NCBI GenBank assembly: GCA_965649115.1
Contig: CBFGJN010000013.1
Location: forward strand, 1-38,509
Length of the DNA stretch: 38,509 nt
From: a candidate division WOR-3 bacterium
GTDB lineage: Bacteria; Hydrothermota; Hydrothermia; LBFQ01; DSFT01
Direction of reading: 5' to 3'
Shown: piece by piece, positions 1-38,509 of the stretch
Position numbering within the stretch: position 1 is the stretch's first letter
Layout: each line of letters starts with the position of its first letter
Position numbers and translations under genes: made by a program
The notes under the pieces: generated by a model
Told to the model about the DNA's origin: nothing
Seen by the model: only the letters and a program-made list of their open reading frames with translations
The model's database searches: none

Positions 1-117
1 ATGGGGGGCGAAGCCCCCTAAAGCCGAAAAATGGGCATTTTAAAGGCGTAGCCTTTATTTCAGGGTGGGTGGGAAAACATAGAAATGATTATATTTCCAG
101 AATTATTGGACAAAGCA
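1..117 (+). repeat. Intergenic MITE-like element copy, right portion (truncated by window start)
   Basis: GGGGGC-GAA-GCCCCC hairpin, TAAAGGC-GTA-GCCTTTA hairpin, AGGGTGGGTGGG tract and terminal AATTATTGGACAAAGCA, all shared with the full copy at 38301-38505 (reverse). Confidence 0.9.
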
Positions 118-139
118 AAATTTTTTAGGAATTATCCTT

Positions 140-145
140 TAAAAT
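140..145 (+). promoter_or_regulatory. -10-like box TAAAAT (CTTTAAAATTT), probable leaderless promoter
   Basis: 7 nt upstream of ATG 153. The same motif and spacing recur before many operon-first genes. Confidence 0.65.
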
Positions 146-152
146 TTTAGGA

Positions 153-1094
153 ATGTCTAAAAGATTTTTTTGGATATTTTTTCTATTTGGTTGTATAAAT
201 CCTTATGAGGGAATTTTGTATCACCATCCAAAAGGTTGTAAGTTAAAAGTTATCACAACAATAACTATCTTATATGATTTTGTAAAAGAAATAGGGGGAG
301 ATAGAATTTGTGTTGAAAGCTTAGTTCCTGTGGGAGGAGACCCACATACTTATGAGCCTATTCCCTCCGATATAATTAGGATTTCAAAAGCTGATGTTAT
401 CATAGCAAATGGTCATCATCTTGAAAACTGGCTTTTGAAGTTAATTTCAAACAAAAGGGAAAATGCATTGTACTTTGAAGTTGCAAAGAATATTGAACCA
501 CATAATAATGACCCTCATCTTTGGATGGATGTAATTCTTGCTATGGATTATGTAAAGAATATAAAGGACTTCTTAATATCCATTGATCCTAATGGTAAAG
601 ACACCTATAATAGTAATTATGAAAAATATATAAGAAAACTAAAAAAATTAGATGAATTTATAAAATGTGTTGTTTCAAAAATTCCAAATGAAGATAGAAA
701 GCTTATTACAACCCACGATGCTTATAGTTATTTTTCAAGAAGATATGGTTTTGAATTTGTAGGCAGTATATGGGGAATTTCAACTGATGATGAACCTTCT
801 GCAAAAGAAATAAAGAAACTCATTGACTTAATAAAGCAAAAAAAAGCAAAAGCAGTTTTCATTGAAACAACAGTTAATCCAAGAATTATGGAAAGTATAG
901 CAAAAGAAACAAAAATAAGGATTGGTAAAAAACTTTATGGCGATTCGGTAGGAAAGCAAGGTTCAAATGCAGAAACCTATATAAAAATGCAAATTCATAA
1001 TATAAAAGCAATATATGAAGGTCTAACTGGAAAAAACTATAATGGAGAATGCGATGATAAGCTTAAAGATAACCAACTTAACAGTATATTATGA
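153..1094 (+). CDS. Mn/Zn ABC transporter substrate-binding lipoprotein (TroA/ZnuA family)
   Basis: Lipobox LFGC; DPHTYEP, DPHLW, THDAYSYF and YGDS metal-binding motifs. Confidence 0.92.
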   Translation: MSKRFFWIFFLFGCINPYEGILYHHPKGCKLKVITTITILYDFVKEIGGDRICVESLVPVGGDPHTYEPIPSDIIRISKADVIIANGHHLENWLLKLISNKRENALYFEVAKNIEPHNNDPHLWMDVILAMDYVKNIKDFLISIDPNGKDTYNSNYEKYIRKLKKLDEFIKCVVSKIPNEDRKLITTHDAYSYFSRRYGFEFVGSIWGISTDDEPSAKEIKKLIDLIKQKKAKAVFIETTVNPRIMESIAKETKIRIGKKLYGDSVGKQGSNAETYIKMQIHNIKAIYEGLTGKNYNGECDDKLKDNQLNSIL

Positions 1095-1773
1095 ATTAAA
1101 CCCTATCTTAATAGATATAAATTTAGGATTTGAAGAAGGAAAAATATATGGTATTATTGGACCTAATGGAGCTGGAAAAAGCACTCTATTAAAATCAATT
1201 TTAGGACTTATAAAAGTAGAAAGTGGGGAAATAAAATTTTTTGATAATAAATCGTTTAAAGAGGTTAGAAATAGAGTAGCATATGTTCCACAAAAGGAAA
1301 TTGTAGATTGGGACTTTCCTATAACTGTTTTTGAAGCAGTTTTAATTGGAAGATATGTTCATCTCGGTTTATTAAAAAGGCCATCAAAACGAGATAAGGA
1401 AATTACAATAGATGCCCTTAAAAAGTTAAATCTATATCATTTAAGAAAGAGACAAATTTCTGAACTTTCAGGAGGTCAACAACAAAGGGTTTTAATTGCA
1501 AGGGCAATTTGTCAAAATGCTGATATTTATTTACTTGACGAACCATTTGCTAATGTAGATGTTTTAACAGAAAAAAAATTATTTGAAATTTTTTATGAGC
1601 TTAAAAATAATAACAAAACAATTATTATAATTGACCATGATTTGGCAAGAGTTAAAAATTATGACGAATTAATTTTATTAAATAGAACAATAATAGCAAA
1701 AGGAAAGCCAAAAGAAGTTCTAACAAACGAAAATCTCTTTGAACTTTATAGTGAAAAACTTGTAGGTATTTGA
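1054..1773 (+). CDS. Mn/Zn ABC transporter ATP-binding protein
   Basis: GPNGAGKST, LSGGQQQR, LLDEP. ATG 1054 follows GGAG (ORF track starts at 1042). Confidence 0.92.
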   Translation: MISLKITNLTVYYELNPILIDINLGFEEGKIYGIIGPNGAGKSTLLKSILGLIKVESGEIKFFDNKSFKEVRNRVAYVPQKEIVDWDFPITVFEAVLIGRYVHLGLLKRPSKRDKEITIDALKKLNLYHLRKRQISELSGGQQQRVLIARAICQNADIYLLDEPFANVDVLTEKKLFEIFYELKNNNKTIIIIDHDLARVKNYDELILLNRTIIAKGKPKEVLTNENLFELYSEKLVGI

Positions 1774-1775
1774 TT

Positions 1776-2912
1776 ATGTTTGAACCACTTCAATATCAAT
1801 TTTTTATTAAAGCATTATTTACTTCAATAATTATTGCTATTACAAGCTCTTTTATCTCGCCTTTTTTAATTAGTAAAAGATGGTCTTTATTAGGAGATGC
1901 TATTTCACATGCAGTTCTTCCCGGTATTGCTATTGCTTATATTTTAAAAATTCCTTTCTTTATTGGTGCTGTTTTTAGTGCTGTTATAACTGCTATATTC
2001 GTTGGATTCATAGAAAACAAAACGAAAATTAAAGGTGATACTGCACTTGGAATAGGGCTAAGTGGTGCTTTTGCACTTGGAGTAGCAATTATGAGTCTAA
2101 TAAGGTCAAAGGATATAGACTTATATCACATTTTATTTGGGAATGTCCTTGCTATTAGAAATTCAGATATTATTTTAGTTTTATTAATCGCTGTTATTGT
2201 TATTTCTTCAATTGTCTTATTGTTTAAAGAATTTGTTCTTTGGACATTTAATCAAACACTTTTTAAAATTTATGGTTTTCCTGATGCACTATTTAGATAC
2301 TTTATGATTATTTTGATTTCAATAAGTGTTGTTTCAGCAGTTGTAGCAGTTGGCATTATATTAGCAGTAGCACTTTTAATCATTCCTTCTGCTATTGGTT
2401 ATTTAATTTTTAAAAAAATTTCAGATATTATTAAATTTGGAATTTTTATAAGTTGTATTTCAGTTGTACTTGGACTTTATAGTTCTTATTATCTTAATGT
2501 TGCTAGTGGTCCAGCAATTGTTGTAGTCCTTACACTATTTTTTATTTTTGTAATGATTATCTCTCCAAAGGAAGGTATAATTATTAAAATTTTAAGAAAT
2601 TACAAAAGAAAAAAAATTATAGAATGGCAAGATAAATTAAAATTACTTTATGAACTTTCAGAAAATGGTTTGAAAATTTCAGATATAAAAAATGTAGAAA
2701 TTTCACAATTTATTAAACTTGGAATAATTGAAATTGAAGAGGACAAAATTAAATTTACAGAAAAAGGTAAAGTTTTAGTTATGAATATAATAAGGGCTCA
2801 CGAATTATGGGAGGCTTATCTTAGAAGTCATAATGTTGCTGAAAAATTGGAACATTATACAGATGAAGAAATAATAAATGTTCTTAATGAAATTATAAAA
2901 AGGGGGCAATAA
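1776..2912 (+). CDS. Mn/Zn ABC permease fused to a C-terminal DtxR/MntR-like metal-binding domain
   Basis: GDAISHAVLPG and LFGNVLA permease motifs; C-terminal RAHELWEAYL...AEKLEH. ATG at 1776 (TTG at 1770 is the alternative). Confidence 0.85.
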   Translation: MFEPLQYQFFIKALFTSIIIAITSSFISPFLISKRWSLLGDAISHAVLPGIAIAYILKIPFFIGAVFSAVITAIFVGFIENKTKIKGDTALGIGLSGAFALGVAIMSLIRSKDIDLYHILFGNVLAIRNSDIILVLLIAVIVISSIVLLFKEFVLWTFNQTLFKIYGFPDALFRYFMIILISISVVSAVVAVGIILAVALLIIPSAIGYLIFKKISDIIKFGIFISCISVVLGLYSSYYLNVASGPAIVVVLTLFFIFVMIISPKEGIIIKILRNYKRKKIIEWQDKLKLLYELSENGLKISDIKNVEISQFIKLGIIEIEEDKIKFTEKGKVLVMNIIRAHELWEAYLRSHNVAEKLEHYTDEEIINVLNEIIKRGQ

Positions 2913-2919
2913 CCCCCTT
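2900..2919. terminator. Hairpin between convergent genes, likely bidirectional terminator
   Basis: AAGGGGG-CAATAA-CCCCCTT overlapping both stop codons. Confidence 0.6.
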
Positions 2920-3868
2920 ATCTATTTATAAATTTTATATAACTCTTACCAAACTTTACAATATATAAACCTTTATAGTGAGAAAGGTCAAGAACTTTTC
3001 CTTTAAGGAAAATTACCTTATAAATTCTTCCATCAGGTCTATATATATAAATATAGTCCTCGATAGGTTTATCAAAATAAATAATGTTATTTATGATTTT
3101 ATATGACACTTGCTCATAAAGAGGAACATTAAATTGTTGAAGTGTTTTAGTATAAACATTAGTTAAACTTGATGGATAAGGACCAAAATTATGAATATAG
3201 AAAACCACATAACTCGTATCAAGTTTTATCAACCAAAAACCCTTGTTTTCACGGAATCTAAATTTATATCTATCATAAGCTAAAATTGAATCAACTTGAA
3301 TACCAGAAATCGTAGATGTTGTTTTTACTTTATATCTTATTTCAACTCTACTATAAACTGTATCAGCATTTTTTGATATTAAATTTCCCGGTGATGACCT
3401 ATACCAAACAGTATCAGGAATTTGGTCATCATCAACACTCGCTATAGGATAAGGATTATTTAATTTTACTATACAGGTGTCTATACCTTGCCAAGTATTT
3501 TGAAGTATCTTATAAACTATTATTCCTCCATAATCAGCAGAAGAATCCTTTCTTACATACTGGAATGTAGTATCGTATCTACCATTTGGAAAGCTATCTG
3601 AAACAATTTTTTCAACTCTAAATGCTACATTTGGAGTATCACAATAAGGTGTTATTCCGGGTGCTACTGAAAATATACTATCTCTTGAAGTCCCGTTCCC
3701 ATAAGCTACCCCTGTAAGCTGATAGAAGTACCAATTTCCAACAACTCCACCCAGATACTCAGGACCTATGAGCATAATTGAAGGAGTTTGAGCCTTTTGA
3801 AGATATATCTTTGTAGGTAAATTTCCCCACCCTCTTTCAAACACCAAAGAAATTAACAACTCAACCAT
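2918..3868 (-). CDS. Exported hypothetical protein with T9SS-like C-terminal domain
   Basis: Short hydrophobic N-terminus MVELLISLV; C-terminus IYRPDGR...KGLYIVK...IKFINR. Confidence 0.7.
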   Translation of the reverse strand: MVELLISLVFERGWGNLPTKIYLQKAQTPSIMLIGPEYLGGVVGNWYFYQLTGVAYGNGTSRDSIFSVAPGITPYCDTPNVAFRVEKIVSDSFPNGRYDTTFQYVRKDSSADYGGIIVYKILQNTWQGIDTCIVKLNNPYPIASVDDDQIPDTVWYRSSPGNLISKNADTVYSRVEIRYKVKTTSTISGIQVDSILAYDRYKFRFRENKGFWLIKLDTSYVVFYIHNFGPYPSSLTNVYTKTLQQFNVPLYEQVSYKIINNIIYFDKPIEDYIYIYRPDGRIYKVIFLKGKVLDLSHYKGLYIVKFGKSYIKFINR

Positions 3869-3893
3869 AATAAAATTTTAAAGTATAAAAAGT

Positions 3894-4061
3894 TGCTGTG
3901 TCCAATAATTCAGCTATGGGGGGCTTTAAATCAATAATTTCAAAAAATTTTCACAAGTCATTACAAAGCATTATTTTTGTGCTGTGTCTAGTAATTCTGA
4001 AAGTATCTATTTTTCGTCATTCTCCTCACACTGAAAATAAACGGACAGCTTGGACAAAGCA
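3894..4061 (-). repeat. Degenerate/nested copies of the intergenic element
   Basis: TIR-like TGCTGTGTCCAATAATT at 3894, TGCTGTGTCTAGTAATTCTGAAA at 3980, TGGACAAAGCA at 4051-4061. Confidence 0.8.
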
Positions 4062-4102
4062 CCAACAAATTGGCTCAAAACTATATAGTGTAAAATTTAA
4101 AT

Positions 4103-4912
4103 ATGCTTAGTTTAACCTTTTTAATTTCCAATTGTGGGAATGAGGTGGGAATACCACCTCAAAAGACACTAATAAAATTATCAGGAGCAAGTGTAATTCA
4201 ACTACAATATCCTCTTGGGAATGAAAATGTCCTTAATGATGGTTTTGAAATATCAAATTCTAATACTTACTGCATAAATGCTTATTATGATGAAATAACT
4301 ACGGATTTCTATTCCTATAAGACCACTTATCAAACACAAGACAATAAAATACAACTAAATTTTGATATTTTATATTATAAGCCTTATGGTATTCTAAATG
4401 TAAAATTGGTAATAAAAAATCTGACGAATGAAAACTTAAATATCACTTTCAAGAAGTTTTATGAGGGACTAAGCACACCTCTTATTGACGAAAATAATCA
4501 GATATGCTATATTCCAAATAATAACTATCTTACTGCTATTATTCCGGTTTATCCTAATGCTCAAATAAGCTCATCTTCCAAAACATGTCTCTTAACCTAC
4601 AATTTAAATTTAGGACCATATCTAATATCTGAAATTTATTACGGTTATATTGTGGGAAATGACTTTAATGAACTTCTAAACTCAAAAGCAATATGTACTG
4701 GATGTAGAAGTGTTTTAGCTTCTTATGAGAAAAAGCAAGTTTTTTATGAAATAAAAGGAGGAACAATAGTTTTGAGAGGTGAAGGAATTTTTAGAATTTA
4801 CAAGGTAGATGGCAGTATCGTTTATATTGGAAAGGCAAAATCCTTAAAGCTGAAAAGTGGAGTATATTTTATAAACTACAATAATTTTACAAAAAAGGAG
4901 GTTATAAGATGA
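4103..4912 (+). CDS. Exported hypothetical protein with T9SS-like C-terminal domain
   Basis: N-terminus MLSLTFLISN; C-terminus IYKVDGS...LKSGVYFI...KKEVIR; TAAAAT 6 nt upstream. Confidence 0.7.
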   Translation: MLSLTFLISNCGNEVGIPPQKTLIKLSGASVIQLQYPLGNENVLNDGFEISNSNTYCINAYYDEITTDFYSYKTTYQTQDNKIQLNFDILYYKPYGILNVKLVIKNLTNENLNITFKKFYEGLSTPLIDENNQICYIPNNNYLTAIIPVYPNAQISSSSKTCLLTYNLNLGPYLISEIYYGYIVGNDFNELLNSKAICTGCRSVLASYEKKQVFYEIKGGTIVLRGEGIFRIYKVDGSIVYIGKAKSLKLKSGVYFINYNNFTKKEVIR

Positions 4913-5181
4913 GATGGGAACTGTTTAGAGCAGATTGCAAGTTATGTGATAAAATGGAAAATCTTTTGAAATCTGAGTTTCCTCTTGTCAGTTTGGAAAT
5001 CCATAGAGCTAATGAATGTAAAGATGGTAGTTGTTGTAAAATAGCTGAAAAATATAGTGTAAAATGCGTTCCTACACTTGTTATAGATGGAAAAGTTATG
5101 TGTGAAGGATTGCCTGATGAAAATAAATTAAATGAAATAAGGAGGATTTACTATGAGAACTACAATCCTAGCTGTTGTTAG
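4909..5181 (+). CDS. Thioredoxin/glutaredoxin-like protein
   Basis: CKLC motif, VPTLVIDG cis-Pro motif, extra CC pairs; SD GGAGG. Confidence 0.8.
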   Translation: MRWELFRADCKLCDKMENLLKSEFPLVSLEIHRANECKDGSCCKIAEKYSVKCVPTLVIDGKVMCEGLPDENKLNEIRRIYYENYNPSCC

Positions 5182-5695
5182 TGGAATTTTGGGAAGTATC
5201 TGTTGTATAGCTCCTCTTTCACTTTCAGTTTTTAGTGCCTATATAGTAAAATTAGAATTTTTGAGAACTTTATTTTTACTATTAGCTTTTGGATTTTTAG
5301 GTTATGGGTATTTTAAATTCTTTATGAAATCCAAATCTTGTTGTGAAAAAGATAAATTAAAATTAATGTTTAATAGAATTTTTCTTATTTTAGGAACAAT
5401 TTTTGTTGTTTATATTACCTTAATTGATTATAGACCTTTAAATGCACAAACGAAGTCTATAAAAATTGAACAAAATAATGGTTATCCTATAAGTGTTGGA
5501 GGTATATCTTGTGCAGATTGTATTGAGCATATAAAGAATGCCTTAATGAATCTTGAAGAAGTTAAAGATGTCCATTATGATACTAAAAATAATGTTTTTT
5601 ATGTTGTTATAAAGGAGGGGTTTAAATTTGATGAGAAAAGAATAAAATCTGCTATTGAGAACATAGGTTATAAGTATAAAGGCTTGGTGAAATGA
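5153..5695 (+). CDS. MerT-like mercury transporter fused to an HMA (MerP-like) domain
   Basis: CC in first TM (GSICCIAP), loop SCC, three TM segments, C-terminal GISCADC; adjacent to merA. Confidence 0.8.
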   Translation: MRTTILAVVSGILGSICCIAPLSLSVFSAYIVKLEFLRTLFLLLAFGFLGYGYFKFFMKSKSCCEKDKLKLMFNRIFLILGTIFVVYITLIDYRPLNAQTKSIKIEQNNGYPISVGGISCADCIEHIKNALMNLEEVKDVHYDTKNNVFYVVIKEGFKFDEKRIKSAIENIGYKYKGLVK

Positions 5696-5907
5696 TACTT
5701 GAGCCCTGTTGCTCTCCAAATGAAAAATGTTGTATAAAGTATGGAAAAACGAAAAAATTTTTTGGAAAGCAAACATATAAGTATCCAAATGAATTAAAAG
5801 AAAAAGTTATTGAACTTTATTTAAATGGTTATAAGATGAGAGAAATTTCAGGAATTTTAAAAATTCCTTTTTCAACGATAAGGAGGTGGATACATGAAAA
5901 GTTATGA
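5692..5907 (+). CDS. Small Cys-rich helix-turn-helix protein (IS1 InsA-like)
   Basis: CC...CC-KYGK...GKQ followed by YPNELKEKVIELY...REISGILKIPFSTIRRW HTH; overlaps both neighbours. Confidence 0.6.
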   Translation: MILEPCCSPNEKCCIKYGKTKKFFGKQTYKYPNELKEKVIELYLNGYKMREISGILKIPFSTIRRWIHEKL

Positions 5908-7270
5908 TTTAATTATAATTGGAGGGGGAGCTGGTGGATTTGCAAGTGCTATAAAAGCAAATTCTATCGGAGCAAAAACACTTTTAATAAACGATGGACT
6001 TGAAATAGGGGGCACATGTGTTAATGTTGGTTGTGTTCCCTCAAAAACATTAATTTACATTTCAAATATCATTAAAAAAGCAAAAACATTTAATTTTCAA
6101 ATAAATTATGATTTTGAGGAAGTTATGAATTATCAACAAGATGTTGTTGAGAATTTAAGAAATAAAAAATATATTAATGTTATTAGGCTTTTGGAAAATG
6201 TTGATTATATTAAGGGATTTGCAAAATTTTTAAATGGAAATGAAGTTGAAGTTAATGGAGAAATTTTCTACGGTAAAAAATTCATTATTTCAACAGGCTC
6301 AAAAGTTTCTTTTCCAAATATAGAAGGAATTAAAGATATTGACTACTTAGACCATATAAATGTTTTGAAAATTAGAGAAATTCCAAAAACAATAGCAATA
6401 ATCGGTGGTGGTTATATTGGTTTAGAATACGGACAATTTTTTAATAAAATGGGCTCAAAAGTTTATATTCTTGAAGCTATGAATAAAATTTTACCCTTTG
6501 CTGAACAATCAATTGTAAAAAAACTAATTGAATTTTTAAAGAATGATGGAATTGAAATTTTAACAAATGTTAAAGTTTTAAAAGTTGAAAAGAAAAATAA
6601 AAAAGTTTTAACATTTATTTTAAATAATAACGAAAATTCAATTGAAGTTGATGAAATAATGATAGCTACAGGAAAAATTCCTAATACAAGAAATTTAAAT
6701 TTAGAGAAAATAGGTGTTAAACTAAATGAAAAGATGGCTATTGTTGTAGATGATTATTTTAGAACAAGTAAAGAACATATATTTGCTGTTGGAGATGTTA
6801 TTAATAAACCATTAAGACTTGAAACAACTGCTGGTTATGAGGGGACAATAGCTACTGAAAATGCCTTATTAAACTCATTTAAAACACTTGATTATAAATT
6901 AGTTCCTTGGACAATTTTTACAAATCCGGAATTTTCCTCAATTGGATTAACTGAAAAAGAAGCAATTGAAAAATATGGTAAATGCTATTGTAGAATGATT
7001 GATTTTGAAAATCTGGCAAAATCATACATTACAAAAAGTTATGGTGTTATTAAAATCGTTGCTAATGATAATTATGAAATTCTTGGAATTCATATTCTTT
7101 CAGAAAATGCAAGTGAAGTTATAAATCAAGGGATTTTTATTTTAAAAAATAAAATGAAAGTTCAAGATATAATTGAAACCTTACCAGTTTTTCCGAGTTT
7201 TTCTGAAAGTATAAAACTATGTGCTTTATCATTCTTCATGGACATTAAAAAATTGCCTTGTTGTGTATAA
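5894..7270 (+). CDS. merA: Mercuric reductase (no NmerA domain)
   Basis: GGGAGG FAD motif, GGTCVNVGCVPSK redox pair, diagnostic C-terminal CC (KKLPCCV), mer context. Confidence 0.88.
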   Translation: MKSYDLIIIGGGAGGFASAIKANSIGAKTLLINDGLEIGGTCVNVGCVPSKTLIYISNIIKKAKTFNFQINYDFEEVMNYQQDVVENLRNKKYINVIRLLENVDYIKGFAKFLNGNEVEVNGEIFYGKKFIISTGSKVSFPNIEGIKDIDYLDHINVLKIREIPKTIAIIGGGYIGLEYGQFFNKMGSKVYILEAMNKILPFAEQSIVKKLIEFLKNDGIEILTNVKVLKVEKKNKKVLTFILNNNENSIEVDEIMIATGKIPNTRNLNLEKIGVKLNEKMAIVVDDYFRTSKEHIFAVGDVINKPLRLETTAGYEGTIATENALLNSFKTLDYKLVPWTIFTNPEFSSIGLTEKEAIEKYGKCYCRMIDFENLAKSYITKSYGVIKIVANDNYEILGIHILSENASEVINQGIFILKNKMKVQDIIETLPVFPSFSESIKLCALSFFMDIKKLPCCV

Positions 7271-7315
7271 TCAATAATTCTATTAGGGGGATTCTTATCC
7301 TTTAAAATTTTATTT

Positions 7316-7756
7316 ATGAAAGATGGAAGAAATGAAGTGGCATTAAAGAGATTAAATTTAGCAAAGAGGTATTTTGAAAATGCTAAGGAAGAATTAAAAA
7401 AATCAACAATAGATAGAAAAAATGGAATATATGAAGATGTTAAATATGTATCATCTGCTTGTAGCAAGGCATACTTATCAGCACTTGAAGCCCTAAAATC
7501 AATTTTTTTACTAAAAATTTTTAAGGATGAAGAGGAATTGAAAAAAGCATTAAAAAGTAATGAGGGTTATAGTAATTATATTTCAAAACTTAACATAGGT
7601 AAAGATAGAGATAATTTAATGAAACTTTATAACGAAATTTATAAAATTCTTCATCTTGGTGGTTATTACAGAGAATTACAAAGTAAGAAAGCAATAGATG
7701 ATGGTTTTGAGAAAGTAGAAAAAATTATTAAAATTGTTGAAAACTATGTTAAGTGA
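7316..7756 (+). CDS. DUF5618-like / HEPN-fold helical protein
   Basis: AKRYFENAKEELK...YEDVKYV..AC..AY.SALEAL...LHLGGYY pattern, recognised from memory of the family. Confidence 0.55.
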   Translation: MKDGRNEVALKRLNLAKRYFENAKEELKKSTIDRKNGIYEDVKYVSSACSKAYLSALEALKSIFLLKIFKDEEELKKALKSNEGYSNYISKLNIGKDRDNLMKLYNEIYKILHLGGYYRELQSKKAIDDGFEKVEKIIKIVENYVK

Positions 7757-7769
7757 TTAATTGGTTAAT

Positions 7770-7874
7770 TTATTAGGGGATTTATGGGAGCGAAGTTTAA
7801 GCCGAAGGCTTATTTCGTAGGGTGGGTGGGAAATTATAGTAAAGTATATATTTTCAGAATTACTAGACACGGCA
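7770..7874 (+). repeat. Intergenic element copy (right portion)
   Basis: TAAGCC-GAA-GGCTTA, AGGGTGGGTGGG, terminal AATTACTAGACACGGCA. Confidence 0.88.
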
Positions 7875-7908
7875 AAACAGACCAATAATTATCCCTTAAA
7901 ATTTTCAA

Positions 7909-9600
7909 ATGAGAAAGTTAGATAAACCTACCAGAAAGGTTCCAACTATAAGACCTGGATTTAATTATATAACAATTCCACAAATGGTTGAAATAGCGTG
8001 TAATAATTTTTCAGATTATATAGCCTATAGCATAGTAAAAGATAATAAAATTTATAGCTTAACATTTGGACAGGTTTATGAATTGGTAAAAAAATTAGCA
8101 AGGTTTTTGAAGGAAATTGGATATGGAAAAGGAGATCATATTGCAATTCTATCTGAAAATAGACCAGAATGGCCTATCTCTTATTTTGCTATAAGTTGGA
8201 TTGGAGGAGTTGTAATTCCACTAGATGCAAGACTTGATATAGAAGCAATTAAATTTATTCTTTCATTCTCCGATACAAGTGGAATTATCGTTTCAAAAAA
8301 CTTCTATTCTGATATAAAAGATATTAAAGATGAACTTCCTAAATTAAGAAATATCATTTTGATGGAAGAATTTGATGATATTTCTAAAAAGTTTTCAAGT
8401 GGTGTTAATTATGAAAACATCAATTTAGATGATTTACTTGAAATTTTATTTACATCAGGAACAACAGGAGACCCCAAAGGTGTTATGCTAACCCACAAGA
8501 ACATTATATCAAATGTTTGTGATATTTATCAGATTATAAATTTTACACCAGAAGACAGATTATTTTCAATCCTGCCAATTCATCATTCTTATGAATGTAC
8601 AGTAGGAACAATTACACCATTTTATAATGGAACAAGTGTATTTTATGCAAGAAGTTTAAAACCATCCGAAATGTTAGAAGATCTAAAAATCGCTAAACCA
8701 ACATACTGGCTAAATGTTCCACTTATATTAGAAAAATTACTAATTAGAATAAATAAACAAATTTCTGAACAAAAAGGTGTAAAGAAAATAGTTGTAAATC
8801 TACTACCCAAGAAAATTCTTGGTAATCAAATTAAGAAACAATTAGGCCTTGAAAAAATAAAATATATTGTATCAGGAGGAGCAGCACTTCCAAGATGGGT
8901 AAGTGAAGGTTTAAGTGCTTATGGGCTTCCTATTATTCAAGGGTATGGTCTTTCCGAAGCATCACCGCTTGTTAGTGTTAATCCTCCTTCAAGACCAAAA
9001 AATGAAAGTGTAGGTATGGTTATTCCATCAGTTGATGTTAGAATTGTAGATGTTGATAGTGAAGGAAATGGAGAAATCTGGGTGAAAGGTCCAAATGTTA
9101 TGAAGGGATATTATAAAAATGAAAGTGCTACAAAAGAAGTTTTAACGGTTGATGGATGGCTAATAACAGGTGATATTGGATATTTTGATGAAGAAGGTTA
9201 TTTATACATAACAGGAAGAAAAAAATTTGTAATTGTAACGAAAGGTGGGAAAAATGTATTTCCAGAAGAGATTGAAGAAAAGTTAACGAAAAGCATATAC
9301 ATAGAAGAAGCACTTGTTTTTAGCCCTGATGATGAAAACATCCAAGCAATAATCTATCCAAACCTTGAAGAAGTTAGAATGAAACTTGAAAAAATTGGAC
9401 AAGAGTTTAATGATAATAATGTTTGGAATTTAATAAAGCAAGAAGTTGAAAAAGTTAATGAAACTCTTGAAGCATATAAGAAAATCAGACACTTTGCGAT
9501 AAGATATGAGGAATTTCCAAAAACTACAACAAGAAAAATAAAAAGGCACTTATTTAGAGCTTTAAGGTTAAGTCCAGATATTAAAGTTTTGAAAGACTAA
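7909..9600 (+). CDS. Long-chain fatty acid-CoA ligase (AMP-binding)
   Basis: FTSGTTGDPKG, GYGLSE, TGD..GR motifs. Confidence 0.9.
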   Translation: MRKLDKPTRKVPTIRPGFNYITIPQMVEIACNNFSDYIAYSIVKDNKIYSLTFGQVYELVKKLARFLKEIGYGKGDHIAILSENRPEWPISYFAISWIGGVVIPLDARLDIEAIKFILSFSDTSGIIVSKNFYSDIKDIKDELPKLRNIILMEEFDDISKKFSSGVNYENINLDDLLEILFTSGTTGDPKGVMLTHKNIISNVCDIYQIINFTPEDRLFSILPIHHSYECTVGTITPFYNGTSVFYARSLKPSEMLEDLKIAKPTYWLNVPLILEKLLIRINKQISEQKGVKKIVVNLLPKKILGNQIKKQLGLEKIKYIVSGGAALPRWVSEGLSAYGLPIIQGYGLSEASPLVSVNPPSRPKNESVGMVIPSVDVRIVDVDSEGNGEIWVKGPNVMKGYYKNESATKEVLTVDGWLITGDIGYFDEEGYLYITGRKKFVIVTKGGKNVFPEEIEEKLTKSIYIEEALVFSPDDENIQAIIYPNLEEVRMKLEKIGQEFNDNNVWNLIKQEVEKVNETLEAYKKIRHFAIRYEEFPKTTTRKIKRHLFRALRLSPDIKVLKD

Positions 9601-9690
9601 TAAAAAAGGCTTATTTTTAGGTTAAGAGTATAGTAAAATAAGGACTTCCAAAATTATTATGAAAAGCATCTTTATTTTGCATTACTGTTT

Positions 9691-9826
9691 ATTTATTGGG
9701 GGAATTGAGGGGAGCGAAGCCCCCCGAGGCATAAATATGGGCATTTATAAAGAAAGCAAAGCTTTATTCTCAGGGTGGGTGAGGAAATAAGAAATAATCT
9801 ATATTTCAGAATTATTGGACACAGCA
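9691..9826 (+). repeat. Intergenic element copy (right portion)
   Basis: GGGGAGC-GAA-GCCCCCC, AAAGC-AAA-GCTTT, CAGGGTGGGTG, terminal AATTATTGGACACAGCA. Confidence 0.88.
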
Positions 9827-9860
9827 CAAAAACTTTAAATTAAACCTTTAAAATTTTTAA

Positions 9861-10721
9861 ATGATTAATAAACCTCAATGGTTAAAAATAAAACTTGAAT
9901 ATAATGAAAAATTTTATGATATTAAAAGAACTCTAAGAGAAAAAAAGTTATACACAGTTTGTGAAGAAGCCAAATGTCCTAATATAAATGAATGTTGGTC
10001 CCATGGAACTGCTACAATTATGATTCTTGGAGATACATGTACAAGGGGTTGTAAGTTCTGTGCAGTAAAAACAGGCAATCCAAAAGGTTGGGTAGACCCC
10101 TTAGAACCCTTACATGTTGTTGAAACAATTAAACATTTAAAATTAAAATATGTAGTTTTAACAATGGTTGATAGAGACGATCTATTAGATGGAGGAGCTT
10201 TTCATGTTTATAGAACAGTTTTAGAAATTAGAAAAAACTTTCCCGATATAAAAATTGAAACATTAGTAGGAGATTTTCAAGGTAATGAAAATTCAATTAG
10301 CCTAATAGCAAATTCCCCAATTGATGTATTTGCACACAACATTGAAACAGTTGAAAGATTAACACCAATTGTTAGAGATCCAAGAGCAAGTTATAAGCAA
10401 TCATTATTTGTTTTGGAATATGCTAAGAAAGTTAATCCTAAAATTTTAACGAAAAGTTCAATAATGGTTGGACTTGGAGAAACGGAAGAAGAAGTTATCC
10501 AAACTATGAAAAATTTAAGAAGTGTTGGAGTTGATATACTTACAATCGGTCAATATCTACAACCTACAAAGAGACATTTAAATGTAGTTGAATATGTTCC
10601 ACCTTATAAATTTAAATGGTATAGAGAAATAGGACTTCAAATAGGATTTAAGGAAGTTTTTTCAGGACCTCTTGTTAGAAGTTCATATAGAGCTGAAAAG
10701 GTATTTTATGGTGAAGTTTGA
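9861..10721 (+). CDS. lipA: Lipoyl synthase
   Basis: CEEAKCPNINEC and CTRGCKFC clusters; C-terminal RSSY. Confidence 0.96.
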   Translation: MINKPQWLKIKLEYNEKFYDIKRTLREKKLYTVCEEAKCPNINECWSHGTATIMILGDTCTRGCKFCAVKTGNPKGWVDPLEPLHVVETIKHLKLKYVVLTMVDRDDLLDGGAFHVYRTVLEIRKNFPDIKIETLVGDFQGNENSISLIANSPIDVFAHNIETVERLTPIVRDPRASYKQSLFVLEYAKKVNPKILTKSSIMVGLGETEEEVIQTMKNLRSVGVDILTIGQYLQPTKRHLNVVEYVPPYKFKWYREIGLQIGFKEVFSGPLVRSSYRAEKVFYGEV

Positions 10722-11292
10722 AGCCCAGTCAAGACTACCAACAATTTATGGTGAATTTATAATTAGAGCTTATAGCGAAGATAATAAAGAACATTTAGCA
10801 CTCATAATGGGAGAATTGAAAAATGGTATTATTGTTAGAATTCATTCTCAGTGTATAACAGGTGAAGTATTTGGTTCATTAAGGTGTGATTGCGGATTTC
10901 AATTAAATTATGCTTTAAAAAGAATTTCAGAAGAAAAAAGCGGAATTTTGATTTATTTAAGTCAAGAAGGGAGAGGAATAGGACTTATAAATAAAATAAA
11001 AGCATATTCTTTACAAGATTTAGGCTATGATACTGTTTCAGCAAATCATCAACTTGGATTTGAAAGTGATTTAAGAAACTATAAACCTGCATTTGAAATT
11101 CTAAAAGATTTAGGAATAAATGAAATAAGACTTATGACAAATAATCCAAATAAAATAAAAGAACTTGAACTTTATGGGATAAAAATTATTGAAAGAATCC
11201 CAATTTTTACAAAAGCTAATGAATATAATAGAAATTACATTTTAACGAAAATTAAAAAACTTGGTCATCTTATTGATGAGCATCAAATTTAA
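10708..11292 (+). CDS. ribA: GTP cyclohydrolase II
   Basis: RIHSQCITGEVFGSLRCDCG, QEGRGIGL, TNNP. Likely start is ATG 10708, not 10672. Confidence 0.95.
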   Translation: MVKFEAQSRLPTIYGEFIIRAYSEDNKEHLALIMGELKNGIIVRIHSQCITGEVFGSLRCDCGFQLNYALKRISEEKSGILIYLSQEGRGIGLINKIKAYSLQDLGYDTVSANHQLGFESDLRNYKPAFEILKDLGINEIRLMTNNPNKIKELELYGIKIIERIPIFTKANEYNRNYILTKIKKLGHLIDEHQI

Positions 11293-11503
11293 TATGTCAA
11301 ATTAAAATTTTTAAAATTTTATAAGTTATTGAAAATCAATAATTTATTTAATTTAGCAAAATAAAATATCTTCAAAATGTCAAATTAATTTAATTTTATA
11401 AAGTTCCAATAAAAACGAGAATTTTATTAATTTATCAAATTAAAAATAGAAAATTTTAAATCGTCTCTTTGAGCTTAATTTTTCTATGCTTTAAAATTTG
11501 AAA

Positions 11504-12355
11504 ATGATTTTTCAAAACGAATTACTTAAAAATCACACAACATTCAAAATTGGTGGATATGTAAAGTTTTTTTCAAGACCAAAAAATCTAGAAGATTTAA
11601 TTTATATTGTCAAATTATCCAAAGATAAAAATTTAAGAATAATTCCAATATCAAATGGTTCTGATATTATTTTTCCAGATTATGAATTAGATGCTATTGT
11701 TATAAAATTAGATGAAATGAAAGGAATAAATGTAAATGATGATATTGTAGAGATTTTTTCAGGTGAAGGATTACCAAAAGTAGCGATATATTTAGAAAAT
11801 TATGGTTTAAGTGGTTTTGAATATCTTTATGGAATTCCAGGAAAAATTGGGGGTGCAGTTTGTAAGAATGCTGGTGCTTATGGTGTTGAAATAAAAAATT
11901 TATTATTAAAGGCATTTGTTGTTAATTGGGATGGGGAACTTATTGAATTAAATTCAAGTGAATTAAATTTAAGATATAGAGAATCTGATTTATTGAAATA
12001 TGGTATTCTATATAAAGCCATCTTCAAACTTAAAAAAGATAGACCTGAAAATATAAGAGAAAGAAGAGAGGAATTTTCTGAGATAAGAAAAAAAACACAA
12101 CCTTATGGAATTCCAACTGCTGGTTGTATGTTTAAAAATCCAAATGGAAATAGTGCTGGAAAGCTTATAGAAAGCGTAGGGCTTAAAGGTTTTAGAATTG
12201 GTGATATAAAAATATCTGAAAAACATGCTAATTTCTTTATAAATTTAGGAGATGGAAGAGCGGAAGATGTTTTGAAACTTATGGAGATTGCTAAAAAAAG
12301 AGTATATGAAGAATATGGAATTATTCTTGAAGAGGAGGTTGTAATTATAAAATGA
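11504..12355 (+). CDS. murB: UDP-N-acetylenolpyruvoylglucosamine reductase
   Basis: HTTFKIGG, GIPG.IGGAV.NAGAYG, AGCMFKNP, KHANF. ATG 11504 is 6 nt after TAAAAT. Confidence 0.93.
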   Translation: MIFQNELLKNHTTFKIGGYVKFFSRPKNLEDLIYIVKLSKDKNLRIIPISNGSDIIFPDYELDAIVIKLDEMKGINVNDDIVEIFSGEGLPKVAIYLENYGLSGFEYLYGIPGKIGGAVCKNAGAYGVEIKNLLLKAFVVNWDGELIELNSSELNLRYRESDLLKYGILYKAIFKLKKDRPENIRERREEFSEIRKKTQPYGIPTAGCMFKNPNGNSAGKLIESVGLKGFRIGDIKISEKHANFFINLGDGRAEDVLKLMEIAKKRVYEEYGIILEEEVVIIK

Positions 12356-13584
12356 AGGAGTACGTAATAGCAATTGATTTAGGCTCAGGTTATATCAAGG
12401 CAGGACTTGGTTATAATTCAGAAGAGGGTCCTGAAATTATTGCAATATGCGAAGTTCCATCTATAGGTATAAGGAATGGACTAATCATAAATACTCAAAA
12501 AGCAAGTGAATCAATTAAAAAATCAATTTACAATTTAAAGAATATGACTAATTTTGAAAAATTTGAATATCTACCTGTTGTAGTTGGAATAAATGGAAAA
12601 AATATATTTTCTGCTAAAAGTTCAAATGGTATGATTTCAATAAGAAATAATAAACCAATAGATGAAAACGATATTAAGAAAGTTATTGAACAAGCAAAAA
12701 TTGCAGCAGTTATTCCAAGTGAGCATGAAGTAATTTATATACATCCTAACAATTTCATTGTAGATAGTCATAGAAATATAAAAAATCCAATAGGAATGTT
12801 TGGTAGGAGGCTTGAGGTTGAAACTTATGTAGTTAGTGTTGAATCATTAATGATAAAAAACATAAAGACTGTTCTAAATAACGCAGGTATCGCTGATGCT
12901 CAAATTTATTTAAATCCAATTGCTCAAAAATATGGAATTTTAGATGAAGAAGAAACAAATGAAAGTATAATTATAATTGATATTGGAAAGAACCTCTCTA
13001 CAATATCTCTTTGGAATGGGGATTCCTTAGTTTATTTAGGAACTTATGAACAAGGATTAAACATAACTATTGAAGAAATAGCAAAAGATATTTCAATACC
13101 GAAAAATTTAAGTGAAAAAATTTTAAAAACTGTTGGAGTGCCAAATCTATATCAGTTTGACTATGAAGATAATGAAATTGAAATTTATGATGAGAAAAGA
13201 AATGAAACAGTTAAAGTTAGCACTAGAAGAATAGCCAGCATTATAGCTGAAATTTTATCATCTATATTTACAAGAATTTATTCAGATATTGAAAAGGCAG
13301 GCTTTTTCAAGAATTCACCAGTTCCAATAATATACTTATCAGGTGGTGTCGCTCAAATTGAAGGAATTTCTCAAATTGTAGAAAATATATTCAATTTACC
13401 TGCATATATTGCCAAACCTTCAATAAAAGTAAATGATACGAAGTACTTAAATCCAAGATACATAACGATTGCAGGATTAATAAAGCTTTATTTTGAGAAA
13501 CCCAAGGATAAAATTACAAAAAGTGAAACAAAAGAAAATGTTTTATTAAAGCTTTTTAATAAATTAAAGGAAATTATAGAATAA
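12352..13584 (+). CDS. ftsA: Cell division protein FtsA
   Basis: IDLGS, KNPIGMFGRRLE, DIG, SGG actin-like motifs; directly upstream of ftsZ. Confidence 0.9.
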   Translation: MKEYVIAIDLGSGYIKAGLGYNSEEGPEIIAICEVPSIGIRNGLIINTQKASESIKKSIYNLKNMTNFEKFEYLPVVVGINGKNIFSAKSSNGMISIRNNKPIDENDIKKVIEQAKIAAVIPSEHEVIYIHPNNFIVDSHRNIKNPIGMFGRRLEVETYVVSVESLMIKNIKTVLNNAGIADAQIYLNPIAQKYGILDEEETNESIIIIDIGKNLSTISLWNGDSLVYLGTYEQGLNITIEEIAKDISIPKNLSEKILKTVGVPNLYQFDYEDNEIEIYDEKRNETVKVSTRRIASIIAEILSSIFTRIYSDIEKAGFFKNSPVPIIYLSGGVAQIEGISQIVENIFNLPAYIAKPSIKVNDTKYLNPRYITIAGLIKLYFEKPKDKITKSETKENVLLKLFNKLKEIIE

Positions 13585-13599
13585 GAAGGAGGTAGATGT

Positions 13600-14688
13600 A
13601 TGATAAGGGAAGATTTTCCAGAAGTATATTATCCGCATTCGGGAGAAGATGTAAAAATAGCAGTTATTGGTGTTGGTGGAGGAGGAACAAATGCTCTAAA
13701 CTACATGATAAAGAAAGGGATAGAAGGCGTAATAACAATTGCTGCTAATACAGATATTCAACACCTCGGAGATTCACCTGCTGAGTACAAATTACAACTT
13801 GGCAAAAGTTTAGCAAAAGGAAGAGGGGCTGGTGCTGATCCGGAAAAAGGAAAAAAAGCAGCAGAAGAAAGCATAGAAGAAATTAAAGAAATAATAAGAG
13901 ATGTTGATGTTGTAATAATAGCAGCGGGAATGGGTGGTGGCACGGGAACAGGAGCCTCACCTGTTATAGCAAAAATTTCAAAAGAAATGGAAAAATTAAC
14001 AATTGCAGTAGTAACAAAACCATTTACAAGTGAAGGACCAAGCAGAATGAAAAAAGCATTAAAAGGTATATCAGAACTTTCCCAAAATGTTGATTCAATA
14101 ATTGTAATATCTAATGATGAAGTTATAAAGAGAAAAGAATTAAAATTTATTCAAGCATTATCTCTTGCAGATGAAGTTTTATACAAAACTGTTAAATCAA
14201 TTGTAGATATTATCACAAAACCAAGCTATATAAATGTTGATTTAGAAGATGTGAAAACAATTTTAAGAAATAGTGGTTATGCTATTGTTTCAGAAGGTAT
14301 TGGTAGAGGTGAAAGAAGGGCAGAAGAAGCACTTAAAAAGGCACTTGAAAATCCTTTAATTGATAATGTAAAAAGCATACAAGGTGCAAAAGGTATATTA
14401 TTAAACATTCATTCAAGTCCAGAAAATAGTGAGCATTCAATAAAAACAGAAGAAGTTAATTATATTTTAACGGGAATTTACAACGCTGCTTCAAGGGGAA
14501 GAACTGATGTTGAAATTATTTTTGGATTTACATTTGATGATAGTTTAAATGATGAAATTAGAATTATTTTAATAGCAGCAGGAATGGATACAGTTAAAGT
14601 TTCTCATCAACAACAAAATCCTAACATTATAATTCCAAGATATAGAACTAATTCCTTTATTATTTCTGATGAAATAGAGGAGGCATGA
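13600..14688 (+). CDS. ftsZ: Cell division protein FtsZ
   Basis: GVGGGG, NTD, GGGTGTG tubulin signature, INVD T7 loop. Confidence 0.96.
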   Translation: MIREDFPEVYYPHSGEDVKIAVIGVGGGGTNALNYMIKKGIEGVITIAANTDIQHLGDSPAEYKLQLGKSLAKGRGAGADPEKGKKAAEESIEEIKEIIRDVDVVIIAAGMGGGTGTGASPVIAKISKEMEKLTIAVVTKPFTSEGPSRMKKALKGISELSQNVDSIIVISNDEVIKRKELKFIQALSLADEVLYKTVKSIVDIITKPSYINVDLEDVKTILRNSGYAIVSEGIGRGERRAEEALKKALENPLIDNVKSIQGAKGILLNIHSSPENSEHSIKTEEVNYILTGIYNAASRGRTDVEIIFGFTFDDSLNDEIRIILIAAGMDTVKVSHQQQNPNIIIPRYRTNSFIISDEIEEA

Positions 14689-15767
14689 TTATTGAAGAAG
14701 GCAAAGGTAAATTTATAAAGCCTGAAAAAAAAGGATTATTTTATAATCCAAGAGGAAAATTATCAAGAGAACTTGGAATAGCTATTTTAAGAGCTGAAAA
14801 AGAAATAAAAAATGATATTAGTGTTTTTGAATGTATGGCAGGTATTGGTTTTAGAACAATAAGGTACTATTTAGAAGCAAATATAAAAAACATTTGGGCA
14901 AACGAAGCTAACGAAGAAGCAATAAAAATTTTAGAAGAAAATTTAAAATTAAATAGTATTAATGATGTTAAAATTACTAACTTTGAAGCAAAAAAAATTC
15001 TATTGGAAAATGCACTAAATGGAAATAGATTTGATTTTATAGATTTAGATAGTTTTGGTTCTCCTTCTGAATTTATTTTTAGTGTTATAATGGCTCTTAA
15101 ATTGGAAGGTGTTATTTATTTTACTTCAACAGATGGATTTACACTATGTGGTTTGAAACAAAAAGCAAGTATTAGAAATTACGGTGTTCATTCAATAAAT
15201 AGTAAATTTTGTCATGAACTTGGTGCAAGAATTTTAATAAGCACATTTATGAAGATAGCAGGAAATTTAAATATGCATTTTGAACCTTTAATTAGTTTGT
15301 TTGATGGATATTCTTGGAGAATTGCATTGAGACTTAAAAGGGGTGTTGAGAATGCAAATTTTGATAAATTTGGATATGTTTTATATGAGCCAACAACAAA
15401 AGCTTTTAAAATTTTTAAAGATAATCATATTGAAGGTAAGGGATTAGTATCGGGACCTGTTTATCTTGGTGAAATTCATCAAAAACATTATATTGATAAA
15501 TTAATTGAGGTTTCAAAAGAATTTGATGATTTAAGAAAAATTCTTGAAAAAATTAAAAATGAAGAAAATGTCCCGTTTTTTTATGATTATCAAGAAATTT
15601 GTGATGTTATCTCTGTGAGCCCACCCCCAAGAAAAAAAATAATAAAAAAATTAAAAAACCTTGGCTACTTAGTAAGTGAAACTCATTTTAGCCCTTATGG
15701 AATAAAAACAAATGCGAATTATGAAGAATTTGTCAAAGTTTTAAAGATGTTAGTTGAAAAAAATTAA
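14685..15767 (+). CDS. trm1: tRNA (guanine-26 N2,N2)-dimethyltransferase, Trm1 family
   Basis: FYNP...SR, AGIGFRTIRY SAM motif, IDLDSFGSP, HELGARIL, THF.P.GIKTNA. Confidence 0.85.
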   Translation: MIIEEGKGKFIKPEKKGLFYNPRGKLSRELGIAILRAEKEIKNDISVFECMAGIGFRTIRYYLEANIKNIWANEANEEAIKILEENLKLNSINDVKITNFEAKKILLENALNGNRFDFIDLDSFGSPSEFIFSVIMALKLEGVIYFTSTDGFTLCGLKQKASIRNYGVHSINSKFCHELGARILISTFMKIAGNLNMHFEPLISLFDGYSWRIALRLKRGVENANFDKFGYVLYEPTTKAFKIFKDNHIEGKGLVSGPVYLGEIHQKHYIDKLIEVSKEFDDLRKILEKIKNEENVPFFYDYQEICDVISVSPPPRKKIIKKLKNLGYLVSETHFSPYGIKTNANYEEFVKVLKMLVEKN

Positions 15768-15770
15768 GAA

Positions 15771-15850
15771 ACTATTGATTTTATAGAGAGACTTATGGGG
15801 GGCGAAGTTCAAGCCAAAGGCTTATTTTTGGATGGTTGTGAAAATATATA
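15771..15850 (+). repeat. Degenerate intergenic element fragment
   Basis: TATGGGGGGCGAAGTTCAAGCCAAAGGCTTATTT resembles 7783-7815. Confidence 0.7.
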
Positions 15851-15893
15851 TTCTAAAAAAATTATTAAAATTGTTGAAAACTATGTTAAGTAA
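15831..15893 (+). pseudogene. 3'-end remnant of a copy of the DUF5618-like gene
   Basis: 15856-15891 is identical (36 bp) to 7719-7754; reads DGCENIYSKKIIKIVENYVK* versus DGFEKVEKIIKIVENYVK*. Confidence 0.7.
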
Positions 15894-16260
15894 TAACAAT
15901 AAAAAACTTATTAAAGGACATTAAATCACCAATAAAAACAATTTTATCTTTATTTTCAATCAAAACAATTTCTCCAAAATTATAGACCTTATATAACTTT
16001 TCAAAATTTCTAAAATCATATGGGAAATTAAAGTCAAGAATAAGATTAGGATTAAAATCACTTATAGCGGTTTTTAATTCTTCCTCCCAATTTAGAAATT
16101 TTGGATTTATAATAATTACATTAAAACCAAGTCTGCGAGCATACTCATTAAATTTAGATTTTTTATCTATTGAAAATGCGAATGTTCTTTCAAATGTTAA
16201 GTTTTTAAGCATCTTAAAAACAATATCATCATCACCATAACCTATTATTGCAATTTTCAT
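15886..16260 (-). CDS. Hypothetical protein, weak resemblance to formyltransferase (PurN) N-terminal fold
   Basis: MKIAIIG...ARRLG...EEELK.....NPNLIL pattern; TATAAT 10 nt upstream of ATG 16260; no catalytic HP motif. Confidence 0.45.
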   Translation of the reverse strand: MKIAIIGYGDDDIVFKMLKNLTFERTFAFSIDKKSKFNEYARRLGFNVIIINPKFLNWEEELKTAISDFNPNLILDFNFPYDFRNFEKLYKVYNFGEIVLIENKDKIVFIGDLMSFNKFFIVIT

Positions 16261-16305
16261 AGTTTTGAAAATTATAAAGTTGAATACACTATCTTTCTTC
16301 GGCAT

Positions 16306-16382
16306 AGGGGGGCAGAGCCCCCTCTAAGTTTTTTATAAGTTATTGATATTCAAGAACTTAACACTACTTACTAGACAAAGCA
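16306..16382 (-). repeat. Intergenic element fragment (left portion)
   Basis: GGGGGC-AGA-GCCCCC, TAAGTTATTGATATTCAAGAACTTA palindrome, TTACTAGACAAAGCA terminus. Confidence 0.85.
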
Positions 16383-16620
16383 TTCCTATATTAACGTCCC
16401 CTTCAATAACCCCCTAATCTGAAATCAAAATTTAAACAAGAAAAAATCATAACCTTTTGTTTAAAAAATTGAAAAATTTTGAATACAGATGGCAAAAAAT
16501 TTTTTATGATATTAGAATAGTAGATTTTATTATACTTCCAGAGACTTGAAAATTCACTCCTTTTTAGAATAAAATTTTCGCTATGACAAAAATAACCTTT
16601 TATAAAAGGGGGGAAAGAGT

Positions 16621-18333
16621 ATGATGTGGTTAATTATAAGTCAGATGGGATTTTATAGCCCATCAAGTCAAGAATGGAACCAATTTGGCCATGACTATAA
16701 AAAGACAAGAAGAGCACCACTCAAATGTACAGCACCTGCCAGTGTAAATAGAATTTGGACAAGTGAAGATAGTCCTGGAAATTTCTTTTCTAGTGGTAGT
16801 GCCGTATGGAATATTGTATATGATGGTAATCTAAATGGAGATAACGAAGTTATGGGAGGGGGAACAGAAACTGGCTTCTTTTCAGATAATCTACTTTTAA
16901 GGCTACATCCATATTCAAATAGTTCAAATATCTTTGAGATAAGTGGTTTTGCTGACGATGGAAATTATATAGGACTTTATACTGCTGGGAAGGTTGGAAG
17001 TGAAAGAAGGGTTCTATTTACTTATGATTATGATAATTCTGGTTGGTTTAATGATGATTATGGTGATAAAGTTAGGGTTATAAATGGATGGACAGGTGCA
17101 ACAATCTGGGATTGGGAAGCTTGTCATAATGATTATTGTTTAAGAGGTCATCCTACTATTATAGATGTTAATGAAGATGGCTGTCCAGAGGTAATGTTTG
17201 GTTATTATAATAATATCCTATCTAAAAATCTCTGTGATTTTTCAAATGTTTTTAATACAAATGTAGGAGGATTATGTGCATCAACAATAGCTGTTGGTAA
17301 GTTCAATAGTCAGTGGGGTGCAGTTGTTTTATCTTGTGATGGTAGAATTAGAATTTTAAATCCTTCTTCTAATGGTTCAATTATTTCAACATCACCTTAT
17401 TATGGTTCTTTCAAAAGTGGTCCTCTTGTTTCTGACTTAGATAATGATAATAATGATGAAATTGTCTTTTCTACTTCAAGTGGAACTGTTGATGGACCTT
17501 ATTTTACATGCGATGATAATTTGTGTTCTCCATATTCGTGCTGTGAGGTTTGCTATTATAATAAAACTTTTTCAATTAAGGCTGTAAAGCCTCTTAGCTG
17601 GACAAACTTATGGTCAAAAGATCAAACTATTAGTGGTACTTATCCTGCACAAGACGATGGATGGGGGAACTACTATTGCCCTGATATTGGTGGTGGTGTT
17701 AGTGAATTTGCTATCGGTAGGATACTACCTAATAATCAACTTGGAATTGCTTATCTTCAAAACGGTCAATTAACAGTTATTAGAGCAGATAATGGTAATA
17801 CAGTGGCTTCTGGAATTGGAGGTTATGCTTTAAATCCAAGTGTTGCTGATTTGAACGGTGATGGTATAGAAGGTGTTATTGTTTCAGACGCTTGTGGAAA
17901 TCCAAAAGAGCATTCTTATGTAAATGGCTGGACAAGCCCTGTATGGTCTGCTGCTGGATGTGCAGATGAACCACCAATAACATCTGACTTAATTGTAGCA
18001 AAGGCATGGATGAATTATAACTTAAATCCACCACAAGGACAACTTATAATAGTTGAAGGTGATGCGTCTTGCTTTACAAATACTTGGTTATGTCAATCTG
18101 CTGAACAATTAACACCAACAGAAACATGGGAAAGCTTAAATAAACCAAAAATTTATTATGCTAATGGATACCTAAATATTGAAAACTACAAAGGAGATAT
18201 TGAAATTTACAAAATAGACGGTTCAAGAATAATGAAAAACTATGTTGATAACTCAGCCAAAATTAAAATTTCCACAAAGGGCATTTATATTATAAAGGCT
18301 AATAATGAAACTCATAAAATTATTGTAAATTAG
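16621..18333 (+). CDS. Cys-rich FG-GAP/VCBS-repeat exported protein with T9SS-like C-terminal domain
   Basis: DVNEDGCPEV, DLDNDNNDEIV, DLNGDGIE Ca-binding repeats; C-terminal IYKIDGS...KGIYIIK...HKIIVN. Confidence 0.78.
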   Translation: MMWLIISQMGFYSPSSQEWNQFGHDYKKTRRAPLKCTAPASVNRIWTSEDSPGNFFSSGSAVWNIVYDGNLNGDNEVMGGGTETGFFSDNLLLRLHPYSNSSNIFEISGFADDGNYIGLYTAGKVGSERRVLFTYDYDNSGWFNDDYGDKVRVINGWTGATIWDWEACHNDYCLRGHPTIIDVNEDGCPEVMFGYYNNILSKNLCDFSNVFNTNVGGLCASTIAVGKFNSQWGAVVLSCDGRIRILNPSSNGSIISTSPYYGSFKSGPLVSDLDNDNNDEIVFSTSSGTVDGPYFTCDDNLCSPYSCCEVCYYNKTFSIKAVKPLSWTNLWSKDQTISGTYPAQDDGWGNYYCPDIGGGVSEFAIGRILPNNQLGIAYLQNGQLTVIRADNGNTVASGIGGYALNPSVADLNGDGIEGVIVSDACGNPKEHSYVNGWTSPVWSAAGCADEPPITSDLIVAKAWMNYNLNPPQGQLIIVEGDASCFTNTWLCQSAEQLTPTETWESLNKPKIYYANGYLNIENYKGDIEIYKIDGSRIMKNYVDNSAKIKISTKGIYIIKANNETHKIIVN

Positions 18334-18343
18334 GAGGTGTGCT

Positions 18344-18871
18344 ATGATTTTGTTAGTTTTGAATTTAACGATTGATGATGTGATAAACAGGTACAATAAT
18401 TTACAATTTGTAAAAGCAAATGTAATTTTCTATTATAAGCTTGGTATAGTGGGAAATTCCGAATATGAAAGAGCTTATTATAGTAGTTTAAATAAGGATA
18501 TATGGAAAGGTGAAATGATTTATCAAGATAACGCTTTTAATTATAAATTTATAACAAAAAAAGGCAAAGAAATTGAATTATATTTATCTGGCAATAATGA
18601 AAATGATTACACATTTGAATTTAAGTATCAAGGCAAGGTACAAGCAGTAAATGCGCTTGATTGGGCGTACTTTATGGTTTATAAAATGCCAAGAATTCTA
18701 AAAGAGCATAATTATGAAGTTTCTCAAAATGGAAACTGGTTTATATTTAAAAAAGGTATAAGAGAGTTAAGAATGCTAATAGATAACAATTATAGAATTT
18801 TGAAAGTTGAGTATTATAAAAGGGGAGCTATAAAGGGAATTTTAGAGTTTTCAGATATTCAAATTGAATAA
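18344..18871 (+). CDS. Exported protein, possibly LolA-like fold
   Basis: SD GGAGGT; short hydrophobic N-terminus; C-terminal LID...ILKVEYY...ILEFSDIQ pattern. Confidence 0.5.
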   Translation: MILLVLNLTIDDVINRYNNLQFVKANVIFYYKLGIVGNSEYERAYYSSLNKDIWKGEMIYQDNAFNYKFITKKGKEIELYLSGNNENDYTFEFKYQGKVQAVNALDWAYFMVYKMPRILKEHNYEVSQNGNWFIFKKGIRELRMLIDNNYRILKVEYYKRGAIKGILEFSDIQIE

Positions 18872-18887
18872 GGGGCTTTTGCCCCTT
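18870..18887. terminator. Hairpin between convergent genes
   Basis: AAGGGGC-TTTT-GCCCCTT fills the whole intergenic gap. Confidence 0.65.
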
Positions 18888-19610
18888 TCATATTTTAAAT
18901 CTCCAACCTATATATAATTCTCTTACTTTTGGATTTTCTATTAATTCTTTTGATGTTCCTTCAATAAGAATTTCACCTTCATATATAATGTAAGCTCTAT
19001 CAGTTATTTCAAGCGTTTCTCTAACATTATGATCAGTTATTAGTATTCCTATACCTATCTTTTTCAATTGAATAATAATGTCTTGAATTTCTTCCCTTGT
19101 TTTTGGATCTATTCCTGTAAATGGTTCATCTAATAAAAGAAATTTAGGGTCTAATGCTAATGCTCTTGCAATTTCAACCCTTCTTCTTTCTCCACCTGAT
19201 AATTGATAACCTTTACTATCTTTTAATCTCAAAACATTTAACATCTCTAATAATTTCTTAGTTTTTTCAATTCTTTCAATTTTTTTCATTCTTCTCATTT
19301 CAAGAACACTATAAACATTATCCCAAACACTCAAATTTCTAAAAATTGATGTTTCCTGAGGTAAATAACCAATTCCAAGCCTTGCCCTTTTGTACATAGG
19401 AAGTTTTGTAATTTCTTTATCGTTGAAAAAAACCTTACCTTTATTTGGTCTAATAGCACCCATTATCATATAGAATGTAGTAGTTTTACCTGCTCCATTA
19501 GGACCAAGCAGTGCTACTACTTCACCCGTCTTAACATTGATATTTATACCTTTAACAACAGTCCTTCTTCCATATTTTTTTACTAAATTTTCAGCCCTTA
19601 AAACATTCAT
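18888..19610 (-). CDS. lptB: LPS export ABC transporter ATPase
   Basis: GPNGAGKTTTFYM, YLPQE.SIFR, LSGGERRR, ITDHNVRETL. Confidence 0.95.
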   Translation of the reverse strand: MNVLRAENLVKKYGRRTVVKGININVKTGEVVALLGPNGAGKTTTFYMIMGAIRPNKGKVFFNDKEITKLPMYKRARLGIGYLPQETSIFRNLSVWDNVYSVLEMRRMKKIERIEKTKKLLEMLNVLRLKDSKGYQLSGGERRRVEIARALALDPKFLLLDEPFTGIDPKTREEIQDIIIQLKKIGIGILITDHNVRETLEITDRAYIIYEGEILIEGTSKELIENPKVRELYIGWRFKI

Positions 19611-21607
19611 AATTTAAAGATAACCTTAACCCATCTAATTAAAGCAATCAAGAAAACAATAAAAACGATAGATATATATATTGAAAGCACAAAAACATTT
19701 AAATAATCATTAAATATGACCCTTTTTGCAATATCAATTGATGGAATAGTTTGGGGTAATGAGTTATTTATTATAGCATCTTTTAAATAATTTGCATGTG
19801 CTAAAAATCCAATTTGAGGATTAGGATGGAATATCTTTTGAAGACCACCATAAGAGGTATTAAAAACTACAAAGAGCATTGGAATTGCTGTTATAAAAGC
19901 ATATCTTATTTTACCATTATTTATAAGATAAGTTGTTGCAGTTATTAATGCTAAACTTGCTAATAGCTGATTTGCTATACCAAATATAGGCCAAAATGTT
20001 TTAATCCCACCATATGGATCTACAACACCTGCGTATAAGAAATAACCCCAAAGTGAAACTGTTATTATTGTAGCAATAATTGAAGAAAATATAGAACTAT
20101 AATTTGATAAAGATTTTATTATTTTACCAAATAAATCGTGAAAAATATATCTACCAATTCTCGTTCCTGCATCAATTGTAGTTAAAATAAATAATGCTTC
20201 AAAAAGGATAATGAAATGATAAAAGAATGCAATAAGATGCTTTCCAAAAACATCTGAAAAAATTAATGCCATACCTATTGCTAAACTTGGTGCTCCACCT
20301 GTCCTTGATAAAATTGTTTTCTCTTCAATTGCTTTTGATAAACTTTCAATATCATCAGGAGTTATTTTAAATCCCCAAGAATTGATTTTATTTACAGCAC
20401 TTTCAATTGTTTTACCTATCTCAGATTGAGGTGAATTTATAGCAAAGTAAATGCCAGGTTCCATTGTAATAGCAGCAATCAAAGCCATAACTGCTACAAA
20501 CGATTCCATTAACATTCCACTATAACCTACAAATCTTGTATCATTTTCTTTATCAATAAGCTTAGGAGTTGTTCCTGATGAAACAAGTGAATGAAATCCT
20601 GATATTGCTCCACAAGCAATTGTTATAAATAAAAACGGAACCAAATCACCTTTCCAAACGGGACCATTACCGTTTATAAATTGAGTAATTGCAGGCATTT
20701 TTATATTAGGCAAAGACAAAAATATACCAATTGCCAAAATAATAACTGTTCCAATTTTTAAAAATGTGCTTAAATAATCTCTTGGTGCTAATAATAACCA
20801 AATTGGTAAAATGGAAGCAATAGCACCATATAAAATTAAACCAATAGCTAGTTGAGTTTCTGAAAATGTAAAGAACTTAGACAAATTAGGGTCAAGTGCA
20901 ATATATCTTCCAATTATTAAGCTAATTATTAGCATTATTATGCCAAATAAACTTGGTCCTATTACAGAACCTGGTTTAATTTTCCACATCCAAATACCCA
21001 TTATCATAGCTATTGGAATTGTCATTATAATTGTAAATGTTCCCCATGGACTTTCAAACAATGCTTTAACTACAACAAGAGCAAGAACCGCCATTAGAAT
21101 CATTAAAATTGAATATATTCCAATTAAAGATAAAATTCCTGCAAATTTTCCAAGTTCATCTGAAATAATTTCTCCTAAGGATTTGGCATTTTTCCTTGTT
21201 GAAATTATTAAAATTACCATATCTTGAACAGCACCTGCTAATATAACACCGAAAACAATCCAAAGTGTAGAAGGTAAATAACCCATTTGAGCAGCAAGAA
21301 CAGGTCCAACAAGTGGTCCAGCACCACTAATTGCAGCAAAATGATGACCCAAAACTACCCATTTATTTGTTGGAACAAAATCATAACCATTATTAAATTT
21401 GTGAGCAGGTGTTATATTATCATCATTTAATTTAAAAACATTATTTGCAATAAATTTACTATAATAGCGATAACCAATATAATAACTTGAAATTGCAAGA
21501 ACTAAAATCCAAGCAGCAGATATATTCTCTCCTCTATGAACAGCAAGAACAAATAAAGAAGAAAAAATTAAAATTGATAAAATAATTGGAATTATTAACT
21601 TTTTCAT
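19607..21607 (-). CDS. cstA: Carbon starvation protein CstA family transporter
   Basis: GHHFAAISGAGPLVGP, IACGAISGFH, TTIDAGTR. Start 21607 overlaps the upstream stop (ATGA). Confidence 0.93.
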   Translation of the reverse strand: MKKLIIPIILSILIFSSLFVLAVHRGENISAAWILVLAISSYYIGYRYYSKFIANNVFKLNDDNITPAHKFNNGYDFVPTNKWVVLGHHFAAISGAGPLVGPVLAAQMGYLPSTLWIVFGVILAGAVQDMVILIISTRKNAKSLGEIISDELGKFAGILSLIGIYSILMILMAVLALVVVKALFESPWGTFTIIMTIPIAMIMGIWMWKIKPGSVIGPSLFGIIMLIISLIIGRYIALDPNLSKFFTFSETQLAIGLILYGAIASILPIWLLLAPRDYLSTFLKIGTVIILAIGIFLSLPNIKMPAITQFINGNGPVWKGDLVPFLFITIACGAISGFHSLVSSGTTPKLIDKENDTRFVGYSGMLMESFVAVMALIAAITMEPGIYFAINSPQSEIGKTIESAVNKINSWGFKITPDDIESLSKAIEEKTILSRTGGAPSLAIGMALIFSDVFGKHLIAFFYHFIILFEALFILTTIDAGTRIGRYIFHDLFGKIIKSLSNYSSIFSSIIATIITVSLWGYFLYAGVVDPYGGIKTFWPIFGIANQLLASLALITATTYLINNGKIRYAFITAIPMLFVVFNTSYGGLQKIFHPNPQIGFLAHANYLKDAIINNSLPQTIPSIDIAKRVIFNDYLNVFVLSIYISIVFIVFLIALIRWVKVIFKL

Positions 21608-23040
21608 CTTATTTTCAATATCGGACATATAACCTCTTCAATTGTAATACCTCCATGCATAAAGTAGTTTTCATATTGTTTTTTAAATTTATGTTCTTGT
21701 GCCTTGAAAACAAAATAACCATAACCATCTGCAATACCAAATCTTTCTGAAATTTTAGGAAGTCCATAATCTTCCAAATTCTTAATCAAATAACCATCTT
21801 TACTCATAAACCTTAAACTATCTCCAAATTTAAATCTCAAACCTTCACTTAAATCATTACCACCACTAATAGCAATAGGTTTCTTTCCTATTATCCATCC
21901 ATGGTCAGTTGTTATAAAAACAACATAATTTTGTTTCAAATATCTTTCAATAACACCAATAATTTTGCTATCAATTAAGATAACATTTATAAGCTTTAAA
22001 ATTGTATCCAAACTTTTAATATCTCTCAAACTTTCAATATCCGCTCTTTGATGTAGAAATTCATCTAAAAAGTTTATAACATTTATTTCTATTTCCTTTC
22101 CCGATGGATTAATTTTTGAAACATCTTCAAAATGATTAATTTTTAAAATTCTATAATTTTTTGAAATTTTATTTTCTCTTAAAAATTCATCAAAAAGCTC
22201 AATTTCATGTAAGTTATTATTTAGGTATTCAGGATGTCTTTTGTAGATTTCCAAAGGTAATTTTCCTGAAAATAAAGCATTCCTTGAAAAAAGCGTAGAT
22301 GTCGGAATAATTGAAAAATAAAAATCAATTTCTATATTAAAGGAACTTGGAATTTCCTTTAAAAACAATAACATTTGGTCAATCCTAAAAGCATCAATAA
22401 TAAAAATTGAGACATTATTATAATTTATAAGCTTTTTCATTAAATTATGAGAAAATGTTTTTTCTTTTATGAGATGAGGATAATTTTCTATTAGCCATTT
22501 AGCAAACTTTTGATTTTGTGATTCAATTTCCAAATCAATAATTTCTCTATCATTTTCGTTTAATTTTATCCTCGTTTCAAACAATAATTTTGCTTTTTTA
22601 ATCCAATTTTCATAACTATCTTCAAGACTATTTATATAATTATAAATTTCACTAATTCCAATACCTAAAAATTTTCTCTTTATTTCTTCCTTTTTAATTT
22701 TATTAGAAATAGCTAAAATTTGTTCAATTCTTATAGGCTTTAAAATATAATCATAAACATCATTTCCTATTGCTTTCTCTATAATTTCTTTATCAGAAAT
22801 AGCAGTTAGCATAATAACTGGAACATTTGGCTTTATTGAATTTATAACTTTTAAAACCTCAATACCATCCAAATTTGGCATTTTGTAATCTAATAATATA
22901 AAGTCATAAGTACTTTCTTTAACTTTCTTAATTCCTTCAAAACCATTTTCAGCAGTTTCCACATCAAAACCTTCACTTTTTAATAATTCTATAACAGCAT
23001 TTAAATCATTTATTTCATCATCTATCCAAAGTATTCTCAT
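21604..23040 (-). CDS. Response regulator with PglZ/alkaline-phosphatase domain (PorX-like)
   Basis: REC domain (WIDDE, LLDYKMP, KP) plus IDAFR.DQ, PT.T..SRNALFSG, TTDHG, HGGITIEE. Confidence 0.85.
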   Translation of the reverse strand: MRILWIDDEINDLNAVIELLKSEGFDVETAENGFEGIKKVKESTYDFILLDYKMPNLDGIEVLKVINSIKPNVPVIMLTAISDKEIIEKAIGNDVYDYILKPIRIEQILAISNKIKKEEIKRKFLGIGISEIYNYINSLEDSYENWIKKAKLLFETRIKLNENDREIIDLEIESQNQKFAKWLIENYPHLIKEKTFSHNLMKKLINYNNVSIFIIDAFRIDQMLLFLKEIPSSFNIEIDFYFSIIPTSTLFSRNALFSGKLPLEIYKRHPEYLNNNLHEIELFDEFLRENKISKNYRILKINHFEDVSKINPSGKEIEINVINFLDEFLHQRADIESLRDIKSLDTILKLINVILIDSKIIGVIERYLKQNYVVFITTDHGWIIGKKPIAISGGNDLSEGLRFKFGDSLRFMSKDGYLIKNLEDYGLPKISERFGIADGYGYFVFKAQEHKFKKQYENYFMHGGITIEEVICPILKIR

Positions 23041-23109
23041 TTATAATTTTTGAAATTTTAAAGGACAATGAACTCTATTTAAAAACATCGTCAAGCTATG
23101 CCCTCAATT

Positions 23110-23172
23110 ACTGAAATATAGGCATTTATAATCCAAAAACTTATTTATAGAACGGGTGGGAAATAAAGACTA
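23110..23172 (+). repeat. Highly degenerate intergenic element remnant
   Basis: CTGAAATATAGGCATTTATAA...CTTATTTATAGAACGGGTGGGAAATAAAG aligns with 35332-35390. Confidence 0.55.
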
Positions 23173-23197
23173 ATTTTAATCCTTTAAAATTTAAAAT

Positions 23198-26029
23198 ATG
23201 ACAAAAATTTTAATTTCAAAAATTTACATTTTTATACTAAGAATTCTTGAAGCATTTATAATTTCCCTATCTTTTGCAATTCTCATTATAGCAATCTATC
23301 CAATTAATATCAAAATCGTTTCAGTTCTTTCAGCAATTCCATTTGCTATATATCTTTTAAGCTCGTTAAAATTTTTAAAAGATGAAGAAATAGCCTGGCT
23401 TTATGAATTTAAATACAAGGACTTAAATGAAAAACTAATAACTTATATTGAACTTAAATTAAAATCAATATATGAAAAAATCAATTTTAAAGCACTAAAT
23501 CCTTTCTCAATATACAAACCAAAATATGAATTACTTTTGTTTCTTGTATTTTCATTTTTACTTTTAATGTTTTCATTTAGTTTTAGAAAACCTTTATATA
23601 TTGCAAATTATGGCGAATATAAAAGAGTTGTTAAAATTTTTGGAAATGACGAATTTTTTTTAGGTGAAGATATTATTTTGAAAATAAAAAATTATAGTTT
23701 TTTAAAGGAAAAATTAACTCTAAAACCAACTAATTATTCTTTTGAAATTGAACCATTAAGTGAAATTATAGATACGATCAGAAACTTAGATGAAGGTAAT
23801 TATCAAATTGAATTTTTGGGGAAAAATATCTTTAATTTAAAAGTTTTTCAAAAGCCTGTAATTGATTCATTAATTATAAATGTTAAAACTCCTTATTTGA
23901 ACTTAGAACAATCGGTAAAAAATAATTTTGAAATTTCAGTAATTGAAGGAAGCAAATTAAATATAACTTTGTTTTCAAGTAGTTCAGATTCAATTAAGCC
24001 ATTTTCAAAAATATCATTAATTGCTACAAAGGATACTGAATTTGAATTTTACCTATATAAATCAAAAAAAATCCTTAAATATCCAACCAAATTAAAAATT
24101 TCAGTAATTAAAGATAATCCTCCTTTTGTAAAAATTCTATATCCCGAGAATTTCATACATTTGCCTGAAAACTATAAAATTCCTATAATAGGAATATCAA
24201 CAGATGATTATGGTTTAACGAAAATGGAGATTTATTTGAATGAAAAATTAATTTATAGAAAGAACTCAAATAATTTACTAAAAGACACTATTTTCTACAA
24301 TTTAGATTTAAGTTCAGAAAAACTGCTACCTGGCGATGAAATTAAAGTTTATTTAAAATCAACGGATTTAAAAGGACAAACAAGCTTTGACTATATAACA
24401 ATAAAATTCCCTACACTTGCTGAACAAATGAATTTATCTACAAAAGGTATTGCAGAAAGTGAGAAACAGTTAAAGGATTTAAGAGAAAAAATTGAAGATT
24501 TGGGAGACATTTTAAATAAGATGGATTCAAAAGAAGATTTAAATGCAATAAGTAAAGAATTAAAGGATGCTCAAAAAGAAATGGAAAAATTAAAAGAAAA
24601 AATTGAAGAAATAAGTCAAAAAATGAGTTTAGAACCTGAAATTCAAGAACAATTAAAAAGAATTTCAGAATTGTATGAAAAAATTTTAGATGACGAATTA
24701 AAGCAAATTTTAAATAGAATACAAGAAGCAATAAACAAGTTAGATAAAGAGGAAATTAAAAAATTACTTGAAAACACAAAAATAGATATTGAAAAATTGA
24801 AAAATTCCCTAAAAGCAACAGAATCAACACTTAGAAAATTCTATGAAGAGAAGAAGCTAAAAGAACTTTCAGAAAAACTAAAAGAAATAGCAAACAAGCA
24901 AGAAAATGTTAATGATAAAAGCTCACAAAATGAAATTACAAATGAACTTAAAGATGTTAGAGAAAATTTAAATGATATTTCAAAAACTATTGAAAAACCC
25001 TTTTCTGATAGCTTAAAGAATATATCAAGCGAATTAGAAAAAATCATAAATCAATCTGAAAATATAAGTGAAAACTGGCCAAATTCAAAAGGGATGTGTC
25101 AATCTAATGCTAAAAGTATAAGAGCTTTATCTCAGAAATTAGAAAATTTACAAAATCAACTTGTTGAAAGCAGAAAAGAAGAAATTATTAAAAAAATTGA
25201 AGCTTTAAGAAGGAGCTTAATTTTTATATCACAAAATGAAGAAGCAAATAATGAATTTGAACAAAGAGCAATTTTAAACGCTATTAAGATAGCAATTAGG
25301 GATTTTGAGGAATTAGCAAACATGAATTTTCTAATAACAATAGATATAAAAGCACATTTATATATGGCATTGGAAAATGCACAAGAAGTTTTGTTAAGAT
25401 ACAAATATAATGATTTTAATAGAGCTAAAAATTATAAAAATTCTGAAAAAAAGGAAATTTTAAGTGCAATTTTAAAACTCTACGATGCTCAAAATCAAGT
25501 TGCAAATTCAAGCTCTTCAAGTGGATATAGTGAAATGCTAAAAAAGATGGCTCAAACATTATCTAATATGCAATCATTAAACAATCAAAATCTTTCAGAT
25601 GATTTATTAAAACAAATAATGCTCCAACAAGAAATGTTAAAGAAAATGATTCAAGGAATTAGAGAAGGGATGGAAAAGACTGGGAATAAATACTCTGAAA
25701 AACTAAAAGAAATTGAAAAACAAATTGACGACTTAGAAAAAGAAATAAAAGATAAGAAAAAAATTGATAGGAGAATTATTGAAAAACAAAGAGAAATAAT
25801 GTATAATTTACTTTCAGCTTGGACAGGTTTAAAATCTGAAAATAAATCAGAAAAATTAGAAGCAGAAAGACCCAAAAATATAAAATATGAAGAACCGATA
25901 ATTTCCGAAAATATGATATATAGACAAAAAATTATTGAAATTTTAAGAAAAATTCAAAACCTTGAAATAGACAATTCTCAAAAGCAAAAACTTATAGAAT
26001 TTTATCAAAATCTTTTAAAATCATTTTGA
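23198..26029 (+). CDS. Large membrane-anchored coiled-coil protein (DUF4175-like)
   Basis: N-terminal TM helices, D.PP.V.I..P and DDYGL motifs, long coiled-coil C-terminal half. Confidence 0.7.
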   Translation: MTKILISKIYIFILRILEAFIISLSFAILIIAIYPINIKIVSVLSAIPFAIYLLSSLKFLKDEEIAWLYEFKYKDLNEKLITYIELKLKSIYEKINFKALNPFSIYKPKYELLLFLVFSFLLLMFSFSFRKPLYIANYGEYKRVVKIFGNDEFFLGEDIILKIKNYSFLKEKLTLKPTNYSFEIEPLSEIIDTIRNLDEGNYQIEFLGKNIFNLKVFQKPVIDSLIINVKTPYLNLEQSVKNNFEISVIEGSKLNITLFSSSSDSIKPFSKISLIATKDTEFEFYLYKSKKILKYPTKLKISVIKDNPPFVKILYPENFIHLPENYKIPIIGISTDDYGLTKMEIYLNEKLIYRKNSNNLLKDTIFYNLDLSSEKLLPGDEIKVYLKSTDLKGQTSFDYITIKFPTLAEQMNLSTKGIAESEKQLKDLREKIEDLGDILNKMDSKEDLNAISKELKDAQKEMEKLKEKIEEISQKMSLEPEIQEQLKRISELYEKILDDELKQILNRIQEAINKLDKEEIKKLLENTKIDIEKLKNSLKATESTLRKFYEEKKLKELSEKLKEIANKQENVNDKSSQNEITNELKDVRENLNDISKTIEKPFSDSLKNISSELEKIINQSENISENWPNSKGMCQSNAKSIRALSQKLENLQNQLVESRKEEIIKKIEALRRSLIFISQNEEANNEFEQRAILNAIKIAIRDFEELANMNFLITIDIKAHLYMALENAQEVLLRYKYNDFNRAKNYKNSEKKEILSAILKLYDAQNQVANSSSSSGYSEMLKKMAQTLSNMQSLNNQNLSDDLLKQIMLQQEMLKKMIQGIREGMEKTGNKYSEKLKEIEKQIDDLEKEIKDKKKIDRRIIEKQREIMYNLLSAWTGLKSENKSEKLEAERPKNIKYEEPIISENMIYRQKIIEILRKIQNLEIDNSQKQKLIEFYQNLLKSF

Positions 26030-26032
26030 ATG

Positions 26033-26239
26033 TGCCCTGTCCAATAATTCTAAAAATATATTTTTTCTTTATTTTCCCACCCACCCTGAGAGTAAAGCTC
26101 CGCTTTATAAATACCCATATTTCGGCTATGGGGGGGGCGAAAGCCCCCCATTAAAACCCCCCTTAAATTCAATAATTTCTTTGAAAATTTTGCAAGTTAT
26201 TGATTACCAATTACTTAGCACCATTTATTGGACAAATCA
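26033..26239 (-). mobile_element. Full-length MITE-like element (207 bp)
   Basis: TIRs TGCCCTGTCCAATAA / TTATTGGACAAATCA with all internal modules. Confidence 0.75.
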
Positions 26240-26248
26240 TTTTAAATG

Positions 26249-26428
26249 TGGTGTGTCTAGTAATTCTGAAAGTATCTATTTTACTATATTTTTCCCACCC
26301 ACCCTAAATATAAGCGGATGGCTTAAAAGCTTCACCCCCTTAATTCCCTCCATTAAATCAATAATTTCCTTAAAAATTTTATAAGTCCTTGATAATCAAG
26401 GGCTTAACACTATTTACTGGACTAAGCC
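26249..26428 (-). mobile_element. MITE-like element copy (internally deleted)
   Basis: TGGTGTGTCTAGTAA ... TTACTGGACTAAGCC; CCCACCCACCCT tract and double IHF-like palindrome. Confidence 0.7.
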
Positions 26429-26539
26429 TACGGCTTATAACTTCGCCCCCCTTAAAACCCCCCGTAAAATTAATAATTTTCTTAAATTTTTGTAAGTTGT
26501 TGATAATCAAGGACTTAAAATTATTTATTGGACAAAGCA
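26423..26539 (-). repeat. Partial element copy fused to the previous one
   Basis: TAAGCC-TAC-GGCTTA hairpin, palindrome 26493-26517, TTATTGGACAAAGCA end. Confidence 0.8.
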
Positions 26540-26544
26540 CAAAA

Positions 26545-26760
26545 TAATTGATTATCAATAAATTATAACAATCTCAAAGAAACTATTGAACTGATGGGGG
26601 GAATTATTGGGGGGCATTCGCTCCCCAAAACAAAAGATGGGGTTTTTTAAAGCCGAAGGCTTAATCACAGGGCGGGTGGGCAAAATATAGAAATAATTAT
26701 ATTTTCAGAATTGCTAGACCCAGCAGGAAATTATTGATTTTATGGGGGTGAAACCCCCAT
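26545..26760 (+). repeat. Element copy (+ orientation, ends 26725) followed by a hairpin fragment
   Basis: AAGCC-GAA-GGCTT, AGGGCGGGTGGG, AATTGCTAGACCCAGCA, then ATGGGGGT-GAA-ACCCCCAT. Confidence 0.8.
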
Positions 26761-26778
26761 AGCAAAAGAAGGTAAAAT

Positions 26779-27207
26779 TTAATTTTTAATTTTGCTTAAT
26801 TTCAAAAGCCTTAATCCTAACAAGATATATATAGCTATGGTTGCATAGAATATGTAAGAACCTATATGATGAATGAAACTTAAAATAATACACAAAATCA
26901 AGGCTATTGCTAGGTATCTTATATTCTTATCATAAATATCGGAAATTCTAAAAAGTGAGCGAGCCATAAAATAAATGTATATTAAAGTGACAACAGCAGA
27001 AATTATAATTAGAATTGAAAATGATCTAGGATTTAAAAGATATAAAATCAAAATTATTAGAGATAGAATGTAAAGGATTGAGAAGTAGCCTGTATAACGA
27101 TACAGATTATCATTTTCTTCCTTTGAGAGTGAAAACCAACCAAACGGAGCCAAAAAAATACCTATTAGAATGGGCGTTAATATAAATGACCAAGCAAGCA
27201 ATCTCAT
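26779..27207 (-). CDS. Hypothetical integral membrane protein
   Basis: About five hydrophobic segments; coupled to the protease gene by ATGA overlap. Confidence 0.65.
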   Translation of the reverse strand: MRLLAWSFILTPILIGIFLAPFGWFSLSKEENDNLYRYTGYFSILYILSLIILILYLLNPRSFSILIIISAVVTLIYIYFMARSLFRISDIYDKNIRYLAIALILCIILSFIHHIGSYIFYATIAIYILLGLRLLKLSKIKN

Positions 27208-29534
27208 TTTACTATCTTATCTGTTAATTTTAATTTATTTTCTTCGTAAATACTTATTATATAAGCACCTTTTGAAAAGTTTGAAATATCAATTTTTGAA
27301 ATTCCAGCAGGAATAAATTGCTCTAATACTTTATATCCTGAACTATTATAAATTCTTACAAGCATAGGTTTTTGAGCATTAAATATCAAATTATTTCCAA
27401 TTTTTTCATAAATTTTATTTTGTTTTTCATCAGATTTAACAGGCGTTACAGAACAACCAATTCCACCCGAAACAACAAGTGCATACTTTTGAGGTCCTTG
27501 TGGAACATTATAACCTATTACTTTAATTGTATAAGTTGTATCTTTTGGGGGTAATAATCTTACAATTTCCCAATTATTTGCTCTATCAGGTGTATTTACA
27601 TTCATTCTCGTTGTGTCAATATTACCAGGTGTTGTAGTTGTTGGTCTTACATTACCAAGCCAAAAATCTGAACCTTTTTCAACTCTTAAATCTAAATCAT
27701 TTACAAGACAATTTGAACTATTACAATTAGTACTTGCTGGATAATCATTCCAAACTAAAACTATTCTCGTTAGCATATTCTTACAAAGATTTATTGTATA
27801 GGTTTGAGTTTGACCTGTTGATATTCCACTTGTATTATCTACAAAATAAAGTTTTGATTTTCTAATATCACTTGAATCGGAAGGAGTGAGCCAATCATCT
27901 TCTGGCATAAAGTACATAACATTATCCAAAACAAGCCTTCCTGCCCCTTCATTACCATTAGGAGCTGGATTATTTGGAGCAGAAGGCTCATTTCCAAAAG
28001 GAACATCACCATCATGTGCTATTGGAACAGCACTTGCTAATAATGAAGCTTTTATTAAATTTGAAGAAGGATTTATTGAAGGAGCTGAATTTTTTGTTCC
28101 ATTTCCATACCAACCCTCAGCGTAGTATTGTCTCATCAAAATAGCTGAACCAGCAACAACAGGTGTTGCCATAGATGTTCCCATCCACCACCAAGCATTA
28201 GTTATCCCACAAGCTGTCCCACCCCAGGCTGAATATGTAGTATCACCCTTTGCCATTACATCTACACTAAATCTACCACTCGGATAATTACCATAAGCAC
28301 TCCAACCCATTTTAGCATCAATAGCTCTTGCCATTGCACCAACTGTTATATCATTTTTAGCAGTAGCAGGGTCACTTGCTGTTCTATTACATCCAGATTG
28401 ACAACTATCATCTCCATGATTACCAGCAGCAAATACGACTACCATATCAGGATTATTCCAAACAAATAAATCAATTGTTCTTGCATCTGTATTATAACTT
28501 GTTGGAGAGCACATTGTTGTAATAGAACCACAGATATATCCCCAACTATTTGTATGAACTCTTGCTCCCCTGTTATAAGCATCATTTAGGACAGTAGCAA
28601 ATCCAGAACCTCCTCCACCAAGTGGTGTTTGAGAAACAATTCTTGCCATAGGAGCCATTCCTCTATATGGCATAGAGGGAGCATTAGCATTTGAGCTATA
28701 ACCTACTGCTGTTCCAGCTGTATGTGTTCCATGACAACCTGTTCCGGGATTAGTATTACAATTAGTTCCAGCAGGAAGTGAAGCAACTCCACAACCACCT
28801 GCATTATAATTACATAAATCTACAATTTTATTTTGACCACCAACTGTTCCACTAAAAAAGCAATGGTTTCTATCAAGACCATCATCATTATGTCCTAAAA
28901 TTTCACCTTCACCATGTATTCCTTTTTTCCAAACAATTGTATCATTAGAATTTGTAGAATTTTGAACATCTAAAAATAATCCTGATTGATGTAAAACCTC
29001 ATCTCTATTATTCCAGTTTATAATAGGGTATTGAAACTCAACGAATTTTACACCTTCAAGATTAATTATTTCACTTATTTCATCTAAGGTCAAATAAGTT
29101 TGAATGTAATTTACAAATTTATCTATATAGTCAATTTTAGTATCTCTTTTTTTCAAGAAATTTAAAATTTCCGCTGTATCTTCATAATCGTAAAATAGAA
29201 TCCTAACCTTATATTTATCATTTTCCTTTACATAGCAACTATTTAGCTTTTCTTTATAATCCAAAGGAAGTTTGTATTCAGGCAAAATAGGATATATTGA
29301 TTTTACAAAATCAAATTTTGAAATTTTAGAAAGTTGCTTATCATTCGCCTTTATTATAAAAGCATTCTGGTATAAGTAATCGTAAAGCTTTATACCTTCT
29401 CTTAATAGGGTTGTTTTATAGTTGTCAAGAATCGGTCCTCTCATTTCAACAATATGATACTTCCCGCTTCCTATGGTGCTTATCTTTGCTTCATGACCAT
29501 TTATGTAAACGGCTGATAAAATGGAAATTAGCAT
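27204..29534 (-). CDS. S8 subtilisin-family serine protease (KP-43-like) with T9SS-like C-terminal domain
   Basis: NDDG, HGTHTAG, AAGN, GTSMATP; LVWND.P...LVNDLDL domain; C-terminal IYNSSG...SKGAYII...KIVK. ATG 29534 follows GGTGGAG. Confidence 0.88.
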   Translation of the reverse strand: MLISILSAVYINGHEAKISTIGSGKYHIVEMRGPILDNYKTTLLREGIKLYDYLYQNAFIIKANDKQLSKISKFDFVKSIYPILPEYKLPLDYKEKLNSCYVKENDKYKVRILFYDYEDTAEILNFLKKRDTKIDYIDKFVNYIQTYLTLDEISEIINLEGVKFVEFQYPIINWNNRDEVLHQSGLFLDVQNSTNSNDTIVWKKGIHGEGEILGHNDDGLDRNHCFFSGTVGGQNKIVDLCNYNAGGCGVASLPAGTNCNTNPGTGCHGTHTAGTAVGYSSNANAPSMPYRGMAPMARIVSQTPLGGGGSGFATVLNDAYNRGARVHTNSWGYICGSITTMCSPTSYNTDARTIDLFVWNNPDMVVVFAAGNHGDDSCQSGCNRTASDPATAKNDITVGAMARAIDAKMGWSAYGNYPSGRFSVDVMAKGDTTYSAWGGTACGITNAWWWMGTSMATPVVAGSAILMRQYYAEGWYGNGTKNSAPSINPSSNLIKASLLASAVPIAHDGDVPFGNEPSAPNNPAPNGNEGAGRLVLDNVMYFMPEDDWLTPSDSSDIRKSKLYFVDNTSGISTGQTQTYTINLCKNMLTRIVLVWNDYPASTNCNSSNCLVNDLDLRVEKGSDFWLGNVRPTTTTPGNIDTTRMNVNTPDRANNWEIVRLLPPKDTTYTIKVIGYNVPQGPQKYALVVSGGIGCSVTPVKSDEKQNKIYEKIGNNLIFNAQKPMLVRIYNSSGYKVLEQFIPAGISKIDISNFSKGAYIISIYEENKLKLTDKIVK

Positions 29535-29593
29535 AGCTCCACCCCCCAAGTCAAAATTTTAAAGGACAAAAAAATGCTTTAAAATTTAAGGCC

Positions 29594-29665
29594 TGCGGGG
29601 TCGTCTAATAGGTAGGACGGCAGACTCTGGATCTGCTTGTGGGGGTTCGAGTCCCTCCCCCGCAG
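29594..29665 (+). tRNA. tRNA-Gln (anticodon CTG), CCA not encoded
   Basis: Acceptor TGCGGGG/CCCCGCA, D stem GTCT/GGAC, anticodon stem GCAGA/TCTGC with loop CT-CTG-GA, T loop TTCGAGT. Confidence 0.96.
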
Positions 29666-29674
29666 CTTTTATAA

Positions 29675-30046
29675 ATGGTTTTTTTAATATCACTTCAAGT
29701 TTTTAATGATAGTATAAAAAGTAACAATCCTCAATATGATAAAATTATGAATGAAATATATTTTTCAAGTTCAAAAAGTTATAGAATTGATGAAGATAGT
29801 CTAGAAAAAATAAAGTTAGGAGCAATTGTAAATGGCTATAAATTTAAAAGTTATAAATTTGAAAGCATAGTAGAAACATTTAAAAGTTCAACAATTGATG
29901 GAAGGATAACTATTGAACAATCTGACCCCAAAGATGTTGAAATTTATGAATTCTATAAAGATAATAAATTATTGTTTTACATTGTAAAAGAAATTTACAT
30001 TGGACTTAATAAAAGAGTTTATGTAGTTATTTATAAATCAGAATAA
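29675..30046 (+). CDS. Hypothetical exported protein
   Basis: 123-aa ORF with N-terminus MVFLISLQ, 9 nt after the tRNA. Confidence 0.55.
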   Translation: MVFLISLQVFNDSIKSNNPQYDKIMNEIYFSSSKSYRIDEDSLEKIKLGAIVNGYKFKSYKFESIVETFKSSTIDGRITIEQSDPKDVEIYEFYKDNKLLFYIVKEIYIGLNKRVYVVIYKSE

Positions 30047-31278
30047 GTAATTTTTCCATCTTTCATCGTTAAAACAACTTTTCCTTTCAATTTCCAATTC
30101 AAAAATGGTGAATTTTTACTTTTAGACAAAATTATATCTTCACTAAATATCCATTCTTTACTTTCATCAAATAAAACTAAATTTGCTTTATAACCTTCTT
30201 TAATCTCACCCACATTTTTTAAATTTAGAAATTTAATGGGAAATTTCACAAATTTTTCAATTAAAAATTCAAGATCTAAATTTCGCTTTTTAGCTTCCAT
30301 ATATACAACACTAAAAGCAGTTTGAAGACCTATAACACCCCTTTCTCCTTCAATAAAATCAAGCTTACTTTCAAATTCGTGTGGAGCGTGGTCGGTAGCT
30401 ATTGCATCAATTGTCCCATCTATTAATCCTTCCCACAGAGCTTCAACATCCTCTTTACTTCTTAAAGGAGGATACATCTTAAAATTAGGTGAATAATCAT
30501 TTTGCTTAATATATGAATAATCTAATGTAAGATGATGCGGAGTTGTATCAGCTGTTATTCTTGCTCCAAGTTTTTTAAAGTACCTTATTAAATCAACTGA
30601 AATTTTGGAACTAATATGGGCAAAATGAATCCAACCACCTGTCTCAAGAGCTAATAAACAATCTCTTGCTATTATACTTGCCTCTGAACTATCAGGAATA
30701 CCAATTAATCCATTTTTTAATGTTTCAAATCCCCATCCTGTTGAATAATTTAAAGATAAATTACTATCTTCTGCATGTTGAACAATTGGTAAATTAAACA
30801 TTTTAAGATAAATTAATGCATTTCTTAAAACATTTGTATTCAAAATACAATTTCCATCATCTGAAAATCCAATTGCTCCTGCTTTGAATAATAAATAGTA
30901 CTCACTCATCTCTTTGCCCTCTCTCCTTTTAGTAGCACAGGCAATAGGAAATATATCAATTAATCCAATTTCTTTTGCTTTTTCAATTTGATATTTTACA
31001 AGTTGAGGGTTATCAATTGGTGGCTCTGTATTTGGCATAGTACAAACCGCCCAATAACCACCAAAACTTGCTGATTTACTTCCACTTTCTATATCTTCCT
31101 TATACTCAAATCCAGGCTCTCTAAAATGTGAATGAATATCAATGAAAGCTGGTAAAACTTTAAGACCATCTGCATCTATTTCTTTATCAACTTTACTATC
31201 AATTTTTCCAATTTCTTTAATTATTCCATTTTCTATCAAGATATCACCCTTATTTGTTCCTTTTAATAGAATTTTCAC
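30031..31278 (-). CDS. pyrC: Dihydroorotase
   Basis: DIHSHFREPG, MPNT.P, FSDDG, HAED, ATDHAPH, SKSKNSPF. Confidence 0.93.
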   Translation of the reverse strand: MKILLKGTNKGDILIENGIIKEIGKIDSKVDKEIDADGLKVLPAFIDIHSHFREPGFEYKEDIESGSKSASFGGYWAVCTMPNTEPPIDNPQLVKYQIEKAKEIGLIDIFPIACATKRREGKEMSEYYLLFKAGAIGFSDDGNCILNTNVLRNALIYLKMFNLPIVQHAEDSNLSLNYSTGWGFETLKNGLIGIPDSSEASIIARDCLLALETGGWIHFAHISSKISVDLIRYFKKLGARITADTTPHHLTLDYSYIKQNDYSPNFKMYPPLRSKEDVEALWEGLIDGTIDAIATDHAPHEFESKLDFIEGERGVIGLQTAFSVVYMEAKKRNLDLEFLIEKFVKFPIKFLNLKNVGEIKEGYKANLVLFDESKEWIFSEDIILSKSKNSPFLNWKLKGKVVLTMKDGKITYSDL

Positions 31279-31579
31279 TTTTCAGATGCTTGGAAATTTT
31301 AAAGCCCCGCCGTAAAGGCGGGGTAATTAATTTTTCCGATTGGTTTTGAGAATAAATTTTAAATAATAAGAACTTTATTAAAACAATTAACTTCAAAGTT
31401 GCTATATCTAAATCATTACTTTTAAGTTCTGGAAAATCACTCTCTAAAATCTCTTTAAGCTTTTTATTTGCCATTTTTTTAATTTTTTCATCTTTCATTT
31501 GATTTTCATATTTATGGCAATATGCCATAAAAATTAAATTTTTTAATTTTTTATAGTAAATTTGTCTTAAAATATTCAT
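31250..31579 (-). CDS. Hypothetical protein (uncertain, especially the C-terminus)
   Basis: 109-aa ORF with TAAAAT 10 nt upstream; 3' part runs through a GC hairpin and the putative pyrC promoter. Confidence 0.35.
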   Translation of the reverse strand: MNILRQIYYKKLKNLIFMAYCHKYENQMKDEKIKKMANKKLKEILESDFPELKSNDLDIATLKLIVLIKFLLFKIYSQNQSEKLITPPLRRGFKISKHLKSENSIKRNK

Positions 31580-31618
31580 AAGCTTTATAATTTTAAAGCA
31601 CTAAAATTTAAACCTTTC

Positions 31619-32212
31619 TTGAAGTCCAATATCGGCAAATTAATTAAGTTTTATAGGAGGAAATTAGGTTTAACTCAAACTGATCTTTCAAAATTAACAG
31701 GCATTTCTCAATCTACGATATCTGACTACGAAAAAGGAAATATCATTCCTTCAATATCAAACATTAAAAAAATAGCAAAAGCTTTAAATATAGAGCCAAA
31801 ACTATTTTTTATGGAGAAAGAAATAGAGTATCCTGAGCTTAATTTTATTCCAATAATTGGATTTTTAACAAATTTTGAAAAGCTTAAAAAACCTCTTGAT
31901 TATATAGGAATTCCAAAAGGTATGGAAGGAGACTTTGCTATTGTTGTAGATGATGAAAGCAATGAGCCAAAAATTCCAAGAAATTCAATTGCTATTATAA
32001 AAGCACTTTCAACACCAATTGAAGTTTTGGAAGGAAATTTCGTAATTATAAAATGTAATGATAATTATTATATAAGGAAAGTTCATTTTAAGTCAAATAA
32101 AATCCACCTTTCACCAATAAATGAAAATTATCAAACTTTTGTTATAAACTTAGAAGATATTCAAAAAATTGAAGGTTTAATCACATATATTCTTATGAGA
32201 TTAAAATTTTAA
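31619..32212 (+). CDS. XRE-family HTH + S24 peptidase-like domain repressor (LexA/CI-like)
   Basis: LTQTDLSKLTGISQSTISDYEKG HTH; DESNEP, IRK, LSPINENY S24-like motifs. Confidence 0.82.
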   Translation: MKSNIGKLIKFYRRKLGLTQTDLSKLTGISQSTISDYEKGNIIPSISNIKKIAKALNIEPKLFFMEKEIEYPELNFIPIIGFLTNFEKLKKPLDYIGIPKGMEGDFAIVVDDESNEPKIPRNSIAIIKALSTPIEVLEGNFVIIKCNDNYYIRKVHFKSNKIHLSPINENYQTFVINLEDIQKIEGLITYILMRLKF

Positions 32213-33296
32213 TATCTAAAAAATAAAAATTATTTTCATTATCCTTAAATTTAATTCTTACAAAAATGGGTTTATTTTTAGGAATTTTCTTTAAAAATTT
32301 GTATTCAAATGGTATTTGAGTACTCTGACCTATAGAATAACTCCCTGCGATATTAAATTTTATTTCTGATGGAGCAAAAACACTATCTATTGTTAAATTT
32401 ATTGGTTTATTTGAAACGTTTTCAAGTTTAATAAAACCTTTCTTCTTTTTAATTTCAAATCCTAAAAATCTAATTGGAACTTCAAAGGATAATGAATCAA
32501 TTATGTTTGATGTTATTGTTTTTGAACCTAAAACCGCCTTGTACTCACCTTCAATTTTCGCTTTATATGTTCCAGCTTCATTCAAAAGAAGAACAGCACA
32601 TGAATAATCTCCATAATTCCTTAAACTTACATTTATTGGTGTTCCTTTTGGATCAGTTAAATTTATGATATAATTTTCAGAAGTTGTCGTAGGTAATTTA
32701 TTGTATATTTGAAGACAAAGATAGGCGGGTTGATTTGAAAATCCATAATTTTTAACATAAAATTTATATATTGGTTTATAAACAACATTTAAAGGTCTAT
32801 AAATTCTAATTTCAAGAAGCTGTTTTGGATGATTTATTACAAGAGCTAATTTGTAATTTCCTACTTCATCAATTGGTTCTAAATTTCTACCAAGGATATT
32901 TATATTATATGGGTCTTGTTGTAATAGAAACGCTTCACTTTCTCCTTGTTCAGAAATAATATAAACTCTTGGAGCTTCAAATTCACTAATAGGAAATCCA
33001 AGAAAATCAAAAGAGACAGTTAATGTTTCACCTATGGGAATTTCTAAGTTTTTAGGATTTATAAATTTTGGAAGTGGTATAATTTTTTCTTTTTTTGTTT
33101 TTTTGTCGTATATCAAAATATCAAGATTACTTAAATCATTCAGCGTAGTATCAATTCTATAATAGGTATTTCTATCAATTTTTGCTTTTGATATTCCAGT
33201 TGGTGTTCTTAGATAGACTTCCTTACTCTTGTCAAAAGAAGATATAACCTGAACATTATAAAAAATTTCAGTTTGTGATAAAATTAGCATTATCAT
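32193..33296 (-). CDS. Hypothetical exported beta-rich protein
   Basis: SD GGAGG; N-terminus MIMLILSQ; Ig-like motifs (DPKG, EAGTYKA). Confidence 0.6.
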   Translation of the reverse strand: MIMLILSQTEIFYNVQVISSFDKSKEVYLRTPTGISKAKIDRNTYYRIDTTLNDLSNLDILIYDKKTKKEKIIPLPKFINPKNLEIPIGETLTVSFDFLGFPISEFEAPRVYIISEQGESEAFLLQQDPYNINILGRNLEPIDEVGNYKLALVINHPKQLLEIRIYRPLNVVYKPIYKFYVKNYGFSNQPAYLCLQIYNKLPTTTSENYIINLTDPKGTPINVSLRNYGDYSCAVLLLNEAGTYKAKIEGEYKAVLGSKTITSNIIDSLSFEVPIRFLGFEIKKKKGFIKLENVSNKPINLTIDSVFAPSEIKFNIAGSYSIGQSTQIPFEYKFLKKIPKNKPIFVRIKFKDNENNFYFLDIKILIS

Positions 33297-33559
33297 CTTA
33301 ATCCCTCCTTTTCTTCTATAAGTTTTATAAGTTTTTCTATGTTTCCTCTATCACTTAAAATTTCAACAAACTTATCGTATGTTTTTGGATTAAAATATAC
33401 TGATATGAAAGGTCTTAAAAATACAAGGAATTGTGAAGAAAAAAATGATATTGGTTTAGAAGCTTCTAAAAGAAAAACTGCTATGTCCGAAAGCTTCATT
33501 TTCACAATATATTCAGCTAAGTTATTTAGTAAGGTTTCCTTCTCCTTTTCCTCTAACAT
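33293..33559 (-). CDS. Conserved hypothetical protein
   Basis: 88-aa ORF coupled to both neighbours; FLLEASKP...SQ...PF pattern. Confidence 0.65.
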   Translation of the reverse strand: MLEEKEKETLLNNLAEYIVKMKLSDIAVFLLEASKPISFFSSQFLVFLRPFISVYFNPKTYDKFVEILSDRGNIEKLIKLIEEKEGLR

Positions 33560-34037
33560 TTCTTAAAATCCTTATGTGTTTAAACTCAGCATCACTTTCA
33601 AAACCAATGCCCCAAAGTTCTCTCTTATTTTTTGAATCATATATATATACACTATCATCAGTGTAGATTCTTCTTATTATGTCATTCCAATACAATTTGT
33701 TAGTTTTCAGAAATGAGCTATCCTTTGACTTAAAAATAACATTCCCATAAGCTTTCATATTTCTGCTGTTCTTTTCCATAATACCTGAATCGCCTATTAA
33801 AACTCCACTTATTTGATTATTGTTGTCATAAAATTTTAGACTAAATTTAAGCACAATATAATAACCATTTAGTTCAATTATACTATCCGCTAAAATTTCC
33901 CAATTTTTTTTATCAAATTCATATTCAATAATTTTACCATTACTAACTTTTTGAAAATAATTAGGTATTTGATAATTTTTCACTTCTTCCAATTTTTTTG
34001 AGCAGGAAAATAAAATAACAATTAGAAGAAATCTCAT
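33522..34037 (-). CDS. lptC: LPS export periplasmic protein LptC
   Basis: Lipobox LFSC; GNV....L.T..LYW...IYTD..V.I....GIGFESD beta-jellyroll pattern. Likely start ATG 34037. Confidence 0.78.
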   Translation of the reverse strand: MRFLLIVILFSCSKKLEEVKNYQIPNYFQKVSNGKIIEYEFDKKNWEILADSIIELNGYYIVLKFSLKFYDNNNQISGVLIGDSGIMEKNSRNMKAYGNVIFKSKDSSFLKTNKLYWNDIIRRIYTDDSVYIYDSKNKRELWGIGFESDAEFKHIRILRNVRGKGEGNLTK

Positions 34038-34038
34038 T

Positions 34039-35013
34039 TTAGTACTTAAAAACCATTGCTCCCCATGTAAAACCTGCCCCAAATGAAACAATTAAGACAT
34101 TTTGTCCTCTTTTTAATAAGCCAGCATCTAATAATTCATCAATAGCTATTCCAATAGAAGCAACAGAAGTATTTCCATATTTATGTATATTTACATAAAC
34201 TTTATCTTTGGGAACATTTAATTTTTCAGCAGTAGATTCTATAATTCTTATATTAGCTTGATGAGGAATAAGCCAATCTATCTCATCGGGACTTAATTCT
34301 GATTTTTCTAAAACTTTTAAGCAAGCATCAGCCATATAGCTAACAGCATATCTGAAAACCTCTCTTCCTTGCATTCTAACACCATGAATTCTACTTTTTA
34401 AGGTATATATACTTGCAGGCTCTCTACTTCCACAAGAAGGAAATTTTAATAAATCCCCAAGCGAACCATCTCCTCCCAAATAACTTGAAATAATTCCAGG
34501 TTCATTACTCCTTGATAAAATAAATGCACTAGCTCCATCACCAAATAATACACAAGTAGTTCTATCCGTCCAATCCATATACCTACTTAATGTTTCAGAA
34601 CTAACTACAAGGATGTTATTATAAATTCCAGATTCAATTAATCCTCTTGCCATTTCAAGAGCATAAATAATCCCAGGACAACCAGCTTCTAAATCAAAGC
34701 AAGGAACTTTTATATTTAATAGGCTTGCTATTAAACAACCTGTTGCTGGAAACGGCATATCAGGTGTATTTGTTGCACATATTATGAACTCTATATCTTT
34801 TGGTTCCATATTAGCTCTTTTTAAAGCTTTTAAACTTGCTTTATAACCCATTATTGATGAAGTTTCGTCTTTACCAGCTATCCTTCTTTCTTTAATTCCA
34901 CTTCTTTCAGTTATCCACTCATCACTTGTTTCAACAATTTTTTCCAAATCGTAATTTGTTAAAACTGAAATTGGCGTGTAGGAGCCAACTGAAACAATTT
35001 TAGCATAAGCCAT
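34039..35013 (-). CDS. fabH: 3-oxoacyl-ACP synthase III
   Basis: TSDEWI.ERSGI.ERR, AGCPG, PHQAN.RI, GNTS, GAGFTWG. Confidence 0.95.
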   Translation of the reverse strand: MAYAKIVSVGSYTPISVLTNYDLEKIVETSDEWITERSGIKERRIAGKDETSSIMGYKASLKALKRANMEPKDIEFIICATNTPDMPFPATGCLIASLLNIKVPCFDLEAGCPGIIYALEMARGLIESGIYNNILVVSSETLSRYMDWTDRTTCVLFGDGASAFILSRSNEPGIISSYLGGDGSLGDLLKFPSCGSREPASIYTLKSRIHGVRMQGREVFRYAVSYMADACLKVLEKSELSPDEIDWLIPHQANIRIIESTAEKLNVPKDKVYVNIHKYGNTSVASIGIAIDELLDAGLLKRGQNVLIVSFGAGFTWGAMVFKY

Positions 35014-35047
35014 CTGAAAATTTTAAAGTTTAAGTTAAAATAAATTT

Positions 35048-35236
35048 TGCTGTGTATAGTAATTATTGTTAAGTGCTTTAATATAAATGACTTATAAAAA
35101 CTTTTTTAGAATTATTGTTTTAATGGGGCGTAGCCCCCGAGGCAAAAGATGGGTATTTTTAAAGCGGAAGGCTTATTCATAGGGTAGGTGGGAAAAATAA
35201 GAAAAAATTATATTTTCAGAATTACTAGACAAAGCA
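35048..35236 (+). mobile_element. Full-length MITE-like element copy
   Basis: TIRs TGCTGTGTATAGTAATT / AATTACTAGACAAAGCA. Confidence 0.75.
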
Positions 35237-35245
35237 GACATAAAA

Positions 35246-35424
35246 TGCTTTGTCCAGTAAATAGTGTTAAATGCTTGATTATCAATAACTTATAAAAATT
35301 TAAAGGAAATTATTGATTTTTGCCCCCTTGCCGAAATATGGGCATTATAAGCCGAAGGCTTATTCATAGGGTGGGTGGGCTAAATATGGAAAAATAAATG
35401 ATTTTAGAATTATTGGACAAAGCA
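35246..35424 (+). mobile_element. Second tandem MITE-like element copy
   Basis: TIRs TGCTTTGTCCAGTAA / TTATTGGACAAAGCA; palindrome 35268-35292. Confidence 0.75.
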
Positions 35425-35458
35425 ATTTTTAAAATTCAAGAACTTTAAAATTTACTAT

Positions 35459-36157
35459 TTGAAAATTTTACACTTATATTATGACTTGATGAGCACCTAT
35501 GGAGATAGAGGAAATGTAATTATTCTTTTCAAAATAGCAGAGCACTTGAACTTAAAGCCAAAGCTTATAAAATACAGAATTGGAGATAAAATAAATGAAA
35601 AGGTTGATTTTATATTTATAGGAGGTGGTGAAGATTGGCAACAAGAAATTATTTATAATGATTTTAAGAATTTAAAAAACTATATTTTTGAACACGTTGA
35701 AGAAAACAAACCATTACTTGCCATATGTGGTGGATATCAATTATTAGGTAAGTTCTACAAAACTATTGAAGGTAAAATTATTGAAGGCTTAGGGATATTT
35801 GATATTTGGACAATAGCAGGGAAAAAAAGATTAGTAGGTAATTTAATTATTGATAGTTTTTTAGGGAAAATTGTAGGTTTTGAAAATCATTCAGGTAGAA
35901 CTTACATAAATGGTTCTCCACTTGGTAAGGTTATAATGGGAAGTGGTAATAATGGCGAAGACAAAACAGAAGGCTATATTTATAAAAGAGCAATCGGAAC
36001 TTATATGCACGGACCTTTCTTATCAAAAAATCCCGAAATAGTAAAATTTATAATCAATTCAGTTTTCAATGATGAAATAAATTTCAATTTTGATTTAGAA
36101 TTAAAAGCTAAAATGAAAGCTTTAAGTTTTAAAAGACTAAATGAAGGTAGAATTTAA
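35459..36157 (+). CDS. gatD: Type 1 glutamine amidotransferase, GatD/CobQ-like
   Basis: HLY.DLMSTYGDRGN, ICGGYQLLG, GFENHSGRT, GTYMHGP.LSKNP. Confidence 0.82.
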   Translation: MKILHLYYDLMSTYGDRGNVIILFKIAEHLNLKPKLIKYRIGDKINEKVDFIFIGGGEDWQQEIIYNDFKNLKNYIFEHVEENKPLLAICGGYQLLGKFYKTIEGKIIEGLGIFDIWTIAGKKRLVGNLIIDSFLGKIVGFENHSGRTYINGSPLGKVIMGSGNNGEDKTEGYIYKRAIGTYMHGPFLSKNPEIVKFIINSVFNDEINFNFDLELKAKMKALSFKRLNEGRI

Positions 36158-37107
36158 TTTTTAATAGGTGTTTTTTCAATTATTTCATTTAGAATTAATT
36201 CCTTAGTTATGTTATCTGCTTCTGCCAAAAAGTTTAAAATAATTCTATGTCTTAAAACATCAAAAAAAATGTACCTAACATCCTCTGTTGTGGCAAAATC
36301 TTTTCCTTCAATGAATGCTTTTGCCTTTGCTCCAAGAATTAAAAATTGACTTGCCCTTGGCCCTGCCCCAAACTGAATGTACTTTTTAACAATTTCCAAA
36401 TCAGTTTCAGAAGGTCTGGTTTTTCTAACAAGATTTATAGCATATCTAATAACATGATCACCTATAGGAACCTGTCTAACTTTCATTTGAATTGTTAGAA
36501 TATCATCCTTATTTAATACTTTCTGAGCTTCATAATTTTGTTCAATAGTTGTTCTCTTTACTATCTCTATCTCATTTTCAAATGTTGGATAATCCAAGAT
36601 AATTTCCATCATAAATCTATCTACCTGTGCTTCCGCAAGCGGATATGTTCCTTCTTGTTCTATTGGATTTTGAGTTGCTAAAACGAAAAATGGTTCTTCA
36701 AGTTCATAAGTTTTACCAAGAACAGTCACTCTTCTTTCCTGCATTGCTTCAAGTAATGCTGATTGCGTTTTAGGAGGTGTTCTATTTATTTCATCTGCTA
36801 AAATAATGTTAGCAAATATAGGACCTTTTACAAACTGAAAGAACCTTCCATTAGGACCTTCCTGAATAATTTCAGTTCCAAGAATATCCATAGGCATTAA
36901 ATCAGGTGTAAATTGAATTCTGCTAAATTTCAAATCAAGAACCTCAGATAAGGTTTTAACCATAAGTGTTTTAGCAAGTCCTGGAACACCAACAAGTAAA
37001 ACATGACCTTTTGAAAACATACAAATTAAAATTTTATTTATTACATCTTCATAATTTACAATAACTTTTGAGATTTCCAATTTCAATCTATTTATTTTTT
37101 CAATCAT
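36154..37107 (-). CDS. MoxR-family AAA+ ATPase
   Basis: GVPGLAKT, RIQFTPDLMP.D, DEINRTPPKTQSALLEAM, NPIEQEGTYPL. Likely start ATG 37107. Confidence 0.93.
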   Translation of the reverse strand: MIEKINRLKLEISKVIVNYEDVINKILICMFSKGHVLLVGVPGLAKTLMVKTLSEVLDLKFSRIQFTPDLMPMDILGTEIIQEGPNGRFFQFVKGPIFANIILADEINRTPPKTQSALLEAMQERRVTVLGKTYELEEPFFVLATQNPIEQEGTYPLAEAQVDRFMMEIILDYPTFENEIEIVKRTTIEQNYEAQKVLNKDDILTIQMKVRQVPIGDHVIRYAINLVRKTRPSETDLEIVKKYIQFGAGPRASQFLILGAKAKAFIEGKDFATTEDVRYIFFDVLRHRIILNFLAEADNITKELILNEIIEKTPIKN

Positions 37108-38269
37108 AATTAAATTCAAAATGTTTTAAAAATTCTTTTAAGTAAGATAAGAATTTTCTTCCATCAAAAATTTCATAAGGCATAAAAACTCCATAGCTCT
37201 CATATTTTAAAACATCAATTTCTTTAATTATTCCAAGTACTGAAATAACGCAACCATAACCTGTCATTTTTTGCATAGCTGTCCATCTATCATCATGTAG
37301 TATAATTCCATTAAATTCCTTAGTTGTATTTCCAGAACTTCCAATAACCTTCATTAGGACAATATCTTGATTAGTTTTTGGAATAATTTTTTCGAGCATT
37401 TGAATTGTTGTACTTTTCAAACCTCTTACCTCGTCAAAAAATCCAAGGTTAAATAGTGTTTTTATAACTTCATAATGACCCTTATATCTTATCGTCTTAT
37501 ATTCTAAATTTCTACAAGAGCAATCAAATGGCATAAGGGAAGCACCATCAGAAGTTATAATAGCTTCTAAATCAGAGATATAATAATATCCATTTTTGTA
37601 GTTTAACTTTTGAAAATTTTTCAACTTTTCATAAATTTCTGAACTTTTAAATTTTATCTCTATTTCCTCAATATCTGTCAATAGTCCTTGATTAAAAATA
37701 ATATTACTATTTTTTCTTGAAACCGACAAATCTGTATATTCTTGGATAAGACCTTCAATTGACCAGGTTGTAGCATATCTTAAAGGTCCTCCAACATTAG
37801 GATTCACTGGCAAACCACCTGTATATAAATAAACATTATCAAAACCCTCTTCAATAAATAATTTACCTATTATATTTATAATTCCAGGTGCTAATCCCGT
37901 TTCAGGAACAACAATAACCTTTTTTGACTTTGCAAGGCTATTATAAGACTTTTGTTTTAGTGTAGTCCAAGTGCTTTGGCCCAGATCTACATAGTTAGAA
38001 CCAACTTCAATTGCTAATTGCGTATAATACAAGTTATTATAAAATGTTGTGGCATTAATAATAATATCAGGTTTGAGCTTGTTTAAAGCATCATAAATAA
38101 TTTCATTTAATTTTCTTAAAGACTTCACATTTTCAAATTGTTTTATAGTTTCTTCTTCTCTATTTATATTAATATCATAAACAAAAATATCAAAATTTTT
38201 AAATTCATTTAATTGTTCTAAAATTGCATAACCCATTCTTCCTAAACCAAAAATTACAATTTTCTTCAT
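37100..38269 (-). CDS. Saccharopine dehydrogenase / lysine 6-dehydrogenase family protein
   Basis: GLGRMG, YVDLG, GLAPG, GGLP...Y..TWSIEGLIQEY, YKTIRYKGH, AM.KMTG. Confidence 0.85.
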   Translation of the reverse strand: MKKIVIFGLGRMGYAILEQLNEFKNFDIFVYDININREEETIKQFENVKSLRKLNEIIYDALNKLKPDIIINATTFYNNLYYTQLAIEVGSNYVDLGQSTWTTLKQKSYNSLAKSKKVIVVPETGLAPGIINIIGKLFIEEGFDNVYLYTGGLPVNPNVGGPLRYATTWSIEGLIQEYTDLSVSRKNSNIIFNQGLLTDIEEIEIKFKSSEIYEKLKNFQKLNYKNGYYYISDLEAIITSDGASLMPFDCSCRNLEYKTIRYKGHYEVIKTLFNLGFFDEVRGLKSTTIQMLEKIIPKTNQDIVLMKVIGSSGNTTKEFNGIILHDDRWTAMQKMTGYGCVISVLGIIKEIDVLKYESYGVFMPYEIFDGRKFLSYLKEFLKHFEFNYD

Positions 38270-38300
38270 AAGTTTGAAAAGTTTAAAGCTAAATAAATTT

Positions 38301-38505
38301 TGCCTTGTCTAATAATTCTGGAATTATTTATTTTTCTTTATTTTCCCACCCACCCTATATTCAAGGCTTCGCCTTTAAAATACCCATATTTCGGCTTTGG
38401 GGGGCGAAGCCCCCCTAATAATCCCCCCAATAAATCAACAATTTCCTTAAAAATTTTATAAATTATTGATTATCAATCGCTTAACAATAATTATTGGACA
38501 AAGCA
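38301..38505 (-). mobile_element. Full-length MITE-like element (205 bp), best-preserved copy
   Basis: TIRs TGCCTTGTCTAATAATT / AATTATTGGACAAAGCA (15 of 17 match); all internal modules present. Confidence 0.8.
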
Positions 38506-38509
38506 ATTT

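Follow-up and report, generated by a model that had tools for sequence, protein, structure and literature searches.

Most exported proteins of a candidate division WOR-3 bacterium and of its close relatives appear to begin with a predicted signal of only about eight hydrophobic, uncharged residues. We consider that these short N-termini probably represent a lineage-specific collapse of Sec/SPase I signal peptides, which would be real but drastically shortened. A first-pass annotation of one stretch of 38,509 nucleotides from this genome (the window) had proposed a minimal signal peptide of this kind and, judged from sequence comparison, its interpretation is supported as a whole.

Short N-termini in the window and their carriers

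All seven short N-termini attributed to the window were found, each at its position and on its strand, as were two short lipoprotein signals (Cys14 at 153 on the plus strand and Cys12 at 34037 on the minus strand). The features are the following:

153..194, plus strand: MSKRFFWIFFLFGC, lipoprotein signal with Cys14 and the basic n-region retained
3845..3868, minus strand: MVELLISL, N-terminus of a 316-aa protein
4103..4135, plus strand: MLSLTFLISNC, uncharged lipoprotein-like signal of 11 residues, 269-aa protein
16603..16619, plus strand: in-frame TAA (16603-16605), then the SD-like AAGGGGGGAAAGAG, immediately 5' of ATG 16621
16621..16644, plus strand: MMWLIISQ, uncharged N-terminus of 8 residues, 570-aa FG-GAP protein with a weak T9SS C-terminal domain (CTD)
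18344..18367, plus strand: MILLVLNL, N-terminus of a 175-aa protein
29511..29534, minus strand: MLISILSA, N-terminus of a subtilase (Peptidase_S8) with a T9SS CTD
29594..29666, plus strand: tRNA-Gln(CTG), ending 8 nt ahead of ATG 29675
29675..29698, plus strand: MVFLISLQ, N-terminus of a 123-aa protein
33273..33296, minus strand: MIMLILSQ, N-terminus of a 367-aa protein
34002..34037, minus strand: MRFLLIVILFSC, lipoprotein signal with Cys12 and Arg2 retained, LptC-like protein

Evidence of export by homology is limited, among the seven window proteins, to those starting at 16621, 29534 (the subtilase) and 4103. The subtilase matches the T9SS type A CTD (PF18962, Por_Secre_tail) at 27.9 bits, above the cut-off, and the 16621 protein at 17-21 bits, under the cut-off; the CTD of the 4103 protein is matched by a genome-specific profile only (E 5.6e-5). 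The T9SS translocon protein SprA is present in the genome (283 bits). A Pfam search found no family, and no T9SS CTD match, for the proteins starting at 3868, 18344, 29675 and 33296. The twin-arginine motif of Tat signals is absent, with no Arg in any of the seven peptides, and one Tat-like signal occurs elsewhere in the genome (MTRRTFLK...).

We described the short type by a composition rule: no K/R in residues 2-8, at least five LIVFMWY there, and at most five LIVFMWA in residues 9-20. Among the 204 rule-positive proteins, the commonest hydrophobic run, Met included, has 6 residues (59/204), followed by 7 (28) and 8 (24). The textbook h-region has roughly 7-15 residues, and the runs thus lie at or under its minimum. 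The peptides would typically consist of Met and five to seven Leu, Ile or Phe, followed usually by a small or polar residue, often with Gln at position 8 or 9.

Likeness to canonical Sec/SPase I signals, of which OmpA and PhoA of E. coli are examples with the tripartite n-h-c structure, is seen in several respects. The short peptides are N-terminal and hydrophobic, they stand on exported-type proteins in positional homology to canonical signals, a small residue often precedes the presumed cut, and SecA, SecY and LepB are encoded in the genome. The differences lie in size and charge: canonical signal peptides have roughly 18-30 residues, whereas the short signals have 7-9, lack the positively charged Lys/Arg n-region, and hold a core of five to seven residues that are almost only L, I, F and M. 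Their hydrophobicity is higher per residue (2.64 vs. 2.07) but lower in total. A hydrophobic stretch of six or seven residues is too short to span the membrane in the textbook hairpin geometry, which counts against a collapse of Sec signals.

Our literature search yielded no work on short Sec signals in this lineage, and in the papers retrieved the term "short signal peptides" refers to archaeal prepilin-type ones. In these class III (type IV prepilin-like) signals of archaea and bacteria, a charged leader is cut ahead of the hydrophobic stretch by prepilin peptidase, whereas here the uncharged hydrophobic stretch is itself the leader.

Homologous signals and their possible cleavage

That the short type is specific to the lineage was borne out by comparison of homologues. 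SurA, BamA and the 16621 family have basic signals of 17-21 residues in sister lineages and uncharged signals of 7-9 residues in the own and the sister family; in all three the short peptide occupies the position of the canonical signals of the homologues, with the +1 Gln still aligned. SurA of the genome begins with MIFLILSS, then DSLKLLDKVIAVVNDEPI. Its signals have 8 residues at five loci of the genus, 7-8 residues followed by Q at 11 f2 loci, 9-10 residues in f5 and 11-12, with one K, in f3, while those of f4, f8 and f10 are canonical (e.g., MKKFLILFLPLVVLAQ); the comparison leaves out the two g2 genomes, whose SurA frames extend open well upstream, with one locus at a contig edge. BamA, whose short form reads (M)LIILLSE, follows the same trend across families. 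In the 16621 family, a single genus holds both kinds, MMWLIISQ followed by MGFYSPSS and MRWLVGSLFLLLIYDFIYAQ followed by MSKYGPSS. For CTD proteins, the median segment end is at residue 8 in f1, 10.5 in f2, 13.5 in f5, 16.5 in f4 and 21 in f8. We infer that the short signals go back to normal signal peptides, about 20 residues long and basic at the start, and that in the order holding the genome (f1 and f2) the basic n-region has disappeared along with most of the h-region.

The Gln that follows the signal recalls the Q-rule described for signal peptides of Bacteroidetes, not of the entire FCB group (PMC5837995, PMC10653852). Here Gln stands right after the signal both in the canonical ...AQ of the class and in the short ...SQ, ...NQ and ...GQ, but in another phylum. 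A profile search for the plant-type glutaminyl cyclase (PF05096) found none.

A different reading, unlikely in our view although it is the strongest of the rivals, holds that the stubs start Sec translocation without being cleaved. Too short to anchor, the protein would slip from the SecY lateral gate to the periplasm with its N-terminus intact, and the Gln would have another role. The residue before the first Gln (n = 58) is S in 14 cases, G in 5, T in 4, A and N in 3 each and C in 1, while the remaining 28 cases show a bulky residue or another that does not suit cleavage (L 10, I 5, F 4, Y 3 and others); residue -3 is L in 29 and I in 16. That about half of these residues are bulky speaks for uncleaved stubs, as do the endings ...TVQ, ...VMQ and ...LVQ found among SurA and BamA of f2. 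Because the residue before the first Gln is unsuitable in 28 of 58, many short signals may be cut elsewhere or not at all. Cleavage is favored, on the other hand, by the exact alignment of the Gln with the +1 Gln of the canonical AQ cleavage sites of homologues, and by the predominance of S, N, G, A and T at residue -1, both in the 16621 family and among those CTD proteins that have Q at 8-10.

LepB bears on both sides of this question. It is present in single copy and conserved in 38 of 41 genomes, which speaks for cleavage. Nevertheless, no adaptation is seen in it: short-signal and canonical-signal families are alike in the SGSM...K(R) and GDNRDxSxDSRF motifs and at the pocket positions. 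An altered signal peptidase is therefore rejected at this resolution.

Lipoprotein signals, whose Cys is needed at the outer leaflet, also speak for the uncleaved alternative. Genome-wide, lipoprotein-like signals still have 12-17 residues and keep K/R in 66 of 73 cases. This lack of shortening suggests that only signals free of the need to span the membrane could shrink. The uncharged signal at 4103, with the atypical lipobox ISN-C, belongs to the minority; LspA is present.

Enrichment on exported proteins and security of the start sites

The shortening of real signals, which we prefer, gains further weight from the distribution of the rule in the genome. It applies to 25 of 43 Pfam-CTD ORFs against 179 of 1647 others (odds ratio 11.4, Fisher p 2.4e-13), and to 38 of 63 against 166 of 1627 when the genome-specific CTD profile is used (p 9e-21), an enrichment of 11-13-fold over both CTD definitions. 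In the T9SS-tagged CTD ORFs (42 listed, 39 assessable), the hydrophobic N-terminal segment ends by residue 10 in 28 of 39, and K/R before this segment is absent in 32 and present in seven. Within the window, it picks out six of the seven starts and no other called gene; the subtilase is missed only because the gene caller took an upstream TTG. Position 8 or 9 holds Gln in 37 of the 204 rule-positive proteins and in 47 of the 1300 others (p 1.3e-12).

Rule-positive proteins without CTD were searched against Pfam in 141 of 179 cases, 76 with a family and 65 without. By family name, 43 of the 76 are envelope or secreted proteins: BamA, LptD, TolC/OEP, TonB-dependent receptors, OmpA-type, YfiO and binding proteins, together with YceI, DsbA-like, CcmH and S8, M16 and M23 peptidases. 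The carriers of short signals thus include proteins that work outside the cytoplasm, from T9SS-CTD proteins, BamA, SurA, LptD and TolC to TonB-dependent receptors and binding proteins.

These numbers make it quite improbable that the stubs are a by-product of composition, that is, that they are not signals but the outcome of a 28% G+C genome rich in Ile, Leu and Phe codons, with export absent or driven by other features. Such a view can point to the 166-179 rule-positives without CTD, to the 65 of 141 without a family and to 23 cytoplasmic-type proteins that also follow the rule (thiolase, CinA, GlyRS-alpha, Pth, Cas2 and others), in most of which the Pfam domain begins at residue 1-5. It does not account for the enrichment on CTD proteins and of Q at positions 8-9, for the silence of the rule on the remaining window genes, or for the positional alignment of the stub with canonical signal peptides. 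Moreover, the essential envelope proteins BamA, SurA, LptD and TolC have no other N-terminal signal, and the flanks seen in f2 are not AT-rich although this family, too, has signals of 7-8 residues. Cytoplasmic homologues of BamA and SurA are not credible, and the compositional view survives only for individual unannotated proteins.

The starts themselves are secure. It had been stated that upstream extension is blocked, and the stops, SD sites, promoter and tRNA invoked were all confirmed. An in-frame stop lies 0-5 codons upstream of six of the seven starts and 17 codons upstream of 33296. No ATG, GTG or TTG intervenes between stop and start, except for a TTG five codons upstream of the subtilase ATG 29534, which would add MGGGA only. 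Strong SD-like sites precede 16621, 18344 (AGGAGG 6 nt upstream, stop five codons upstream), 29534 (preceded by GGGGGGTGGAG) and 33296 (AAGGAGGG directly upstream). Extension of 16621 is blocked because the TAA and the SD-like site stand directly ahead of it, and the frame upstream, at 16583, reads MTKITFYKRGERV up to a stop and is not signal-like. The 3868 and 4103 starts sit behind the promoter motif of the genome, 3868 being of the leaderless type with a stop three codons upstream. This motif, CTTTAAAATTT, peaks 4-8 nt ahead of several hundred called starts, including those of MetRS, DnaE and MutS, which have the expected housekeeping N-termini.

The same holds beyond the window. For 28 short-signal CTD proteins, the in-frame stop lies a median of four codons upstream (range 0-18); an SD match of at least five bases was found in 13, a leaderless promoter in nine and an adjoining tRNA in one. 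The short peptides are thus true precursor N-termini, as a Sec/SPase I signal peptide requires. The view that starts were miscalled, with the true signals encoded further upstream and masked by frameshifts, a deviant genetic code or non-canonical start codons, finds some footing in the draft assembly of 99 contigs and in the G-runs ahead of some starts; it is most improbable and largely refuted by the nearby stops, which fall within SD sites or the promoter motif itself, by the SurA architecture recurring in five genomes of the genus and 11 f2 genomes, by the housekeeping N-termini behind the same motif, by the frame upstream of 16621, and by full-length table 11 ORFs covering 92% of the genome. 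A link between short signals and leaderless translation was rejected, since 31% of the rule-positive genes are promoter-type and 25% SD-type, compared with 30% and 26% of the other genes. One metatranscriptome contains a fraction of 0.07 of the sampled words, on contigs only, from which 5' ends cannot be read.

Sec machinery and the apparent absence of SRP

The SRP targeting machine, nearly universal elsewhere, seems to be missing from the whole bacterial class. Ffh, FtsY and SRP RNA were not found in any searched genome of the class and are present in 55 of 66 other genomes of the phylum. SRP loss as the simple cause of shortening is rejected: f4 and f8 are without SRP, yet their signals are long. 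In f19, f23 and f30, which lie outside the class, SRP is present but the SurA signals are uncharged and have 12-13 residues, while f24 and f27, also outside it, combine canonical SurA signals with a lack of SRP. SRP status does not track signal length, inside or outside the class. No report of natural SRP loss in this lineage was found in the literature. In Streptococcus mutans, SRP is described as dispensable (PMC8546722), and life without Ffh and FtsY is thus shared with that species. Here, however, it would extend to a whole diderm class with genomes of 1.2-2.4 Mb and full envelope machinery. No second YidC was found, and the one present does not continue C-terminally past the E. coli alignment.

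On the Sec side, SecY, SecA, SecDF, YajC, YidC, trigger factor, LspA and the single LepB are present. Where SecY aligns with E. coli I187, it has S in 5/5 genomes of g1 and A in 2/2 of g2, 12/12 of f2 and 4/4 of f3, compared with I in 16/16 of f4-f9 and V in f10. The correlation with signal length is imperfect: f3, with signals of intermediate length, has the change and f5, with fairly short ones, does not, and f19, outside the class, is a further exception; the statistics are weak, one of the six ring sites being among the 13 alignment columns that separate the SecY groups. In E. coli, I187 is a member of the SecY isoleucine ring, and prlA suppressors at neighboring ring residues permit export with defective signals (PMC2171872). 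The small or polar residue of the shortest-signal families recalls prlA, although here it is natural and fixed and not a suppressor obtained in the laboratory; the literature search turned up no prlA allele at I187 itself. The idea of an altered Sec, SRP and signal peptidase system therefore holds in part: SRP was not found class-wide and one SecY pore-ring residue is changed, while LepB is ordinary.

A route for the shortened signals may be sketched from these genes. SecA would be the likely targeting factor because the cell appears to be without SRP, and the very hydrophobic stub would engage the lateral gate of SecY. With Ser or Ala in place of one of the six pore-ring isoleucines, this channel may be easier to open. 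The single LepB would then cut before Gln where residue -1 is small. More tentatively, and with rather less confidence than we place in the collapse itself, the class may have, in its most derived order, SecA as sole targeting factor, a SecY ring weakened from Ile to Ala or Ser, and a stub of 7-9 residues that is enough to export most of the secretome, that is, a natural "prl-like" SRP-free system in a free-living diderm.

Secretome prediction, annotation and the engineering of secretion all rest on rules for signal peptides, which call for a basic n-region and an h-region of no fewer than 7-8 residues. If the collapse is true, predictors would overlook an order that needs only some eight uncharged residues to export BamA, SurA, LptD and most surface proteins; such an order would define the minimum information needed by the Sec system. 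It would also offer a natural gradation in signal length, 21 to 8 residues, for tracing changes in the machinery, and the very short signals are possible tags for secretion engineering. The apparent absence of SRP in a whole free-living class contradicts the statement, made in PMC7844537, that SRP is conserved in all organisms, and makes membrane-protein targeting without SRP testable in nature. In this organism from a hot spring, export would thus depart from the textbook rules.

Short starts and their contexts

We read the seven N-termini directly from the sequence, and each one described in the first-pass annotation as an ultra-short export signal is present, starting at 3868 (-), 4103 (+), 16621 (+), 18344 (+), 29534 (-), 29675 (+) and 33296 (-). 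The accompanying claim that upstream extension is blocked also held, with stops, SD sites, a promoter motif or a tRNA directly 5' of the starts. In the 16621 frame, TAA-K-G-G-K-S-MMWLIISQ, the five codons from stop to ATG form the SD-like AAGGGGGGAAAGAG. Strong SD sites were also found at 18344, 29534 and 33296, the starts at 3868 and 4103 sit behind a TTTAAAATTT-like motif, and the ATG at 29675 follows the 3' end of tRNA-Gln (29594-29666) by 8 nt. On contig C79 of the same genome, another short-signal gene, this one for a protein with a T9SS C-terminal domain (CTD, PF18962), begins right behind a tRNA-like 3' end.

The promoter motif CTTTAAAATTT peaks 4-8 nt 5' of several hundred called starts, including those of MetRS, DnaE and MutS. 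Because these housekeeping genes show the expected N-termini, an ATG just 3' of the motif is a genuine leaderless start. This arrangement points to leaderless mRNAs for ~30% of genes, housekeeping ones included. A promoter-like AATAAAATTTTCGCT directly precedes a 13-codon ORF, MTKITFYKRGERV, immediately upstream of the 16621 gene. The TGA of this ORF and the ATG of that gene overlap (GTATGATG), so the ORF may be leaderless and coupled to the main gene.

Features of the window
23170-23197, CTTTAAAATTT promoter
7880-7908, CTTTAAAATTT promoter
3869-3890 (-), CTTTAAAATTT promoter
16583-16624 (+), 13-codon ORF
3845-3868 (-), short start MVELLISL, with Glu at position 3
16642-16644, Gln codon directly 3' of a signal
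153-194, lipoprotein signal
34002-34037 (-), lipoprotein signal

Spread through the genome

The window is the complete 38.5-kb contig C13 of a genome (G000) of 1.85 Mb in 99 contigs, 94.5% complete and with ~28% G+C, in which our own heuristic gene call, with a minimum length of 90 codons, gave 1691 ORFs (92% of the genome). SprA is present, and PF18962 matched at 45 sites with E up to 0.01; 12 of these exceeded the curated cut-off. Segment end was defined as the distance in residues between Met1 and the first D/E/K/R/N/Q/H/P past the first hydrophobic core. Among the 39 of 42 CTD ORFs that could be assessed, it fell by residue 10 in 28, at 11-14 in three and at 15 or beyond in eight, and only seven had K/R ahead of the core. 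For the 28 short ones, the median distance to the in-frame stop upstream is 4 codons (range 0-18); 13 start behind an SD match of at least 5 bases, nine behind a leaderless promoter, two behind a 4-base SD and four in other contexts, one being a tRNA 3' end.

A simple rule (no K/R in residues 2-8, at least five of LIVFMWY there and at most five of LIVFMWA in residues 9-20) selected 25/43 CTD ORFs versus 179/1647 others (odds ratio 11.4, p 2.4e-13), and 38/63 versus 166/1627 when the CTD profile came from the genome's own tails (p 9e-21). A Pfam scan covered 141 of the 179 rule-positive non-CTD proteins, those in the 40 stretches fetched out of 70, and found a family for 76. Classed by family name, 43 of these are envelope or secreted proteins: Omp85/POTRA BamA, LptD, OEP/TolC, TonB-dependent receptors, four OmpA-domain proteins, YfiO-type TPR proteins, two binding proteins, YceI, a DsbA-like thioredoxin, CcmH, 5'-nucleotidase, PhoD and S8, M16, M23 and S49 peptidases. 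Five are TPR-only and ambiguous, five polytopic membrane proteins and 23 of cytoplasmic type (thiolase, CinA, GlyRS-alpha, Pth, OMP decarboxylase, Cas2 and others). In the last class the Pfam domain mostly begins at residue 1-5, so that the hydrophobic start is a first beta-strand, and the pattern by itself is therefore not diagnostic. The family of short uncharged starts is confirmed and extends from the window to the genome, where it predominates among the starts of exported proteins; judged by eye, about twelve signals of canonical form, such as MKRLFILITFILGFFSLAYA followed by Q, and one Tat-like signal are kept.

The two short lipoprotein signals (Cys14, Cys12) had been correctly described and are typical of the genome, in which 73 lipoprotein-like N-termini have Cys at 11-22, with a mode of 14. 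K/R is kept in 66/73 of them, and the collapse therefore concerns signals of the SPase-I type.

Residues 2-6 of the short signals are drawn from I, L and F, and residue 7 from L, S and I; the hydrophobic run, Met included, is most often six residues long. Per residue, hydrophobicity is higher in short cores (Kyte-Doolittle 2.64 versus 2.07), but their total is lower. Besides MVELLISL, a Glu3 sub-type includes MMELILITK and MMELILISK on Pfam-CTD proteins of contigs C28 and C3. Gln occurs at position 8/9 in 37/204 rule-positive proteins versus 47/1300 others (p 1.3e-12). Since the residue preceding the first Q is S/G/A/T/N/C in 30/58 cases, the other 28 having a bulky residue or one unsuited for another reason, cleavage before Q would be plausible for about half of these 58. 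Gln directly after the signal (...AQ, ...SQ) was seen in canonical and short signals throughout the bacterial class that holds G000 (e.g., loci L025, L031 and L036), the same feature as in the Bacteroidetes Q-rule, which, according to the Q-rule paper, does not extend to the whole FCB group (PMC5837995 / PMC10653852). No plant-type glutaminyl cyclase (PF05096) was found.

Signal length among relatives

Thirty SurA loci were compared, two frames of group g2 that stay open far upstream and one at a contig edge being left out of the signal reading.

SurA signals by group
Own genus; 5 loci; 8-residue stubs, e.g. MIFLILSS before D
f2, family of the same order; 11 loci; 7-8 residues ahead of Q (MILLLLSQLDT...), SD of the GGAGGTGA type, a stop immediately upstream
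f5; 3 loci; 9-10 residues
f3; 3 loci; 11-12 residues, one K
f4/f8/f10; 5 loci; canonical, e.g. MRRTGLLVLLLSGFLYAQ, MKKFLILFLPLVVLAQ

Elsewhere in the phylum SurA signals are mostly canonical, with a few families showing uncharged signals of 12-13 residues. BamA follows the same trend, its own-genus start being a leaderless TTG. In the 16621 family, G000 has MMWLIISQ-MGFYSPSSQEW and the genome G002 MMWLLISQ-MNFYS, while two other species of the genus carry the long forms MRWLVGSLFLLLIYDFIYAQ-MSKYGPSSTEW and MKWLLSLSVFLGLISQLHAQ-NARYGP; family f2 has both canonical and 8-residue forms. Because these homologues align with the +1 Gln kept, the stub fills the exact signal-peptide slot and the forms are interchangeable in one genus. 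Longer orthologue signals reached from upstream starts had been named as evidence against the reading; orthologues with long signals exist, as real alternatives rather than missed starts. In CTD proteins the segment end has a median of 8 in G000 (f1), rising to 10.5 in G009 (f2; 13/14 matches taken, 12/13 assessable), 13.5 in G027 (f5; best 20 of 45, 18/20), 16.5 in G032 (f4; best 20 of 24, 16/20) and 21 in G024 (f8; 17/17, 12/17), a gradient over a few related lineages, hence non-independent samples, rather than a statistical test. Together, the SurA, BamA and 16621 homologues support a lineage-specific minimal signal peptide.

SRP and the Sec translocon

An altered Sec/SRP/signal-peptidase system had also been proposed, and this stood in part: SRP was not found and one SecY site is changed, but the LepB motifs are not. 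Neither Ffh (TIGR00959) nor its M domain (PF02978) was found in G000. The GTPase domain common to Ffh and FtsY (PF00448) was detected in 0/41 class genomes at E up to 1e-10, several of them 99-100% complete in 3-4 contigs, and in 14/14 control genomes. E. coli Ffh and FtsY retrieved nothing from the six-frame ORFs of G000, which has no masked N runs, by tblastn (E up to 1e-3) or phmmer (E up to 10); that run gave 155-627 bits for SecY, LepA, Era and FtsE. Across 81 sampled genomes of the phylum, PF00448 occurred in 0/15 of the class versus 55/66 others, most of which had two matches near E 1e-70. The remaining 11 belong to families f12, f24, f25, f27 and f33. A same-phylum FtsY gave only six marginal matches, of at most 20.5 bits, in 64 class genomes. 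The small SRP RNA (RF00169; 0/41 class genomes) is the weakest line, the model also missing a control Bacteroides. Judging from these searches, this appears to be a free-living bacterial class without SRP, on which our literature search found no paper. SRP has been stated to be conserved in all organisms (PMC7844537), and Streptococcus mutans to survive its loss (PMC8546722).

SRP absence as the sole explanation of short signals is ruled out, because f4 and f8 also have no SRP and carry long signals; it may be a permissive background. YidC of G000 (contig C24) is single and does not extend at its C-terminus past the part aligned to E. coli YidC, and local phmmer with the E. coli query found no SecB; the usual back-ups for SRP-free life are therefore not evident. 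The same kind of search found YidC, YidD, YajC, SecD, SecF and trigger factor, and the genome has SecY (339 bits), SecA (365 bits), one LepB (147 bits) and LspA. LepB is single in 38/41 relatives, and its catalytic and pocket motifs show no difference between short- and canonical-signal families.

The SecY pore ring is described as six isoleucines (PMC8082313), five of which are unchanged when SecY of G000 (gene on contig C64, L040:1291-2604) and its relatives is aligned to E. coli SecY. The sixth corresponds to I187, a ring member according to PMC2171872. The same paper states that prlA suppressors at G69, I191, I278, S282 and I408 presumably make the channel easier to open when signal sequences are altered.

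SecY residue aligned to E. coli I187
Own genus (g1); Ser 5/5
g2; Ala 2/2
f2; Ala 12/12
f3; Ala 4/4
f4-f9; Ile 16/16
f10; Val 1/1

Outside the class, the site is Ala in f19, with its 13-residue uncharged SurA signal, and Ile in f23 and f30. No more than 13 alignment columns distinguish the groups, and the correlation with signal length is not strict, f3 and f5 being exceptions, so a tie between the I187-site change and short signals is a lead, not proof. We infer that the stubs would direct export and be cut by LepB, and that the differences in SecY or SRP would matter. Longer and shorter signals are evolutionary alternatives at the same slot, both of them within one genus.

Follow-up and report, generated by a model that had tools for sequence, protein, structure and literature searches.

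The TnGBS ICEs, the ISLre2 family and the ISKra4 group have been described as inserting in one orientation and at a set distance from housekeeping promoters, 15–17 bp upstream of the −35 box and with the right inverted repeat on the promoter side; contact with the polymerase initiation complex was proposed there, not shown (PMC3942029). The element that we describe here from a candidate division WOR-3 bacterium is likewise oriented, with its right end toward the promoter, and likewise keeps a fixed distance. However, the transposases of TnGBS, ISLre2 and ISKra4 are Mutator-like, whereas the protein associated with our element, P0001, belongs to the unrelated IS5 family. Those elements lie upstream of a −35 box, whereas ours lies 21–22 nt from a −10 hexamer in promoters with little −35 signal. 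In addition, the WOR-3 genome holds hundreds of MITE copies in polar stacks, whereas a MITE goes unmentioned in the main text of PMC3942029.

In its build, the WOR-3 element fits known classes. IS5-family insertion sequences of the NF033579/PF13737 type likewise combine a DDE transposase of ~300 aa with short terminal repeats and a 9-bp duplication. IS903 makes a 9-bp duplication and prefers a palindromic target motif (PMC2577343, Table 1), while the P0001 clade lacks this preference and has a promoter-anchored, oriented target instead. In the part of PMC10969869 consulted, Correia, ERIC and RUP/BOX clusters and Sulfolobus SM1–4 are ~200-bp intergenic elements with terminal repeats and hairpins; Correia contains an IHF site, ERIC reaches up to 711 copies in Photorhabdus, and pneumococcal repeats bunch. 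The WOR-3 MITE has 730 copies in 1.85 Mb, and a fixed distance to a promoter box and ordered stacks are unreported for those families in the same part of that source. IS30 and IS911, which are of another family, insert beside their own inverted repeats, as stated in the consulted part of PMC9333248; WOR-3 elements also abut each other's ends, possibly as a second mode, but their spacers are full 9-bp duplications and their first insertions appear to be set by the promoter. In the openly readable literature, we found no report of a promoter-anchored IS5-family element or MITE. The element described here is thus of a familiar class, but its target rule, which could be measured precisely, is unusual, and we found no precedent for this rule reported in the IS5 family.

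The window, that is, the whole stretch of 38,509 nt analysed here (contig CBFGJN010000013.1 of assembly GCA_965649115.1), had been described in an initial annotation as holding about 14 copies of a non-coding, modular element of ~205 nt. A profile HMM trained on 164 near-full copies from the genome returned 14 matches in the window at the same places, with positions 3894–3971 recognized by eye only. When 38301–38505 was used as a BLAST query against the organism's own genome (1.85 Mb, 99 contigs), as that annotation had suggested, 707 pieces were recovered, 186 of them at least 170 nt long. The HMM found 730 full or partial matches, which sum to 98,228 bases or 5.3% of the genome with overlaps kept in, and none in the reversed genome. 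Two further impressions from the window hold across the genome: copies avoid genes, with only 9 of 730 midpoints inside ORFs of at least 150 aa (which make up 84% of the genome), and the assembly tends to break at copies, as 88 of 198 contig ends have a match within 60 nt. The modular build also recurs. In 117 full-length copies, with 1–2 mismatches allowed, the 5′ TIR was found in 106, the 3′ TIR in 115, AGGGTGGGTGGG in 113 and GCCGAAATATGGG in 76; the consensus ends of the 17-bp terminal repeats agree with each other at 15 of 17 bases.

The focal full-length copy (38301..38505, minus strand; HMM 195 bits) has a 98% identical counterpart at one end of contig C89. Its strand is given in the orientation of the parent IS, so that its 5′ end is at 38505 and its promoter-facing 3′ end at 38301; the right flank is cut by the contig end. 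Fifteen nucleotides from the 3′ end, in what we call the minor register below, lies a −10-type box, TAAACT (38280..38285, minus strand), behind which the ATG at 38269 opens a saccharopine-dehydrogenase-family gene (Pfam). Other copies end exactly 22 nt from a TAAAAT box on the plus strand: the 3′ half of a copy at 2..117, cut by the contig start (box 140–145, ZnuA-family gene from 153), and HMM-supported 3′ parts at 7791..7874 (box 7897–7902, AMP-binding enzyme gene from 7909) and 9684..9826 (box 9849–9854, lipoyl-synthase-like gene from 9861). At 35048..35424 (plus strand; HMM 35048–35236 and 35246–35424), two copies are stacked head to tail, 9 nt apart, and the inner end lies 21 nt from TAAAAT at 35446–35451, followed by an amidotransferase-family gene from 35459. 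Decayed material includes two eroded or internally deleted pieces at 3894..4061 (minus strand; HMM 3980–4055), which lie between divergent genes with no strong box at the expected distance, an internal fragment at 15762..15847 (plus strand; 22 bits), a 5′ part with the IHF-like palindrome and first hairpin at 16293..16382 (minus strand; 55 bits), and a fragment at 23095..23185 (plus strand; 30 bits) just upstream of the box before the ORF at 23198. The largest cluster of the window, four copies at 26033..26725 (HMM 26033–26238, 26249–26427, 26423–26539 and 26543–26725; three one way and one opposite), is an exception to the rule: it lies between convergent genes and has no strong promoter box at either outer end. 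Its copy at 26033–26238 has a 9-bp duplication with one mismatch.

The window also holds genes of separate interest. A short frame at 5696–5893, flanked by two metal-related genes, resembles by eye a helix-turn-helix fragment of an IS-type protein, and a DUF5618 gene at 7316–7756 has several copies 78–80% identical (C61, C22, C50 and C7). Directly behind ftsA-ftsZ, positions 14685–15767 encode a tRNA dimethylguanosine methyltransferase of the Trm1 family, whose members are mostly archaeal or eukaryotic, while 21604–23040 encodes a response-regulator receiver fused to a PglZ domain, a protein that we take to be PorX-like.

Target duplications support the identification of the element as a MITE. 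Both ends are present in 214 copies and the flanks are readable in 202; of these, 89 are bordered by exact 9-bp duplications and 11 by 8-bp ones, while shuffles gave a mean of 0.8 and a maximum of 3. The rate changes with copy age, from 18 of 29 copies with a neighbour at least 98% identical to 8 of 35 in the most diverged class. Flanks were unmatched in 92 of 204 full copies, 7 of which can be explained as belonging to a unit of several copies with a single outer duplication (control mean 0.08). Movement of stacks as composite units was consequently set aside as minor, since many "foreign" spacer matches are contig-end joins, and the remaining unmatched flanks may stem from recombination, deletions or misjoins. 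A second family at contig ends carries the terminal repeat of the element, comprising 16 identical 3′ ends and 10 5′ ends of an IS, all located at or near contig ends; the assembly does not contain the IS body. In six cases a 5′ end and a 3′ end have a 9-mer in common, as expected of collapsed copies. Using 56 residues of the frame opened in the 5′ ends, we retrieved P0001 (300 aa), which matches the ORF start in these ends and whose last residues are encoded in the 3′ ends. At the 5′ end, 22 of the first 26 bases are the same in MITE and IS, and at the 3′ end 16 of 19; apart from the ends, no longer stretch of the MITE interior matches the IS end regions.

P0001 scored 245.5 bits on NF033579 (IS5 family; cut-off 140) and contains PF01609 and PF13737; among named relatives, ISHysp1 of Hydrogenivirga comes closest (43% identical). 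We take this type of IS to belong to the IS903 group of IS5; in a quick tree, P0001 and three relatives formed a separate long branch. The modelled transposase resembles DDE transposases and integrases generically, with only generic DDE matches in Foldseek and no adaptor-like extra domain apparent in the model, and a sequence search of solved structures with the transposase alignment gave 0 matches. Other partners were considered: a Mutator-type transposase, our first guess from the 9-bp duplication, was discarded because PF06782 and PF00872 were not found in the genome (G000, 94.5% complete); a search for the PF13737 family gave no match in the genus, and the match examined from genus g3 (L008) is a 150-aa ORF and not the partner IS. 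The exact 23-mer of the IS 5′ end had 0 occurrences in metagenome contigs. From the common ends, the duplications and P0001, which links the IS ends, it seems nearly certain that the element is a non-autonomous MITE of this IS with its 300-aa IS5-family transposase; a non-autonomous MITE was the first of the identities proposed in the initial annotation.

Metagenome runs containing most of a 10-kb stretch of the genome are hot-spring samples, and one of them (X1) holds long pieces without differences to the genome. A strain ~95–97% identical breaks at the same sites as the genome assembly. In a comparison of contigs from four runs with C18:9900–29800, we found no clean same-species empty allele among the 15 of 300 joints listed; short joints, which look like motif-driven mismatches, were left out.

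The same annotation had also offered a REPIN-like origin and a domesticated chromosome-structuring element, and the interior of the element gives such readings some material. REPINs depend on a HUH-type RAYT partner gene and are not known to make a long target duplication. In hairpin 2, five inner positions are paired in 113–117 of the 117 full copies, and pairing at one of the pairs is kept through a swap from C-G (74 copies) to G-C (39 copies), with GNA loops (GAA in 92, GTA in 13). IHF-like boxes, which match the E. coli IHF consensus, occur in 109 of 117 full copies, at 5.5 per kb compared with 0.21 outside elements, and the genome has three HU/IHF-family genes. These features would suit a domesticated structural or regulatory repeat. 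However, 9-bp duplications together with a DDE partner indicate IS5 rather than a HUH/RAYT enzyme, and the loop of hairpin 1 is found in either orientation (e.g., GAA 18, TTC 11), which fits hairpin-driven mutation and not selection on RNA. The distribution also argues against domestication as the primary explanation: near-identical young copies exist, and among 41 genomes searched good matches were found in G002 (many) and G003 (two), weak ones in G004, G014 and G020, and none in the other 35, including the same-genus G001. The element is thus patchy within the genus, and in G001 and G004, where good matches are lacking, the orthologous promoters work without it. We regard a domesticated repeat or a REPIN as the least credible of the readings considered. 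Apart from one tRNA, no Rfam family reached the gathering score in the window, and a generic scan for sigma70 promoters and terminators of 34900–38509 placed no terminator inside element copies. A role of the hairpins and IHF-like boxes in transposition or insulation is possible, and the boxes could influence DNA shape. The IHF-like palindrome at 11304..11345, upstream of murB, has no terminal repeats, so the module also exists outside the element. A double IHF-like palindrome is also present in a 300-bp AT-rich repeat (G000 C5:28118–28381, C26, C33, C41 and C74), one copy of which borders a CRISPR array and is likely its leader; the CRISPR arrays on C1, C5, C32, C35 and C66 belong to one 30-nt repeat family with 8–40 repeats each, and some MITE copies adjoin leader-like DNA.

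The position of copies relative to a −10-type box is the central result of this study. Distances are the number of bases that separate the terminal repeat from the first T of TAAAAT, with the duplication included. When the hexamer had to match exactly, the distance was 21–22 nt for 166 of 297 free 3′ ends, compared with 4 of 112 free 5′ ends. With a weight matrix built from unoccupied sites, 175 of the 297 free 3′ ends lie at 21–22, 58 at 12–16 and 13 elsewhere, while 51 are boxless; only 3 of the 112 free 5′ ends have a box at 21–22. The 3′ end is hence the promoter-facing end. The main peak is narrow, with only six free 3′ ends at 20 or 23 and almost none at 23–40. The IS shows the same spacing: among its 16 3′ ends, 10 lie at 22, 1 at 21, 3 abut a MITE terminal repeat at 9 nt and 2 do neither, and 0 of 10 5′ ends lie at box spacing. 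A pattern search in G002 gave 50 matches, 21 of them at 22, 4 at 21 and 4 at 23 (29 of 50 at 21–23); counted from coordinates, 15 of 50 lie at 12–15 (10 at 14 and 3 at 15), and 8 fall outside distances 14, 15 and 21–23. The same search found none in G001, G003, G004 and G005. Sister IS in metagenome contigs, whose transposases are 61–88% identical to P0001 over the matched parts, have five of six readable 3′ ends at 21–22, TATACT and TATAAT box variants included, and one at 14 (L054), in a count that leaves out one locus without a 3′ end and one chimeric-looking locus.

Distant relatives behave differently. None of 23 lies at promoter spacing, neither the six copies of an IS in G013 nor 17 others. 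The G013 IS (48% identical over the N-terminal part, similar ends, from another family of the order; L116–L127) can serve as a natural control: its target has A at +3 in 11 of 12 cases and at +4 in 10 of 12, an IS903-like palindromic motif, whereas no such enrichment at +3/+4 was found in our genome, where the duplicated 9-mers are AT-rich without a consensus.

The boxes belong to a promoter type of the host in which a long −10-only box (SCTTTAAAATTTT) is followed by a start codon or a tRNA 5–12 nt behind it. The gap between box and ATG is mostly 6–11 nt, and the box also precedes most tRNA genes; window examples are at 140–145, 7897–7902, 9849–9854 and in the region of 29580–29585. We infer that the TAAAAT box is a promoter, and the host genes look near-leaderless. 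Such promoters resemble the −10-motif mode, or −10-only leaderless promoters, of Deinococcus-Thermus, as outlined in the part of PMC12340547 consulted. At 210 empty promoters we found at most a slight excess of TTG at −35 spacing (spacers 16–17), and the region-4 helix of sigma70 looks intact despite the little −35 signal; the closest named relatives of the primary sigma factor (66–72%) are labelled WOR-3. Of 431 start-linked promoter sites, 192 lie under an HMM match and a remnant of the terminal repeat is present at another 29 (1–5 at control offsets), so that about half of these leaderless-type promoters appear to carry the element. Twenty orthologous stretches were fetched from G001–G004 and 18 were aligned; by eye, the box is kept in 17 of these, and one stretch has a short element remnant. 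Orthologous promoters in other species are empty of the element, but they differ in their upstream neighbours and are therefore not clean pre-insertion alleles. Upstream neighbours switch between species right before the box, even where there is no element (G001–G004, L096–L114), and the promoters look like rearrangement breakpoints.

A narrow spacing could in principle arise after insertion. If copies landed at random or in AT-rich DNA, selection could have kept those upstream of promoters, and with long ORFs alone taking up 84% of the genome, the copies that survive have to be intergenic; the AT-rich 9-mers without consensus agree with this. However, such selection would not be expected to yield a two-base peak, almost nothing at 23–40 and an end bias of 175:3, and identical, hence recent, IS copies already show the spacing (11 of 16), which makes selection hard to invoke. 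The G013 IS and the 17 other distant relatives, which have no such spacing, also speak against it. This explanation is already largely refuted and, in our judgement, extremely unlikely, whereas targeting at the moment of insertion is highly probable on the patterns in these genomes.

What measures the distance is less settled. The transposase might read DNA directly, binding the CTTTAAAATTTT motif or a bent A-tract one-sidedly and cutting at a fixed distance, in which case promoters would be struck only because the motif is the promoter, and insertions in genes would have been purged. The motif is indeed long and nearly invariant at occupied sites, the occupancy of start-linked sites climbs with motif score (1/44, 7/36 and 139/549), and the modelled transposase, having no adaptor domain, would also suit such binding. 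On the other hand, insertions keep the same spacing at the variants TATACT, TATAAT and TAAACT, and motifs inside elements are unoccupied (0 of 45 strong ones, 0 of all 200), although this control is imperfect in that one flank position of most such motifs departs from the promoter consensus. In ORFs, too, strong motifs are nearly free of insertions, with 3 of 438 occupied, even among the possible sites of young copies; here, avoidance and purging of insertions cannot be separated. Because of the box variants and the empty motifs inside elements, we favour promoter-bound polymerase over direct readout, which we consider unlikely together with its corollary of purged insertions. That the polymerase is the ruler is, from these comparisons, somewhat better than an even proposition.

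Copies also accumulate at single sites. The 730 matches fall into 455 loci, 184 of which are multi-copy, and in 149 of these all copies are on a single strand; gaps between stacked copies are 9 nt in 92 of 108 measurable cases. Local tandem duplication was rejected as the origin of stacks, as the nearest neighbour is in the same locus for only 1 of 693 copies; for the other 692 it is at another locus, which indicates that each copy in a stack came from its own insertion. Of the 127 single-strand stacks that are clear of contig ends, 107 have a higher score in the copy beside the promoter than in the one farthest out, and copies with a neighbour at least 95% identical number 37/127, 12/127 and 0/39 at stack positions 1, 2 and 3. 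Counted on substitutions in the first 60 nt alone, the polarity is weak (23 vs 15, p = 0.08), so the gradient is mainly one of truncation. At one locus (C93/C43), an old MITE is followed by an IS, then a young MITE and then the promoter, and one 9-mer recurs at three of the junctions. The initial annotation had mentioned neither the 9-bp duplication nor the polarity of clusters, nor that copies keep a fixed distance and orientation relative to the box.

Stacks could alternatively grow by IS30-like insertion beside existing ends, with a few founders near promoters and later copies targeting terminal repeats. An older element lies behind 13 of 14 duplicated copies in the 12–16 register compared with 38 of 53 in the main one (p = 0.16), a weak hint that the minor register represents end-adjacent insertion; the three IS 3′ ends that abut a MITE are compatible with it, and a dual specificity is described for IS30 in the consulted part of PMC9333248. 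However, 15 of the 53 duplicated copies in the main register have no element behind them, the IS at 21 nt in C3 duplicated the last 9 nt of an older end closer to the box, the common distance of the founders is left unexplained, and, within the minor register itself, the sister IS at 14 weighs against it. We therefore find end-adjacent insertion plausible as a second mode and very unlikely as the main one. Near-identical copies mix registers, so the minor register does not mark a subfamily of the element. A hybrid promoter with a −35 hexamer from the terminal repeat was dismissed for the main register, where the spacer would be 26–27; in the minor register it would be 17–21.

As the best explanation, then, we propose promoter-anchored, oriented insertion of the MITE by an IS5-family transposase, guided by polymerase and leading to polar stacks, a reading that we hold to be probable as a whole. 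On the sequence evidence, the 300-aa DDE transposase mobilizes the MITE in trans; it would make a 9-bp staggered cut at a fixed distance from the −10-only box with the element's 3′ end toward the gene, in a statistically evident main register at 21–22 nt from TAAAAT and a minor one at 12–16 nt. Taking TAAAAT as the hexamer at −12 to −7 would put the duplicated 9-mer at about −34 to −26, the slot of the −35 element in other bacteria. As these promoters have little −35 signal, insertion would spare both box and gene, and because the 9-mer is duplicated, the geometry would be restored, so that the next copy could land in the same place and push older copies outward. Spacers and decay suggest that the polar stacks came from such repeated landing. 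The ruler would most likely be promoter-bound RNA polymerase–sigma70 or the DNA shape that it imposes.

More tentatively, an IS5 clade in hot-spring WOR-3 bacteria may have lost its palindromic target, come to dock on RNA polymerase–sigma70 and filled the unused −35 slot, which would make it a second, independent bacterial origin of transposition guided by the transcription machinery, akin, if true, to yeast Ty3. Its MITE would have turned about half of the promoters into ordered records of insertion, furnishing them with IHF-like boxes and, where copies lie in the short register, with a −35-like hexamer. On the reading that we prefer, a single 300-aa enzyme from a non-Mutator family would target promoters with two-base precision, and since close relatives that do not target promoters are available for comparison, the mechanism is testable with small parts. 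Such an enzyme suggests a gene-sparing integration tool. For the organism, promoter-directed insertion would explain how a compact genome tolerates 5% mobile DNA, and for this uncultured lineage the copies would mark promoters and give the relative order of insertions at each one.
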